Source: Candidatus Cloacimonadales bacterium (lineage in GTDB: Bacteria > Cloacimonadota > Cloacimonadia > Cloacimonadales > JAFGVF01). From it: a stretch of 64,000 bases of DNA. Below, piece after piece: positions 1-64,000 of this stretch. The notes below the pieces were generated by a model that saw nothing but the letters and a program-made list of their open reading frames with translations, was not told where the DNA came from and made no database searches. The DNA is taken from positions 1,312,001 through 1,376,000 of the forward strand of contig OY762964.1 of assembly GCA_963667035.1 (NCBI GenBank), given 5' to 3'. Positions within the stretch are counted from its first letter, which is position 1; each line of letters opens with the position of its first letter. The position numbers and the translations under genes are program-made.

Positions 1-1388
1 AACTTATCTGTCCAATATCCTTTATCATACCATTGAGCATTAAGCTCATCAACCGTCTTGCCTTGTTGCTCAACCCAGGTAAAGTATTTGAGATTATGCA
101 TACGTTTTTTATCATAGTATGTTAGTTCTATCTGGGAATCAATACCAATATGTAAGAAACGACCTTCAAAATCAATCGCTGCTCTTTCTCGATTATATTG
201 TCCTTCTTTCTCTCTATACTCAAGCACTCTTGATTGATACATTTCCATAGAATCGGTTGCAACAGTAAACAATACATCATCCTCTGTCATTTCATAGTAC
301 TTTGCCATTTTAATAGTACCTATAATATTAGCAATTGATGAGATACCTAGTAGCTCTAATTTATTTATCAGTTCTCTACTGATTCCTTTCTCCATCATAT
401 ACTCATGACCTGCAGGCTCGTTAAACAATCGCATTGTTGCAATCACTAAATCATCATCAATTCCGGCTGCCATATCCATAGTTTTTATGTTGTGAACCCA
501 AGGTACATGCTTATCTCCAATACCCTCGATTCGATGCCCACCATAACCATTATATAGTAATGTAGGACATTGTAAAGCTTCCCCAACCGATAACTTCATA
601 TTCGGATATATCTCTTTAAGATATTCGGCACAACCTAATGTTCCGGCAGAACCTTGAGTCAGGAATATACCTGCAAATCTATCTCCATCTTTCTTCTCGG
701 CGTTAAAGACTTCTTCCATAGCAGGACCTGTTACGGCATAATGCCAAATAGGATTACCGAATTGCTCAAACTGGTTCATGTTAACAATTGTGTCACCCCT
801 CTCATGCAGAAGTTCCTTAGCTTTATCGTAAATCTCTTTAACATTACTTTCACAACCAGGAGTTGCGAATACTTCCGCACCTATCTCTTTAAGCCAATTA
901 AATCTTTCCTGACTCATCTCTTCCGGCAATATAGCAATTGCATGGCAATCCAACAAAGCAGAATTATAAGCACCACCTCTACAGTAGTTACCTGTTGATG
1001 GCCACAAAGCTTTCTGAGTAGTAGGATCAAAAGTACCTGTTACAAGTTTTTCAACTAAAGGACCAAATGTTGCACCTACTTTATGGGCTCCTGTGGGAAA
1101 GAACTTCCCCACAAGAACATATATAGGAGAGGGAATCCCTGTTAATTCGGAGGGGAGCTTGATATAATTCACATCTCCGAATCCTCCGCCATTTTTAACG
1201 GGTTCATTCTTCCAAGTAATTCTGAAAAGGTTAAGGGGATTCAAATCCCATAATCCAACATCTTTGAGCTTATGCTTTATCCGTTCCGGTATTAAATCAG
1301 GATTCTTCATCTGATTGTAGGTTGGAATAATAATATTTTTCTCACGACATCTTCTAATAGTATTGCTCAGAATTTCATTCTTATTCAT
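1..1388 (-). CDS. PLP-dependent enzyme, fold-type II (cysteine synthase/threonine synthase superfamily); runs off the left edge
   Basis: Not in the ORF track because it is truncated. ATG at 1388 with a GGGGGAG RBS. Translation MNKNEILSNTIRRCREKNIIIPT...FPTGAHKVGA (PLP lysine)...WPSTGNYCRGG...GSAGTLG. Confidence 0.8.
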   Translation of the reverse strand, partial: MNKNEILSNTIRRCREKNIIIPTYNQMKNPDLIPERIKHKLKDVGLWDLNPLNLFRITWKNEPVKNGGGFGDVNYIKLPSELTGIPSPIYVLVGKFFPTGAHKVGATFGPLVEKLVTGTFDPTTQKALWPSTGNYCRGGAYNSALLDCHAIAILPEEMSQERFNWLKEIGAEVFATPGCESNVKEIYDKAKELLHERGDTIVNMNQFEQFGNPIWHYAVTGPAMEEVFNAEKKDGDRFAGIFLTQGSAGTLGCAEYLKEIYPNMKLSVGEALQCPTLLYNGYGGHRIEGIGDKHVPWVHNIKTMDMAAGIDDDLVIATMRLFNEPAGHEYMMEKGISRELINKLELLGISSIANIIGTIKMAKYYEMTEDDVLFTVATDSMEMYQSRVLEYREKEGQYNRERAAIDFEGRFLHIGIDSQIELTYYDKKRMHNLKYFTWVEQQGKTVDELNAQWYDKGYWTDK

Positions 1389-1398
1389 CTCTCCCCCT

Positions 1399-2583
1399 TT
1401 AAAATCTTTCTATATTTCTTTCTAACACTTCGGTAAGCTTGAGTTTTGGATTTCTGAATCTGGTCAGGAATATCATTGCCGCAATCACAAATGGCTTATA
1501 TCCCGCTTCTTTATATGTTTCTTTTCTATATCTTTCAAACACGGATTTGGAGACTTCTCCCCTCTCACAGCTTACATCCGATATGTCGGCTGGTAAGCAA
1601 TGCATGTATAAAGCACTACCGTTATTTGTAAGTTTCATCATCTCATCATTACATTCCCAATTCATATAATTGGCATTATTTTTTAAACATGCTTGTTCAA
1701 GGGCTTTCAATCCTTCCATATCGCTATTCTTTAAGAGCTCTGTTCTCTGTTGCATCACTGCATAAGGAGCCCACGATTTAGGATAAACTATATCTGCATC
1801 CTTAAATGCCTCTTCCATTGAACTAGCGACTTTGAAACTACCACCATATTGTATTGCCTGTTGCCCTGCCATTTTCACTACATCCGGTATCAAGCCATAT
1901 CCTTCCGGATGTGCCAAGGTTACATCCATACCCATTCTTGTCATGAGACCTATTATCCCCTGAGGCACGCTTAAAGGTTTCCCATAACTAGGTGAATATG
2001 CCCAAGTCATAGCTATTTTCTTGCCTTTTAAGTTCTCAACTCCTCCGAAATAATCTCTAAGCATAGCTAAATCAGCCATAGATTGAGTAGGATGATCAAT
2101 ATCACATTGCAGATTAATAAGTGAAGGTCTCTGATGTAGTGTTCCTTCATTGAATCCAAGATTAAGAGCTTCTGCAACTTCTCTCATATATCTGTTACCT
2201 TCACCAAGATACATATCGTCTCTAATACCTATAGCCTCAGCTAAGAATGATATCATGTTTGCTGTCTCTCTAACTGTCTCACCATGGGCAATCTGTGATT
2301 TCTGCTCATCCAGATCACTTACTGCCAAACCTAAAGCATTAGCTGCTGAGGCATAGCTAAATCTAGTTCTTGTTGAATTATCCCTAAACACTGATATTGC
2401 AAGCCCTTCGGAAAAAGCTCGAAATGAACGTCCCATTTTATGTAACTCCGAGAATATCTCTGTTAATAATTGAGTTGCTTCTATCTGATTATCGGTTTTC
2501 TCCCAAGTAAGAAGAAAATCATTACCGTAATCTCCAATATTTAGTCCTAGAAATCTCTCAATCTTATCTTCCAAGTGTTTCAT
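1399..2583 (-). CDS. ygeW: Knotted carbamoyltransferase YgeW
   Basis: FRDNSTRTR carbamoyl-phosphate motif, NLQCDIDHPTQ, WAYSPSYGKPLSVPQG, MHCLPAD. Confidence 0.9.
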   Translation of the reverse strand: MKHLEDKIERFLGLNIGDYGNDFLLTWEKTDNQIEATQLLTEIFSELHKMGRSFRAFSEGLAISVFRDNSTRTRFSYASAANALGLAVSDLDEQKSQIAHGETVRETANMISFLAEAIGIRDDMYLGEGNRYMREVAEALNLGFNEGTLHQRPSLINLQCDIDHPTQSMADLAMLRDYFGGVENLKGKKIAMTWAYSPSYGKPLSVPQGIIGLMTRMGMDVTLAHPEGYGLIPDVVKMAGQQAIQYGGSFKVASSMEEAFKDADIVYPKSWAPYAVMQQRTELLKNSDMEGLKALEQACLKNNANYMNWECNDEMMKLTNNGSALYMHCLPADISDVSCERGEVSKSVFERYRKETYKEAGYKPFVIAAMIFLTRFRNPKLKLTEVLERNIERF

Positions 2584-3059
2584 TTATTTACCTTCTTATT
2601 CATAATATCCTTAGCATACAATACTGCATCAATAATCTGTTTGTAACCTGTACATCTACACAGATTTCCTTTTAAAGCCTGTTTTATCTCATCAATAGTC
2701 GGATTAGGGTTACTCACTAACAGAGCATAAGTTGAAAGTACCATTCCTGGAGTACAAAAACCACATTGGATAGCCCCGCAATCTACAAAAGCTTGCTGTA
2801 TTGGATGTAGATTGCCGGATTCACCTTTAAGCCCTTCTATTGTCATTACTTTATGACCGATTATGTCTTTTACTTTTTTTAAACAGGAACGAACTGCAAC
2901 ATCATCTACAATTATTGTACAAGCACCGCAGACACCTATCTCGCATCCATTCTTAGCTCCTGTTAAATTCAATTCCTCTCTTAAATAATCCAGAAGTTTC
3001 AGTTCGTAAAACGTCTTATCTATCTCTATAACATTACCATTAATATATGTCTTACTCAT
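2580..3059 (-). CDS. Xanthine dehydrogenase-family (2Fe-2S) small subunit
   Basis: GCEIGVCGACT and QCGFCTPG...NLCRCTGY iron-sulfur motifs. Confidence 0.92.
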   Translation of the reverse strand: MSKTYINGNVIEIDKTFYELKLLDYLREELNLTGAKNGCEIGVCGACTIIVDDVAVRSCLKKVKDIIGHKVMTIEGLKGESGNLHPIQQAFVDCGAIQCGFCTPGMVLSTYALLVSNPNPTIDEIKQALKGNLCRCTGYKQIIDAVLYAKDIMNKKVNK

Positions 3060-5295
3060 ACCTTTTTCCCCTCATAGCTTTCTCAAGCGGATAACTATAG
3101 AATCTCTGACCTGTAGCTCTGTAAACTGCATTAGCTATTGCAGGAGCAATCAGTTCCAAAGCCGGTTCTCCTATTCCCTTAGCACCTGAAGGCGTATTCT
3201 GGTCTTCGCATTCTATAATAGAAGCGTTAATCTCAGGAACTTCCGTTATTCTCGGTATTCTGTATTTATGCAGATTCAGATTAGCAATTCTGCCATCTTG
3301 TACGTTCAAGTCTTCCATTATAGCCATACCGGCACCTTGTGTTAAACCTCCATAGATTTGACCAAGTAAATAGGGTTCATTTATCTTCTTACCAATATCA
3401 TGAACCGCATAGGACTTAAGAAGCTTTATCTTGCCTGTTTTCTTATCAACTTCCACTTCGGCAACATTCGCACTATAAACCCAAGTGAAATACGCTTTAC
3501 CTTTACCTGTCTCTTCATCCCAATCTACTTTTGGTGCGGCAAATGTCCCGAAAGCATAAGGATAGATACTCTTCTTATTCATCATTGAAACAACTTCATC
3601 CCAACTAAATGACACATCCCTACCCCAAATCCTATCGTCTCTAAACTGTACTTCATCTACTTTACATAATAGTTCTTTCTTCAAAGCTTTAGCTACTATC
3701 TTTTTAAGTACTTTCACAGCATTAACAACAGCCCCTCCACCCATTAAAGTACCTCTTGAGGCAACTGTAGTTCCCCCGTCCGGTATATGAGAGGTGGAAG
3801 CTCTGTTATATCTGATTCTGTTCCTATTCACACCCAAATGCTCAGCCAGAATCATTATCATTGCACTTTCCGCTCCTTGACCATTTTCATGTACTCCTGT
3901 CTCCAGTAAAATAGTACCGTCAAATTGGGCATTGATAATCGCAGAGCAGAAATCCATTCCTTCTGCTCCCAGACTACAACCACGGTAGGATAAAGATAAA
4001 CCTATTCCATATTGCTTATCACCCTCTCCCCAACTGCATTGTTTAAGCTTCTTGATATATTCTGATTCTTTAATAATTCTATCCAAAGCAACACCCGCAT
4101 TAACAACATGGTTATCCATTCTTTGTTCGGTAATGGTCTTACAACCTTGAGTTAACAAATTGAGTCTTCTAAACTCTATCTCGGTAATACCAAGTTTCTC
4201 GGCACATTCCTCTACCAGTTGCTCAATTGCAAAGTTCACTTGGGGCGAGCCAAAACCACGAAACGCTCCTGTTGCAGGATTATTAGTATGTACTCCATAT
4301 ATATCAGCTTTAACATTAGGAACCTGATATGCTCCGCAACATTGGACAGTAGACCTCCATGTCACCCACGGAGTAACCGAGGTAAACGCTCCTCCGTCTG
4401 CTATCATACTACACTCAACAGCATGGAACTTATTATCTTTCAATCCTATCTTGTATTTCATCGTATAGGGATGTCTTTTATAGCTTTCCCGCATTGACCA
4501 TTCACGGGAGTAGGTCATTTTAACGGGAGCATTACATAGTATCGAAGCTAAAGCCGCTCTGGCGCAGACAAATCCTGCCGTATCGTCTTTTCCTCCGAAA
4601 CCTCCACCCATTGGCACACTTATCACTTCAACTTCGGATAGTTGCACTCCCAGTGTCTCCGCTATAAATCTTCTCGCAGAGAAAGGATGTTGCATACTAC
4701 CTCGAACTTCCATAACTCCATCATCTCTTTGATAGCACAAAGCTGTTTCCGGTTCCATATAAGCATGCTCTACGTATCCCGTCTCAAATTCACGTTCAAT
4801 TATCAAGTCTGATTCATCAAAAGCTCTCTCCGGATTTCCTCTTCTAATTACATGCTTGTTGATAAGATTGCTACCCTTGTTTTCATGAACTAGATTTGTG
4901 TCATCTTCAAGAGCTAGAATAGGATTCGTAATTTCCGGTAGTTGCTTAACTTGGATTTTAACAAATGGAATTGCATCAATAGCCTGTTTTCTTGTTTGGG
5001 CAACAATAATGGCTACTACATCTCCATAGAATCTTATCTTATCTGAAGCAAGTAGATAAGCGTCCTTGTAAATCTGCCCCAATGGATTTGCACCGGGTAT
5101 ATCCTTAGCAGTAATTACTTTTACTATCCCTTCTTGTTTCATAGCTTCGGAATAGTCTATATCAATAATCCTTGCATGTATATACTCGGTATAAACCGGG
5201 ACAGCATGCAACATACCATTCATTTTAATATCATCGGTATATTTTGCCTTACCGGTAACTTTTGCATACGCATCGTTTCTATAAGCTTTCTTCAT
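3052..5295 (-). CDS. Xanthine dehydrogenase-family molybdopterin-binding subunit
   Basis: AKVTGKAKY, GGGFGGK, GAFRGFG, GQIYGG, KGIGEP motifs. The ATG at 5295 (GTGGGG RBS) is preferred over the 5307 start. Confidence 0.92.
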   Translation of the reverse strand: MKKAYRNDAYAKVTGKAKYTDDIKMNGMLHAVPVYTEYIHARIIDIDYSEAMKQEGIVKVITAKDIPGANPLGQIYKDAYLLASDKIRFYGDVVAIIVAQTRKQAIDAIPFVKIQVKQLPEITNPILALEDDTNLVHENKGSNLINKHVIRRGNPERAFDESDLIIEREFETGYVEHAYMEPETALCYQRDDGVMEVRGSMQHPFSARRFIAETLGVQLSEVEVISVPMGGGFGGKDDTAGFVCARAALASILCNAPVKMTYSREWSMRESYKRHPYTMKYKIGLKDNKFHAVECSMIADGGAFTSVTPWVTWRSTVQCCGAYQVPNVKADIYGVHTNNPATGAFRGFGSPQVNFAIEQLVEECAEKLGITEIEFRRLNLLTQGCKTITEQRMDNHVVNAGVALDRIIKESEYIKKLKQCSWGEGDKQYGIGLSLSYRGCSLGAEGMDFCSAIINAQFDGTILLETGVHENGQGAESAMIMILAEHLGVNRNRIRYNRASTSHIPDGGTTVASRGTLMGGGAVVNAVKVLKKIVAKALKKELLCKVDEVQFRDDRIWGRDVSFSWDEVVSMMNKKSIYPYAFGTFAAPKVDWDEETGKGKAYFTWVYSANVAEVEVDKKTGKIKLLKSYAVHDIGKKINEPYLLGQIYGGLTQGAGMAIMEDLNVQDGRIANLNLHKYRIPRITEVPEINASIIECEDQNTPSGAKGIGEPALELIAPAIANAVYRATGQRFYSYPLEKAMRGKRYE

Positions 5296-5499
5296 TTGTC
5301 CCCACATTCAGTTCAAATGATTTTACATCAATATTATGTTATCAATTTTCTTACCTGCTTTTACAGGTGCAACTTGCCATATTGATAACCTATTTTTTGA
5401 AGTCAATCTTTTTTCATGAATTTGAGTTTGTATCACTTCTATAGTTGTTTTCTTTTGTAGTAGAACACACCGGTTTCGCAAGCTTCTGGCTCCTATCTC

Positions 5500-5561
5500 A
5501 CCGGGTACGCGAGCTTCCAGCTCGCATTAAGAAGTGCCGTTAAAATGCCGGCGAACCCGGT
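5500..5561. repeat. REP-like inverted doublet (REPIN-like)
   Basis: ACCGGGTACGCGAGCTTCCAGCTCGC ... GCCGTTAAAATGCCGGCGAACCCGGT, with terminal IR ACCGGGT.CGC/GCG.ACCCGGT and an internal hairpin. A degenerate copy of the left arm lies at 5468-5495. Confidence 0.65.
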
Positions 5562-5562
5562 T

Positions 5563-5703
5563 TGTAGTGCAAGTGCTCACTTGCACATAGCTCAAAGAGC
5601 TATAACTCTACCGATCATCTTCGAGTAAGGTTTGATTGCCGAATTTACGTCAGTGGAACTTGCCGACTTCGTCGTCACAGCAACTCAGGGGAGTTGCAGT
5701 ACA
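5563..5703. repeat. Second REP-like element with GTAG/GTAC-hairpin ends
   Basis: TGTAGTGCAAGTGCTCACTTGCAC ... GCAACTCAGGGGAGTTGCAGTACA. The ends are inverted (TGTAGTGCAA / TTGCAGTACA). Partial copies at 5705-5717 and 6326-6347. Confidence 0.6.
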
Positions 5704-5761
5704 TTGCGGTGCAAGTGTCTTCGTTTTGACCCACTATTTTCATCGTTCTATCATCCTTTAG

Positions 5762-5897
5762 GGCGACTTCTAAAGACATAGGAATTTTTATGGTGAAAGT
5801 TATCCACACGATGTGGACAACTTTGGCGTTCGCCAAGGAGGGTCCAAAGAGGCTCCTTGGTGGATCCAATCCGGTTCCATTGTCTTTAACAGTCGCC
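5762..5897. mobile_element. MITE-like element
   Basis: 23-bp TIRs GGCGACTTCTAAAGACATAGGAA vs reverse complement GGCGACTGTTAAAGACAATGGAA (19/23 identical). TAG flanks both sides (5759-5761, 5898-5900). Internal hairpins, no transposase. Confidence 0.7.
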
Positions 5898-6076
5898 TAG
5901 AATGGGCGTAGAAGGTTCATGACATGCTCATTTTGCTGGCGAGTCACCCTTAAAAGTATCCACCCTAGGGAGGTCAAAGTTTTACCAAGAAAAATACTAC
6001 GTAAACAACATGATATAATATCATCAATAGAGACGAGTGTCTATATTGGCTATATACTTGATGATGTCTCTAAAAA

Positions 6077-6289
6077 TTATTTAATCAGTACTACCTTTCT
6101 TGTTGCGGTATAAGCTCCTGATTTCAATTTACAGAAATAGATTCCACTAGATAGTCGATGTCCTTTTGAATCTGTTCCATTCCAAACTATCGAAGAATTA
6201 CAATTATTATCAGTATCATTCATAATAGTTCTAATCAAGCGACCTTTTAAATCGTAAATCTCAATAGTAAACTGAGAATTCTTAGTGAT
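6077..6289 (-). pseudogene. Orphan FlgD-Ig/T9SS-type C-terminal domain fragment
   Basis: Frame reads ITKNSQFTIEIYDLKGRLIRTIM...IVWNGTDSKGHRLSSGIYFCKLKSGAYTATRKVVLIK*. An in-frame TAA lies immediately upstream (6290-6292). Confidence 0.75.
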
Positions 6290-6469
6290 TTATCCTAAAT
6301 TCATCGAAAGCTTCGATCAGACAAGACTCAGGGAATTGCAGTACATTTTTGGACAGCATCCGTCTATGTCTATACTGAAATTATACAGACGGTTAATTTG
6401 TATGCTTCTTAAAATGCATTGGCATAGATAATGTACTCACTAAAATAATCCTATTTTATGTTATGGAGA

Positions 6470-8242
6470 CTAATTATTAGCATTCAATAATCTTTCAAAC
6501 TGTGTGTTTTTCTTTTCATACCAATCAAGTAATGATTCTAGCCAAACATATTTAGATTTCACTTTATTATTGGAAATAAGCTTAGATGATTTTGCTTTTA
6601 CTGTTTCTCTTACATCACTTATAGATTTATTAGTAACCTGTTCCATATCACTAGGAAACAATGATTGTAATTTGTTGAAGCATAGATTTACTATTTTATA
6701 AAGATCAGACCCTAATTCTTTAGGAAAATCATTAGCAAGATTAGTTAATATTGAATGAATATTCTTAGTATAATCGAAATTAGTAAGAAAATTTACGAAT
6801 ATCTTATCTGGCTCACATTTCTCAAATATCAGCAACTCTTTCATATTACTAATGTCAGTACCATGTTTTTTTAGACTTAACATTTTTTCTACAATGCTGG
6901 GATCAATTTGTATCAATGGGTTTTTAGCACTTTTCGATTCTAATTCATATGCTTTAATCAATCCTTGTGAGAATATCATTTTGTCATCAGAGTAATATGA
7001 ACCTAAAGAAACTCCACCCCTCACTAAAAATCCATTTAATAACATAAGAAACTGATATGAAGCTAAAACTAGAAGCATTGAATGTAGTTCTGATAAAAAG
7101 TCATGAGAATTATCAAAAATCGGTATTGATATACATAAGCAATCAGAAAACATTTTGTAATCAATGACTTTGGAGTGTAATGGATTGATTGATGTGTTTT
7201 GTTTAAGTACATCTATAGCCATAGTAAGTGCATTATGAAGATTTAGTAAAGAATTTGATTTTGCATTGTTCTCGAACTCTTCAACAATACTTTTGAACCC
7301 TAAGATATCGATAAAGGCAACTATCGATAGTTCAGTTTCTTTGATATTTCCTCGTTGGTAAAGTTTAGGATTATTAATAACATGTATGTATAGTCCTTTT
7401 TTATAAGGAGTTCCATCTGGCTTGTACTCATCTACTCTAATATAGCACTTCTTAAGGACATTATCAATCATTTGCTTAAACTTTTTTAGATCAAAGGTTA
7501 TAATTTCACTTTCAATTTCAAGATGAATAGCATTGTAGATCTCACAAAGAACCGACTCGTACTCTCCCCAACTACTAATATGCGCTTCATTAATCTTTGC
7601 AAGAATGAACTGAGTTACTAAAAAGTCTATCTCATTAACAATGCTAATCCATAGTTTTAGTTCATTGTTGTCACTTTGATACATATAATGACTATTCCTA
7701 ACTTTTTTTAAGAACTCATCATAAATCGAGCCAGGATCTGTGCTTCTTGAGTATCCATTCTCTTTTAGCCAATTGCATGATAAAACTGCAATAAACCAAT
7801 CATTACAAAGATACTTTATTACATCATCAAATGTTGAGTCCATATAGATTATAAAATGATTGTGAAGTTCACTAGGAAGATTAAATTTATAATAGACAGA
7901 AATCAATTGATAAACTATCATAAATTTGAAATCAATGTCATTCAACAAGTTAACATCAAGTATTAGGATATGTTCAGGATTGCTCATATCCCTATTAAAT
8001 AGGATTTTAGCGGCTCCAACATAGCTTCTCGCAGATACTGTATGCATTTCAGGTCCTAATTCTTTACTCTTCTTAACAATCATATCCTCATATTGGTCAG
8101 TTAGCCAAATCTGTGTTATCGATGGATGAAGAAATCCTTTTACACTAATATCGTTTATAACACTCTCAATATACTCTTTTATTTCTTCTTTAACATTTAG
8201 CAAGAAGCTAAGTTTACTGCTAATGTTTAAGCATAATTCCAT
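6470..8242 (-). CDS. Hypothetical protein with a C-terminal class III nucleotidyl-cyclase-like domain
   Basis: AFIDILGFK, FSDC, RGGVSLG, GLIKAYELESK match the cyclase motif order. GAGGTG RBS. Very AT-rich. Confidence 0.6.
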   Translation of the reverse strand: MELCLNISSKLSFLLNVKEEIKEYIESVINDISVKGFLHPSITQIWLTDQYEDMIVKKSKELGPEMHTVSARSYVGAAKILFNRDMSNPEHILILDVNLLNDIDFKFMIVYQLISVYYKFNLPSELHNHFIIYMDSTFDDVIKYLCNDWFIAVLSCNWLKENGYSRSTDPGSIYDEFLKKVRNSHYMYQSDNNELKLWISIVNEIDFLVTQFILAKINEAHISSWGEYESVLCEIYNAIHLEIESEIITFDLKKFKQMIDNVLKKCYIRVDEYKPDGTPYKKGLYIHVINNPKLYQRGNIKETELSIVAFIDILGFKSIVEEFENNAKSNSLLNLHNALTMAIDVLKQNTSINPLHSKVIDYKMFSDCLCISIPIFDNSHDFLSELHSMLLVLASYQFLMLLNGFLVRGGVSLGSYYSDDKMIFSQGLIKAYELESKSAKNPLIQIDPSIVEKMLSLKKHGTDISNMKELLIFEKCEPDKIFVNFLTNFDYTKNIHSILTNLANDFPKELGSDLYKIVNLCFNKLQSLFPSDMEQVTNKSISDVRETVKAKSSKLISNNKVKSKYVWLESLLDWYEKKNTQFERLLNANN

Positions 8243-8396
8243 ATATACACCTCGTCAGTTTATTTATCAATTTCATCTTCATAGACATTTTCCAAGGATT
8301 GCTTATGCTTCTCTACATTCAACTTGATGAAATCATTACTAAATCATATTTGAAAAGTCAATATAAAACTTAAAGTAATATGTGAATCAATCCACA

Positions 8397-8577
8397 TTTT
8401 CCGATAAATTACACACCCTTCCCATGACCAATAGACAGTTAATTTTCACATATTTCCTACTTAACACTTACTTAACACTCTCTTGAGTGGTGAGAATTAT
8501 GTGAGTTATATGTGAATTATTAATGTTGATGAAGTGATTATTGGTCATGAATAAAGAATGAAAGACTGATCGGAAAA
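8397..8577. repeat. Long imperfect palindrome
   Basis: Nested inverted blocks TTTTCCGAT/ATCGGAAAA, CATGACCAATA/TATTGGTCATG, TTCACATAT/ATATGTGAA, CACTC/GAGTG. Confidence 0.65.
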
Positions 8578-8745
8578 AATCAGGTGCTAGTATAGAGTTT
8601 ACCACTACAAGATAAGTAATAAGCCTGAATAAAATTATCCTTATAAACAAAAACAGGTAAGAAGACAAAATAAGGTTAAGATTGCTTGACTTTTTTTTTT
8701 AACTCTCGAAAGTAGGAATGACAATATTAATCGTAGGAGTTTATA

Positions 8746-9063
8746 ATGGATAAGAATCAAGGGTTACAAATTAATTTTGAAAACCTTATGAAGTTGGGAT
8801 TTGCGGTAATTGATGTGCGTTTTAAGGATTATGAAGTAACAAATTCTTTATATAAATATGTTATTTCTGCTGTTGACTCTGATAGAGAGGAGTTTTATAT
8901 TCAAATGCTTAAAACTTATACGGGGAAAGAGTTTAAAGCAGGAGAAGTTCAGGATGTATGGGTTGCTATACTTGAACATAAAATCAAGATGAGTATGATA
9001 CTCAAACGTGATATTGCCATTAAAGTTGCTGCAATGGATTATGTGGAGACTCGTCTGGCATAG
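8746..9063 (+). CDS. Hypothetical small protein (C-terminal W..ILEHK..MS..L.RD..IKVAAMDY helical motif, DUF4032-like)
   Basis: AGGAG RBS, 105-aa ORF directly upstream of ndk. Confidence 0.7.
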   Translation: MDKNQGLQINFENLMKLGFAVIDVRFKDYEVTNSLYKYVISAVDSDREEFYIQMLKTYTGKEFKAGEVQDVWVAILEHKIKMSMILKRDIAIKVAAMDYVETRLA

Positions 9064-9068
9064 TCAAT

Positions 9069-9470
9069 ATGGAAAAAACTCTTTTACTGATTAAACCTGA
9101 TGCTACTAAAGCGAGAAAGATTGGAGAGATTATTTCAATTATAGAAAGCAAAAGGTATAAAATTGACGAAATTATCATGTTTCGTTTCACTAAAGAATTG
9201 GTTGAACAATTCTATTCCGTACACAGGGAGAAAGAATTCTTTGAGGATTTACAAGAGTTTATGTGTTCAGGAAAAACAGTGGCGATTGTAATATCAGGAT
9301 TGAATGTTATCACTAGAATCAGAAATCTTATCGGTCCCACTGATCCTGAAAAATGCAGACCGGGAACAATTAGAGGTCAATTTGCTACTTCATTAAGAAG
9401 AAATGCTGTTCATGCTTCCGATTCGGAAAGCAGTTTTAAATCGGAGCACAGAGCAATCTTCGGGTATTAG
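9069..9470 (+). CDS. ndk: Nucleoside diphosphate kinase
   Basis: KTLLLIKPDA, PGTIRG, NAVHASDS (phospho-His). Confidence 0.95.
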   Translation: MEKTLLLIKPDATKARKIGEIISIIESKRYKIDEIIMFRFTKELVEQFYSVHREKEFFEDLQEFMCSGKTVAIVISGLNVITRIRNLIGPTDPEKCRPGTIRGQFATSLRRNAVHASDSESSFKSEHRAIFGY

Positions 9471-9488
9471 CAGATATAAAATAGTTTT

Positions 9489-9524
9489 GTCCCTCAAGAT
9501 ATATTATCTTGAGGGACTTTTTTT
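9489..9524 (+). terminator. Rho-independent terminator
   Basis: GTCCCTCAAGATA/TATCTTGAGGGAC stem followed by T7. Confidence 0.85.
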
Positions 9525-9615
9525 ATTTGTTAACAAAATTCGGTAAGCGATTATAACATTGACATAAATACCCACTCAACAAACTGGAAACAAATTATTG
9601 ATAGTTGGAGAGCTT

Positions 9616-12207
9616 ATGAAAAAATTTGCATCCTTACTGGCACTTATACTGTTCGCCTCATTGGCATTCAGTCAGGAGATGCTTAGAGAAGTGCTTCCTA
9701 ATGGAATGGAAGTGGTAGTAAAAAAGAATGATACTAATAACTCGACCGGAGTATACTGTTTTGTGAAAACAGGCTCTTGCTATGAAGAAGAATTCATGGG
9801 TTGCGGTCTTTCTCATTATCTGGAGCATCTAGTTTCAAGCGGAACAAATGATTTCAGAACCGAGAGCGAGTATCAAGATATCTATAAAAGAGACGGTTTG
9901 AGTTCTAATGCTTACACAAGCACCAATGTAACCGCTTATCATCTGACAGGCGAATCTACTCACACCGACTCTATGATTACATACATCTCCGAGATGGTAA
10001 CATCATGCCGTTTGGATCAATTTGAAGTTGATAGAGAGAAAGAAGTTATCTTAAAAGAGTTTGTATATAGAAGCTCACCAATAAATGCCCAGATAAGACA
10101 GCGCGGCAATGAGATATTCTATCCAAATTCAACTAATAAATATCCGGTAATCGGTTATGTAAATTTGTTTAAGAATGTCACCAGAGATGATTTGGTCACA
10201 TACTACAATAGACACTATGTTCCCAATAACATGATTCTTGTTGTTTCCGGTAATATTGATGTGAAGAAAACAATGGAACATGTGAAGAACACTTATGCCA
10301 AATTTGATCGACAGAGATACAATCCGATAGTTTTAAGTAAACAACCCGGATATGAAGGAAATCATAAGATAGTGCAGGAATTTGATACTGAGAACTCTCA
10401 AGTCATTATTAAATACATACTCCCGGGAGTATCTAATGCCGAGGTTAAAGCTCTCTCAATGGCTCTTCATAACCTTACAGGTCCAAGAAAATCCCCTCTC
10501 TCCTATCTCTTGAAAGATGAATTGCAACTTGTAGAATACATTGTTGGTTATGCTTCCCCTGAATCACGAGAAAACTATCCGGAAGTAAACTTCTATTTCA
10601 ATGCTTATAATGCTGAAGATATAAACAAGATTATTGATATTATCGATAGCGAGATTGCTAAGCAAATCAAACTCGGTTTGAGTGAAAAAAGAGCTAATGA
10701 CTTTGTTGGAAGATACAAAGCTTGGTTACAGTTAAAGAGTGAAGATCCTGATACCGAGTGTAATACAATGGGTAGAAACATGCTTACTTACGGTGTGCCT
10801 TTTACACTTGAAGATGACATTGAAGTGTATGAAACAATTACTGTTGAGGATATGGAACGTGTTCTAAAAAACTATATTGTTCCTAAGAATCGTATGACCT
10901 ATTGTGCAGTACCTATCGGTAAAGCTGATTTGGTTGAAGGCAATCAGAATGTTGTAGCCCTCAAAAAAGACTTCAATAGAGTTATCGATAGCAAGAATAT
11001 GTCTCTTATGATTAAAGAAAATCATACTCGTCCTATACTCAATGCTACTATTAACTTATCAGTATCAACTGATTATGAAGATGAAAACACACAGAATAAA
11101 TTTGATGCTGTTGCGGAGATGCTTTTACGTGGTTCTAAGAACTATTCGTCTCTTGATCTCACCGAATGGTTTGAAAACCATCTCACATATCCTGATGTAG
11201 CAGTATTCCCTCGTGGTCTTCAAATAAGTTTTACATGTATTAAAGATGATTATCCTGCTATGCAAAACATTATACTAGATGCTCTAAACAATCCTTCCTT
11301 CGATCAAAAAGAGATTGAATTGTATCGTCAAGACCTCAAAGCTGAACTACAAAGATTACCTTCAAATGTTAGTGCAGCTCATAGAGATTTTCGTAATAGT
11401 GTCTTATATCCCGGAACTAAAAACGGAACGGCAAAGGCCGATGTTCTTAAAAGCTTAATTGCAATGGAGAAGAATGATTATGAGAATATCTTCAAAGATT
11501 ACTTTCATGGAGAGAAAATAACTGTTGTATTTGTTGGTGATATAACCGAGGATGAAGCGAAGCATTATGCAGAAGCTTTAAAAGACGGTGTGAATACTAA
11601 GAAAGTTCGTGGTACAAAGACTACTTTGCAAATTCCTGAATTAGACGGTGTATACGAGAATCAATATAATTTCGAACAAGTAAACGTTGATGTTAACATG
11701 AAAGCTCCCCTCTTAACGGATAAAGACTATTATCCTTATTTTGTAATGACTCAGATTCTTTCAGGAAGCACAGGAAGATTGCACGAAGCAACAAGAGGTA
11801 CTAAAGACCTAGCGTATTTTGCTTATGCTTCATACTCCGCTACTCCTGATTACGGGTTCATGAGAGTTACATCTCAAACATCTGTAGATAAGAAAGACGA
11901 GCTTGTTTCAACAGTAAATGCTGAGCTTGATAGAATTCAGAATGAACTTGTATCTCAAGATGAGATCAGCCTCTCAATTGGAGAATATGAGAAACAGATT
12001 GCCACAATGATAACTGATGAGAATATCGCAGGATTCATAATGAGCAAGGAGTTATACGGACAACGCTTTGAAGATAGAGCTAAGGAAATGGAGAAATTTA
12101 AGAGTGTTACTCCGGAAGAGATAAAAGCTGTAGCTAAGAAGTATCTTAACAAAAGAGCCGTGTTTGTTTCTTATCCTAATAATGATGTAAAGAAACTTGT
12201 AGATTAA
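9616..12207 (+). CDS. Secreted M16 (pitrilysin-like) zinc peptidase
   Basis: Signal peptide from ATG 9616, LPNG, inverted zinc motif HYLEH, NAYTS, EKEVILKE. Confidence 0.88.
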   Translation: MKKFASLLALILFASLAFSQEMLREVLPNGMEVVVKKNDTNNSTGVYCFVKTGSCYEEEFMGCGLSHYLEHLVSSGTNDFRTESEYQDIYKRDGLSSNAYTSTNVTAYHLTGESTHTDSMITYISEMVTSCRLDQFEVDREKEVILKEFVYRSSPINAQIRQRGNEIFYPNSTNKYPVIGYVNLFKNVTRDDLVTYYNRHYVPNNMILVVSGNIDVKKTMEHVKNTYAKFDRQRYNPIVLSKQPGYEGNHKIVQEFDTENSQVIIKYILPGVSNAEVKALSMALHNLTGPRKSPLSYLLKDELQLVEYIVGYASPESRENYPEVNFYFNAYNAEDINKIIDIIDSEIAKQIKLGLSEKRANDFVGRYKAWLQLKSEDPDTECNTMGRNMLTYGVPFTLEDDIEVYETITVEDMERVLKNYIVPKNRMTYCAVPIGKADLVEGNQNVVALKKDFNRVIDSKNMSLMIKENHTRPILNATINLSVSTDYEDENTQNKFDAVAEMLLRGSKNYSSLDLTEWFENHLTYPDVAVFPRGLQISFTCIKDDYPAMQNIILDALNNPSFDQKEIELYRQDLKAELQRLPSNVSAAHRDFRNSVLYPGTKNGTAKADVLKSLIAMEKNDYENIFKDYFHGEKITVVFVGDITEDEAKHYAEALKDGVNTKKVRGTKTTLQIPELDGVYENQYNFEQVNVDVNMKAPLLTDKDYYPYFVMTQILSGSTGRLHEATRGTKDLAYFAYASYSATPDYGFMRVTSQTSVDKKDELVSTVNAELDRIQNELVSQDEISLSIGEYEKQIATMITDENIAGFIMSKELYGQRFEDRAKEMEKFKSVTPEEIKAVAKKYLNKRAVFVSYPNNDVKKLVD

Positions 12208-12220
12208 ATCACAAATATAG

Positions 12221-12251
12221 AAAAAGGGAGCTAAAAATTAGCTCCCTTTTT
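12221..12251. terminator. Bidirectional terminator
   Basis: AAAAAGGGAGCTAA/TTAGCTCCCTTTTT between convergent genes. Confidence 0.85.
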
Positions 12252-12264
12252 ATTTTATCCAAAC

Positions 12265-12969
12265 TTAATTGTCTGTAGGATTCCAAGTAATATTCAATTC
12301 GTTGTTATTATCTTTGGCAACAAAATAAGCCTTTTGAGTATTTCCGGTTACCGAATCCTTTAAATATACTAGAGTAGTATCAAACTCAGTGATAGTCTCT
12401 ACAAATTCGCCATTATAATCAGTAATATCCATCTCTAAATCAGAATATAAATTAAGAAAAGGTTTCTTATTCATACTTTTTAGTGTACTATGCTGAATCA
12501 TCTCATTCGGGTTTTCTAATGTAATCAAATACATTTCTCTTTCCAAACTATTGGTGGTCTCATCATCATTATTGAGAAGTGTAAGGCGATAATAATACAA
12601 TCCGGAAACAACATAGTTACCATCTTCATCTGTTCCATTCCATGCTACTTGATGACTTCCCTGTTCCATGTAATCATCTGCAATTTTCTTTATTAATTCA
12701 TGCTCTATGTCATATATAGTAAGGTTAACTCTAGAAGGATTAGGAAGGTCAAACCTAATAGATGTTGTAGGTCTGCCGTCTTTAAGATCGAATGTTTCCG
12801 AATGGTCAACAACATTCTTACTCAAAAGAAATACTTCAACATTTTCAGGGACTTGCTCCCCATTAAGCTTAATTCTAAGAAAGGTGTTATCATCCGAATT
12901 GCTATCATTACAACCGGCTAATAACATTAACAACACAACAAGACTACATAGAAATAATATAATCTTCAA
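12265..12969 (-). CDS. Lipoprotein with an internal FlgD Ig-like domain
   Basis: Lipobox LAGC; PTTSIRF...LTIYD...WNGTDEDG..VSGLYYYRL. The TTG at 12969 follows an AAGGAG RBS (the ORF track starts at 13014). Confidence 0.75.
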   Translation of the reverse strand: MKIILFLCSLVVLLMLLAGCNDSNSDDNTFLRIKLNGEQVPENVEVFLLSKNVVDHSETFDLKDGRPTTSIRFDLPNPSRVNLTIYDIEHELIKKIADDYMEQGSHQVAWNGTDEDGNYVVSGLYYYRLTLLNNDDETTNSLEREMYLITLENPNEMIQHSTLKSMNKKPFLNLYSDLEMDITDYNGEFVETITEFDTTLVYLKDSVTGNTQKAYFVAKDNNNELNITWNPTDN

Positions 12970-13213
12970 CGATATCTCCTTTAACATACAGTACATCCGG
13001 TTTATCAGGTGCACCGTCTTTAATTATCTTATCATTATCACCCTCTAATTTCAATCTCCATATCTCCCACATTCCTTCTTTTTCAACAAGACAGAATGTC
13101 AGTTTTTTCTTAATGAAATCGCTAACAATGAATTCAATCTCTTCTAACGGTTCTGCCTTAGTAACAGGAATACAAAATTCTTCACTTCTAAATACAAATT
13201 CACCCTTTGCCAT
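12944..13213 (-). CDS. Hypothetical protein
   Basis: 89-aa ORF with GAGG RBS, packed within the operon. Confidence 0.65.
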   Translation of the reverse strand: MAKGEFVFRSEEFCIPVTKAEPLEEIEFIVSDFIKKKLTFCLVEKEGMWEIWRLKLEGDNDKIIKDGAPDKPDVLYVKGDIVEDYIISM

Positions 13214-13224
13214 AGTAACCTCTT

Positions 13225-13812
13225 TTAATTCAAAAATTCATGAACTTTGAAACAACCTATATTGTCTATCCATAATGGTTCATTTTGATATGATGGAATA
13301 ATAAAGATTATTCTTCCATATTTGGCTGTCGATTTAAACAAACCGGCACTAATCTCCACTGCTTCCCAAGAATCTCCCGGTTTAATGGGTACAGTGAATT
13401 TATCTTTTAACTCGCCTTTTTTATTATAAGATCTGAATTCCATCTTAACAGTTGTTTTGTTAGCATTTGTTGATTTTACAAAAGCTTTCACATAATAACC
13501 TGCATTCTTATCAATGCTGAATGATTCGGACACTATTAATTTTCTTTGCCCCGTAGGTTCAATGAGCAATGAATTACTACCCTCAGCACTATGATTAGTA
13601 TCTATCTTTAACACTTCAATACTCTTATCTTTTGCCATTACTAACCAAGGAGTAGTGTAATTATCATCTTTGTTCAATGATTCTTCGAAACTACCGTTAA
13701 TAATTAAATCAGGTTTACCGACAGCACTCTCATCTTTAAACAAAATTGAGTTTTTAACAACACATCCCGATAGTATTAAAATAGATAGTAGTATGGGAAC
13801 TATTCTCATCAT
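13225..13812 (-). CDS. Lipoprotein with a carbohydrate-binding (CBM4/9-like jelly-roll) domain
   Basis: Lipobox LSGC; LIINGSFEE...AEGSNSL...LWIDNI. ATG at 13812 after GAGG. Confidence 0.7.
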   Translation of the reverse strand: MMRIVPILLSILILSGCVVKNSILFKDESAVGKPDLIINGSFEESLNKDDNYTTPWLVMAKDKSIEVLKIDTNHSAEGSNSLLIEPTGQRKLIVSESFSIDKNAGYYVKAFVKSTNANKTTVKMEFRSYNKKGELKDKFTVPIKPGDSWEAVEISAGLFKSTAKYGRIIFIIPSYQNEPLWIDNIGCFKVHEFLN

Positions 13813-13823
13813 AACCTCACGTA

Positions 13824-15044
13824 TCACTTTAATAAGCCTTTTTCCAATCTAAACTTTAAGATTAAACCGACTGCAATAGTATTAACAAGTAAATTACTTC
13901 CGCCGTAACTAATAAACGGTAATGGAACACCTGTTGTTGGCATTATTCCTATATTCATACCAATATTAACGAAGAATTGAAATGCCAAATAACAGATTAT
14001 ACCAACACACGCTATTTTTCTATCCCGAACAATAATCTTGTCAATGTTTTTAATTAACTTTGTTAAAAAAACGGTATATAGTATAATTAGTAACCCTGCT
14101 CCTAATAAACCGAATTCTTCACCTATTACAGAGAATATAAAGTCGGTATGTTTCTCGGGTAAGAAGTCCATATTTTTTTGTGTACCAAGCAGGAAACCCT
14201 TTCCATACAAGCCTCCAGAGCCTATAGCAATCTTGGCTTGAATAACTTGATAACCTGCACCCAAAGGATCGTGATTGGGATTCAGGAATGTCAGTATTCT
14301 TCCTTGTTGGTAGGGTTTAAACCCATTCCAAATAACAGGAATCATAAAGAAAATTACCCCATTAACTATATTCAGAATTGCATTTATAGGCCATGCGATT
14401 CCTCTCTTATGAATGTAGATAATTAATATTAATATAAAAAGTATAAACAGAATATTATTGAACGATAACAACACCGATAGTATGGGACTAATTATCATTA
14501 ATAAATAGACAAATGGAACTCCAGCTGCAGCATACATTCCAAAAAGTATCACCCAAAATACTATAGTTGTACCGAAATCCGGTTCTATCAGAATAAAGAA
14601 TATAGGTATTATTGCCGGGATGAGACCTTTCAAGAGGATTTCAGTTTCCGGCATGTGTTTCTTTGAAATAACCTTCGATATCATCAGAATCATAGTTAAC
14701 TTAGCTAGTTCAGAGGGTTGGAAGGAAAGAGGACCTAATGCAAACCAACGATGAGAGCCATTAATTCTTGGCATAAACAATACTAGTACAAGCATTAGGA
14801 TTGAGAGTATGTAGCCAGGGATATAGAATGCCTCAATTAATGGTAATGGAGTGTAGATGATCACTAATAGAGCAATAAAGCTAATGACAAAGAATGCTGT
14901 CTGTTTTAAATAAAACATATTGGTTGTAAGCTCATCCCCTACTTTAGTGGTTGATGCAGTATAAATACAGAATATTCCTACTAAAACCAATAGAACGTAT
15001 AGTACCATTCCTAAATAGTCGAAGTTTTTCCTAAAGTTTGCCAT
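13824..15044 (-). CDS. rodA: Rod shape-determining SEDS protein RodA
   Basis: QPSELAK, EPDFGT, LPEKHTDFIF, PFISYGGS; adjacent to pbp2. Confidence 0.93.
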   Translation of the reverse strand: MANFRKNFDYLGMVLYVLLVLVGIFCIYTASTTKVGDELTTNMFYLKQTAFFVISFIALLVIIYTPLPLIEAFYIPGYILSILMLVLVLFMPRINGSHRWFALGPLSFQPSELAKLTMILMISKVISKKHMPETEILLKGLIPAIIPIFFILIEPDFGTTIVFWVILFGMYAAAGVPFVYLLMIISPILSVLLSFNNILFILFILILIIYIHKRGIAWPINAILNIVNGVIFFMIPVIWNGFKPYQQGRILTFLNPNHDPLGAGYQVIQAKIAIGSGGLYGKGFLLGTQKNMDFLPEKHTDFIFSVIGEEFGLLGAGLLIILYTVFLTKLIKNIDKIIVRDRKIACVGIICYLAFQFFVNIGMNIGIMPTTGVPLPFISYGGSNLLVNTIAVGLILKFRLEKGLLK

Positions 15045-16815
15045 CAGCTAAGTCTCTCCGGTAATCATGATAAAACTTGAATATCTTTCCTGCAATTGGG
15101 GCAGCAGCACTTCCTCCATGACCTGCATTCTCTAGAAAAACAGTAACGGTGATCCCCGGATCATCAGTCAGATCATAACCTGCAAACCAAGCATGAGTAT
15201 CCTTCCCCTGATGATTCTCGGCAGAACCTGTTTTTCCATAAAGTTTTGAACCTCTGTATCGTATATGGTTAGCCGTTCCTTTTGATTCATTCATAACTTT
15301 CCAAAGTCCCTCTTGAACAATCTTAAGATTAGATTGTGAGATTGGAAGTACTCCTATATAATCATCCGCTGTATCACTATACTCAATCTCTTTATCTCCT
15401 ACTGTTTGTTTAAAAAGGTGAGGTCTAGTCCACTTACCGTCATTAGCCAAGGCATTATAGTAAGCACAAATCTGAATTGGAGAGACAAGTAACTCTCCTT
15501 GTCCAATAGATAAATTAACTTTAGGACCAATTATACCGGTATATCGTCCATAATTCTCTTTATACCAACCGGTGGATGGAAAGAACCCATTTCTTTCATT
15601 CAAAAGGTCAATACCTGTTTTAACCGTTAAAAAACTTTTCTTTGTATAAGCTCCCATTTCATCTAAATCCATATTCAGCGAAACATCATAAAAGAAAACA
15701 TCACACGATACTTTAAGAGCTTCTTTTACATCAAGTCTACCATGCCCGTGTTCATCCCAGCATTTAAAGTATCTGTTACCAATATCCATACCACCGTTGC
15801 AAAAGTGCATTTTTGTATATTCTGTAACTATATTATCTTCAAGAGCCATTGAAGCTACAACTGCTTTGTATACTGAGCCCGGAGGATAACCGGAATGGAT
15901 AATTCTATCCATCATAGGCTTTTTTTCATTATTCATTAATGAATTCCAAATATCTACATCAATTCTACGCATGAAGATGTTTTGGTCAAATTCAGGGAAA
16001 CTTACATAAGCAAGAACTTCTCCAGTTTTCTGGTCCATTACAACAACTGCTCCGCTGTACCGTTTAGGAACAATGTCCATTATATATTCTTGCAAATCAT
16101 TATCGATAGTAAGAATTAAATCCAACCCTTTCTTAGTCGGGATATCCGTTACATCCTCAAAAAGAGCCAAATTCCTACCTCTTGAATCTACTTGAGTAAG
16201 CTCCCAACCATCTTGACCTTTAAGAAGGACTTCGTAATACTTCTCAATTCCTGCTCTACCAATTCGAGAATTTATACTGTATCCTTCATCATTCAGAGCA
16301 TTGTACTCATTTGAGTTAATACCACCAATGTATCCTGTAAAATGGTTAGGATATTTGTATTCTCTTGATTGAGCCGACCCGATACTAAGAGAAGGGAAAA
16401 TATCTATTTCTTCGGATAACTCTGCATGTTGGTTTTCAGTAAGATTCTCTACTATCATAATCTTCATATAGGATTTGAATCTGTAATCAAATAACAATTC
16501 CTTAAACTCATCGTTTTCAAGTCCGAATCTCTTCTCCAGAAAAACCTGTAATTCACTTTTATCTCTAATTCTCACAGGTGTAATGTAAAGATTAACTGAC
16601 GGGATATTAGTGACTATAGGTCGAAAGTGTCTATCAAAAATCTCTCCTCTGGTAGCTACAACTCTACGTTTTCTTACATAGTTTCTATCCGCAATATTTG
16701 AATAGTAACTATTCTTCATTATCTGCAATCTAAAGAGTGAGATAAGGAGTATAATTACCAGTAAGTAAATTATTAGTTTTAAATAATCTGTTGTTCTAAG
16801 AGACTGTCTCATCAA
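15031..16815 (-). CDS. mrdA: Penicillin-binding protein 2
   Basis: RGEIFDR, PPGSVYK (SxxK), SCD, KTGSAE; within the mre operon. Confidence 0.92.
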   Translation of the reverse strand: MMRQSLRTTDYLKLIIYLLVIILLISLFRLQIMKNSYYSNIADRNYVRKRRVVATRGEIFDRHFRPIVTNIPSVNLYITPVRIRDKSELQVFLEKRFGLENDEFKELLFDYRFKSYMKIMIVENLTENQHAELSEEIDIFPSLSIGSAQSREYKYPNHFTGYIGGINSNEYNALNDEGYSINSRIGRAGIEKYYEVLLKGQDGWELTQVDSRGRNLALFEDVTDIPTKKGLDLILTIDNDLQEYIMDIVPKRYSGAVVVMDQKTGEVLAYVSFPEFDQNIFMRRIDVDIWNSLMNNEKKPMMDRIIHSGYPPGSVYKAVVASMALEDNIVTEYTKMHFCNGGMDIGNRYFKCWDEHGHGRLDVKEALKVSCDVFFYDVSLNMDLDEMGAYTKKSFLTVKTGIDLLNERNGFFPSTGWYKENYGRYTGIIGPKVNLSIGQGELLVSPIQICAYYNALANDGKWTRPHLFKQTVGDKEIEYSDTADDYIGVLPISQSNLKIVQEGLWKVMNESKGTANHIRYRGSKLYGKTGSAENHQGKDTHAWFAGYDLTDDPGITVTVFLENAGHGGSAAAPIAGKIFKFYHDYRRDLADGKL

Positions 16816-17290
16816 GAGTTATTTTCAATTGATGTAGTATTATCAATATAAATGCAACTATAATTGAAATGATAGTGTTAATGATAACATTGAGGAAAAA
16901 TTGCCATAACATGTTTGCCGAGAATGAATCGGCTATTGATTGTATCACATAAACTGAGAAGAAATATATAACATTCAAAGTCACTATTGCAAAGATGTTA
17001 TTAAGGAATTTCTCCTTATCTATCAAATTATGCGTTTGTTTCACTATGAAAGTGAGAAGTACAAAGAGTCCTGCATTCATACCTATTGTGAAGGGCGTTG
17101 TTAGGTCTAGTGCTAATCCCAAGAAAAAAGAGATTAACAAACCGGGCATCTGGTTATTATAGATATTCAAATAGATTAAATACCCAATGACCAGATTAGG
17201 CAGTAAGCCTAGGGCATCTATTGGAGAAAATACAAAGACTTGTATATAGAGAATAATTATTGCAAATATTATGCTTCTAATTAGCTTCAT
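16796..17290 (-). CDS. mreD: Rod shape-determining protein MreD
   Basis: Small polytopic membrane protein with PNL and GLALD motifs, located before mrdA. Confidence 0.85.
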   Translation of the reverse strand: MKLIRSIIFAIIILYIQVFVFSPIDALGLLPNLVIGYLIYLNIYNNQMPGLLISFFLGLALDLTTPFTIGMNAGLFVLLTFIVKQTHNLIDKEKFLNNIFAIVTLNVIYFFSVYVIQSIADSFSANMLWQFFLNVIINTIISIIVAFILIILHQLKITLDETVS

Positions 17291-17972
17291 GAACTTTACG
17301 AACTATACATAGTGGGGTCATTTCGTCACCCTGTCCTTGAGGATTATCCTTCATAACAGCTTCTATCATTTTTTTATCTATTCCGTTAGTAAATCCTATC
17401 GCCCAACTTCCACCTATATCATTAATATCCATTACCGCCATATCATAACCGAATTCATCTTTTACTTTCCGGGCTTCTTTTCGTGGATTCAAAGGACCTT
17501 TAATAACACATTCAGTATAAGGTTCTACAGGTGAGGTTGAAGCAGCATCTATCAGTCCCGCTTGCATACCGGCTACTCTATAAAAATCTCCTTTTCTTCC
17601 AAACAGCTTACTGATAGCTCCAACAAAAGCTGCAAATAGTATCCTACACGTACCGCATTCATCTATGGCACATTGCATACTGTATGGTGATCTAAGACCT
17701 ATCCCGTAAGGAACCTTTGCTACAAACTTCCATAAGTGTCTTGCCACAAATCCGACTTTTATCTTATCTACAGGTATTGCTCTACCTTGCATTATTGCTA
17801 ATGGACTTTCACTGATAGTTAGTAAATCCCCTTCTTCAAGATGAGGTAAGGCATATTCCCTAACAATCTCGATAATATTATCGGTAGGTTCCAAGACCTT
17901 TGTTTTGATAGGGATTCTCAGGTATCTATTTCCAAGGTACTCTATTTCAGGTTTATTCTCTCTCATCTTCAT
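17277..17972 (-). CDS. Coenzyme F420-0:gamma-glutamyl ligase (CofE)-like protein
   Basis: RIPIKT, GDLLTISES..AIMQGR, GDFYRVAG, ID, DINDIG, DNPQGQGDEMTP. Confidence 0.8.
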   Translation of the reverse strand: MKMRENKPEIEYLGNRYLRIPIKTKVLEPTDNIIEIVREYALPHLEEGDLLTISESPLAIMQGRAIPVDKIKVGFVARHLWKFVAKVPYGIGLRSPYSMQCAIDECGTCRILFAAFVGAISKLFGRKGDFYRVAGMQAGLIDAASTSPVEPYTECVIKGPLNPRKEARKVKDEFGYDMAVMDINDIGGSWAIGFTNGIDKKMIEAVMKDNPQGQGDEMTPLCIVRKVHEAN

Positions 17973-18732
17973 TTCCTTTAAAGTTCTTTAAAATGTACAC
18001 TGTTTTCAAGTTATCAATGATATTAAATGGTTCAACCTCTGCTGACAAATAGAGGTTATCTTTCGAATCGGTTATGCTCTTAATCACACCTACCGGATAA
18101 TACTTAGGGAAGTGCTTTGAAAGATTAGACACCACCACAGTATCCGCAACACTAATAGGTGAACCGGTCTTAACATAATTCATATACTGCACACCTAAAA
18201 GATTGGTTTCTATCACACCTTGAACACTATTGTGATTTAGTTTAACCGGAAGTTTAAATCTAAAATTAGATATTGGCAGTATCGTTGATTGAAATGCCGA
18301 GACCGTAGCAATCTTACCGACAATACCGACAGAAGTTACAACGGGATCTCCCTCTTTTATCCCTTCAAAGAAACCTTTATCAATAATCAGGGAGCGTTCG
18401 GAATAATTACCGGTATATCCTGATACATCGGCAATCACAGTTTGAGGATTATCTTCTGCATTCTCTTCGTCAAAAGGTTGTCCACTTATCTTTTGATATA
18501 AATCTCTGAATTTCAACACTTCAAGCATAAGCTTGGAGTTACGTATCTTTAACTCTCTATTCTCCGAAATCAATTCGACATTCTTTTTATAAGAATGTAT
18601 GCTGTTAACAAAGGGTAAAAATATAGTCTTAGATAAGAATTCTGCCTTTCTTAATCTTTGCTCCGGACGTCCTACAAAGAATATGAAAGAGATAATAAGC
18701 AGTAGTATAAATATGAATTTATCACGCGACAC
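17953..18732 (-). CDS. mreC: Rod shape-determining protein MreC
   Basis: N-terminal TM, coiled coil (ENRELK), IIDKG..EGIKEGDPV, FPKYYPVG; downstream of mreB. Confidence 0.9.
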   Translation of the reverse strand: MSRDKFIFILLLIISFIFFVGRPEQRLRKAEFLSKTIFLPFVNSIHSYKKNVELISENRELKIRNSKLMLEVLKFRDLYQKISGQPFDEENAEDNPQTVIADVSGYTGNYSERSLIIDKGFFEGIKEGDPVVTSVGIVGKIATVSAFQSTILPISNFRFKLPVKLNHNSVQGVIETNLLGVQYMNYVKTGSPISVADTVVVSNLSKHFPKYYPVGVIKSITDSKDNLYLSAEVEPFNIIDNLKTVYILKNFKGNEDERE

Positions 18733-18735
18733 AGC

Positions 18736-19773
18736 TTAATCTTCAATCTTCTTAATTAGAACATCATTATAGCGTTCAATTTCATCAAGAATCTGTCCGG
18801 AACCTTTTGCAACGCATGTTAATGGATCAGGAACAACATGAACAGGTAAGTCTACCGCTTTCATAATTCGCTTATCCAGTCCCTTTAAAAGAGCTCCTCC
18901 ACCAGTTAGGAAGATACCTCTTTCTGCTATATCTGCGGCTAATTCCGGTTCAGTATGTTCAAACAATTTCTTGATTGCATCTATCATTAAACCAACTGTT
19001 TCAGTCATCGCTTCCCTAATCTCTTCAGAAGAGATTTCTATAGTCACCGGATAGCCGGATACAACATTACGACCTCTAACTTCCATTGTAAGCTCTTCAT
19101 CAAGCGGGAACGCAGAACCGATTTTCTTTTTTATCTTTTCTGCTGTGAGAATACCTACAAATATACCATTCTTTTTTCTCAGGTAATTAACAATATCATT
19201 ATCAAGCTTGTCTCCACCAATTCTTATCGAGTTGTGAACAACTATATGAGATAATGACATAACTGCTATTTCACTGGTTCCGCCACCGATATCCATAATC
19301 ATGTTACCGCATGGTTTATCGATTGGGAGTTTCGCTCCAATAGCAGCAGCAATTGGCTCCGACACCAAATGTACTTCTCTTGCCCCGGCGTGAAGAGCAC
19401 TGTCCCTTACTGCACGTTTCTCCACTTCTGTAATTCCTGAAGGCACACACACAATTACTCTAGGTCTCAAAAGCAAACGCTTTTTTTGAGCTCTGAGAAT
19501 AAGGTTTCTTAGCATCATTTCCGTAACTTGGAAATCAGCAATAACACCGTCTTTTAAAGGTTTTATTACTCTCACTTCAGCGGGATTCTTTCCAAGCATT
19601 AATTTTGCTTCTGCTCCAATTGCAATAATCTTGCGATTGTCGGCAGTTAATGCTACTACAGAAGGTTCATTGATTACAACACCCATACTTTTTTTGTATA
19701 CCAAGGTGTTAGCAGTTCCTAAATCTATTGCTATATCGTTTGCAAAAAGCCCGAAGTATTTCAATAAGTTCAT
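18736..19773 (-). CDS. mreB: Actin-like rod shape-determining protein MreB
   Basis: IDLGTANT, DIGGGTSE, LTGGGALL. Confidence 0.97.
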   Translation of the reverse strand: MNLLKYFGLFANDIAIDLGTANTLVYKKSMGVVINEPSVVALTADNRKIIAIGAEAKLMLGKNPAEVRVIKPLKDGVIADFQVTEMMLRNLILRAQKKRLLLRPRVIVCVPSGITEVEKRAVRDSALHAGAREVHLVSEPIAAAIGAKLPIDKPCGNMIMDIGGGTSEIAVMSLSHIVVHNSIRIGGDKLDNDIVNYLRKKNGIFVGILTAEKIKKKIGSAFPLDEELTMEVRGRNVVSGYPVTIEISSEEIREAMTETVGLMIDAIKKLFEHTEPELAADIAERGIFLTGGGALLKGLDKRIMKAVDLPVHVVPDPLTCVAKGSGQILDEIERYNDVLIKKIED

Positions 19774-19977
19774 TTTAGCTCCATGTGACTAAACTTTAAT
19801 TAAACTTTCCACATATTCTCAGATGATGTCAAGGATAAAGATAACTGATTTAAGATTTTGTTCTTGAATCATTGTTGTGAATAATTGTCATCTAATTATG
19901 AACATGTTAACATTTATGTTATATATGATCCTATATCTGCAACATGATTGTATCATACTTTCTATATTTTCATTATA

Positions 19978-20088
19978 CTCCGTATTCAACTAACGCACTG
20001 CGTTTGCACTGTGTAAGCACTATAAAGGCACTGCCAACGCACTGTTTCACCGGGTTCACAGTGCGTACACAGTGGAAAAACAGTGGGT
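19978..20088. repeat. Dispersed 11-bp-phased CACTG/CAGTG element, copy 1
   Basis: GCACT(G) at 19995, 20006, 20017, 20028, 20039; central CACCGGGTTCAC; CAGTG at 20059, 20070, 20081. Homologous to the reverse complement of 47341-47468. Confidence 0.85.
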
Positions 20089-20544
20089 AAATTGCGTTTT
20101 GATAGATAGTCTGAAGATTGTGAGTAAAAAATACTGAGATAATACATAAACAGACATATTTGTAAGAAGATTTTTACAAGATTGGTCATCAGACCTTGTG
20201 GAGAATAGTTGTGTAAATACATATCACTCACGGATTAACGTTATAAACGAATAAATGAATTAATTGCTTTAAAAAGCTTAAAAACTTTGATTTACGGCAA
20301 ATCAGTTTATGCACTTTTCGGAATACTCTCATTATCATAAAGAATAAGAATTTATGTTTCTTAGGCTTCCTATTCCCCCATGTCACTACATATTAGATGA
20401 TTATAGATAACTCTACGATTCCCTGTTAGTTTCTCAATTAGCGTAACAAGAAGTTAGCGTCTACAAGTTAGAGCTTAATAAACTTGACTCATTTTGAGTA
20501 GTATATATTTTTCATACTAATAACACATTGATACGGAGGAAATA

Positions 20545-21867
20545 ATGAAAAGAGTTCTTTTAATCATTATTGCTATTACGGGTTGTCTATATGCTATGGA
20601 GCAAGTTGTGGTTTACAATAACGATTTGGCGTTGATAAAAAAAGAAATCACAATTGAAAACTTATCAAAAGGAATTAATGATTTTTCTTATGATGATATA
20701 ACATCAAGAATAAATCCAAAATCAGTAATATTCATGCCCAAAAAAGGAAGTGTTTCAATTATTGAGCAGAATTATGAATATGATTTGGGTAATACTGATT
20801 CAATTCTAAAAAAGTATATGGGAAAAACCATAAAAGTGGAAACCATTAAAGGAAACAAATTTGAAGGAGAACTTCAATTCAATGACGGAATTTCTATTGG
20901 ATTAAAAAGTGAAGACGGTACAATATCTCTGGTAGGCATAAAAGAGATAGAGAATATCAGTTTAGTAAAAATGCCTGAGAATTTTTATTTAAAGCCTACT
21001 CTCAAATGGAAACTTGAATCAAACAATCAACAGACGGTTAAAGTCGATATTAGTTATCTAACAGGTGGATTCTCCTGGGAAGCTGTTTACAATATGGTTT
21101 GGGATGATGAAAAACTCAGAATTAATTCTTGGATCAGCATGGATAACAACAGCGGCAAAGCACTGGAAAATGTGAAACTGAAGTTAATTGCCGGAGATAT
21201 AAATTTGATTGAAAAAGATGAAGTAAGGTTTGAGAGGTATGCAAAATCAAATTTACTTGTAACTAGCAGTGGAATACCTATAGAACAAGATTTTCATGAT
21301 TATCACATGTATACTGTAACAAATCCTGTTAATATAAAAAATAATCAATCAAAACAATTGCAACTTTATGAGACAAAAGAAGTAAATGCAAAACAAGTAT
21401 ATAAGTATAATTCATACAGTAGTTACGTAACCGGATACCTGAAGTTTAAAAACAGTAAAAAAGACGGACTTGGAATACCCCTTCCGGGTGGCAATGTAAT
21501 GGTTTATATGGAGGATAAAACTGATAATGAAATGGCTCTAATTGGTGAAACAGCAATCTCGCATACTCCCATTAATGAAGAGGTTGAGTTGGAAACAGGA
21601 AAAGCATTTGATTTGAAAGCAGAGACAATTGAAGTTAATAAACACTCAAGGGGACTAGCTAAATATCAGAGAGATATGAAGATCACACTTAAGAACAGAT
21701 CAAAATATAAGAAGACAATTGAAGTATTGCACAATTTCGATCACCAAGCTTTTATTAAATCTTCAAATCATGACTTCAAAGAAGTTAGTGCAGGTAAAAT
21801 ATCTTTTTCAATAGAATTAGAACCTAATCAAGTAAAGGATATTACTTTTACAGAGATTAGAGATTAA
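20545..21867 (+). CDS. DUF4139 domain-containing secreted protein
   Basis: Signal peptide, VYNNDLALIK, EQNYEYDL, SYLTGGFSW, GIPLPGG. Confidence 0.8.
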   Translation: MKRVLLIIIAITGCLYAMEQVVVYNNDLALIKKEITIENLSKGINDFSYDDITSRINPKSVIFMPKKGSVSIIEQNYEYDLGNTDSILKKYMGKTIKVETIKGNKFEGELQFNDGISIGLKSEDGTISLVGIKEIENISLVKMPENFYLKPTLKWKLESNNQQTVKVDISYLTGGFSWEAVYNMVWDDEKLRINSWISMDNNSGKALENVKLKLIAGDINLIEKDEVRFERYAKSNLLVTSSGIPIEQDFHDYHMYTVTNPVNIKNNQSKQLQLYETKEVNAKQVYKYNSYSSYVTGYLKFKNSKKDGLGIPLPGGNVMVYMEDKTDNEMALIGETAISHTPINEEVELETGKAFDLKAETIEVNKHSRGLAKYQRDMKITLKNRSKYKKTIEVLHNFDHQAFIKSSNHDFKEVSAGKISFSIELEPNQVKDITFTEIRD

Positions 21868-21878
21868 TTATCAATATG

Positions 21879-21920
21879 GTGAAAAGAGTCTCGAAGTGAA
21901 AACATCGAGACTCTTTTCAC
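21879..21920 (+). terminator. Terminator hairpin
   Basis: GTGAAAAGAGTCTCGA/TCGAGACTCTTTTCAC. Confidence 0.8.
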
Positions 21921-22110
21921 TAATAACTACCGCTATTGTTGAATATTTGCCAATCTTCACAAAAGCATGATGTACTAGTTTCCAATTCGTTAAGTTGACT
22001 AAATAATTTGCTATACTAGTCTATTGTGTTATTATTTGCTTGACAGTACTTTAGAAGATATATTATTTTGGAATTAGAATTCATAAGCTTTATTTTGGAG
22101 GTAAATAAAT

Positions 22111-23355
22111 ATGAAACGATTAATATTAATATTGTTTGTTGCATTATTGCTTGTAGCCTGTCAGGATGATACAACAAGTTCTAATAACGGAGGCTTTACT
22201 CCAAAAGAATTTGTTACCCTTGATGTTGATCCTGATTTCAATTGGAGCAACACTAAATTCTTCACACTTGATATTCAAGGTGAAGAACAACTTCTAAATG
22301 GTAAAAAAGTCAATCTTGAATTTGACACACATATTCTTTCAAGTGCTATTGTTGAAAATGGTATGCATGAATTTACATTAGAGATTCCCAGTGAATTGAA
22401 CTCTGTTTATGTTGTTTGTAATGAAATTGGATTCAAACAAGCAATATCAACATCTACTAATGACCAAATAGTGAATCTTACCGGATCGGTTCAGGAGAAA
22501 GCAGTGAAAATCGATACTGATGGTGATGGTGTGGATGACTCAATTGACGACTTCCCTTCCGATCCTGAGAAAGCTATCAGAATTAGAATACCCGCAGTTG
22601 ATGAAAACTACTGGGTCTTTGAAGACTTGTGGCCTGATAAAGGTGATTATGACTTTAACGATCTGGTCATTCGTGAATATGTAGAATTTCATCTAAATGC
22701 ACATAATGAGTATGTCGGTGGATTTGCAAAACTTTGGATGAATGCTATTGGAGCTAACTTTCACAACAGCATATTCCTACACTTTATGGAAGCAAGTGTT
22801 GCAGGTGGTCAGACTGTCTACAGTGAATTAGCTGCTCCTGATTTTGTTGAAAGTATTCAAACACAGTTATCAAATATAAGAATAGATGAGTATACTCCAA
22901 ACACAATAGGAGCTTGGTATGACATCGAGTGGGAAGAATTCGGTTACCAAAACAATGGTATTGGCCCTTCTGGGTATCCTCATTCTAGAGAATTCATATT
23001 TGCATTTAATCCAACAGCTACTCAGCCTACTAATTTGACATTTGAGTGGTACATCTCTGCAGGTAACGAAAGACAAAAAGAAGTACATCATCCTTTGTTT
23101 GCACCAACAGCTATTGCAAATCCTATCTACTTTAATACAGGAGATGATGCTACAGATATTCCAAACCAATTCTTTTACAAAACAGCTCTGAATCATCCTT
23201 GGGTTGTTAAGATTTATGGATATTTCCATAATCCTTTAGAATTTGTTCAGATAACAGAAGCATATCCTCATTTCCAAGATTGGGCAGAATCAGATGGTGC
23301 ATTATATCCGGATTGGTACAATACTTACCTGCCAGAAAAAGTATTCAACCAATAA
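22111..23355 (+). CDS. LruC domain (DUF4842) lipoprotein
   Basis: Lipobox LVAC; DTDGDGVDD..DDFP, FEDLWPDKGDYDFNDLV, AYPHF..WAESDG. Confidence 0.85.
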   Translation: MKRLILILFVALLLVACQDDTTSSNNGGFTPKEFVTLDVDPDFNWSNTKFFTLDIQGEEQLLNGKKVNLEFDTHILSSAIVENGMHEFTLEIPSELNSVYVVCNEIGFKQAISTSTNDQIVNLTGSVQEKAVKIDTDGDGVDDSIDDFPSDPEKAIRIRIPAVDENYWVFEDLWPDKGDYDFNDLVIREYVEFHLNAHNEYVGGFAKLWMNAIGANFHNSIFLHFMEASVAGGQTVYSELAAPDFVESIQTQLSNIRIDEYTPNTIGAWYDIEWEEFGYQNNGIGPSGYPHSREFIFAFNPTATQPTNLTFEWYISAGNERQKEVHHPLFAPTAIANPIYFNTGDDATDIPNQFFYKTALNHPWVVKIYGYFHNPLEFVQITEAYPHFQDWAESDGALYPDWYNTYLPEKVFNQ

Positions 23356-23387
23356 TCGGCTAAATAGTTCATTTAGTTACACATAAT

Positions 23388-23426
23388 AAAAAAGAGTCTG
23401 TTGACAATGTCAGCAGACTCTTTTTT
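23388..23426 (+). terminator. Rho-independent terminator
   Basis: AAAGAGTCTGTTGAC/GTCAGCAGACTCTTTTTT. Confidence 0.85.
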
Positions 23427-23623
23427 CATGTTAAGTTAATTAAAATCTGGGTTACTCATCTTTTTACAATATATTTACTATGTTAGTTAAGTGTATGTAA
23501 TAATATTGTTAATATGCTCATCATAATTGACAGAAGCAGTAAATATTAATCTTTTATGCAGGATTCCGAGTGTGTATTTGTCAGATAGCTTATAGAGTAA
23601 ATTATAATAGTGTGAGGTAAATA

Positions 23624-24955
23624 ATGCGTAAATATTTATGCCTATTAACAGTATTGATACTAATGACATTTAGTATCCAAGCAAAACAACTTTCATTAGA
23701 TAGTGCAAAAGAGATAGCTCTTAAAAACAATCCGGGATATAAAGCTCAGGAAGAGGGTTTCAAATCATCCGTATGGAGTTATAAGAATTCAATAATCTCT
23801 TTATTCCCATCAGGTTCGGCAAGTGCTTCATATTCGCAGACTGATAGTGAGAATACAGGACTAAACTCTAACTATGCTGAGAATGGTTCTTATGGGGTAA
23901 GCTTAAGCCAGCCAATATTTATGGGAGGAAGACTCATTAATGCTGCTCTTATTGCTAAAACCAGTAAGAACATAAGTAAATTGAATTTATCAGAAAAAGA
24001 GCTGGAGATTCTAAATACTACAGAAAGTAAGTTTTTTGCATTAATAGAAGCAAAACAGTTACTTGAAATTGCTAATGATGAGTTAACGGTTGCAAATCAG
24101 AGGGTTATTGATTCAAATACAAGATTTCAACAAGGAACAATTTCAAAAGCTGATCTGCTTCAAGTACAGGCTGATGCGGCTAACAAAAATGTGATTCTTA
24201 TTCAAGCCCAACTTGCTTATGATGTAAGCTATAAAGATTTAAAAAACTACCTGCTTATAACGGAAGACTTTGAAGTCATTGAAGAAAATGAAGATTCATT
24301 TGATGCCGAGATATCAGGACTAAACTCCTTGAATGCATCAGCAATGGACGTAGTAATTAACAGAATGATTGACTATAGTAATGAGAATAGTAATTCAATG
24401 AAAGCCCTGAAACTTTCAACGTCCATCGCTAAAAGAAATGTTAATAATGCAATTGGAAGCTTTATGCCTAATGTTAATCTGAGTTATTCTTACAATAATT
24501 CCGGTGATGCCAGAGAGGATTGGAGCAATTATCCTTGGAGATCTTCTATCTCACTCAATGCTTCAATACCTATCTTCCCTTTAGTAGATTCATATTCTGA
24601 TGTTGCTAAAGCTAAAGCTGACCTTCGCCAAACTGAATATCAGTATATAGATAGTGTTAACAATAATTCGTTAGGAGTTGAATCTTCCTTACTTAATCTA
24701 ATTAGTGCTGCTAGGAAATATCAAGCCTCACAGTTAAGTCTTGAGTATTCGGAAGAAACATATAAGCAGATGCAAGCACGATATGATAACGGACTTCTTT
24801 CCGGAACCGATTTATTGGATTCCGAAGTAATGTACAAGAGTGCAAGAATGAACAAAGTAAGCAGTAAATTTGATTATCTCGAAGCTCGCTCAGCGTTAAA
24901 GAAACTACTTGGGCTTAAGGATGATCAGGACATAATTTCAATGATAATAGAATAG
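23624..24955 (+). CDS. TolC-family outer membrane protein
   Basis: LSLD...ALKNNP N-terminus, two OEP repeats, upstream of MFP and RND genes. Confidence 0.88.
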   Translation: MRKYLCLLTVLILMTFSIQAKQLSLDSAKEIALKNNPGYKAQEEGFKSSVWSYKNSIISLFPSGSASASYSQTDSENTGLNSNYAENGSYGVSLSQPIFMGGRLINAALIAKTSKNISKLNLSEKELEILNTTESKFFALIEAKQLLEIANDELTVANQRVIDSNTRFQQGTISKADLLQVQADAANKNVILIQAQLAYDVSYKDLKNYLLITEDFEVIEENEDSFDAEISGLNSLNASAMDVVINRMIDYSNENSNSMKALKLSTSIAKRNVNNAIGSFMPNVNLSYSYNNSGDAREDWSNYPWRSSISLNASIPIFPLVDSYSDVAKAKADLRQTEYQYIDSVNNNSLGVESSLLNLISAARKYQASQLSLEYSEETYKQMQARYDNGLLSGTDLLDSEVMYKSARMNKVSSKFDYLEARSALKKLLGLKDDQDIISMIIE

Positions 24956-24960
24956 AGGTA

Positions 24961-26052
24961 ATGATGAAAAGGATGTTGAGTTTAGGTATAGTATTGCTAC
25001 TATTTCTTGGATGTGGTAAACCTTCGACCGAAAGTCGAGGAATGGGTCGTGCCGGAGCAGGAGATACAATTATTAAATCCCCTGTGATGGTGAGAGATAT
25101 TAAAAATGATAGTTTGAATGAGTATGTCACAGTTAGTGGCACTCTTTCAGGTATAACTGATGTTACAATAATTGGCGAAACATCAGGGACCATATTGGAG
25201 ATATATAAGAATTTAGGTGATTATGTTGAGAAAGGTGAAGAAATCGCTAAACTTGATAACGATAATATCAGAATTCAGTTTGAGCAAGCACAAGCTAATT
25301 TGTTAGCTACCGAAGCATCCCTTGCTTCTGTCAATTCGTCATTTAATGCTTCGGAGAGTCTCTACAAAGACGGAAGTATCTCTAAAATGGAATATGATAA
25401 TGCTTACGCTTCATTAAAACAAGCTCAAGCAGCACTTGCCGGAGCACAAGCTAGTCTAGAATCTGCTAAGCTCAGTTTTGAAAAATCAAGATTAACAGCT
25501 CCGGTTAATGGTTATATTGCTTCAACAGAATTAGAAATTGGCAATACCGTATCCCAAGGAACTGCTCTTTTAACAATTGTCGATTATTCAAAACTCAAAC
25601 TCAAAACAGGTGTAAATGAATCAGAGTTATTCCTTATAAAAAAAGGACAGAAAGTTACTATAAAATCAGAATTAAACAGTTTAGAATTAGTTGGTAAAAT
25701 TGCAGGTATTGGAATGAAACCAATCAATGCCAGCTCTACGTATCCAATAGAAATAATAGCTGACAACTCTAAAGGTAAACTAGCTCCCGGTATGGTTGTA
25801 ACCGGTAAGATTTTGGCACATACATTCAAAAATGTTGTTTATGCCTCTCTTAATCATGTACTTGATGATTATGGTCAGAAGTATGTATATGTAATAGATT
25901 CAGAAAACAAAGCTGAGAAAAGAGTTGTTGAGTTAGGAACTATTGTTGATGAACAAGTGATTATTAAGTCCGGTCTCAAGGAAGGTGACCGCTTAGTTAC
26001 CGAAGGCATGGAGATGTTGAATGAAGGTTCTATTGTAGAGGTTAAAGGATAA
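24961..26052 (+). CDS. RND efflux periplasmic adaptor (MFP)
   Basis: Lipobox, GDYVEKGE, TAPVNG, LAPGM, GLKEGDRLV. Confidence 0.9.
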   Translation: MMKRMLSLGIVLLLFLGCGKPSTESRGMGRAGAGDTIIKSPVMVRDIKNDSLNEYVTVSGTLSGITDVTIIGETSGTILEIYKNLGDYVEKGEEIAKLDNDNIRIQFEQAQANLLATEASLASVNSSFNASESLYKDGSISKMEYDNAYASLKQAQAALAGAQASLESAKLSFEKSRLTAPVNGYIASTELEIGNTVSQGTALLTIVDYSKLKLKTGVNESELFLIKKGQKVTIKSELNSLELVGKIAGIGMKPINASSTYPIEIIADNSKGKLAPGMVVTGKILAHTFKNVVYASLNHVLDDYGQKYVYVIDSENKAEKRVVELGTIVDEQVIIKSGLKEGDRLVTEGMEMLNEGSIVEVKG

Positions 26053-26056
26053 AGTT

Positions 26057-29000
26057 ATGTCTATTGCAAAATTCTCAGTACGTAATTCAGTACTGATAAA
26101 CATGATTATGATTATGGTATTCATTGCAGGTATTTATGCAATGACCCAAATTCCTAAGGAAGAGATGCCTCAAGTTGAATTTGGAATGGTCATAATCACT
26201 GTTGCTTACCCGGGAGTTTCTCCTGCTGAGATAGAGCAGATGATTGTTACTAAAATTGAAGATGAAATAGCTGATATTGATGATATAGATTTCATAGAAT
26301 CAACCGCCACTGAAGGGTCAGCTATGATTCGAATTCGTTTCGAAACAGATGCAGACATGGATGAAGCTTGGGATGAAGTAAATACAGAGATGGATAAAGT
26401 AAATGATTTACCTGAAGACGCAATGGATCCGATATTAATAAGACTCAATATGAAAGAGGTTAATGAAATATGCTCTATTGTCGTTAGTGGTGACTTCCAT
26501 CCAAACACAATGAGAGATATTTCCGATACTATGAAACAAGGGTTAACCAATGTTAAGAATGTTTCAAAAGTTGAAGTAGGCGGAACAAGAGAAAGAGAAA
26601 TATGGATTGAAGGAGACCTTGAGAAGTTAAACGCTTATGGTCTGTCGTTAAACAATATCAGTAATTCAGTTGCTAATAGAAATCTTAATGTTCCCGGTGG
26701 TTCCGTTCAGTTCGGATCTGCTGAGTTTATAATTAGATCAATGGGAGAGTTCAACAGTTTATCTGAAATAAGAAACCTTCCGATTATGATGGATAGAAAT
26801 GGAAGAGCAGTTAGAATTAAAGACGTTGCAACCGTTATTGATACTCTTGAAGATTCCAGTGTTATCTCTAAGCAAGACGGTGAAAACAGTATCACTTTGG
26901 AAGTATATAAAAAAGCCCAAGGTAATATTGTAACAGTAATGCAAGATGTTAAAGCCTATTGCTCTGAATTTGAGAAGACTATACCTGATATAAATGTTAC
27001 GATTAGAGATGACGGTTCCATTGCTGTTAAAAGTGCTTTAACATCACTTGGTGCTAATGCTATTGTTGGTATTATACTTGTATTTATAATACTAACATTA
27101 TTCCTTGGGTGGAGAAATGCTCTTTTTGCTGCTTGGGGAATACCATTCAGTTTCTTCTTAACCTTTGTTGCCATGTTCTACTTTGGTGTTACAATGAACA
27201 ATCTTTCACTATTTGCCCTTGTTTTAGTGCTTGGTATGATTGTGGATGATGCGATTGTGGTTATTGAAAACTACCATAGATACATGGAGATGGGATACTC
27301 AAGATATGAAGCAGCCATACAGGGTACAGAAGAGATTATGTGGCCAGTGATTGCAGCGATATTAACCACTATTGCATCATTTTCTCCCATTATGTTTATG
27401 AAAGGTGTTATGGGACAGTTTATGAGGGTGTTCCCATTAGTAGTCATGTTTGCTCTCCTAGCTTCCCTGTTTGAATCCCTAATTATTCTACCTTCTCATT
27501 TGGCTGAACTAGGTCCAAAAAAGTTAAAAGAAAAGAAAAAGAATACTTTCTACGATAAACTGGTTAAGAGATATAGATGTGCTGTTACAAATGTCTTAAA
27601 ACATAGATTTATCACAATATTTATTGTAGTTGTCCTACTAATTCTATCCGGTATGGCATTAATGTTTAGAATGGTCAGATTTGAATTCTTCCCGAGAAGA
27701 AACACTGACACACTGGTTCTCCAACTTGAAACACCTGTCGGGACAAGCTTAGAACAGACCAATGAAGTGGTCTCTAAAGTAGAGCAATTTGTTGCAAATA
27801 TGGTAGAGCACTCCGATATCGAGGCTGTCATCACTCAGATAGGTCTTATCAGAGGTAGAGGAACAAGATCAACATCTTCCAATAATGCTGAAGTTAAGCT
27901 TGATATGGTAGATATTGAACAACGTAATTACGATGATTTCGTAATCAAGAATAAGCTTAGAGAGTTTATGAAGAACCTACCCGGTCTTTACTCCTTTAAG
28001 TTTGACCAAGAAGGACATGGACCTCCAACAGGTAATGATGTAGAAATCAGAATTACCGGTGATAGTCTTGAAAAACTTGAATATATCGGAGAATACATTA
28101 AAGCTCAACTTGCTCAAATCCCGGGAATCAGTGATATAGACGATAGTTTTGATGCTGGTAAACAGGAAATACAGATAATTCCTTATCAAGATAGATTGTC
28201 TTATTACGGATTAACCGCATCTTCAATCTCATCAGCAGTTAGGTTATCTTCAAATGGTTCAAATATTTCTATATATAGAGGTGATGGCATTGAAGAATAT
28301 GATATTGTTCTTAAAGCTAAAGAAACCCAAGTAGATGATTTAAGCGAGTTAAAGAATATGAAGATACGTTCTACTTCCGGTGCTCTAATACCTTTGAAGG
28401 ATATTGCAGAATTTAAAGTAGAGAACGGATTGTCACAGATACAACACAGAGATTCCGATAGATATATTACAATCACAGCTGCGGTTGGTAAGTATACTGA
28501 CAGCAATGGTCATACATCTACTCGAACAACCGATGAAGTACAGAAGATTTTAGACGGAGATAAGATTAGAAATACTAAAGGACTTCTCACTGATTTCAAC
28601 CAGAAGTTCCCGGGTTACTATTTGAGCTATGGTGGTGTTCATGAAATGATGAAAGAGTCATACAGTTCACTGTATCTGGCTTTCCTTATAGCTATCCTTG
28701 GCGTTTACACTATCTTAGCGACTCAGTTTAAATCCTATATACAACCGTTGATTGTAATGGCAACAATCCCATTTGCTTTCATTGGAGTAGTATTGGGACT
28801 TATTTTAACAGGTCTCCCCTTCTCCCTTAATACTCTAATAGCAGTTGTTGCTCTGATTGGTGTGGTTGTAAATGACTCACTTGTGCTAGTAGACTTTGTA
28901 AACAGAGAGCGGGAGCAAGGTGTCGATAGATGGAACTCACTTATCAATGCGGGAGCTTTGAGACTAAGACCTATAATTCTTACAACTGTTACTACTGTTG

Positions 29001-29251
29001 GCGGAATGCTTCCAATGATATTCTCTTCAGCAGAATCTTCTGCTGATTATAAATCAATGGCTGTAAGTATAGTCTTTGGATTAAGCTTTGCAACATTACT
29101 GACTCTGTTTGTGATTCCAACTATCTACTCATTAGTTGACTCAATTGCAGGAAGACTTCATGCAAGTCGCTTCCATTCACATATTAGTTTCAAAGATGCA
29201 ACCATCAATACCAATAAAGATATTGACAACAAAGATAACTGTAAGATATAG
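26057..29251 (+). CDS. RND efflux permease
   Basis: YPGVSP, GMIVDDAIVV, GVVVNDS, RLRPIILTT. Confidence 0.93.
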   Translation: MSIAKFSVRNSVLINMIMIMVFIAGIYAMTQIPKEEMPQVEFGMVIITVAYPGVSPAEIEQMIVTKIEDEIADIDDIDFIESTATEGSAMIRIRFETDADMDEAWDEVNTEMDKVNDLPEDAMDPILIRLNMKEVNEICSIVVSGDFHPNTMRDISDTMKQGLTNVKNVSKVEVGGTREREIWIEGDLEKLNAYGLSLNNISNSVANRNLNVPGGSVQFGSAEFIIRSMGEFNSLSEIRNLPIMMDRNGRAVRIKDVATVIDTLEDSSVISKQDGENSITLEVYKKAQGNIVTVMQDVKAYCSEFEKTIPDINVTIRDDGSIAVKSALTSLGANAIVGIILVFIILTLFLGWRNALFAAWGIPFSFFLTFVAMFYFGVTMNNLSLFALVLVLGMIVDDAIVVIENYHRYMEMGYSRYEAAIQGTEEIMWPVIAAILTTIASFSPIMFMKGVMGQFMRVFPLVVMFALLASLFESLIILPSHLAELGPKKLKEKKKNTFYDKLVKRYRCAVTNVLKHRFITIFIVVVLLILSGMALMFRMVRFEFFPRRNTDTLVLQLETPVGTSLEQTNEVVSKVEQFVANMVEHSDIEAVITQIGLIRGRGTRSTSSNNAEVKLDMVDIEQRNYDDFVIKNKLREFMKNLPGLYSFKFDQEGHGPPTGNDVEIRITGDSLEKLEYIGEYIKAQLAQIPGISDIDDSFDAGKQEIQIIPYQDRLSYYGLTASSISSAVRLSSNGSNISIYRGDGIEEYDIVLKAKETQVDDLSELKNMKIRSTSGALIPLKDIAEFKVENGLSQIQHRDSDRYITITAAVGKYTDSNGHTSTRTTDEVQKILDGDKIRNTKGLLTDFNQKFPGYYLSYGGVHEMMKESYSSLYLAFLIAILGVYTILATQFKSYIQPLIVMATIPFAFIGVVLGLILTGLPFSLNTLIAVVALIGVVVNDSLVLVDFVNREREQGVDRWNSLINAGALRLRPIILTTVTTVGGMLPMIFSSAESSADYKSMAVSIVFGLSFATLLTLFVIPTIYSLVDSIAGRLHASRFHSHISFKDATINTNKDIDNKDNCKI

Positions 29252-29284
29252 ATTTAACTAGAAAAGCCTAAAGATGTTAGAACA

Positions 29285-29309
29285 GCCCGACAGAAATGTC
29301 GGGTTTTTT
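29285..29309 (+). terminator. Rho-independent terminator
   Basis: GCCCGACA-GAAA-TGTCGGGT followed by a T-run. Confidence 0.85.
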
Positions 29310-29526
29310 GTAACCGCTAGAATTGATAAGAAACAGAGATGAAATAGGTATGATATGTAAAACAGATATATCTACCGTAAGCTTCTGGAATTATTATAAC
29401 ATATACAACATACTCGACAATCTCCCGAGGAGGTAGAGCCTTTTCAATATTTTTTGACAGTGTAAATTGATAGTTTAATATTGACATATTACCTACAACT
29501 TCCTTGTTTTAGTAATATAGGAGGAT

Positions 29527-31449
29527 ATGATGCCTTTTGAGAATGACCTAGAAATGTTGGACGAGTATACTAATTCAAAGAACAAGAAAGATTTTGACAA
29601 GTTAATGACTAGCTTGCAGGAAGTTCATTCAGGTGATAGTATAGAAAAAGTTGAACTTATACTTAAGCAATTTGCTTTTGATTTTACTTATGAGTACAAT
29701 TTCATGAAGCTTGAACCTCAATTTAAGAAAGCTGAGAATATTGTTTTTACAAATGGGACTCAGGTACAGAAAATTAGATTTTTAACTAATTTAGGGATTA
29801 TCAAAACTCAGCTTAGCAAACATGATGAAGCACTAGAATGTAATACAAAAGCCCTTGAATTTTGTACAACATCTGATTCAAACAGAATGCTGATGGGAAT
29901 TCATGCAAACATTGGAACAATTTATAACTTTAAAAAGCTTTACAGGAATGGTTTAAAGCACTTCATACAAGCATATATCTATTCGAAGAAATACAACAAG
30001 AATGAAGCAAGATTTATCTATAGATTACTAACAAACATCGGTGTAACATTCATGACTCTTAACGATAACAATAATGCTATTTACTATTTCAACATAGCAT
30101 TGGATACGATACCTAACAATAATGTTTGTGTGCCTCTCCCAGTGATTTACAACAATCTGGCGTTAGCTTATATAAACAATTCTGATTTTGAAAATGCAAA
30201 AATCTGTTTAGATAAATATAATAGTCTTACTTTTGACAAACCAAGGCATTTTGATGTAACCAATAATAGGATTCTTGGATTATACTACTTTAAACAAAGA
30301 AAGTACAAGGAAGCTCTTGAGGTTTTCTTAAGCCAAATAGAGGAAGTAAAATCGAATAAGGATGGAAAGAATCAATTAGAATACTATTTAGATATAGCCA
30401 GATGTTATATAAAGCTAAATAAGCCACAAGAAGCAAAGTCATATATTGACTCTATAGCCAATATAAGAGGCATTGACACTAATTCAAAATTTATTGAGAT
30501 AAATATTGAATACTATCAGTCTATCCAAGATTATACAACAGCTTTTAACTACTCACAGAAATACAGTAAGATGCTTACTCAGAAAGTTAGTGAACTGGAA
30601 AACAGCTCTGTTGAAGATTTAACAGATATGCTCAAGGAAAGTCAAGACAATATTGCTGTCTCTGCATATCAGGAAAAACTAGAGGAGTTGAAATACCTTA
30701 ACTTTGAACTAAATGGACAAAAAGACCTTCTTCTGGAGAATCTCAATACTTTGAAAGAGGAAAAATCATTGAGAGATAAGATGATTTCAATAATTACACA
30801 TGATGTCAGAGGACCTATCGGGAATGCATCTCAATTGCTTAATCTATTCAGCACAATCGAAAGTCAAGAAGATAAAGATGAAATCATTCAAAGTATTACA
30901 GAATCGGTACAAAATACTTACAAACTAACTGAAGATCTAGTTCATTGGGCAAGAGATGTTGTTTCCGGTTTAGAGGAATCTCTCACAATTATTAATATAT
31001 CTGACTGCGTTGAGGAGATTAAAGAGCTATATAATACACAACTGAGCAATAAATCAATACTTCTAATAAATGAGTTAACCTCAGATTACTTCATAAAAGG
31101 TGAAGTAATGTCTATAAAAACGATATTTAGAAATGTAATCCAAAATGCTATAAAATACTCCCACAGCAACTCCACAATTGTTGTTTCCAATGAAATTGAT
31201 GGAGATAAAGTCACCTTCTTTATCAAAGACTCAGGTATTGGAATGTCTGCTGAAGAAGTAGCAACCCTTTTCAACTCAGCTAATTTCTCAACATTGGGAA
31301 CGGACTTGGAAAAAGGTACTGGTCTGGGTATGCTCTTAGTAAAAGAACTTGTAGATAAGAATTTTGGTTCCATATCATGTAAAAGTGTGTTAAACAAGGG
31401 TACTATCATTAAAATTACATTCCCCTTGGTTAATGTTAGTGATAGTTAA
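29527..31449 (+). CDS. TPR-containing cytoplasmic sensor histidine kinase
   Basis: TPR-like repeats; HDVRGP H-box, NAIKYS N-box, DSGIGM, GTGLGM G-boxes. Confidence 0.88.
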   Translation: MMPFENDLEMLDEYTNSKNKKDFDKLMTSLQEVHSGDSIEKVELILKQFAFDFTYEYNFMKLEPQFKKAENIVFTNGTQVQKIRFLTNLGIIKTQLSKHDEALECNTKALEFCTTSDSNRMLMGIHANIGTIYNFKKLYRNGLKHFIQAYIYSKKYNKNEARFIYRLLTNIGVTFMTLNDNNNAIYYFNIALDTIPNNNVCVPLPVIYNNLALAYINNSDFENAKICLDKYNSLTFDKPRHFDVTNNRILGLYYFKQRKYKEALEVFLSQIEEVKSNKDGKNQLEYYLDIARCYIKLNKPQEAKSYIDSIANIRGIDTNSKFIEINIEYYQSIQDYTTAFNYSQKYSKMLTQKVSELENSSVEDLTDMLKESQDNIAVSAYQEKLEELKYLNFELNGQKDLLLENLNTLKEEKSLRDKMISIITHDVRGPIGNASQLLNLFSTIESQEDKDEIIQSITESVQNTYKLTEDLVHWARDVVSGLEESLTIINISDCVEEIKELYNTQLSNKSILLINELTSDYFIKGEVMSIKTIFRNVIQNAIKYSHSNSTIVVSNEIDGDKVTFFIKDSGIGMSAEEVATLFNSANFSTLGTDLEKGTGLGMLLVKELVDKNFGSISCKSVLNKGTIIKITFPLVNVSDS

Positions 31450-31473
31450 TTAGAGCTATCTATTGTATATTGA

Positions 31474-31497
31474 AAAGGGCACCAAACGGTGCCCTTT
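31474..31497. terminator. Bidirectional terminator
   Basis: AAAGGGCACC-AAAC-GGTGCCCTTT between convergent genes. Confidence 0.8.
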
Positions 31498-31508
31498 ACT
31501 AGTATGTT

Positions 31509-32150
31509 TTATTGATTTATCAAATGCAGCCAATCACCAAGTAGGAATTGGATTCTCCCAATCAGAAGTGATATTCTGGCCATAACGGTGTAACCAAAGG
31601 CTGCACCGAAACTAACCATAAGGAAGTAAATACCTATCTTAGCAACAACACCAAAGGCTCCTTCATGTTTCTTGCTAAAGAAAAAATAGGCAAGTCCTGA
31701 GATTGTTCCAACAATCATTAAAATCTCCCCTATTGTCTGACCTGAATTACCGGCAGCAAAAGGATTAATCATGGTTGCAATAAGTTGTTGTATTAAGTCT
31801 GATTTAATGTATAATAGAAAACTTAATCCTGCAGTGGTTCCCATTAACAGTGATATAGGATAACGACTAAGCCATTCGAGTTTAGGTATAATCCGAATGA
31901 GCATCATCACACCTAATAAAGCAGGTATTATCAATATAGCATTTCCACTGAAATCGGTTGTAAGTTTACTATACAGATTTGGAATCAAAATGAAGTAGAT
32001 TGTATAAATGAACCAATAACCTGCAGAAAGCCCTACAAATATCTGTTCGGCAACTTTATAGAGAGGATTGTCTTTATATAGGAAGCTAAGAATAGCAAAT
32101 GTAAGGATAGCCCCTATCCAGAGACCTAGAGATGTCATAAAGTCTATCAT
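31509..32150 (-). CDS. Conserved polytopic membrane protein (DUF6754 operon)
   Basis: About 6 hydrophobic segments; SFLYKDNPLYK.AE..FVG.SAGY and FGAAFGYTVMARISLLIGR. Confidence 0.8.
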   Translation of the reverse strand: MIDFMTSLGLWIGAILTFAILSFLYKDNPLYKVAEQIFVGLSAGYWFIYTIYFILIPNLYSKLTTDFSGNAILIIPALLGVMMLIRIIPKLEWLSRYPISLLMGTTAGLSFLLYIKSDLIQQLIATMINPFAAGNSGQTIGEILMIVGTISGLAYFFFSKKHEGAFGVVAKIGIYFLMVSFGAAFGYTVMARISLLIGRIQFLLGDWLHLINQ

Positions 32151-32968
32151 TTCTTGCCTCCTTTCTTCTTATCAACATAGTAGCTTATATTACCCAAAGC
32201 AATAAAAACTATAATGATAAGATGTGCTATGGATTGAGCATCCATACCAGCTGTAGCCATTCCAAGTGTGCCTACGAGTTTCTCGTATTCGGCAGCACCT
32301 TTTAGTCCTCCGAGTAAACCATGAAGTTGTTGTTGTTTATTCAGATATGGTAACATCTCGGGAGCACTAACAGCAGTAGCTCCTCCGGCAACCGGAACAT
32401 TATACTTGTCGTTAGCAACCATTATCCATTCTTTAAGTCCCGGAGAGCCTGCAGAAAACGAGACAGCATAACCTATATTCTCAAAGTTTTTAACATTCTT
32501 CATTAGAGGGATATCCGCAATATCGGAGCCGTTGATATCTTTAGGATAAACATTCTCGAAACTTCTACCCATTGCCTGAATTGTTACCATTCCTCCCGCT
32601 TTATAGCCAAGGTTAACATAATCCTCTCCATATACAACAGGATAGGTATCTTGCAATGAACGAACTGTATTCTCTCCAATTATAACACCCATGGGCCAGA
32701 GTGCAGTTAGAATAACTTTATGTTTTTTGCTGAATGCATGCTCCAGTAATGCTCTTGTCATAGGTTGAAGTTCAGCTTTACTGGCAGGGTCATAATCCAA
32801 TGAAATCACAACAGGTGTACCTTCAGGTGTATTCTCAATCAAATCATAAACCAATCTTGAGTTCTCTGAAATTTCAAGATTGAAACCTACTTTAACTAAT
32901 AACGGTACAGTCACACCAATGATTAGGATAAGAAATATAATTCTTCTGTCAATTGTTGGAAGTTTCAT
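32147..32968 (-). CDS. Membrane-anchored alpha/beta-domain protein (DUF6754 operon)
   Basis: N- and C-terminal TM helices; YGEDYVNLGY, GLLGGLKGAAEYE, MDAQS. Confidence 0.8.
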   Translation of the reverse strand: MKLPTIDRRIIFLILIIGVTVPLLVKVGFNLEISENSRLVYDLIENTPEGTPVVISLDYDPASKAELQPMTRALLEHAFSKKHKVILTALWPMGVIIGENTVRSLQDTYPVVYGEDYVNLGYKAGGMVTIQAMGRSFENVYPKDINGSDIADIPLMKNVKNFENIGYAVSFSAGSPGLKEWIMVANDKYNVPVAGGATAVSAPEMLPYLNKQQQLHGLLGGLKGAAEYEKLVGTLGMATAGMDAQSIAHLIIIVFIALGNISYYVDKKKGGKK

Positions 32969-33663
32969 TATTTACCTCCTAAATGGGAACGTTCAATTCC
33001 AAGAAGAATTCTTACCGAACTACCAATCACACCAAGTGCAGCAGAAACCATAACTGCTCGTTGTCCCGCTGTTGCCGGATATTTCATTATATAATCTGCA
33101 ATGTTAGGTAAATGCAAAAATCTTAAGCTTTCTGGTAACCAACCTGTCAGACTGCTTCCAACACTGGTTCTGCCTAACATTACGAGGATTGCGGCAACAA
33201 GCAACAATGTAGATTCAGGAGATCTAGCAATAAAAGCTCTATATGCTGCAGAAGCTATAAAGAAAGCCAATAAAGAGAACATAGTAGCTTGCAAATGCTG
33301 ATAGACATTGTTAAAAAGATAATCGAAAGGTTTTGAGCCAAGTAGAGATACAACATTGACACCATCTCCAAGAATACCTCCTTGCTTCTCTGTGCCCCAT
33401 AACAGTCCCATTATAACCATAAAGAAGAATGAGACTATTGTAACAATATAATACTGCCAATTATCTTTCTTATGCTTGATTTTAAGAAATGTCATTGTGA
33501 GAAGACTTATTTGTCCAAGAATTATAGAGAAACCGGCTATAATCATAAACCAATCTTCCAAGCTTGTGCGGATAGTATTAAACGGTGGATGTGGTATAAA
33601 CTCTGAAATAATTATCAGCATCCCTACGAAAAAAGTAATTATTAATGGTAAAGTTCTCTTCAT
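32968..33663 (-). CDS. Conserved polytopic membrane protein (DUF6754 operon)
   Basis: About 6 TM segments; ATMFSLLAFFIASAAYRAF and RILLGIER. Confidence 0.8.
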   Translation of the reverse strand: MKRTLPLIITFFVGMLIIISEFIPHPPFNTIRTSLEDWFMIIAGFSIILGQISLLTMTFLKIKHKKDNWQYYIVTIVSFFFMVIMGLLWGTEKQGGILGDGVNVVSLLGSKPFDYLFNNVYQHLQATMFSLLAFFIASAAYRAFIARSPESTLLLVAAILVMLGRTSVGSSLTGWLPESLRFLHLPNIADYIMKYPATAGQRAVMVSAALGVIGSSVRILLGIERSHLGGK

Positions 33664-33670
33664 TTATTCC

Positions 33671-34768
33671 TCACTTCATTGACAAGAAGTCTCTAAGTCC
33701 CGTTACACCAAAAATCTCAAGTATAATTCCTATAATTAATACAGCTACAAAAATTGCTTTACCCCAATCTTGTCCTTTTAGACCTCCTAGTTGAGAAGGT
33801 TCTTTTGACAGATAAGCCGAAGCAGCAAAGAGTTCTTCACCTATTAAAGTAAAATCACAGGCTGCAACAAAAAAAGGTAACTGAGAAGACATAGCTGTAC
33901 CTGCAGTTTGTATTGCACCGCTTGCAAAACCGGTTTCCGCTAAGATGAGAGATTCTGCATAGAAAGTTCCAAGATAGAAGTTAGCTGCGGGTTTATCTCT
34001 AAGGATGATACCGTCAACACCGGCTACAAAACCGAATTGGTCATCTGTTAGATAGAAAATAGTATCGGGATTAAAAGCATCAGGTCTTCCTGCTTGCAGA
34101 TATGCTTCTTTAACAATTTCTCTTGCTGCCGAAAGAACCATGGAACGACATACAGGTACTAAAATCTCAGAGTCATAAGTAGCAGCTTTTTTTGCAAGAT
34201 GGCTTAATATAGTTAAACCGGCTATTGTTTGCATATCATCAAGATCCATGATGCCTGGTACAAACAAGATTGGTCTACCCATCTCAGTTGCTCTTCCTAC
34301 AGCTTCATCCATTGATTCGAGTCCTGATATTCTTCTAATATACAAGTCCTTACCACTTCTGGCAGAGATAATAAAGTATACAATCAATCCCATTAAAAGA
34401 ATTGCAGTAATCAAGACAGGAACCTTTGTCTTGTTAAACCACTGGGCAACAGGTTTACCAATCAGAGTCTGTGAAGTTAGTAATGAATCGGCTTGATAGA
34501 ATCCTACCCTATACTTATACTTTTTTTTGTAATCAAGTTCTTTGTCTTGATATGTTTTAACTCCATTTGTGATAGAGATTATTTCCTTATAATCTCCTGA
34601 TTCATCTTCTCGCTCGATTATTACCTTATCGATATTTACTTTTCCTATGTCCCATTCTAGGAGTAGCACACTACCATCATCATTTGGTAAATCATTAATA
34701 GTTGATTGAATTGAGAAAATGCATATTGGTAATATCAGCAATAGAATAGCTATTACATTTCGTCGCAT
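33671..34768 (-). CDS. DUF6754 domain protein with an N-terminal FN3-like domain
   Basis: Signal peptide, D.PNDDG, IRRISGL..MDEAVGRATEMGRP, ESLILAETG, LIGEELFAASAYLS. Confidence 0.8.
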   Translation of the reverse strand: MRRNVIAILLLILPICIFSIQSTINDLPNDDGSVLLLEWDIGKVNIDKVIIEREDESGDYKEIISITNGVKTYQDKELDYKKKYKYRVGFYQADSLLTSQTLIGKPVAQWFNKTKVPVLITAILLMGLIVYFIISARSGKDLYIRRISGLESMDEAVGRATEMGRPILFVPGIMDLDDMQTIAGLTILSHLAKKAATYDSEILVPVCRSMVLSAAREIVKEAYLQAGRPDAFNPDTIFYLTDDQFGFVAGVDGIILRDKPAANFYLGTFYAESLILAETGFASGAIQTAGTAMSSQLPFFVAACDFTLIGEELFAASAYLSKEPSQLGGLKGQDWGKAIFVAVLIIGIILEIFGVTGLRDFLSMK

Positions 34769-34949
34769 ATACTCTCCGTTTTCTTGTAATAGCTAATTTA
34801 TTGTTAAAGGATTATCTGTGTCAATGAAAGAGTTTAAATTGATTTAAATCAATAGTGCACAACATAAGGTTAATACCTTAACGTGAAAAATTAATTGACA
34901 AATCAGAGAATGCACTCATATTCTTATTAATGCGTTAAAGGAGGTTGTT

Positions 34950-35504
34950 ATGTCAGTGAAACAAGATTGCGAGCATATTAAAGTGGAAGAGATAAATCAG
35001 GATACAATCAAAGATATAGAAGATAAAATTGTGTATACTGACGAGAAAAAGCTATTGAATTTCTACGAAAAGCTAAGGTGTCATTGTATTCAATCTGCCG
35101 GGAAAAAGACAGGTAAGATTGGTAAAGAGATAACACAATTACTGCTGTTTCTACCTGATTTTGCAATGTTGGTCATAAGGTTATTTATTGATAAACGCAC
35201 TCCAAAACGTGTGAAGATTATCTTAGGGGGAGTAATCACTTATCTCTTTACTCCTTGGGATATAATACCGGATTTCATACCTATAATAGGTTATGTAGAT
35301 GATTTGGTGTTAGTGGTGATTGCTCTAAACAGTATGCTGAATGAAATTGATCCTGATATTGTTATGGATAATTGGAGCGGCAAGGAAAAACCATTGACCT
35401 TAATTCAACAAATTATTGCAGTGACAGAGAAATTCCTATCTCAAAATATTCTTGTAAGAATTAAAAAGATAGTAACTAATCTATTAGCGGAGAAAGAAAA
35501 GTAA
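34950..35504 (+). CDS. DUF1232 (YkvA) family protein
   Basis: YLFTPWDIIPDFIPIIGYVDD. Confidence 0.88.
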   Translation: MSVKQDCEHIKVEEINQDTIKDIEDKIVYTDEKKLLNFYEKLRCHCIQSAGKKTGKIGKEITQLLLFLPDFAMLVIRLFIDKRTPKRVKIILGGVITYLFTPWDIIPDFIPIIGYVDDLVLVVIALNSMLNEIDPDIVMDNWSGKEKPLTLIQQIIAVTEKFLSQNILVRIKKIVTNLLAEKEK

Positions 35505-36100
35505 TGAAACTAATGATAGGTTCTAAAAATCCCGATAAAATAAAAGAGATTAAAGAGATATTGGAGACTCTTGATTTAGATATTGAGATATACACAATGT
35601 CTGATTTTGATAACTTACCTGATGTAGTTGAAGATCATTCCACTATTGAAGGAAATGCTATTAAGAAAGCTACTGAATTAGCAAACTTCACCGGATTGCC
35701 TACCTTGGCGGATGACACGGGTTTCTTTATAGATGCACTTGATGGTGCCCCCGGAGTATATGCAGCTAGATTTGCCGGAGAAAATTGCTCATACAGAGAC
35801 AATAGAAACAAAGTAATTAAGTTAATGGAAACATTTAGTGATAGAACTGCCAGCTTTAGAACGGTAGTTGCCTTAGCTGAACCTAACAAATTAGTAGGAA
35901 CAGCTAAAGGTGAAGTTCTTGGTGACATTACTCATGCTGAACATGGGACAAGCGGTTTTGGTTATGATTCAATATTCAGGCTGAGAGAAACCGGAAAGAC
36001 TTTTGGTGAAATGCTTCCCAATGAAAAACATGGTATTAGCCATAGAGGAAGAGCTTTGAAAGCTATTTTACCACAAATAAAAGAATATTTTAGAATGTAG
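35504..36100 (+). CDS. rdgB: Non-canonical purine NTP pyrophosphatase (RdgB/HAM1)
   Basis: NPDKIKE, ADDTG, PGVYAARF, GFGYD, ISHRGRA. Confidence 0.92.
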   Translation: MKLMIGSKNPDKIKEIKEILETLDLDIEIYTMSDFDNLPDVVEDHSTIEGNAIKKATELANFTGLPTLADDTGFFIDALDGAPGVYAARFAGENCSYRDNRNKVIKLMETFSDRTASFRTVVALAEPNKLVGTAKGEVLGDITHAEHGTSGFGYDSIFRLRETGKTFGEMLPNEKHGISHRGRALKAILPQIKEYFRM

Positions 36101-36109
36101 GAGGATAGA

Positions 36110-36514
36110 TTGAAAAGACTGTTAACAGGATTATTAGTTTCAGGAGTATTGGTGTTTTCCGGTTGCAAAGTACCTAAAGAAAATCCCCAATTGGAAAAAC
36201 CGCAAGAGGTTAAAACCGAAGAAAGCTCAAACTTTTCAATTTCTGAGCAAGTGGAATCTGAACATGGAGAAGCTCCGGAGGATAACAATCACGGCTTATC
36301 AATATCCGAAAGAGTTGAAGCTGAGTATGGTGAAGCCCCGGAAGACGGTCTTACTCCTAGTCAAATAGAGAAGGCAAAAGAAGAGGAAGAAACCAAAAAT
36401 AAGGATATGGGACTCTATAAAAAGGTAGAAAAAGACAGTCTTGAAGATTTCAAACAGAAAGAAACAGATGACTATAATAATTTTAAGAAAACACATAAAT
36501 TATTCGGCAACTAA
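36110..36514 (+). CDS. Acidic lipoprotein with an internal 21-aa duplication
   Basis: AGGAGG RBS, TTG start, lipobox FSGC. Confidence 0.75.
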   Translation: MKRLLTGLLVSGVLVFSGCKVPKENPQLEKPQEVKTEESSNFSISEQVESEHGEAPEDNNHGLSISERVEAEYGEAPEDGLTPSQIEKAKEEEETKNKDMGLYKKVEKDSLEDFKQKETDDYNNFKKTHKLFGN

Positions 36515-36526
36515 GAGGAGTTTGTA

Positions 36527-37885
36527 ATGGTAAATCCACAGATATTCAGACAATATGATATCCGAGGTATAGTAGGTAGTGATTTGACAGAAGAATCAGT
36601 TTATCTGATTGGTAAAGGATTTGGTACTTGGTTAAGAAGAAGAAATCTTGCAAGTGTTGTTATTGGAGGAGATGCCAGACTTAGTACACCTTCTTTTAAG
36701 AAACAATTCTCGAAAGGATTAATGGAAACAGGATGTGATGTTACTGATATAGGAATCGTAGCAACTCCCCTTATGTACTTCTCTATTTGGAGTTTGAAAA
36801 CTGATGCTGGTGCTATGATTACAGCCAGTCATAATCCTTCCGAGTATAATGGAATAAAGCTTAACAATGGCTTAGCAAGTGTTTATGGATCGGAAATCAA
36901 AGATGTTCTTAAACATATACAGGATAGTGATTTTGAAACCGGAAACGGTAGTTTCACTGAAGATAACACAATTGAAAACAAGTATTTTGAATATATTTTT
37001 AATAGCATTAAGCTTGAAAGACCGTTAAAGGTTGTTGTTGACGGTGGTAATGGAATGGGCGGACCTTATCTTCCCCACCTTCTTAAACAAATGGGATGCG
37101 ATGTAACGGAAATTTTCTGTGAACCTGATGGTAACTTCCCTAATCATCATCCTGATCCAACTATTTTAAAGAATAATCAGCAATTGATTGCTAAAGTGAA
37201 AGAAATAGGTGCAGATGTAGGTATCGGTTTAGACGGTGATGCAGACCGCATTGGTGTTATTGACGAAAGAGGTAATATGCTTTATGGTGACCAGATTCTT
37301 AATATAATCGCTCGTGATTTTCTAAAGAAGAATCCTGGAGAATTTGTTTTAGCTGATGTTAAATGTTCTAAGAACCTGTTTGATGATATTGTAAAATACA
37401 ATGGCAAACCGATAATGTATAAAACAGGTCATGCTAATATTAAGAACGAAATGAGAAACAGAGGTATTAAAGTAGGCGGTGAGATGTCAGGGCATATTTT
37501 CCTAAAAGACAGATTTCTTGGTTTCGATGATGCAATATATGTCAGTTGCAGATTCATAGAAATAATGTCTTTAACTAACGAGCCTGTAAGTAGCTTCCTC
37601 GCTGATCAACCTAAGATGTTCAATACGCCTGAGATTCATATCAATGTACCTGAAGAGAAGAAGTTTGATATTGTTGCTAAAGTAGTTCAAACTTTTAAAG
37701 ATGAAGGCTATGAAGTTAACGATATTGACGGAGTTAGAGTTACTTTTGAGGACGGTTGGGGACTTTGCAGAGCTTCGAATACTACTCCTGTATTAGTATT
37801 GAGATTCGAAGCAACAACAGAAGCTAGAATGGAAGAGATTAAAGAATTATTCAATAAAAAACTGGACGCTATACTAAACTCATAA
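36527..37885 (+). CDS. Phosphomannomutase/phosphoglucomutase
   Basis: YDIRG, ITASHNP, DGDADR, GEMSGH, RASNT. Confidence 0.93.
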   Translation: MVNPQIFRQYDIRGIVGSDLTEESVYLIGKGFGTWLRRRNLASVVIGGDARLSTPSFKKQFSKGLMETGCDVTDIGIVATPLMYFSIWSLKTDAGAMITASHNPSEYNGIKLNNGLASVYGSEIKDVLKHIQDSDFETGNGSFTEDNTIENKYFEYIFNSIKLERPLKVVVDGGNGMGGPYLPHLLKQMGCDVTEIFCEPDGNFPNHHPDPTILKNNQQLIAKVKEIGADVGIGLDGDADRIGVIDERGNMLYGDQILNIIARDFLKKNPGEFVLADVKCSKNLFDDIVKYNGKPIMYKTGHANIKNEMRNRGIKVGGEMSGHIFLKDRFLGFDDAIYVSCRFIEIMSLTNEPVSSFLADQPKMFNTPEIHINVPEEKKFDIVAKVVQTFKDEGYEVNDIDGVRVTFEDGWGLCRASNTTPVLVLRFEATTEARMEEIKELFNKKLDAILNS

Positions 37886-37908
37886 GATTTAGAGTTATAT
37901 ATACCCTT

Positions 37909-37945
37909 GCAGGAAAGGATTAATAGTTCTTTCCTGCTTTATTTT
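37909..37945 (+). terminator. Terminator-like hairpin after pmm/pgm
   Basis: GCAGGAAAGGA/TTCTTTCCTGC followed by TTTATTTT. Confidence 0.7.
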
Positions 37946-37963
37946 AATCAGGAAGGTAGAAAA

Positions 37964-39835
37964 ATCGGACGTATATTAGTTACAGCAGAACATTTGAGAA
38001 AAGCTTTTGGAGAAAAAGTAATACTTGAAGATTGTTCTTTTGGAATTCATGAAGGAAACAAGATAGGAATCATTGGTACAAATGGTGCCGGTAAGAGTAC
38101 TCTAATGAAGCTTATAGCGGAAGCTATACCGCTTGATTCAGGTAAGATAACATATAGAAATCAAATAAGAGTAGCGTTTTTACCTCAAAATCCCGAATTT
38201 AATCCGGATAATACTGTGATTGAGCAGGTATATGATAGTGAGCATCCTCATTTTGATATTATAAGAAAGTATCATCACATAAGGATTGAACTGGAGAGTA
38301 ATCCTACTGACAAGTTAGCTAAAGAGCTGACTGAGTTAAGTGAGTATATGGATGTTAACAAGATTTGGTCTATTGAATCGGAAGCCAGATCACTACTTTC
38401 TCAATTCGGATTGAATGACTTTGATAAATCTGTTTCACTCCTATCGGGTGGTCAAGGAAGAAAACTTGATATTGTACGCACAATACTTGGTAAACCAGAT
38501 GTTCTATTATTAGACGAACCGACCAACCATCTTGATATTGATACTATAGAGTGGCTTCAGAATTATCTGGTTGATTACAATGGTACAATCCTGTTTGTTA
38601 CTCATGACAGATACTTTCTAGATTCTATCTGCAATATGATTGCCGAAGTAGAGAGAGGTAGTATTAACTGGTATCAAGGGAACTATTCTTATTATGTTGA
38701 AAAGAAACAAAACGCAATTACTGACCTTAATAGAAAGGAGACCAGAAGAAAAGCTCAACTCCAAAAAGAGCTAAAGTGGCTACAAAGAGGAGCTCAAGCA
38801 AGAACCTCCAAACCTAAGAATCATATAGATAGAGTTAAAGAGTTATTGGATAAGTCATATCTTGTTGAGAATAAAGAATTAGAAATCTCCTTCACTAGTA
38901 ATCGTTTAGGTAAAACTATCCTGGAAATAGGGCATTTAAATAAGGCTTATGGAGAAGAGAAACTCTTACAGGACTTCTCTCACATGTTCCAAAAGAATGA
39001 GAGAATCGGTATATTAGGACCTAACGGTTGTGGTAAAACAACCCTATTGAAGCTGATAACAGGTGAAATAGAACCTGATTCAGGTAAGATAAAAGTTGGA
39101 ATTAATACACAATTTGCTTATTTCTCTCAAGCATTAGAGGAGTTACCTCCTGAAAAGAGAGTTTTAGAGTATATCACAGACTATGCCGAAAATATAAGAA
39201 CCAAAGACGGAGTTCTACATTCTGCTAGTGAGATGCTCGATAGATTCTTGTTCGACGGCAAACATCAGCAAAGTAAGATTAAAAGTCTTTCAGGTGGTGA
39301 AAAGAAACGGTTGTATCTCCTTAAATCTCTTATGTTTGGTGCAAATTTTATCATACTGGATGAACCGACAAACGATCTCGATTTAAAAACTCTAGAGATA
39401 CTTGAAGACTATCTTGATGCATTTATCGGATGTGTTCTTGTTGTATCTCATGACAGGTATTTCTTAGATAGAGTTGTTGATACACTCTTCATCTTTGAGT
39501 CTGATAAGATTAGGAAATTTGCAGGTAATTATTCGGACTATCTACTTGTGAAGAGATTCAATAAAGTTGAAACTCAAGAAAAGAAGAAAGTGGAACCTGT
39601 AAGAGAAAACAAACCATCAAACAAGCTTTCATATAAATATGTAAGAGAGCTTGAAGCTATTCAAGTAAAAATTGATGAAATAGAGAATAGACAAGCCGAT
39701 TTATCGGAAACAATCAACACTAAAGCTGAGGAACTAACAGCAGAACAGTTTAAAGCGATAGATGAAGAGAATAAATCACTTGAAGTAGAAATGGATAATC
39801 TGTTATCAAGATGGGAAGAAATAGAATCTATGTAA
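37964..39835 (+). CDS. ABC-F family ATPase (Uup-like)
   Basis: Two NBDs (GTNGAGKS, LSGG, DEPTNHLD; GPNGCGKT, DEPTNDLD) plus a C-terminal coiled coil. Start is uncertain (ATC 37964 vs TTG 37907). Confidence 0.88.
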   Translation: MGRILVTAEHLRKAFGEKVILEDCSFGIHEGNKIGIIGTNGAGKSTLMKLIAEAIPLDSGKITYRNQIRVAFLPQNPEFNPDNTVIEQVYDSEHPHFDIIRKYHHIRIELESNPTDKLAKELTELSEYMDVNKIWSIESEARSLLSQFGLNDFDKSVSLLSGGQGRKLDIVRTILGKPDVLLLDEPTNHLDIDTIEWLQNYLVDYNGTILFVTHDRYFLDSICNMIAEVERGSINWYQGNYSYYVEKKQNAITDLNRKETRRKAQLQKELKWLQRGAQARTSKPKNHIDRVKELLDKSYLVENKELEISFTSNRLGKTILEIGHLNKAYGEEKLLQDFSHMFQKNERIGILGPNGCGKTTLLKLITGEIEPDSGKIKVGINTQFAYFSQALEELPPEKRVLEYITDYAENIRTKDGVLHSASEMLDRFLFDGKHQQSKIKSLSGGEKKRLYLLKSLMFGANFIILDEPTNDLDLKTLEILEDYLDAFIGCVLVVSHDRYFLDRVVDTLFIFESDKIRKFAGNYSDYLLVKRFNKVETQEKKKVEPVRENKPSNKLSYKYVRELEAIQVKIDEIENRQADLSETINTKAEELTAEQFKAIDEENKSLEVEMDNLLSRWEEIESM

Positions 39836-40013
39836 TAATTAGTTTCTATAGTAATCAAGCATGAGGTTGTGTAGTATTTTAGATATCATTGACTTGTCAT
39901 AAGATACTAAGCATATTACTTACTTGATTGGCGTAACCGGTACAGATTAAACCACAGTGCCACATTTGTTTACAATATTCAACTCCCATCACTGCTATAT
40001 TAACTATCTAAGC

Positions 40014-40691
40014 TTAGTTATTAAGCTTCTTTTTACCTCTCACAACTCTCTGTGCTGCCATTCTGAATATTCTCTGATAAGCAACATTATCAGGACTTGA
40101 TTTAAGTGCTGTTTCTAAGAATGGCAATGCTTTTTCATAGTCATGGGACTGCATTATTATAGAAGTTCCTAGAAGATAATTTACTGTAGTATTATCATTA
40201 TCTAAGCTGAATGCTTCTTCTAAACTGATAATTGCATCACTAAACTTTTTATTATCATATTTCTGAAGGGCGTGTTTTATAAGCTTTTGGACTCGAATAT
40301 ATTGGTTACGTTTATCTGCATCTGATACAGTAGCTAAGTATTTCTTATAATTGATATTAGTCGGATGATCTTTAACTAATACTTTAAGTAATCTAATTGC
40401 TTCCTGCCAATCTCCGGTATGGAGTTTACACTCAGCCATAGAGACCATTGCTATCTCGTTATCCGGATATACAGCTAGTACTTTCAACAGATAAGACTCT
40501 GCTTTCCCGTATTTTGCACGAGAAAGCAAAGTCAACGCATAGTTATATTGATTTTCGGGACTATTCTCTATAAGCAAGAGCTTCTCAAACGCTTTTGATG
40601 CTTTATCGATTCTCCCTCTTGCCATCAAACTCTGTCCCTTTATTCTGAGACGTTTCTTTTTATAATCATTCAGCATTTCTGCAATCATCAA
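40014..40691 (-). CDS. TPR protein
   Basis: Repeated TPR-like helices (A...L.K.L...PDN); overlaps the upstream ABC gene. Confidence 0.8.
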   Translation of the reverse strand: MMIAEMLNDYKKKRLRIKGQSLMARGRIDKASKAFEKLLLIENSPENQYNYALTLLSRAKYGKAESYLLKVLAVYPDNEIAMVSMAECKLHTGDWQEAIRLLKVLVKDHPTNINYKKYLATVSDADKRNQYIRVQKLIKHALQKYDNKKFSDAIISLEEAFSLDNDNTTVNYLLGTSIIMQSHDYEKALPFLETALKSSPDNVAYQRIFRMAAQRVVRGKKKLNN

Positions 40692-42447
40692 TTTTCTCCG
40701 TCTTCTTAAGCATTATCTGGTTGTATAAGTCACTGTTCTGTAACAATTCCTTATTGGAACCCTCTGCTTTAACTGTTCCTTCGTCAAGAACAATTATTCT
40801 ATCAGCTCTCTTAGCTGTTGCCAATCTATGAGTTACTACTATACTTGTTAAAGCATCATTAGATTTTTTTAGCTTAATCCAGAAGTTATTTTCTGTTTCT
40901 GCATCCATCGCTGCTGTACAATCATCCATAAGGATAACTTGAGGTTTTCGAATAAGTGTTCTTGCAATAGATAATCTTTGCTTTTGCCCACCGGACAAAC
41001 TAATACCTTTTTGACCAAGTTTAGTCTCCATTTTAAGAGGAAAAGCATTTACTTCATCCGTCATTAATGATATATCTAAGCTATCGGCCACTTCCTGTTC
41101 CGTGAACTCATTCCCAAGCAACAGATTATGGTGAATCGTTTCACTAAATAGAACATTCTCTTGTCTGATATACCCGAATATTCTTCCAATATCTGAATTT
41201 TTATAAACACGAATAGATTCACCATTTAATCTGATTTCACCTTTAGTAGGTTCCAGGTTACCGGCAATCAGTTCCAATAAAGTACTCTTTCCACTTCCTA
41301 CTTTTCCAACTATAGCAACTGTCTCTCCCCTCTTTATACTCAAGTTAATATCTCTGAGTACAGGTGCTACAGCATCATCATATTGATATGTAATATTCTT
41401 CAACTCAATTGTATCTGCTGAGTCTAGAATCTTTGTTCCTATCTCATGATGGTTATCCGGATAGCATTCGGTTGTCTCATCCAATCTATCAACATATTTA
41501 AAGACTTGCTTGGATGAGGCATAGAACCATGAAAGTGTCCAAATTGGTTCAATCAATCTATTCATATAAGTGATGAACAGCAAAAAAGTACCAAGTGTAA
41601 TTGACTCTTTGATAACTAGAATACTACCAAGAAAGATAACAATTATGCTTCCTGCATGGTTCACCAGCATAGAATAGAATTGAATAATCTGATTCATTTT
41701 TAAGAACTGCTTCTCTTTAACCACTCTATCATCTAAAGCTTCATTATACTTCCTGAGTTGGTCTTCCTCGCTTATAGTAGTCTTAATCACTCTTATCCCT
41801 GAAAAACAAGCTTCGAGTATATTGTTACAAGTAGAAATAGACTTTTGTCTTTCCAGAGTATATCGTGTCATCTTATCTTCTGCTTTTGCAAGTATTAAAA
41901 CTAGAAAAGGCAGTAGCACAAATGATGACAAAGTTAAAATTACTGAGTAGCTAAACATTACACCTAATGTCATACCAAGAATAAGAATAGCTTCTAAAGG
42001 TCTCAATAAACCTGAGCATGAATACCAATGAATTCTATCCCAATCACCATCAATATCCGATGTTAATCTTGTTAATAAATCACCTGTACGAAACTTCTTG
42101 AAAAAGGCACTTATCTTATTTGTATAAATCTGATAATACTTAATCCTAAGGTTACGAGCAAAAAGATTGTTCATAAGACCTCTGGAATAAGGTAGTGCAT
42201 GTAAGACAAATTCGTGTAGTACCGTGAATATCAGATAAATGAATATCATATGATAGACTTTAGTCGGGACAAAATCCCCGGTTAGCTCATCGACTATATT
42301 TTTCAGTAATATCGGATATGCTGTCTTAATTCCAATTGTAATAATTGTGAATAATACTATTCCGGTAATCTGCAATGGATATTCTTTCCAGAGCTTGAAA
42401 AACCATTTAAAGTAATAAATCGTTTTTCTGTTCTGTTTATTATTCAT
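40666..42447 (-). CDS. ABC exporter subunit (TMD+NBD)
   Basis: RTGDLLTR, GKVGSGKS, LSGGQKQR, degenerate Walker B MDDC. ATG at 42447 after GGAG. Confidence 0.9.
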   Translation of the reverse strand: MNNKQNRKTIYYFKWFFKLWKEYPLQITGIVLFTIITIGIKTAYPILLKNIVDELTGDFVPTKVYHMIFIYLIFTVLHEFVLHALPYSRGLMNNLFARNLRIKYYQIYTNKISAFFKKFRTGDLLTRLTSDIDGDWDRIHWYSCSGLLRPLEAILILGMTLGVMFSYSVILTLSSFVLLPFLVLILAKAEDKMTRYTLERQKSISTCNNILEACFSGIRVIKTTISEEDQLRKYNEALDDRVVKEKQFLKMNQIIQFYSMLVNHAGSIIVIFLGSILVIKESITLGTFLLFITYMNRLIEPIWTLSWFYASSKQVFKYVDRLDETTECYPDNHHEIGTKILDSADTIELKNITYQYDDAVAPVLRDINLSIKRGETVAIVGKVGSGKSTLLELIAGNLEPTKGEIRLNGESIRVYKNSDIGRIFGYIRQENVLFSETIHHNLLLGNEFTEQEVADSLDISLMTDEVNAFPLKMETKLGQKGISLSGGQKQRLSIARTLIRKPQVILMDDCTAAMDAETENNFWIKLKKSNDALTSIVVTHRLATAKRADRIIVLDEGTVKAEGSNKELLQNSDLYNQIMLKKTEKIDDCRNAE

Positions 42448-44200
42448 TATGTGCTCCCATTTGGGTTCGGTAAAGTCTAGCATATTCCCCATTCATAGCA
42501 ATCAAATCCTTATGATTACCTTCTTCTGCAACTCTACCATCTTTAATCAACACTATATTATCAGCATGGGTAATTGTTGAAAGACGATGGGCAATAATTA
42601 TTGAAGTTCTACCTTTCAATAGTTTCTCCATGCTCAATCTAATCATCTCTTCAGTATAGGGGTCAACAGAGCTGGTTGCTTCATCCATGATAAGTATATC
42701 AGGATCAAAAGTTAAAGCTCTTGAAAATGATAGCAATTGCCTTTCTCCAAAGCTGAGATTACCTCCCTCTTCAGCGACCGGAGTCTCAAATCCTTGTGGC
42801 ATTTTTCTAATCAAATCATCTATGCCCATAAGCCTGGTTGCGTTATAAGCATTATCTTCCGATATATCTGTTCTCAGTACTCTCAAGTTATCAAGTATTG
42901 TACCCGGGAAAAGATAAATATCCTGAAGAACCAGACTCATCATTGACCTTAGTTTCTTACGAGAAACTGATCGTAAGTCATGACCGTCGATAGTAATTCT
43001 TCCTTCCTGCGGATCATAGAATCGTGCTAGTAAAGATATTGTAGTAGTTTTACCTGAACCTGTTGGTCCTACTATTGCCAGTGTCTGACCTTTTTTAACT
43101 GAAATGTTTATATCTTTTAGAACCGGTTTCTCAGGCTCGTATGCAAAACTAACATTTTCAAAGCGTATCTCATCTTCAAACGAAAACTCTTTGTCTTCAA
43201 TACCATCCTTTAACTCTGACTTAGTATCCAGGATTTCAAAAATTCTATCAGTAGCTCCTAAGGCTCTTTGTACTTGTCCTATCTGTTCAGATATCATTAT
43301 TAGAGGATGAATAGCCATCATTAAATACTGAATAAACATCCAAACAGTACCAATAGTTATTGTTCCTAGTTGTAACCATGTAACACTCTTATATAGAAGT
43401 AAGATTATCACTAGTTCAGGTAATAGCATAATCAGAAACCAAACTCCTTGTTCCAAAGCTTCAAGCTTAGCTATCATTAAGAAAAAATCATGATTTATCA
43501 ATCTGCTCTTCTTTCTAGACCAATCTAGGTTGTTTAGATTTCTCAAAACAGGAATACTCTTAATATGCTCACCTAAGAATCCTGAAATCAAAGAGTACTT
43601 TTCTCTTTCTTTCCTATAAAGCGGTCTCATGACCTTATAAAAGAAAACTGCAGTAGCTGCATATATAGGGGCAATTGCCATAACTACCAAAGTTAGATTC
43701 TTATTAGTCATGAACATTATCGTAAAAGCTATTATTACATTCAGAATAGCCCAAATGAAGTTAAGACCAACTGATGAAAAAAGCATATACAATTTTTGAG
43801 AATCGCTTTCAACCCTGCTAATCAGCTTTCCTGGTTGATGCTTATCGTAGAAACTTACAGGCAACTCCAAAAGATGCTTAAGCGTTTTTTGTTTTATATC
43901 ATTTACAATTTCTATTCCCATAAAACCGACAAGTAAGGATTGAAAATACTGAAATCCTCCTTGTAAGATAAGGAGTCCAAGATATATTAATCCTATCATA
44001 ATAATTTGTGCCATCACTTTTGACGGAATTGCCGTATCTATTAAGTGACGAAACACCAGAGGTAGACTACTACTTAAGCCTGTTGTAACTACTACAAGAA
44101 TTACAGCTTGAGATAATTGCCTACTGTGCCCTCTAAAAAAAGGGAAAACCCGTTTTAAAGAAGACAGTTTTGCTTTTTTAACATTACTTTCTTCATTCAT
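42440..44200 (-). CDS. ABC exporter subunit (TMD+NBD), heterodimer partner
   Basis: GPTGSGKT, degenerate signature LSFGERQ, DEATSS. Confidence 0.9.
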   Translation of the reverse strand: MNEESNVKKAKLSSLKRVFPFFRGHSRQLSQAVILVVVTTGLSSSLPLVFRHLIDTAIPSKVMAQIIMIGLIYLGLLILQGGFQYFQSLLVGFMGIEIVNDIKQKTLKHLLELPVSFYDKHQPGKLISRVESDSQKLYMLFSSVGLNFIWAILNVIIAFTIMFMTNKNLTLVVMAIAPIYAATAVFFYKVMRPLYRKEREKYSLISGFLGEHIKSIPVLRNLNNLDWSRKKSRLINHDFFLMIAKLEALEQGVWFLIMLLPELVIILLLYKSVTWLQLGTITIGTVWMFIQYLMMAIHPLIMISEQIGQVQRALGATDRIFEILDTKSELKDGIEDKEFSFEDEIRFENVSFAYEPEKPVLKDINISVKKGQTLAIVGPTGSGKTTTISLLARFYDPQEGRITIDGHDLRSVSRKKLRSMMSLVLQDIYLFPGTILDNLRVLRTDISEDNAYNATRLMGIDDLIRKMPQGFETPVAEEGGNLSFGERQLLSFSRALTFDPDILIMDEATSSVDPYTEEMIRLSMEKLLKGRTSIIIAHRLSTITHADNIVLIKDGRVAEEGNHKDLIAMNGEYARLYRTQMGAHNE

Positions 44201-44557
44201 TTGTGGAATCCTTAAATATGATTTGTTTTGCCGAAACCAAGGGAATGATGCAATGTTTTAATTCAATCTCTATATGGCAACCTTTTTTTCAATATTTACA
44301 AATGGACATTAACTTTATCTAATCATTTATTGTACATAGAGCTATGACTTCAAATATTTTACATAATTATTGATAATCTAAAAAATAATGGAGTAACTTC
44401 ATTAGAAGACAGAGTATTAAGTTTAATGATTGATATTCAATACTTCACAACTTTCATATTTATTCATACAAGCTCTTTGCTAATGTAATAGTTAATCAAA
44501 ACTTGTTTATATGCACAAAATCAAAACTTTATTGACATTGCAAGAGCGGTTTACAAA

Positions 44558-44586
44558 TTGACATTGAAATAAATGATAATTTTAAT
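44558..44586 (+). promoter_or_regulatory. Putative sigma70 promoter of lysS
   Basis: TTGACA-17 nt-TTTAAT. Confidence 0.5.
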
Positions 44587-44671
44587 TGCGGTTATCAACA
44601 GTCATATACTATCCCCCACAGATACACGACAGATAACCGCAAACATATTTTAATATTAATGTGGAGCTAAG

Positions 44672-46168
44672 ATGGAACAGAATGTAAAACAGGTTATAGG
44701 TCTCAAGAAGCAGAAGTTGCAAAAGATTAGAGATTTGGGTATCAACCCTTATCCTACTAGTTGCGAAAGAACTCATTATATTAAGCAATTGCTTGATAAT
44801 GAAGAAGAGTACTTAAAAAACGAAGAAGCCGTAATTGTTACAGGTCGTCTTACAGCTATGCGTCGTCAGGGTAAGGTAGGCTTTGCCGAGATTACCGATA
44901 TGACAGGAAAGATTCAGCTCTTCGTTAAAAAAGATGCTGTTGGTGATGAGAACTATGAAGTTTTCAAACTCTGTGACCTTAGTGATTTTGTTCAAATAAA
45001 CGGTAATGCTTTCATGACCCAGCGTGGTCAATACTCTATATTAGTGAGTAAAATTACTATTTTAAGTAAAAATATCCGACCTATTCCAACTGTAAAGGAA
45101 AAGGTAATCGATGGTAAGACTGTCCGTTACGATGAATTTACCGATATTGAGCTTAGATATAGAAAACGTTATCTTGATTTACTCTTGAATCCTGATAATA
45201 AAGAAACTTTCATTAAACGTTCTCGCATTATCTCTTTTATCCGAAACTATCTTGACAGCATCGGCTTTATAGAAGTTGAAACACCGACATTACAACCTTT
45301 GTATGGTGGAGCAAACGCAAGACCTTTTATTACTCATCACAACAGCCTTGGAGCTGATTTATACTTAAGAATTGCGACCGAACTATATCTCAAAAGACTG
45401 ATTATCGGTGGATATGAGAAAGTTTATGAGATTGGAAAGAATTTCCGTAATGAAGGTATGGACAGGACACATAATCCGGAGTTTACTCTTATTGAGCTTT
45501 ATGAAGCTTACTCCAATCTTGGCGGTATGATGAAAATTACCGAAGAATTATTCAGTCAAGCCTGTGATAAAGTAAACGGAACTACGGATATTGCTTATGA
45601 AGGTCATAACATATCTTTAAAAACTCCTTTCCGAAGAGCTTCAATGCTTGAATTAATAGAAGAACATGCTGGTGTTGATGTTAGTAACTATAGTTTTGAT
45701 GAACTTGTTGCATTTTGCAATGAAAAGCACATAGATATTCCTAAAGGTGCAGGTTCAGGAAAGCTTATAGCAGAGATTTTTGAGCATTTTGCCGAAGAAA
45801 AGCTAATTCAACCTACATTTGTTATAGATCATCCTAAAGAGATCTCTCCTCTGGCAAAAGCAAAACCAGGTAATCCTTTGTTTACTGAAAGATTTGAGCT
45901 TTTCGTTGCAGGTTATGAGTTTGCTAATGCCTTTACAGAGTTAAATGATCCTATAGACCAAAGAGAACGTCTTGAATCTCAATCAAAGTTACGTGCACTT
46001 GGAGATCTTGAAGCTAATGTAATCGATGAGGATTTTCTTGAAGCAATGGAATATGGAATGCCTCCTACCGGTGGACTAGGAATAGGTATTGATAGATTTG
46101 TTATGTTGTTAACAAGCAACGAATCAATTAAAGAAGTTATCCTCTTCCCCACTATGAAACCTGAATAA
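44672..46168 (+). CDS. lysS: Lysine--tRNA ligase (class II)
   Basis: RYRKRYLDL, GGANARPF, FRNEG..RTHNPEFT, YGMPPTGGLGIGIDR. Confidence 0.97.
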   Translation: MEQNVKQVIGLKKQKLQKIRDLGINPYPTSCERTHYIKQLLDNEEEYLKNEEAVIVTGRLTAMRRQGKVGFAEITDMTGKIQLFVKKDAVGDENYEVFKLCDLSDFVQINGNAFMTQRGQYSILVSKITILSKNIRPIPTVKEKVIDGKTVRYDEFTDIELRYRKRYLDLLLNPDNKETFIKRSRIISFIRNYLDSIGFIEVETPTLQPLYGGANARPFITHHNSLGADLYLRIATELYLKRLIIGGYEKVYEIGKNFRNEGMDRTHNPEFTLIELYEAYSNLGGMMKITEELFSQACDKVNGTTDIAYEGHNISLKTPFRRASMLELIEEHAGVDVSNYSFDELVAFCNEKHIDIPKGAGSGKLIAEIFEHFAEEKLIQPTFVIDHPKEISPLAKAKPGNPLFTERFELFVAGYEFANAFTELNDPIDQRERLESQSKLRALGDLEANVIDEDFLEAMEYGMPPTGGLGIGIDRFVMLLTSNESIKEVILFPTMKPE

Positions 46169-46191
46169 TTAATCGATAGAAGCTTATAGAT

Positions 46192-46225
46192 AAAGGCAAG
46201 AAATGAATTATTTCTTGCCTTTTTT
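46192..46225 (+). terminator. Rho-independent terminator
   Basis: AAAGGCAAGAAAT/ATTTCTTGCCTTTTTT. Confidence 0.85.
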
Positions 46226-46269
46226 ATATTTCAGTTAATATTTACATAATAAACAAAAATGGAGGATTT

Positions 46270-47103
46270 ATGTTAAAAAGAGTATTACTTTTAAGTATTA
46301 TAACAATTTCTGCTATGGCTATGTCTGCTCAATCTCCTTGGATTTTGAAAGGCGACATGAATCTACTGATAAATCAGAGTTACTATAGCGATAATTGGTC
46401 AGGCGATGAAGAAAGTGCTGTTGATTGGGTTGGAAGAGTTAATATGTCAGCAGACAGACCTTTATCGGAATTAGTTTACTGGAAGAATAAAGCTGAGCTC
46501 AAATGGGGTCAGAAACATGTCTATAATAAAGACACCGAGAAATGGTATAAACCCACTGAATCTGAAGATCAGATAGTTCTTGAGTCAATCTTTGATTTTC
46601 ACGTAAGTAAACATTTTGATTTATATGCTTCAGTTAGAGACGAAACATATTTCACGAATACAGATAATGACCTGTTTGATCCAAACCTCTTAATTGAATC
46701 AGTTGGTTTAAGTAAGGACTTCATAAAGCAAGAGAAGATGAATCTTAATAGTCGTTTAGGTTGGGCAGCAAGACAATTAATGAACAGAGGTCAGACAACA
46801 ATTACCGATTCCGGTGCTGAATCTGTGACTATCTTTACAAATGTTTTCATGAAAGATATGGCTAAGTTTAAATCCGAGTTAAGACTATATCAAGCAATTT
46901 ATAATTCTGAAGCCGATGATCTTTACGATGGTAATGATGATTGGAAATCTCTTGATATGCAATGGAAGAATGACCTCACAATCCAATTGATGAAATATAT
47001 TGGAGTTGGTTTCTACTTTGAGCTTGATTATGACAAGCAAGTTGATAAAGAAATGTATTATAAAGAAACACTTGGTCTCTCCGTTACTTATAATCTTTTC
47101 TAA
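46270..47103 (+). CDS. Outer-membrane beta-barrel protein (DUF3078-like)
   Basis: Signal peptide, NQSYYSDNWSGDE, C-terminal LGLSVTYNLF barrel signature. Confidence 0.7.
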   Translation: MLKRVLLLSIITISAMAMSAQSPWILKGDMNLLINQSYYSDNWSGDEESAVDWVGRVNMSADRPLSELVYWKNKAELKWGQKHVYNKDTEKWYKPTESEDQIVLESIFDFHVSKHFDLYASVRDETYFTNTDNDLFDPNLLIESVGLSKDFIKQEKMNLNSRLGWAARQLMNRGQTTITDSGAESVTIFTNVFMKDMAKFKSELRLYQAIYNSEADDLYDGNDDWKSLDMQWKNDLTIQLMKYIGVGFYFELDYDKQVDKEMYYKETLGLSVTYNLF

Positions 47104-47124
47104 TCAATATTTAACAATATAGTT

Positions 47125-47158
47125 ACAGGGAAGCATTTCTGCTTCCCTGTTTCTTTTT
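47125..47158 (+). terminator. Rho-independent terminator
   Basis: ACAGGGAAGCA/TGCTTCCCTGT followed by a T-rich tail. Confidence 0.85.
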
Positions 47159-47340
47159 ATTATCATTCTACATTTCAAATCTGTTTATATGTGAACTTAC
47201 TTTTTATGATCGACAATATACTTAATCACATTGTAATATTTACACATATTTCTATTTACTCCCCTAATCCCTGAACAAAACTGTTAATCTATTTGTGTGT
47301 TATCACATCAAATTGTTTAAACGAATTACTAAAGTACGAT

Positions 47341-47468
47341 TATCGCACTGTTTTTCCACTGTGCACGCACTGTGAACCCGGTGTTTCAGTGCGTGGATAG
47401 TGCGTCCACAGTGGCTGCACAGTGCAAACACAGTGCGTTGGTAGAGTATGGAGTGTGGGAAAACAGTG
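47341..47468. repeat. Dispersed 11-bp-phased CACTG/CAGTG element, copy 2 (inverted)
   Basis: CACTG at 47346, 47357, 47368; GTGAACCCGGTG; (C/T)AGTG at 47387, 47398, 47409, 47420, 47431, 47464. Confidence 0.85.
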
Positions 47469-47748
47469 AGGGTAACCTATTCAGAAAACTACATAGTTAT
47501 CATAGTTTTATGAAATCCCATGTAATTTGTATATCATTGAATGTAATATAGTTGTGAACAATGTTGACAAGTTTATGTGCGAGGTGATTGTTTAATATTT
47601 GTTCTGGTCTTAATGTTTGTGCATCTAAAATTCCATAGACAGGCAATTATAGATGTTGGACTGGATAATTTAATAATTAAATAAAAAATATTGAGATTAG
47701 GAATATTAATTGCAATAAGTATTGCTGTCAATGTATTCGGAGGTAATT

Positions 47749-48423
47749 ATGAAAAAACTGATTCTTGCTATTCTTATCATTTCTGTATCATTCATTTTTG
47801 CAGTTGAATCACTAACAGTGCTTTCTCAATTTATCTTACCCGAAGGTGCAGCTTATGGGGGGCTCACGAATACCATAGAGGTGGTGATGTTAATAATGAT
47901 GGATTTGATGGTTAAAGCTAGAGATATTAATGAAGTGCATATCTACTTTGGTGGAGAAAATATTTCTTTTGAACCGGATATCATTATACCTATTGAAGTA
48001 GCTGAAGCTCCATTCACAAATTATGGAGACTTAGGTGACATAAATGGGGATGGAAGAAACGATATTCTTGTAAATGAAGGTGGTGATATGAACACTGCTA
48101 CAGTTTATTATATGGAGACTAACGCTAATGAGGATAGTACTCAACCAATTCTAACAGAAACCAGTAATTATCCGAACCCTTTTTCTGACAATACTACTTT
48201 TGAAATCAATTTAAACAAAACAAAGCTATTCGATGCAAAGGTGCAAATATTCAATATAAAAGGACAGAAAATCCGAGAGATACCAATTGAACCATCTAAA
48301 GATGTAATATGGGATGTGAAGGATCAAGATAATGGTTCTGTACCTTCCGGTGTATATTTATATCGAGTTGTGACTCAAGAGTATTACTCGAACACAGCAA
48401 AAATGCTTTATTTAAAACAATAG
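47749..48423 (+). CDS. Secreted FG-GAP + FlgD/T9SS-CTD protein, probably internally deleted or decayed
   Basis: Signal peptide, GDINGDGRNDIL, NYPNPF...SGVYLYRV. A second FG-GAP motif (GGDVNNDGFD) is present only in the -1 frame at 47880. Confidence 0.65.
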   Translation: MKKLILAILIISVSFIFAVESLTVLSQFILPEGAAYGGLTNTIEVVMLIMMDLMVKARDINEVHIYFGGENISFEPDIIIPIEVAEAPFTNYGDLGDINGDGRNDILVNEGGDMNTATVYYMETNANEDSTQPILTETSNYPNPFSDNTTFEINLNKTKLFDAKVQIFNIKGQKIREIPIEPSKDVIWDVKDQDNGSVPSGVYLYRVVTQEYYSNTAKMLYLKQ

Positions 48424-48431
48424 GAGATTAA

Positions 48432-51400
48432 ATGAAAAGATTAGCTTCATTGCTGATGTTACTTATGTCATTAACACTTGTGGCAGTGAGTCATACGATT
48501 AGTTATTCATATCCTAACTTAACAATTACAGAAGATTCTTTAAGTTACAATGTCATTGAGTATAGTAACTTAAGTCAGACAGATATTAGGTCTGCACCAG
48601 CATTACCAGTGGAATATTTAAACTTCATTATACCTACTGGTACTGATGTCGGTTCAATTACCATTAGTAATTCAACACAAGAATTGGTAGCAGATACAAT
48701 AAATGTAACACCATCTGTTGGCCCAATTTATATGATTGGTGAATATCAACCAGCATCTCCTGATTCAACAATATACTCAAGTAATGACCTATATCCATTG
48801 AATAGTGTTGAGGTTGTTAATCATATGTATATTGGAGCAAATAGAATTGTGAAATTAGCAATATATCCATTACAGGTCAAACCTCAAAGTGAAAAGCTTT
48901 ATATTAATAAGTCTATTAATTTTACTCTAAACACTGTATCTAGTACACAACTATACTTTACCCAGTCAAAATGCCATGCAAGCTATCATGAAAGCTTGAC
49001 AGAAAAATTGGAGTTACTTGTAGAAAATGATTCCGATATTCCACTTTACATGAATATCCCTCCAATAATAGAAGAAGATCCAGGAGCTGAAGATTTTGAG
49101 ATGGTAATAATTGGAGCTGCGGAATATGAAGATGATTTTGAGGAATTCATTGAATGGAAAAATTTGAAAGGCTGTAAAACAAAGTATAAATCAACAGAGA
49201 CTATTGCTCTTCAGTATTCAGGCTATCCTTGGGGAGAACATCCAATTAGTGATTTACCTAGTAAGATAAGAGCATACTTAAAAAATATGTGGCAATCAAA
49301 TTGCTTACGATTTGCTATTATAGTTGGTGGAGGTTCAGATCCTGATCATCATCCAACAGGTACCCACTTACCTGATAATACTTTGAATGTTAGGTATTCT
49401 ACACGAGAACAAAATAGTTGGGATTCTGTTGAGCAACCAGATTGGGACGATTTTGCACGCGTATCGTCAGATTTATATTTTGCTGATTTTGGTGGAGATT
49501 ATGATTTTGATGGTGATGACTATTTTGGTGAGTATTATTCTTCATATTATCAATCAGATATAAATGATGTTGATAGAATTGACCTTGGTAGAGAGATTGC
49601 TATTGGACGTGTTTTGATAACACCACAAGGATCGATATCAGAAGAAGCTAAAATAGTAAGTTGGGTACACAAGACCCTTATTTATGAGCAAAACCCTGGA
49701 TATGGTGATAATCTGTATTTAGATAATACAATAATAGAGAATGGGTATTACTTATCTAATGAAGATGGTTGGACATCACATGTGTTTCTTGAGAATGAAA
49801 TAGATCCGACTACAGGATTTGATATGGAATCTGTATTAGGAAATCTATTTATTGAAGTTGATGGTACAACACTTAAAGCTGCAGGTAGAGGAGATGCAAC
49901 TGCAGGAACACCTACAGGAGCTAATACAATACAAGCATTTAACAATGATTTGGGTTGGGGACTAATAAATCAATATTGCCATGGATGGAAAATCGCTACT
50001 ACTAATTATTCAGGTTCACGAAACGTTACATCCGGTATAAGAGACGGATACTATTTAACAGCACTAGATGCCCAAAATGTAGCATATTTTGGAGGAAATG
50101 AGAGCATAAATGGATACGATAATATAGTCAAGACGGGGAAATATTCAATAATGCTCTCAGCTGCATGTTTAACAGCGCACCATGATGGTGTTAAGCATGG
50201 GGACGATATGTATCCACCGAATCCATTGAATCCTTGGTTCGATGAACCATCAATGGCAGAAAGCTGGACTTGTGGTACTGTAGATGGAGGTGGTCCAGTG
50301 TATATCGGTAATGTTATTCCTGGAACAATGGTTGAGTCGCAACGATCTCTTAATAGAACACTTTATAACTTTTATACTACAAATAATCTAAAACTTTCTG
50401 AATCACTTGCAGCAAGCCTAGAGAACGCCCCTAATGAGATTATTTCCAATGAACTCGTCTATTTCGGAGATCCTGATTTAGATATGTGGGTAGGTGTTCC
50501 TAATGAGATGAATATTAGTCATGATTTCTCCAATAATTCTGTCATTGTAACCGATGCAACAACAAGTTCCCCAATTGAAAATGCAAGTGTTGTGTTTACT
50601 TCAGCAACAGGTGACTATTATTATACTCATACAAATTCTTCCGGTGTTGCATCTCACACAGTAGCCTTTCAGGATGTCTGTGTAACTAAATATAATTATC
50701 TACCATATATTTCCTCAATTGCAGCAGTAAATGAAACCATATCAAGCCAAAGGGAACTAAGATATGACTTAATCGTACCTTCCGGTAGAACTCTAACAGT
50801 TTCAGCAGATTTAGAATTAGATAGTTCTGCAGGGAAAAATGCCAGAATTATAGTCGCAAGTGGAGCAACATTAGTTCTTAGTTCTAGTGCGTCAATTGTC
50901 GGCCACGCTGAGACTTATACACCGAATGGAACTACTGGAATACAGGTAACTATTCCGGGAAATAGTATAGAAGTTTATGGTACATTCAACATTTATGGTG
51001 ATGTAAATAGTCTAGAAACACAGGTTTATACTGGTGGTGTTGTACATCATTACTCTACAGGCAGCATTAATAATGCTCCTGTTGGAGTTTACATTACAGG
51101 GGGTTCTTTTATGCCTCACGGTGGTGATTTTGTTGATTGTGACTTGGCTATAGATTGGGAAACAGGTACATTTGGCTCACTATTTGGTAATACCGATTGT
51201 AATGGAATGTTAATAACAACTACTGAGAGTTTCGGTGGTATAAAACCAACTGGTATCCATTTACCATATGACCCGGATTGCCCAATGTCGTATTCAAACC
51301 TTAACTTTAGCAATTTGAATGCTTGTATTGTAAATTCACCATATACTGAATTGTTATCACCTCAGCCAGAAACCTTTACTCTATCTACTGTAAATGTTCA

Positions 51401-52856
51401 TAGTTGTAACAGATTCTTAGTAAATTTGAACAAACGTTATAATTGGGAGTTGTACAACATTGTTCATTTAGATGACTTGGATGATGGACATTCTACTTCT
51501 CGGAGTATATTTTTCTCAACAGGTTCAGTAGAAGCAGATAGTTGCAGTATTTCGGGAGTTGATTATGCGTTTGATTTCTATCACAATGCTTCTTCAACAG
51601 GTACTCATACAATTTCTAACACCTTAGTTGATAGCTGTACAGTAGGTATACTAACACAACAAGCATCCATTACATTAGATACTAATTCCTTCAGACATAA
51701 TGACACCAATATTGTTGCTTATAGTTCAACAATAAATGCCTCATACGGTTCTACCAGTGATCAAGGAAATAATATCTTTGAAGCATATTCTGAGAATATC
51801 TATATAGACTCAGAGATGCTTAACCTCAAGTATGGCTATAATGATTTCTATAATGAAACTAAAAATCATGTATTCATTCAGGTAGATACAACACGAACAT
51901 TTGATAGCTGCTATGATAATTATTGGGAAAAATGTAGCTATGATAATTGTACTGACAAAGGTATAAATCCCTATCCTGATTATGTAGATGGAATTGGAGA
52001 TCTTTTCGATCCATTCTGTAAAACTTCTAATAATGTTTCAAGAACAGTTGTATCAACTCGTTTTGATAGAGCAATTAGTATGATTAATAATGGTCAAATG
52101 CGAGTTGGTTGCGATTCTTTAGGGGTTATTATTACTGAGAACCTATCGACTGAGCAGGATGAATTGTTGTTAGCTCTTGATGCTTACTTCTATACTATGT
52201 TGGAGTTAAGCTACAATGACACAGACTATCTTGAGAATTTCATTGATGGTATTTTAAACACATCAGGTTTATCAAGTTTGTGGGAAAATGCTCTTCGTTA
52301 TAAGAAGAGATTGTATGTCAAAAATAATGAATTCACTGAAGCTTTAGATATTGTTGATGACTTCATTGAAGATGCAACAAGTGTAGAAGACTATTTACTT
52401 GCATGTATTGATGAACAAAATGTTTTGATGCTGATGGATGAAGAGGAAGCAAGAGGAGTTAAAAACAGTTTCTTGTTATGTAGATCCATGGAAGAATATA
52501 GAGTATCAATTGAAGAGAAGAAACAGGAACTTCTTGAAGCCAGAACTTCTATAAATGAAGATGAAGTTATGATACTGCCATATACTAATCTATATAGCAA
52601 CTACCCAAATCCATTTAATCCAACTACCACCATTTCTTTCTCAATTCCTCAGGCAGATAAAGTAAATCTTAGTATTTACAATATTAAGGGACAGAAAGTA
52701 AAGGAATTAGCATCTGATAATTTTGCTCAAGGTCGTCACAATTTAGTATGGGATGGCAAAGATAGTAATGGAAAGAACGCATCTAGTGGTGTGTATTTCT
52801 ATAAAATAAAAACCTCTCATGATAAGATTACGAAGAAGATGATGCTATTGAAGTAA
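48432..52856 (+). CDS. C25 (gingipain-like) cysteine peptidase with propeptide and FlgD/T9SS-type CTD
   Basis: APALP propeptide, FIEWKNLKG, SDLYFAD, IGRV, CHG (His) and SAAC (Cys), YFGDP, NYPNPFNP CTD. Confidence 0.82.
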   Translation: MKRLASLLMLLMSLTLVAVSHTISYSYPNLTITEDSLSYNVIEYSNLSQTDIRSAPALPVEYLNFIIPTGTDVGSITISNSTQELVADTINVTPSVGPIYMIGEYQPASPDSTIYSSNDLYPLNSVEVVNHMYIGANRIVKLAIYPLQVKPQSEKLYINKSINFTLNTVSSTQLYFTQSKCHASYHESLTEKLELLVENDSDIPLYMNIPPIIEEDPGAEDFEMVIIGAAEYEDDFEEFIEWKNLKGCKTKYKSTETIALQYSGYPWGEHPISDLPSKIRAYLKNMWQSNCLRFAIIVGGGSDPDHHPTGTHLPDNTLNVRYSTREQNSWDSVEQPDWDDFARVSSDLYFADFGGDYDFDGDDYFGEYYSSYYQSDINDVDRIDLGREIAIGRVLITPQGSISEEAKIVSWVHKTLIYEQNPGYGDNLYLDNTIIENGYYLSNEDGWTSHVFLENEIDPTTGFDMESVLGNLFIEVDGTTLKAAGRGDATAGTPTGANTIQAFNNDLGWGLINQYCHGWKIATTNYSGSRNVTSGIRDGYYLTALDAQNVAYFGGNESINGYDNIVKTGKYSIMLSAACLTAHHDGVKHGDDMYPPNPLNPWFDEPSMAESWTCGTVDGGGPVYIGNVIPGTMVESQRSLNRTLYNFYTTNNLKLSESLAASLENAPNEIISNELVYFGDPDLDMWVGVPNEMNISHDFSNNSVIVTDATTSSPIENASVVFTSATGDYYYTHTNSSGVASHTVAFQDVCVTKYNYLPYISSIAAVNETISSQRELRYDLIVPSGRTLTVSADLELDSSAGKNARIIVASGATLVLSSSASIVGHAETYTPNGTTGIQVTIPGNSIEVYGTFNIYGDVNSLETQVYTGGVVHHYSTGSINNAPVGVYITGGSFMPHGGDFVDCDLAIDWETGTFGSLFGNTDCNGMLITTTESFGGIKPTGIHLPYDPDCPMSYSNLNFSNLNACIVNSPYTELLSPQPETFTLSTVNVHSCNRFLVNLNKRYNWELYNIVHLDDLDDGHSTSRSIFFSTGSVEADSCSISGVDYAFDFYHNASSTGTHTISNTLVDSCTVGILTQQASITLDTNSFRHNDTNIVAYSSTINASYGSTSDQGNNIFEAYSENIYIDSEMLNLKYGYNDFYNETKNHVFIQVDTTRTFDSCYDNYWEKCSYDNCTDKGINPYPDYVDGIGDLFDPFCKTSNNVSRTVVSTRFDRAISMINNGQMRVGCDSLGVIITENLSTEQDELLLALDAYFYTMLELSYNDTDYLENFIDGILNTSGLSSLWENALRYKKRLYVKNNEFTEALDIVDDFIEDATSVEDYLLACIDEQNVLMLMDEEEARGVKNSFLLCRSMEEYRVSIEEKKQELLEARTSINEDEVMILPYTNLYSNYPNPFNPTTTISFSIPQADKVNLSIYNIKGQKVKELASDNFAQGRHNLVWDGKDSNGKNASSGVYFYKIKTSHDKITKKMMLLK

Positions 52857-52894
52857 TTCTATAGAACTTCAAATGCCTTATAAATAGGGCTTTT

Positions 52895-53560
52895 CAGACT
52901 GTTGATAAAGCTATGAAATCACACTCATAGCTTTGTCTTTTTTATTGCAAACAACCACATCATTCATTGACATATTTCTCCCTAGCTTATGCTTAAGAGA
53001 GCAAATGGAACACAATACAAAAAGGAGTTTGCAATAATTGATGATCCGGTTCCAGAGAATTACAATTTAAGGAAAATTGATGTGTAATAGATTGCTCTTT
53101 TATTTTAGTTAGAACGGTCTGCTTGTATTGTTCCAATAACGGCCGTTCTCCAATTTATACTATTACACTCTACAAAAATGCTATTTATTAACTTTCTTTT
53201 CGGAATTCGTTCCGAAAGACAATTGGTCAGAGAGATCGAGGTCAAAGTTGCTTATCGATGGTTCTTAGGCTTGGGATTAACTGATTAAGTTCCTTATCAC
53301 TCAATCTTCGAAGACGATTTAATGATAGCACAGTATTCGAAGAGATTTTTATAAATATAGTGAAGTTAGGCATTAAATACGGATTAATGATGGAAAGATA
53401 CTTTTCAGCAACTCAACCCAGCTAAAGGCAAATGTTAATAAAGGTAAACTCGATGATTTTGAAGTTGAAGTATCCTCAAAGAGATACACGAAAGATCTTA
53501 ACACAAGCATTGCTTAGGGTCGCAAGGCTCATGATAAGAAACCTTTCCCTCCTAAAGACA
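52895..53560 (+). mobile_element. IS1182-family remnant (frameshifted, truncated transposase)
   Basis: End CAGACTGTTGATAAAG; fragments VPENYNLRKID, LYCSNNGR, LFGIRSERQLVREIEVKVAYRWFLGLGLTD*VP, STQLKAN, RKAHDKKP with stops and frameshifts. Confidence 0.85.
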
Positions 53561-53695
53561 ACAATTTAAAATCACCCGTTGTACGGGTGGGCATGATTTA
53601 TAAATCCTCATTTTCAAAAACAGAAACAAAAAAATTCAGTTAATTATTAATTGACAATCATATCGCAAAGAGTATCATTTTGTTAGGGAGGATTT

Positions 53696-56600
53696 ATGAG
53701 ACTCTTTATAATTATTTTTTTTAGTACGGCAATAATGCTTCTGAGCGGATTAAGTTTCCGAAATCAGGAGATTGAAGTTATCAATGATGATGGATTATCA
53801 AGGATATCATTAACAGATGGTATTACCATATATGATTACGCAAAATCAGGAACTCCGGCGATTCCGCTTAAAACATATTATTTTAGCATCCCTAACGGAA
53901 AGACTCTTGATAACGTTATAGTAAAAGCTAACAACATTAAGGTTATTGAATTAGATTTTCCGTTAATGCAAGCTCCTTTGCCTACTATTTATTCAAACAA
54001 TGGCAGTCTACCAAGTGCACTAAAGTTTGAGGGTAATTATTCTACAGTACTGCTAAACAGCTCTACGAATCAAACCGGTCCATATAGATTCGGAGCTATT
54101 ACGGTCAGTTGTGCTGCTTATCAATCAGAAACAAATAGAATTCTAGTGCCTGCTGAGTTTGAAATAGAGTACACACTTAAAAATGGCAGATACATTAACA
54201 ATCCTTCCACAGTGAGTTCTGAGATTATTGCTAATGAACTTGGATTGAATAATTCCAGAGTTAATGATGAGGCAGTAGTACTTTATGTCGGAACAGACCA
54301 AATCATTAATGCTATGAATAGTTTGTTTGATTTCAGAAGAAAGCAAGGATACATCGTGAGGTATAAGCTTATTGAGGACATAATAAATACCTATTCAGGT
54401 ATTGATAATGCAGAAAAACTAAAGAATGCAATTATTGATGAATATCAAAATCATAATGTCTCATATATAACACTACTTGGTAATGCAGATTTGATACCTA
54501 TACGATATACGTGGGCTTTTGATTGCGAATATGGCTTAAGTGAAGATGAAAACAATATTCCGTCTGATATGTATTTTGCCTGTCTGGATAATAACTGGGA
54601 CTCTAATGGTAATGGTATTTACGGAGAAGACAGTGATGCACCGGATAGATATCCTGAAGTATTTGTTAGTAGGATAAGTCTATCAGGACCGGAACAAGTA
54701 AGTGACTATGCAAACAAACTCATTGACTATGAAAAAGGCGTAGAGTTTGGAGAAAGAGGTTATAATCATTCTTTCGGTATAAGTACTAATCTCTGGGAAT
54801 ACTCCAACAGTGTTCTCGCTCAGGAGTATATTGAATCCCATTATTTCCCTGAATATTATAGTAATAACATTTACAATGAAGAAGATAACACTCTATATAA
54901 CTTCAATAACGAGATTATGTTAAAACCGAATATAATACAGCATACAGGTCATGCTTTCCATCATATAATGGCATTAAATGGCGAATATCTTTCACTTGAG
55001 TATGCTGAGTCTTTGAATCATGAAGCAACAACTGGCATTATGTATTCGATCGGATGTTGGGCGGGTGCCTTAGACTACGAATCAATAGCTGAAGCATTCA
55101 GTTTGAATGCACCAGTATTAGGCTTTATCTGTAATTCTCGTTATGGATGGGGAGCTCCGTCTGCAGATGGTTTTGGGTTCTCAGAATACTTCCAGAAAGA
55201 GTTTTTTAAACTATTGTTTTCAAATCGAACTTTAAATCTTGCTGAATTAAATTCGCTTCAAAAACTACCATTTATACCATATATGAATGGAGACTCCGTT
55301 TACAAATGGGTAGCATATGAAATGAACTCATTAGGGGATTCTATGTTTATGCCCTATAGAAACAACCCACTTCCCATGCAATTGGATTTTGTTAATGAGA
55401 ACTCAGATATGTATATAACTACCAGACATAACAACCGGGGTGTTGGAAGTGTTTTAATAACTGATGTTTCAGGAAATCAATATTATACTAATGATGCAGG
55501 AACAGTGCTTTTAGGAAGTGAAGCAATACCTCCCTTTACAGCATATAAATATGGCTATGAGTTTGCTGAATCTTCTCCTCAGAGTTTTGATGAAGGTCTT
55601 AGCATTATTCATACAATAATAGAACCGCAAGATAATAACACCATCTGTGTACAGAATTCAAACTACTCTATTGATTTCACAATGCACTCTGAATTGAGTT
55701 ATCCGCAATCTTATTATGTAGAATATGTACCGGATAATCCAGAATTCTTCGGAATGACCGAGCAGTTCGTTAGCGGAACTATTAATCCTGGTGAGACAGT
55801 GAACATTGATGGATATGGTTTCATCATTGAACCAACTGATGAAGTAGCTCAGCTAGCTAACGGAGTAGAGTTAGGAATGACAATTAATGTCTACGATATA
55901 CAAGATAATGTTACGCCTTTAACCTCAACCAAAGTTAACCTGCCAATTCATGCTCCTGTGATAGATATTGATGAGATTCATTCTTCTACCATCCCCATCC
56001 CTTATGAAGAGGAACAATCATTGTCCATTACACTTTCAAACATAGGAGATTTTGAAATTGAAGCACCACTAACTGTTACATTATCGTCTGATTTAATGGA
56101 AAACAATGCAGTTATTGATATACAATCATCACTAACTGTAAACGATGATTACTCACTTGAGATTCCCTATAGCATCTCGGAACATAATAGTCAAAATGTA
56201 GAGTTTGTGATTACATTACAGTATACATTTAACAACCAAATAATGTTTAAGAAATACAGCTGTGTATATCCCACTGAGTCATCATCAAATGATTCTCCCT
56301 TATGGGAAACAGACTTTGAAGATCCTTTCAATAACATACTGCCTTTCCCATGGCAAAGAGAGTTTAAGGATGATTCTTATGTTTTAACATGCAGACCTTC
56401 AAACTCAGGAAACTACAGATATGAGTTACCTGAAATGCTATGGAACAGAGGACTGGTTTTCAACTTTGATTACATGTATAGAATGCCTATGTATGGAGAA
56501 GATGGTGTATCCGTTATTGTCAGTAATGAAGAAACTGAAGAGGAAATACTCTTTGTGGGTTCAGGAGGAGCATTGTCACGCGATAATGGAATGATATACT

Positions 56601-57082
56601 CCGATTGGGCTGAATACAATTTACAATTGAATGAACTAATTTCATTTAGTATAGAGGATAATACTCCCTTTCATTTAAGTTTCGAGTTCATTGCTTCTGA
56701 CTCGAACGAGACTTATGATTACGTAAACAACCAAGAGCTTGGTGTGTTTATTGATAATCTATTCTTTACATCGCAACCAATTGTTAACATTGACGATAAC
56801 GTTCTGGAAACTAGAGTTCTACAAGTGAAAGTATTCCCTAATCCAACAAAAGACATTATCAGTTTTAAGTTAAGTGACACAATTGGAGATGAGCTCTTCA
56901 TTGAGTTGTTTAACATTAAAGGTCAAAGAATGTTAAAAAAGAAACTGGACAAAGAAACTGCAAATACTGAATTCAGTATTAATCTGGAAGAACTGTCTCA
57001 GACCTCTGTCTCCGGTATATATTTTTACCGATTATCAGATGGTCATAATGAAAAAGCAGGTAAGTTTCTTAAACTGAAATAG
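53696..57082 (+). CDS. C25 (gingipain-like) cysteine peptidase with Ig-like domains and T9SS-type CTD
   Basis: GTPAIP propeptide, PSDMYFACLD.NWD.NGNG.YGE, HTGHA and SIGC catalytic motifs, VFPNP...SGIYFY. Confidence 0.85.
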   Translation: MRLFIIIFFSTAIMLLSGLSFRNQEIEVINDDGLSRISLTDGITIYDYAKSGTPAIPLKTYYFSIPNGKTLDNVIVKANNIKVIELDFPLMQAPLPTIYSNNGSLPSALKFEGNYSTVLLNSSTNQTGPYRFGAITVSCAAYQSETNRILVPAEFEIEYTLKNGRYINNPSTVSSEIIANELGLNNSRVNDEAVVLYVGTDQIINAMNSLFDFRRKQGYIVRYKLIEDIINTYSGIDNAEKLKNAIIDEYQNHNVSYITLLGNADLIPIRYTWAFDCEYGLSEDENNIPSDMYFACLDNNWDSNGNGIYGEDSDAPDRYPEVFVSRISLSGPEQVSDYANKLIDYEKGVEFGERGYNHSFGISTNLWEYSNSVLAQEYIESHYFPEYYSNNIYNEEDNTLYNFNNEIMLKPNIIQHTGHAFHHIMALNGEYLSLEYAESLNHEATTGIMYSIGCWAGALDYESIAEAFSLNAPVLGFICNSRYGWGAPSADGFGFSEYFQKEFFKLLFSNRTLNLAELNSLQKLPFIPYMNGDSVYKWVAYEMNSLGDSMFMPYRNNPLPMQLDFVNENSDMYITTRHNNRGVGSVLITDVSGNQYYTNDAGTVLLGSEAIPPFTAYKYGYEFAESSPQSFDEGLSIIHTIIEPQDNNTICVQNSNYSIDFTMHSELSYPQSYYVEYVPDNPEFFGMTEQFVSGTINPGETVNIDGYGFIIEPTDEVAQLANGVELGMTINVYDIQDNVTPLTSTKVNLPIHAPVIDIDEIHSSTIPIPYEEEQSLSITLSNIGDFEIEAPLTVTLSSDLMENNAVIDIQSSLTVNDDYSLEIPYSISEHNSQNVEFVITLQYTFNNQIMFKKYSCVYPTESSSNDSPLWETDFEDPFNNILPFPWQREFKDDSYVLTCRPSNSGNYRYELPEMLWNRGLVFNFDYMYRMPMYGEDGVSVIVSNEETEEEILFVGSGGALSRDNGMIYSDWAEYNLQLNELISFSIEDNTPFHLSFEFIASDSNETYDYVNNQELGVFIDNLFFTSQPIVNIDDNVLETRVLQVKVFPNPTKDIISFKLSDTIGDELFIELFNIKGQRMLKKKLDKETANTEFSINLEELSQTSVSGIYFYRLSDGHNEKAGKFLKLK

Positions 57083-57211
57083 TGCTAATACTAATTGATT
57101 ATGCCCTATTTCTCAGTTTTGGGTTCATGATAATAGATAGGAACACTTCTTGCATAGGTATAATTATATATAAATATAAATAATGCGATTAAAAACTATA
57201 AGGAGGATATA

Positions 57212-60200
57212 GTGAAAACTAAATTAAGCTTAGTTATACTATTATTCATATCGCTTGGCCTTTTATTTGCACAAGTTGATCAAGGATGGACAGCAGATAT
57301 TCCGGTCAGACAAGGTGTCAATATTGAGTGGTTCAGATCAGCCACATCAACAGATGACGGTGCATTATATGTATGGTCGGATACAGAAGCTGGTGGTAGA
57401 GATTTAAGATGCCAATTTGTTTCTTCAGACCCTAATGCTCCAATTGGAGACCCAATTCTTATTGATAGCAAACCTAACAGACAGGAAGATCCGGTTGTTG
57501 TTGAATCAACAGACGGAAATTTCATTATTGCTTGGGTTGATTTCTCAGCAGATCATGACGGTGACGTTTATGCTCAAAAAATTGATCCAGACGGTAACCT
57601 TTTATGGCAAGTTGGTGGTGTGCCTTTATGTACAAATGAAGAGAATCAGATTTCTTTAAACTTAGTACCTGATAATAGTGGTGGAGCTTTCTGTTTATGG
57701 GTTGATAGCAGAAATTTCAATAAAGACTTATATGCACAACATGTTCTTAGCGATGGTAGTTTAGCTGCCAACTGGGATGCTGACGGTATTCCTATTGCAA
57801 ATACTGCTAATAACGAAACATCAAACTCAATGTGGGAAGATGGTCTTGGTGGTTTCGTTATTGCTTATAATGTTACAAATCCTGCTCCTACAAGCGAAGA
57901 CATTTATATGAAGAGAATACTTGGTGATGGAACTTCAGCTTGGGGCGAGCCTATAGCTTTATGTGTTGAAAACGGTGATCAAACCGGAATCAAAGTTCGA
58001 CCTATGGGCGATGATTCCATGTTGATTTTCTGGTCAGACAAAAGAAACGTTGACTCTGACCTATATGCTCAAAGAGTTATGTTTGATGGATCATTAGCGT
58101 GGACTAACGAATTACTTGTTTATGGTGATGCAACTTCTGAGACTTTTGCTCAGCAGTATAACCCAAGAGGTACAGCTACTTCTGATGGTGCCGTCATTAT
58201 AGTATGGGAAGACCTCAGAAATGACCCACAGTATCCGGATCTTTTTGCACAGAAGATTAATGCTAGCGGTAACCTGCTTTGGAATGCTGACGGTGTTGCA
58301 GTATCTGTAGAAGCTTATGCTCAGCAAGATCCACGTATTACAGCAGATAATAATGGAGGTGCTATAATCGTATGGGATGACACACGAGACGGCAATGCTC
58401 CTAACTTTGATGTTTACGCTCAGAGATTAGATTCAAATGGTTCTACTTTACTTGCAGATAATGGAATGATTATTTGTGATGAAGTTGGTGAACAAAACGG
58501 TTCTATAGTTAAATTCTCTAATGGGAATGCATATGTCAACTGGCTTGATGCTCGTAATGGCTCTCATGGTATCTATTATCAAGTTATTGATAGTAATAAC
58601 CAGTTAACAATGGAAGAGAACGGTAAAAAAGTGTACTGGGGTCTTTCAGGTGATGCTTTAAAAGACCAATTCCTTATTGTTGAAAGAGAAAATGATATCG
58701 TTGCTATCTGGGCTGACACAAGATATGCAAGTTTTGGATATCAGATATTCTATCAAATCATAAACAGCGATGGTATTCTTGCAACAGATGTAGAAGACCT
58801 TAACGGATTCTCATTGACAGAGCTAACTTATGGGGAGCAATCACAACCAAATGCTACTGTAACTCCTGAAGGACAGGTTTGTGTTGTTTGGGAAGAGCAG
58901 AGAACCGCTTATCCCAAAGTTTATGCTCAATTGATTGATGTTGACGGTAGCAGACTTTGGGGAGATACTGGTATTGAACTTACTGAAAGAACTCCTCTTA
59001 GCCAATCTAACCCTAAAGTAGATTATTATAACGGTGCTTTCTATTTTGCATGGTCAGACCTTGATCCAACTTCTCAGATTAACAGAGTATATTCTCAGAA
59101 AGTTGTTGATGGTGCTGTCCAATGGGGAACTGATGGTCTTGTAGTTTCTGAAACTCCGGAAGGAGAAAGTGCGAGAGAATGCCAACTTGTAGAGATGAAA
59201 GGTCTTTATTTTGTCTGGACCAAAACGCTCCTAACATGGAATCTTAGCTTAAACGTTAAAAAAATGAATGAAGATGGTACAGTTGCTACCGGTTTCGACG
59301 AAGACGGTATAACTATCTCTACATTTGATGTATCTCAGTCATATACTATTAATCAAACAGCTCCTACTGCTAAACTAGTTGATGACGATTTGTTAGTTTT
59401 CTGGCAAGATCAAAGAAACAATAATTTATCATTCTATTATGGAATGATGATTTCTCCTACAGGTCAATACTTGTGGAATGATGAGGGAGTTATAGTTGGA
59501 GATAATACTTCCGATTCATCTCGTTCACAAGAACAATTCCAATTCCTTGTAACTCCAGGAGATGATATTATTACTGCTTGGACAGAAAACACTGTAGGTG
59601 TTGGTGATATATATATGCAAAAACTTGACTTTTCCGGGAATTTGCAATGGGCTTCAACCGGTATAGCATCAATCGTAAAAGATTCGACTCAAACTTCAGC
59701 AAGCCTTACAATGCTAAACGATAGCTATTACGGTTTAGTCTGGGAAGATAATGTTACTTTCGAATCCGATATATTCTTTAATATTTATAATCTTGATGGA
59801 ACATCTGCATTTAACAATCCTGATGGAGTAATGGTTTCTGATGCTATTAAACGTCAATATACTCCAAAAATTGGTTCAATTGATTCACAGAATTCAATAG
59901 TTATCTGGACTGACGGACGTTCATCAGGTAAAACTGAAATTGTTGGTTTGTATGCTCAAAAAATGAATTATACAGACGTATCTACTCATGAAAATACAAA
60001 TCCTACAGTTAATCAGTTAAGAGTTGCTCAAAACTACCCTAATCCATTTAATCCAACTACTAATATTTCTTTCAATATTCCTAAGGAACAGAAAGTTGAA
60101 GTAATAGTTTATAATGTATTAGGTCAAAAAGTAAAAACTCTTGCTAATGAAAGATTTGCTCAAGGAAGAAATACGATTACTTGGAATGGTGATGATGACA

Positions 60201-60289
60201 ACAATAACACTGTTGCATCAGGTATCTATTTCTACAGAGTAAAAACCAAGAGTAACTCAGTTACAAAGAAAATGATAATGATGAAATAA
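57212..60289 (+). CDS. Secreted repeat (likely beta-propeller) protein with FlgD/T9SS-type CTD
   Basis: GTG start after AGGAGG; many W.D.R...D.YAQ....G...W...G repeats; NYPNPFNP CTD. Confidence 0.82.
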   Translation: MKTKLSLVILLFISLGLLFAQVDQGWTADIPVRQGVNIEWFRSATSTDDGALYVWSDTEAGGRDLRCQFVSSDPNAPIGDPILIDSKPNRQEDPVVVESTDGNFIIAWVDFSADHDGDVYAQKIDPDGNLLWQVGGVPLCTNEENQISLNLVPDNSGGAFCLWVDSRNFNKDLYAQHVLSDGSLAANWDADGIPIANTANNETSNSMWEDGLGGFVIAYNVTNPAPTSEDIYMKRILGDGTSAWGEPIALCVENGDQTGIKVRPMGDDSMLIFWSDKRNVDSDLYAQRVMFDGSLAWTNELLVYGDATSETFAQQYNPRGTATSDGAVIIVWEDLRNDPQYPDLFAQKINASGNLLWNADGVAVSVEAYAQQDPRITADNNGGAIIVWDDTRDGNAPNFDVYAQRLDSNGSTLLADNGMIICDEVGEQNGSIVKFSNGNAYVNWLDARNGSHGIYYQVIDSNNQLTMEENGKKVYWGLSGDALKDQFLIVERENDIVAIWADTRYASFGYQIFYQIINSDGILATDVEDLNGFSLTELTYGEQSQPNATVTPEGQVCVVWEEQRTAYPKVYAQLIDVDGSRLWGDTGIELTERTPLSQSNPKVDYYNGAFYFAWSDLDPTSQINRVYSQKVVDGAVQWGTDGLVVSETPEGESARECQLVEMKGLYFVWTKTLLTWNLSLNVKKMNEDGTVATGFDEDGITISTFDVSQSYTINQTAPTAKLVDDDLLVFWQDQRNNNLSFYYGMMISPTGQYLWNDEGVIVGDNTSDSSRSQEQFQFLVTPGDDIITAWTENTVGVGDIYMQKLDFSGNLQWASTGIASIVKDSTQTSASLTMLNDSYYGLVWEDNVTFESDIFFNIYNLDGTSAFNNPDGVMVSDAIKRQYTPKIGSIDSQNSIVIWTDGRSSGKTEIVGLYAQKMNYTDVSTHENTNPTVNQLRVAQNYPNPFNPTTNISFNIPKEQKVEVIVYNVLGQKVKTLANERFAQGRNTITWNGDDDNNNTVASGIYFYRVKTKSNSVTKKMIMMK

Positions 60290-60308
60290 TTCATTATTTA
60301 TAGATTTT

Positions 60309-60340
60309 GAGGGGAAATGCTTGCATTTCCCCTCTTATTA
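60309..60340 (+). terminator. Terminator hairpin
   Basis: GAGGGGAAATGC/GCATTTCCCCTC. Confidence 0.75.
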
Positions 60341-60411
60341 TTCTTTTACTTAATTCCTTTTTTCTTGCCAGTTATTAGTGAGCATTAAGTCTGCATTTAA
60401 AGGAGAGTTTA

Positions 60412-61398
60412 ATGAAACAAAAATACTTTTTAGCTATTATAACACTATTAATTATGCTCGGATGTTCAACTCCACAGTTCTCCGATTTAATGAAAGTGGA
60501 TGCTTATACACATGAGATAAAACTTCCTCCACCATTCTCGAGTCAATTTATGGAATATTCAACAATGTGTTCATACGGTGACAATGTATTGATCATACCT
60601 CAATACCCCAATTTACTAGGAGATGATAATGTTCCCGGAAGAGGTTTACTTATTAGTAAAATTTTGATAAACAAATACGTTAATGACAAAGCAGAAGTAC
60701 CTATTAATGTTGAGATCTTAGATTTCATGAAGATAGACTTCCTAACCGGTATTGCTAACTATGAAGGTTTTGAAGCAGTTGCCACAGATGGAATCAACTT
60801 CTACTTTGCAATTGAAACAGGTGGGGAAAAACCATATACTTATGCTGTTAAAGCTGTGCTAAATAGAGATCATAAGCAACTGATTTTTGATGAATCATCC
60901 CTGACAAAGCTTAATCCACCGGTCACAATAGACAACGCGTCATATGAATCCCTTTTACTATATGGTAACCGTCTCTATTTCGGATATGAAGGTAATGGTG
61001 TTAATATTAATAGCGAACCATACGTTCTATCAACTGACCTCAATTTTAACAATCAGAAGCGAGTTAATATACAGAATCTTGAATATAGATTAACCGATTT
61101 TACATCAGCTAAAAACAACAATGAGATTTATGCAATAAACTATCATTGGATAAACGATACGGAGAAATATAATCCCGGATTAGATCAAATAACCGGTATT
61201 GATTTGAGTCAAATAGGTGTCGAAAGGTTCGTCCCAATGAAAATCACATCAAAGGGCTTTATACCTGATATCAAACGTCATGTACTTGATCTACAATACA
61301 AAGGGAGAAATTGGGAAGGGGTTGAATACTTAGGTGATGGTTTGTTGATAGTCACCGATAAGTATCCTACATCGATATTAATGTATGTTTATGAATAA
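60412..61398 (+). CDS. Hypothetical lipoprotein (probable beta-propeller)
   Basis: Lipobox MLGC, EGFEAV, RNWEGV, VTDKYP. Confidence 0.7.
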   Translation: MKQKYFLAIITLLIMLGCSTPQFSDLMKVDAYTHEIKLPPPFSSQFMEYSTMCSYGDNVLIIPQYPNLLGDDNVPGRGLLISKILINKYVNDKAEVPINVEILDFMKIDFLTGIANYEGFEAVATDGINFYFAIETGGEKPYTYAVKAVLNRDHKQLIFDESSLTKLNPPVTIDNASYESLLLYGNRLYFGYEGNGVNINSEPYVLSTDLNFNNQKRVNIQNLEYRLTDFTSAKNNNEIYAINYHWINDTEKYNPGLDQITGIDLSQIGVERFVPMKITSKGFIPDIKRHVLDLQYKGRNWEGVEYLGDGLLIVTDKYPTSILMYVYE

Positions 61399-61502
61399 AA
61401 TACTAAAACTTGAGTCATTTAATAGTGGTAAATAATTATTTTCTGGACAAATAAGCAGTCCAAAAAACTATGGGTGGCAAAACGAATACATGGGAGTATT
61501 TA

Positions 61503-63002
61503 ATGACTGACGTAAAAGCAACAGATCAAGTTAAAGCTAACATTGCTGAAGATTATCAGAAAATGTTAGATCAGTCCCTCACACAGACTTCAAAACAGAA
61601 GAAAGGTGATGTTGTAGAGGGTGAAATCATTAACATCAATGAAAGTGACATCTTTGTAAACTTAGGCGGAAAAGTGGACGGCATTGCTGCTAGAGCTGAT
61701 TTCGCTGATAAAGATGGTAACCTTGAACTTAAGATCGGTGATAAACTATCAGGTTTCATCGTAGAAATTAACGATTCATGCATCACAATTGCTCGTTCTC
61801 TCTCAAAAACTAATGTAGACAGATCAGCTCTTAAAGATGCTTTCATAAACAAATTGCCTGTAAATGGTAAAGTAACTGCTAAAGTTAAAGGTGGTTACAG
61901 TGTAGATTTACTCGGTGTTAGAGCTTTTTGTCCTGTTTCACAAATTGATGTTCGTCCTTCTGATAATGCCGAACTTTATGTTGGTAAAACATTTGATTTC
62001 AGAGTTATTGAATTTGAAGAGAGAGGAAGAAACATTATTGCTTCCCGTAAAGCTATCTTAGATGAAGATCAAGCCAAGCAGAAAGCAAAACTACTTGAAA
62101 ACCTCAATGAAGGAGATGTAGTTAAAGGAACTGTTAAACGTTTCACAAACTTTGGTGCTTTTGTAGATTTAGGTGGATATGAGGGATTACTTCATGTTTC
62201 TGAAATATCTTGGGCTCATGTTGCAAGACCTGAAGATGTACTTGAAGTAGAACAAGAAATTGATGTTAAAATCATCGGATTACAACAAGATAAAATCTCT
62301 TTATCTTTAAAACAACTCCAATCAAATCCTTTTGACAAAGCTATGGACGAACTTAATGAAGGTGAAGATCTTGAAGTTAAAGTGCTTCGTTTACATCCAT
62401 TTGGTGCTTTTGTTGAGTTAATGCCTGGTGTTGAAGGTCTAATTCCTGTATCTGAAATGGCTCGCGGTAGAATCATCAAACATCCAAAAGATGTTCTCTC
62501 AAATGGTGACATTGTTGAAGCAAGAATCTTGAAGATTGATCCTAACGGACAAAAGATTTCTCTTTCTATGAAAGCTCTTCAACCTGATCCATGGGAAAAT
62601 GTTGATTCTGTTATTAAAGAAGGTGACATTATTGAAGGTATCGTTGAAACAAATACAAAACATGGTGTATTTGTTACTATCAGAGAAGGTTTAACCGGGT
62701 TACTTCCTATCTCAAGAATTAAAGAAGGTGAGCAATATTCAACTGGTGATAAAATAGAATTAAGAATTACCAGAATTAACACTCAGGATAAGAGAATTTC
62801 TCTTAACTATGTTGATGCACCGGATGAACCAGAAAAACCACGTTTCAGAAGAAACAATCAAGAAAGAGATAATAATTACAGCAATAATAGAGAATTCAGA
62901 CGTCCTCGTAACAACAATAATAGAAGAGGCGATCAGTCTTGGCGTAAATTTGCTACAGATAATGCAGATGTACCGGAAGACAATCCATTCGCTGACTTAT
63001 AA
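61503..63002 (+). CDS. rpsA: Ribosomal protein S1-like protein (five S1 domains)
   Basis: Repeated S1 motifs FGAFVDLGG.EGLLHVSE and FGAFVEL.PGVEGL; ATG at 61503 after GGGAG. Confidence 0.8.
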   Translation: MTDVKATDQVKANIAEDYQKMLDQSLTQTSKQKKGDVVEGEIININESDIFVNLGGKVDGIAARADFADKDGNLELKIGDKLSGFIVEINDSCITIARSLSKTNVDRSALKDAFINKLPVNGKVTAKVKGGYSVDLLGVRAFCPVSQIDVRPSDNAELYVGKTFDFRVIEFEERGRNIIASRKAILDEDQAKQKAKLLENLNEGDVVKGTVKRFTNFGAFVDLGGYEGLLHVSEISWAHVARPEDVLEVEQEIDVKIIGLQQDKISLSLKQLQSNPFDKAMDELNEGEDLEVKVLRLHPFGAFVELMPGVEGLIPVSEMARGRIIKHPKDVLSNGDIVEARILKIDPNGQKISLSMKALQPDPWENVDSVIKEGDIIEGIVETNTKHGVFVTIREGLTGLLPISRIKEGEQYSTGDKIELRITRINTQDKRISLNYVDAPDEPEKPRFRRNNQERDNNYSNNREFRRPRNNNNRRGDQSWRKFATDNADVPEDNPFADL

Positions 63003-63023
63003 ATAATAAGAACTAATATTTAG

Positions 63024-63051
63024 GGGTAGCTAATCAAGCTACCCTTTTTTT
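63024..63051 (+). terminator. Rho-independent terminator
   Basis: GGGTAGCT/AGCTACCC followed by T7. Confidence 0.85.
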
Positions 63052-63174
63052 ATTTCGCAAATATTCATAATAAAGGAAGTTGATTTGTTAAATTAGAAAT
63101 GATTTGCAAGCTATGATGTTGACAAAACTTGTTTAATTGTAAATTTTGAAAAAAACTATCAATAGGAGATTTTA

Positions 63175-64000
63175 ATGAAAACATTGTTCATCGATGGCAA
63201 TTCACTGACTATAGAGAATGTTTGGGAAGTTGCTTCTAATAATCGCAGAATAGCTTTGACTGAAGAAGCAAAAATAAAGATAAATAAGTGCCGTGATTTC
63301 GTAGATGAAATCATCCAAGAAGGAAAAGTAGTATACGGTTTAACTACCGGATTTGGTAAGTTTGCAACTGTTACAATCCCACCAGATCAATTGGAAGAAT
63401 TACAAGAGAACTTAATTCTTAGCCATGCTACCGGAGTTGGCAATGCATACTCAGAGGAAGAGACTCGAGCAATAATGCTTCTTAGAATAAATGTTTTAGC
63501 TAAGGGTTTTTCAGGTATTAGATTGTCGACTCTAGAGACATTGATTGATATGCTTAACAAAGGAGTTCATCCTTTAATTCCGGAAAAAGGTTCAGTAGGA
63601 GCAAGTGGAGATTTAGCTCCTCTCTCCCACTTGGCATTAGTTCTTATCGGTTATGGTAAAGCTATCTACAAAAGAAAAGAAATGGATGGTACTGAAGCTA
63701 TGAAATTAGCAGGAATTACTCCTGTTAAACTTGCAGCTAAAGAGGGATTGGCTCTCAACAATGGCACACAGGTTATGGCTGCAATTGGAGCTTTAACACT
63801 TAGAAAAGCTGAACACTATTGTAGAATTGCAGATATAGCTGAAGCTATAACAGTAGATGCCCTGCTAGGTACAGATGCTTGTTTCAGTCCATTAATTCAT
63901 AAAGTAAGAGCTCATCCAGGACAAATGGATGCAGCTTTTAACATGAAAACAATCTTGGAGAATAGTCCTCTTAGAAAGTCGCATGAAGATTGTGGGAACG
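63175..64000 (+). CDS. hutH: Histidine ammonia-lyase (runs off the right edge)
   Basis: Not in the ORF track. ATG at 63175 after AGGAG; VYGLTTGFG, LQENLILSHATGVG, GSVGASGDLAPL (MIO-forming ASG), KEGLALNNGTQ. Confidence 0.93.
   Translation, partial: MKTLFIDGNSLTIENVWEVASNNRRIALTEEAKIKINKCRDFVDEIIQEGKVVYGLTTGFGKFATVTIPPDQLEELQENLILSHATGVGNAYSEEETRAIMLLRINVLAKGFSGIRLSTLETLIDMLNKGVHPLIPEKGSVGASGDLAPLSHLALVLIGYGKAIYKRKEMDGTEAMKLAGITPVKLAAKEGLALNNGTQVMAAIGALTLRKAEHYCRIADIAEAITVDALLGTDACFSPLIHKVRAHPGQMDAAFNMKTILENSPLRKSHEDCGN

Follow-up and report, generated by a model that had tools for sequence, protein, structure and literature searches.

The window analysed here, a 64,000-nucleotide stretch of a Candidatus Cloacimonadales genome, contains on its minus strand an mre operon with one additional open reading frame. 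The operon begins with mreB (18736..19773; PF06723, 446.6 bits) and continues with mreC (17953..18732; PF04085, 106.2 bits; NF010532, 111.5 bits), a gene resembling those for CofE-fold ligases (17277..17972; PF01996, 32.3 bits), mreD (16796..17290; PF04093, 44.7 bits; TIGR03426, 53.4 bits, cut-off 34.85), the PBP2 transpeptidase gene mrdA (15031..16815; PF00905, 202.9 bits, together with the PBP_dimer family PF03717, 116.1 bits) and the SEDS glycosyltransferase gene rodA (13824..15044; PF01098, 296 bits). The gene order is thus mreB-mreC-X-mreD-PBP2-rodA, where X denotes the CofE-like reading frame. Directly 3' of rodA, on the same strand, lies a gene for a 200-residue protein with a CBM_4_9 domain (13225..13827; PF02018, 30.7 bits), which tblastn searches place at the same position after rodA in most Cloacimonadota loci.

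Counted from its first ATG (17972), the CofE-like frame encodes 231 amino acids and overlaps mreC by 20 nucleotides, as read base by base across the junction, with the mreC stop codon (17955-17953) falling within its 5' end; at the other end, the mreD ATG (17290) is located 14 nucleotides inside its 3' end. A second ATG at 17966, with an AAGGA box 7 nucleotides upstream, would give a protein of 229 amino acids and a 14-nucleotide overlap with mreC. Judged from the sequence, this second ATG is the likelier start, and the resulting length matches that of database entry P0001. The claim of an initial sequence-only reading of the window, that a CofE-family frame interrupts the mre order and overlaps both mreC and mreD, proved to be real when examined in the list of open reading frames, in the Pfam matches and at the junctions themselves. 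The N-terminus of the protein is not hydrophobic, and it is therefore probably cytoplasmic. In this genome murJ is found 62 kb from the CofE-like gene.

The match to the Pfam F420_ligase family (PF01996), although above the gathering cut-off of 25 bits, covers no more than positions 2-145 of the 218-position profile, and the score against the equivalog model TIGR01916 (15.3 bits) is far under its cut-off of 180.65. No Mur-ligase domain, central or C-terminal, appears among the Pfam and NCBIfam matches of the protein. A sequence search returned 1328 homologues at E ≤ 1e-3, and a separate search returned 883 representative clusters of the family, which argues that the gene is no chance reading frame; a search of the ESM Atlas yielded clusters of this same family only. 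Several database sources label the homologues ‘coenzyme F420-0:L-glutamate ligase’.

An AF2 model of the protein (pLDDT 94.1) was compared with known structures. Foldseek matched it to Archaeoglobus fulgidus CofE alone (2phn_A, E 9.5e-9, TM 0.61), the CofE entries 2phn, 7uld and 2g9i being the sole structural matches, and VIA-align superposed it on 2phn with a Z score of 15.3 and an rmsd of 3.2 over 182 aligned residues at 18% identity, versus a Z score of 3.3 for the next unrelated chain. Sequence identity between the CofE-like protein and CofE is 16-18%. A phmmer search of the PDB with the single sequence gave a chance match only (E 0.15), and a profile of the family matches the same CofE entries with E about 5e-6. 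The modelled protein has the CofE fold, and the family assignment made from sequence was upheld both by the profile search (32.3 bits to PF01996) and by the structural comparison (Z 15.3 to 2phn). A homodimer prediction with two copies of the protein scored 0.00 against a mark of 0.42 and is uninformative either way.

An N-terminal ‘GD...(S/T)...(Q/E)GR’ stretch and a ‘D-x-N’ segment align to CofE by profile, and the nearly invariant D182-x-N184 falls on the ‘TDTN’ segment of CofE, whose Asp we take to be a Mn ligand. This is the only one of the presumed CofE metal-ligand positions that could be aligned by sequence. The most conserved motifs of the family (QGR, GxFYR, IDG/IDA, DxND and DNPxGQxxExTP) are small, polar and acidic, as is typical of an active site. 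Residues 15-228 of the model align to residues 1-222 of CofE; the CofE-like protein ends at residue 231, and CofE comprises 249 residues. Since its end aligns at CofE residue 222, the protein is without the C-terminal segment containing R234, a residue that, in PMC10861534, is described as stacking on the isoalloxazine ring of F420. Measured from the aligned ranges, the distance from the D-x-N segment to the C-terminus is about 26 residues shorter than in CofE, a shortfall that probably includes the F420-contacting hairpin.

The arrangement is widespread in the phylum. Of 232 Cloacimonadota genomes, 184 carry the CofE-like gene. Among 80 related loci, 70 have mreC directly upstream of it; a search for mreD downstream succeeded in 66 of these, and in the remaining four an mreD-sized gap is followed by PBP2. 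The Cloacimonadota proteins form one clade (SH-aLRT 96), and the insertion between mreC and mreD is old, phylum-wide and the product of a single early event. The sequence-only reading had tied its proposal beforehand to an mre linkage extending beyond one strain, and the linkage found is of that kind.

Of 151 high-quality Cloacimonadota genomes, 27 nevertheless lack the gene, and in one genus it is carried by 14 of 23. Five genomes that are 97-99% complete have the order mreB-mreC-(mreD)-PBP2-rodA and no CofE-like homologue, and in three further Cloacimonadota genomes the gene has been relocated away from the mre operon. In seven of these eight genomes (and in four of the five that lack the gene) mreC is followed directly by mreD. 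In G103, a genome without the CofE-like gene, mreD went undetected and a mreD-sized gap of 489 bp precedes PBP2, which is too short to house both mreD and a CofE-like gene. The gene is dispensable, and is an accessory to the Rod system rather than a core subunit. The suggestion that it is dedicated to the elongasome was not borne out by these comparisons, in which the gene is missing from 27 genomes and the mre order is intact without it in those inspected.

The host genome, a single contig estimated to be 98.2% complete, was searched with profiles for F420, folate and Mur genes. Neither CofC (PF01983) nor CofD (PF01933) was found in it, its best match to the CofH model TIGR03551 reached 37 bits against a cut-off of 374.1, and it holds one PF01996 gene only. 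The statement that the window contains no F420 gene thus extends to the whole genome for CofC, CofD and CofH. A missing folC, which the sequence-only reading had allowed might account for the gene, is likewise not the case: FolC is encoded at G000:C1:533012-534214 (TIGR01499, 347.5 bits, cut-off 162.65). The idea that the gene stands in for a Mur ligase lacking from the host was also considered and rejected, because the genome encodes MurC (516 bits), MurD (400 bits), MraY, MurG and a fusion of MurE with MurF. With MurC in place, the MurNAc lactyl carboxylate, which the sequence-only reading had named as a possible site besides the D-Glu alpha-carboxyl, is already served by its own ligase. The host genome yielded no match to MurT_C (PF08353) or Asn_synthase (PF00733), two families associated with stem-peptide amidation. 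It likewise yielded no decarboxylase of the OKR or pyruvoyl type (tblastn), and therefore no amine donor is evident there.

Among relatives of the CofE-like gene outside the mre operon, neighbours with roles in the cell wall recur. In TA06/WOR-3, murJ (PF03023, 307-380 bits) directly adjoins the gene in 7 of 13 loci, and in a further 2 a single gene separates them. The loci that combine the two genes display three arrangements and fall into three distinct clades of the tree. All three relocated Cloacimonadota copies are accompanied by a convergent NlpC/P60 gene, and the order dacA-rluB-X is seen in 3 of 10 Armatimonadota loci. In a Bacillota-type clade the gene is joined, through fusion or adjacency, to a signal-less Amidase_3. 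The neighbours of this module, counted over 32 loci, include an Orn/Lys/Arg decarboxylase (7/32) or a pyruvoyl arginine decarboxylase (5/32), two unrelated amine-making enzymes that occupy the same place after the module and together account for 12 of the 32 loci, as well as a DD-carboxypeptidase (7/32), a MOP flippase (7/32), PAP2 (9/32) and DedA (5/32). No folate or cofactor gene lies beside the CofE-like gene in any relative locus annotated. The independent recurrence of cell-wall neighbours supports a role connected with peptidoglycan precursors.

Such neighbours were mostly lacking in the Sumerlaeota sample, where orthologues of 50-58% identity have no mre gene nearby and are surrounded mostly by unrelated genes. 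In loci away from argD and argF, 22 neighbouring ORFs drawn from 11 loci were annotated; among them are one NamZ muramidase, a GDP-mannose dehydratase, and Nramp, VWA and SSF transporters. Genes of arginine metabolism were also encountered: argD-argF is directly upstream of the CofE-like gene in loci L057, L072 and L076, argD precedes it in L068, and ArgF abuts it in L117 and L119. A link to that pathway was dropped, since argD or argF lies less than 6 kb from the gene in just 5 of 20 further Sumerlaeota loci.

Fusions and membrane tethering were counted over the 150 best representative clusters of the family. A signal-less Amidase_3 is the fusion partner in six, an AsnB-type amidotransferase in eight. 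Membrane tethering was found in 25, of which 22 possess a single N-terminal helix (the flanking charges place the ligase domain in the cytoplasm in 21 of the 22) and three are multi-span fusions, to PlsY, to a CDP-alcohol transferase and to a third partner without a Pfam family. Partners such as PlsY and CDP-alcohol transferase would suit a phospholipid substrate no less than lipid II. One cluster is fused to a polysaccharide deacetylase, and further fusions have no link to the wall (TPR in eight; GNAT, M20 peptidase, adenylate kinase and HD in one each).

Several characterized proteins offer points of comparison. CofE and FbiB's N-terminal domain (2PHN, 2G9I, 7ULD) have the same fold, and by analogy the chemistry of the CofE-like protein would be expected to resemble the formation of an acyl phosphate and then an amide, as set out for CofE in PMC10861534 and PMC8498797; they differ from it in having a full C-terminal segment, an F420-making host and another gene neighbourhood. 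The chlamydial CofE homologue CT611 (FolC2) is likewise a CofE-family protein in an organism without F420, and according to PMC1971073 it takes the place of an absent folC and is clustered with genes for folate, providing a precedent for another carboxylate substrate; compared by description rather than by sequence, the present case differs in that FolC is present and the neighbours are mre genes. In Streptococcus pyogenes, also without F420, the CofE-like gene qimC belongs to an operon of sugar and teichoic-acid-like genes (qim) that makes a wall modification (PMC12803152). Its structure is reported there to be very close to 2PHN, and qimC, again compared by description, therefore probably represents another subfamily. 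Our search of the literature, in which subscription journals were thinly covered, returned no paper in which a CofE-like gene is connected with peptidoglycan, murJ or the mre genes.

MurT/GatD and AsnB/LtsA perform nucleotide-dependent amidation of stem-peptide carboxylates at the cytoplasmic face, with ammonia as the group added. The reaction is of the kind that we propose here, and the AsnB-type fusions described above bring such an enzyme together with the CofE-like domain, whereas the folds of these enzymes are unrelated to that of the CofE-like family. The decarboxylases that adjoin the genes of relatives suggest an amine larger than ammonia. Polyamine wall chemistry in Negativicutes has been known for about 40 years, and older work indicates that attachment acts on the lipid intermediate; the polyaminated wall of these bacteria is a natural product of exactly the proposed ligation type. 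In it the D-Glu alpha-carboxyl bears cadaverine or putrescine, and the accessible portions of the two papers describing it (PMC10628300, PMC12826042) give no gene for the attaching enzyme.

With somewhat less than even confidence, we propose that the CofE-like protein is a nucleotide-dependent amide ligase whose reaction joins a carboxylate on a peptidoglycan precursor to an amine, perhaps a diamine. The mre setting, the lack of F420 and the wall-gene neighbours of its relatives make an undescribed decoration of cell-wall building blocks probable. This retains the peptidoglycan amide ligase suggested from sequence, which drew support from the fold, the missing F420 pathway, the presence of FolC, the phylum-wide mre linkage and the wall genes of relatives, and leaves aside the part that concerned dedication to the elongasome. 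The enzyme would be a soluble cytoplasmic protein, probably with the nucleotide- and metal-dependent amide-ligase core of CofE preserved and the parts that hold F420 lost. By analogy with CofE, a free carboxylate on the precursor (lipid II on the membrane's inner face being the likelier candidate, UDP-MurNAc-peptide the other) would be activated as an acyl phosphate by GTP or ATP, and the amine, which might be a diamine or polyamine (agmatine, putrescine, cadaverine) or an amino acid, would then be joined to it. Given its insertion between mreC and mreD, production of the enzyme would accompany that of the Rod complex.

An amide ligase acting on some soluble metabolite or cofactor with no connection to the wall (folate glutamylation, or another carboxylate cofactor), for which the mre position would amount to a borrowed constitutive, growth-coupled promoter, is unlikely, if some way from negligible. 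It would accommodate the loss or movement of the gene while the mre operon keeps its canonical order, the varied housekeeping genes around the Sumerlaeota orthologues (50-58% identity), the argD-argF genes upstream in L057, L072 and L076 and the abutting ArgF in L117 and L119, and the complementation of an E. coli folC mutant by CT611 (PMC1971073). It sits poorly with a canonical FolC at 347.5 bits and with annotated loci that contain no folate or cofactor neighbour, and it would hardly explain why murJ, Amidase_3, DD-carboxypeptidase, NlpC/P60, PAP2 and flippase genes recur in separate clades or why 25 of 150 representative clusters are membrane-tethered. Modification of another envelope component at the inner face, either a carboxylate-bearing phospholipid head group or a lipid-linked teichoic-acid-like or polysaccharide precursor, strikes us as fairly improbable: the closest relatives have peptidoglycan-specific neighbours (mreC/mreD, and MurJ matching PF03023 at 307-380 bits), the hydrolases found in fusions or alongside are DD-carboxypeptidases and a MurNAc-L-Ala amidase, and lipid-enzyme fusions make up just 2 of 150 representative clusters. 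Those fusions (to PlsY and CDP-alcohol phosphatidyltransferase) do nonetheless speak for such a target, as do the one polysaccharide deacetylase fusion, the service of MOP-family flippases and PAP2/DedA to further undecaprenyl-linked polymers and the place of S. pyogenes qimC in a teichoic-acid-like wall-modification operon (PMC12803152).

The location of the gene, whose reading frame overlaps on either side with that of a regulatory Rod protein, could also be taken to indicate a non-catalytic regulator or adaptor that reuses the CofE fold, for example a sensor of nucleotide or precursor pools acting on MreD, MreC or RodA-PBP2; the partial match to the Pfam profile and the TPR fusions of relatives, which suggest protein contacts, are consistent with such a role. 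We consider it very unlikely, however, given orthologues of 50-58% identity that have no mre gene nearby and a Rod operon order that is canonical without the gene in eight inspected genomes. The small, polar and acidic character of the most conserved motifs, typical of an active site, together with the amine-making decarboxylase neighbours and the enzyme fusions, argues instead for chemistry. A genuine F420-0:L-glutamate ligase, as implied by the above-cut-off match to PF01996 and by the name used in several sources, receives practically no credence from us when set against a TIGR01916 score of 15.3 bits versus 180.65, the lack of CofC, CofD and CofH in a 98%-complete single-contig genome and the absence of the C-terminal R234 segment that stacks on the F420 ring. 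A bolder form of our amine-ligation proposal, in which the CofE-like family is the enzyme class behind the chemistry seen in Negativicutes walls, attaching diamines or polyamines (agmatine, putrescine, cadaverine) to a stem-peptide carboxylate of lipid II, and the side-wall of Cloacimonadota is polyaminated as it is made, is speculative and decidedly improbable.

The chemistry of peptidoglycan precursors is regarded as largely mapped, and no ligase or amidase of stem-peptide carboxylates is known outside the Mur-ligase, ATP-grasp and AsnB families. If the ligation of an amine to a peptidoglycan precursor is correct, a wall enzyme with the CofE fold would constitute a new enzyme class for cell-wall synthesis, and hundreds of ‘F420 ligase’ annotations in organisms without F420 would be corrected. 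A gene candidate would be gained for polyamine-type wall modifications, and the textbook mreBCD operon would be shown to be able to carry a dedicated precursor-modifying enzyme. Should the bolder, polyamine form also be true, polyaminated peptidoglycan would be widespread across many uncultured phyla.

The mre operon lies on the minus strand and reads mreB (18736-19773; MreB, 446.6 bits), mreC (17953-18732; MreC, 106.2 bits), a CofE-like ORF (231 aa; 17277-17972; PF01996, F420_ligase, 32.3 bits), mreD (16796-17290; MreD, 44.7 bits; TIGR03426, 53.4), PBP2/mrdA (15031-16815; Transpeptidase, 202.9 bits), rodA (13824-15044; FTSW_RODA_SPOVE, 296 bits) and, directly after rodA, a gene for a 200 aa CBM_4_9-domain protein (13225-13827). 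The mreC stop (17955-17953) falls within the 5' end of the CofE-like ORF, and the mreD ATG (17290) is positioned 14 nt ahead of its TAG. An AAGGA box precedes the second ATG of the ORF (17966) by 7 nt, so that this codon is a likelier start than the first; it would give a product of 229 aa, the same as the database entry for this ORF (P0001), and a 14 nt overlap with mreC. The junctions and the Pfam/NCBIfam assignments agree with the sequence-only reading that a CofE-family ORF breaks the mreB-mreC-mreD-mrdA-rodA order while overlapping both mreC and mreD.

The CBM_4_9 protein has a hydrophobic N-terminus. Most Cloacimonadota mre operons have it after rodA, whether or not they carry the CofE-like gene, and it appears to be another Rod-operon accessory specific to the lineage. 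Just upstream of the operon, on the opposite strand, are two large ORFs (20545-21867, 440 aa, and 22111-23355, 414 aa; both +), each encoding a hydrophobic N-terminus.

The PF01996 match exceeds its cut-off of 25 bits and covers only profile positions 2-145 of 218, while TIGR01916, the equivalog model for CofE (F420-0:glutamate ligase), scores 15.3 bits against a cut-off of 180.65. An AlphaFold2 model built from 53 family members was confident (pLDDT 94.1, pTM 0.90). Its sole matches in a Foldseek search of the PDB were to A. fulgidus CofE (2phn, 7uld and 2g9i; best E 9.5e-9, next E 0.3), and the family profile recovered the same three entries (E about 5e-6). Alignment with VIA-align placed model residues 15-228 on CofE residues 1-222 (Z 15.3, rmsd 3.2 Å, 182 residues aligned, 18% identity), with the next unrelated chain at Z 3.3. 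In the profile alignment an N-terminal ‘GD...QGR’ corresponds to ‘GD...EGR’ of CofE, and the nearly invariant D182-x-N184 falls on the D and N of CofE ‘TDTN’, the only active-site position that is aligned; the Asp of that motif, aligned with D182, is presumably a Mn ligand in CofE.

The two proteins differ toward their C-termini. The CofE-like protein stops three residues past the point aligned with CofE residue 222, and the last ∼27 residues of CofE, including R234, therefore have no counterpart. PMC10861534 describes R234 as stacking against the F420 isoalloxazine ring. The aligned ranges also show CofE to be longer by about 26 residues between the D-x-N segment and residue 222, and we infer that these correspond to its F420-contacting hairpin. 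The N-terminus of the CofE-like protein is hydrophilic (MKMRENKPEIEY...), and the protein thus looks cytoplasmic.

The genome containing the window is a single contig of 3.10 Mb, 98.2% complete, in which the mre-operon ORF is the one PF01996 gene. Neither CofC nor CofD was found in it, and CofH had no match near the cut-off (best 37 bits against 374); F420 synthesis is thereby ruled out as the explanation of the gene. The presence of a canonical FolC (347.5 bits) likewise rules out a missing folC, and a full dcw cluster encoding MurC (516 bits), MurD (400), a MurE-MurF fusion, MraY and MurG does the same for a missing Mur ligase. Hence neither of the circumstances that the sequence-only reading had named as undermining its proposal of a peptidoglycan amide ligase, an F420 pathway or an absent folC that would explain the gene, holds genome-wide. 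The MurE-MurF fusion is a DAP-type protein of 923 aa encoded outside the window (G000:C1:1062217-1064988 on the genome's contig; L100:4217-6988), scoring 751 bits with NF008896, 536 with TIGR01085 and 453 with TIGR01143.

This genome yielded no match to MurT_C or Asn_synthase, the known systems for amidating stem-peptide carboxylates, and tblastn revealed no PF01276-type or pyruvoyl decarboxylases in it. Two PF02784 decarboxylases are present, both below the lysA cut-off. The murJ gene lies 62 kb from the CofE-like gene. About 3 kb past murJ (G000:C1:1395577-1397995; L230:261-2679), the gene for a PF02784 decarboxylase comes after one of the ATP-grasp ‘carbamoyl-phosphate-synthase-like’ type. 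The decarboxylase is matched best by the model for FslC, an N-citrylornithine decarboxylase (227.5 bits, below cut-off); this pair may constitute a small amide-forming pathway.

A conservation search using one genome per species returned 324 stretches encoding a relative, of which the best 80 loci were examined. MreC is directly upstream of the CofE-like gene in 70 of these 80, so the linkage to mre genes is not the property of one strain; MreD was found downstream in 66 of the 70, and the remaining four display an mreD-sized gap followed by PBP2. The 10 exceptions comprise three Cloacimonadota loci (L011, L022 and L063) and seven from other phyla. Overall, the gene is present in 184 of 232 Cloacimonadota genomes (124 of 151 high-quality ones). 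In a quick maximum-likelihood tree of the family (85 rows, one row dropped), the Cloacimonadota proteins group in a single clade with SH-aLRT 96. It takes in deep branches at 54–58% identity, and the three relocated copies nest within it, a topology that suggests a single ancient insertion, later losses and one relocation. The mreB-mreC-mreD-PBP2-rodA-CBM arrangement is retained in all eight genomes inspected where the gene is absent (five genomes, 97–99% complete) or relocated (three); MreD was detected beside MreC in seven, and the eighth has a 489 bp gap, too short for both genes. We therefore conclude that the CofE-like gene is a Rod-operon accessory and not a core part. All three relocated copies have a convergent NlpC/P60 gene downstream. 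They also adjoin a giant ORF extending past the end of the locus (L011 and L063, >1600 aa; L022, >1570 aa), which in L011 (L011:3-4892, minus strand) contains PKD and Ig-like domains.

Orthologues in other phyla are strikingly close in sequence, at 50–58% identity, and this suggests that the family shares one conserved substrate. In TA06/WOR-3 (the phylum of records labelled candidate division TA06 and WOR-3) the gene occurs in 19 of 41 sampled genomes, and a PF03023 MurJ (307–380 bits) is directly adjacent in 7 of the 13 loci examined, four pairs being divergent and three co-directional, with frames that overlap or almost touch; two further loci have only scpB between the two genes. The murJ-linked genes are spread over three separate clades of the tree. 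Armatimonadota carry the gene in 11 of 51 sampled genomes; among 10 loci examined, three have it directly after dacA-rluB, three have a PF00850 deacetylase directly upstream and four have other neighbours. The PF00850 family includes acetylpolyamine amidohydrolases. The deacetylases of these Armatimonadota/Fervidibacterota loci (L134:6798-7961 and L135:2275-3405, 286–289 bits; L136, by similar layout) are accompanied, directly downstream of the CofE-like gene, by a protein of 1427–1452 aa with no Pfam family.

Domain architectures were surveyed in the best 150 representative clusters of the family, 58 of which are stand-alone and 12 fragments. In 22 clusters one N-terminal membrane helix and a ∼150-aa domain without a Pfam family precede the CofE-like domain, and positive charges after the helix in 21 of them place the ligase domain, by prediction, in the cytoplasm. 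The ∼150-aa domain carries a ‘DGYWEA..KPG’ motif (for example, in database proteins P0141, P0154, P0165 and P0177). Three clusters are fused to multi-span membrane proteins (CDP-alcohol phosphatidyltransferase, PlsY and one without a Pfam family), eight to AsnB-type amidotransferases, eight to TPR repeats, and one each to GNAT, M20 peptidase, adenylate kinase, HD and polysaccharide deacetylase domains. Six are fused to Amidase_3 (MurNAc-L-Ala amidase); a hydropathy scan of four representatives and one cluster member of this type showed no signal peptide or membrane helix.

A metagenome search with the Amidase_3 fusion returned 80 loci. Of these, 33 were selected because the match was nearly full-length and the flanks usable, and 32 remained once a locus lacking a module ORF was set aside. 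By a simple ORF caller, 22 have two adjacent ORFs, the following one clustering with the module; the other 10 have a single ORF or, in cases such as L170 and L209, a second half that does not cluster. One of the two genes that follow the module encodes an Orn/Lys/Arg decarboxylase (PF01276) in seven loci, a DD-carboxypeptidase (S11) in seven, a MOP-family flippase in seven and a pyruvoyl-dependent arginine decarboxylase (PF01862) in five. Upstream are a PAP2 phosphatase (nine), a DedA/VTT protein (five) and a CtpB-like S41 protease (nine). The amine-producing decarboxylase neighbours occur in one clade. The appearance of two unrelated decarboxylases, each yielding a diamine-type amine, at the same position beside the ligase is the best clue to its second substrate.

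Taken together, these contexts would place the family at the cytoplasmic face of the membrane, in the company of the lipid II cycle (murJ, flippases, PAP2, DedA, the Rod complex, DD-carboxypeptidases and muramoyl amidases). The gene is found in 48 of 61 sampled Sumerlaeota genomes with variable neighbours: it follows argD-argF in three loci of a first round, only 5 of 20 further loci have arg genes at a distance of 6 kb or less, and 22 neighbouring ORFs annotated from 11 others include GDP-mannose dehydratase, Nramp, VWA, SSF transporters, TPR proteins and one NamZ exo-muramidase. These non-wall neighbours, together with the many non-wall fusions, two lipid-enzyme fusions and the dispensability of the gene in Cloacimonadota, keep three other explanations alive: that the protein ligates a soluble metabolite, which we consider unlikely; that it acts on another envelope substrate, which seems slightly less likely; and that it is a non-catalytic adaptor, which appears quite improbable.

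The most economical explanation remains CofE chemistry applied to a peptidoglycan precursor. CofE uses GTP to activate a carboxylate, to which an amine is then joined (PMC10861534, PMC8498797); here, by analogy, a free carboxylate of the precursor would be activated and an amine joined on. No publication placing a CofE-like gene within an mre operon or beside murJ came up in a literature search. The nearest precedents are chlamydial CT611/FolC2 (PMC1971073) and qimC, a CofE-like gene of unexplained role in a Streptococcus pyogenes operon for wall modification (PMC12803152). Two recent papers (PMC10628300, PMC12826042) report that peptidoglycan of Negativicutes carries putrescine or cadaverine on the D-Glu alpha-carboxyl, and their available text names no gene for the attaching enzyme; the CofE-like family is thus a candidate for a polyamine-attaching enzyme of this type. 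The mre-operon protein would be a CofE-fold ligase acting on a new substrate, probably one of the cell wall.
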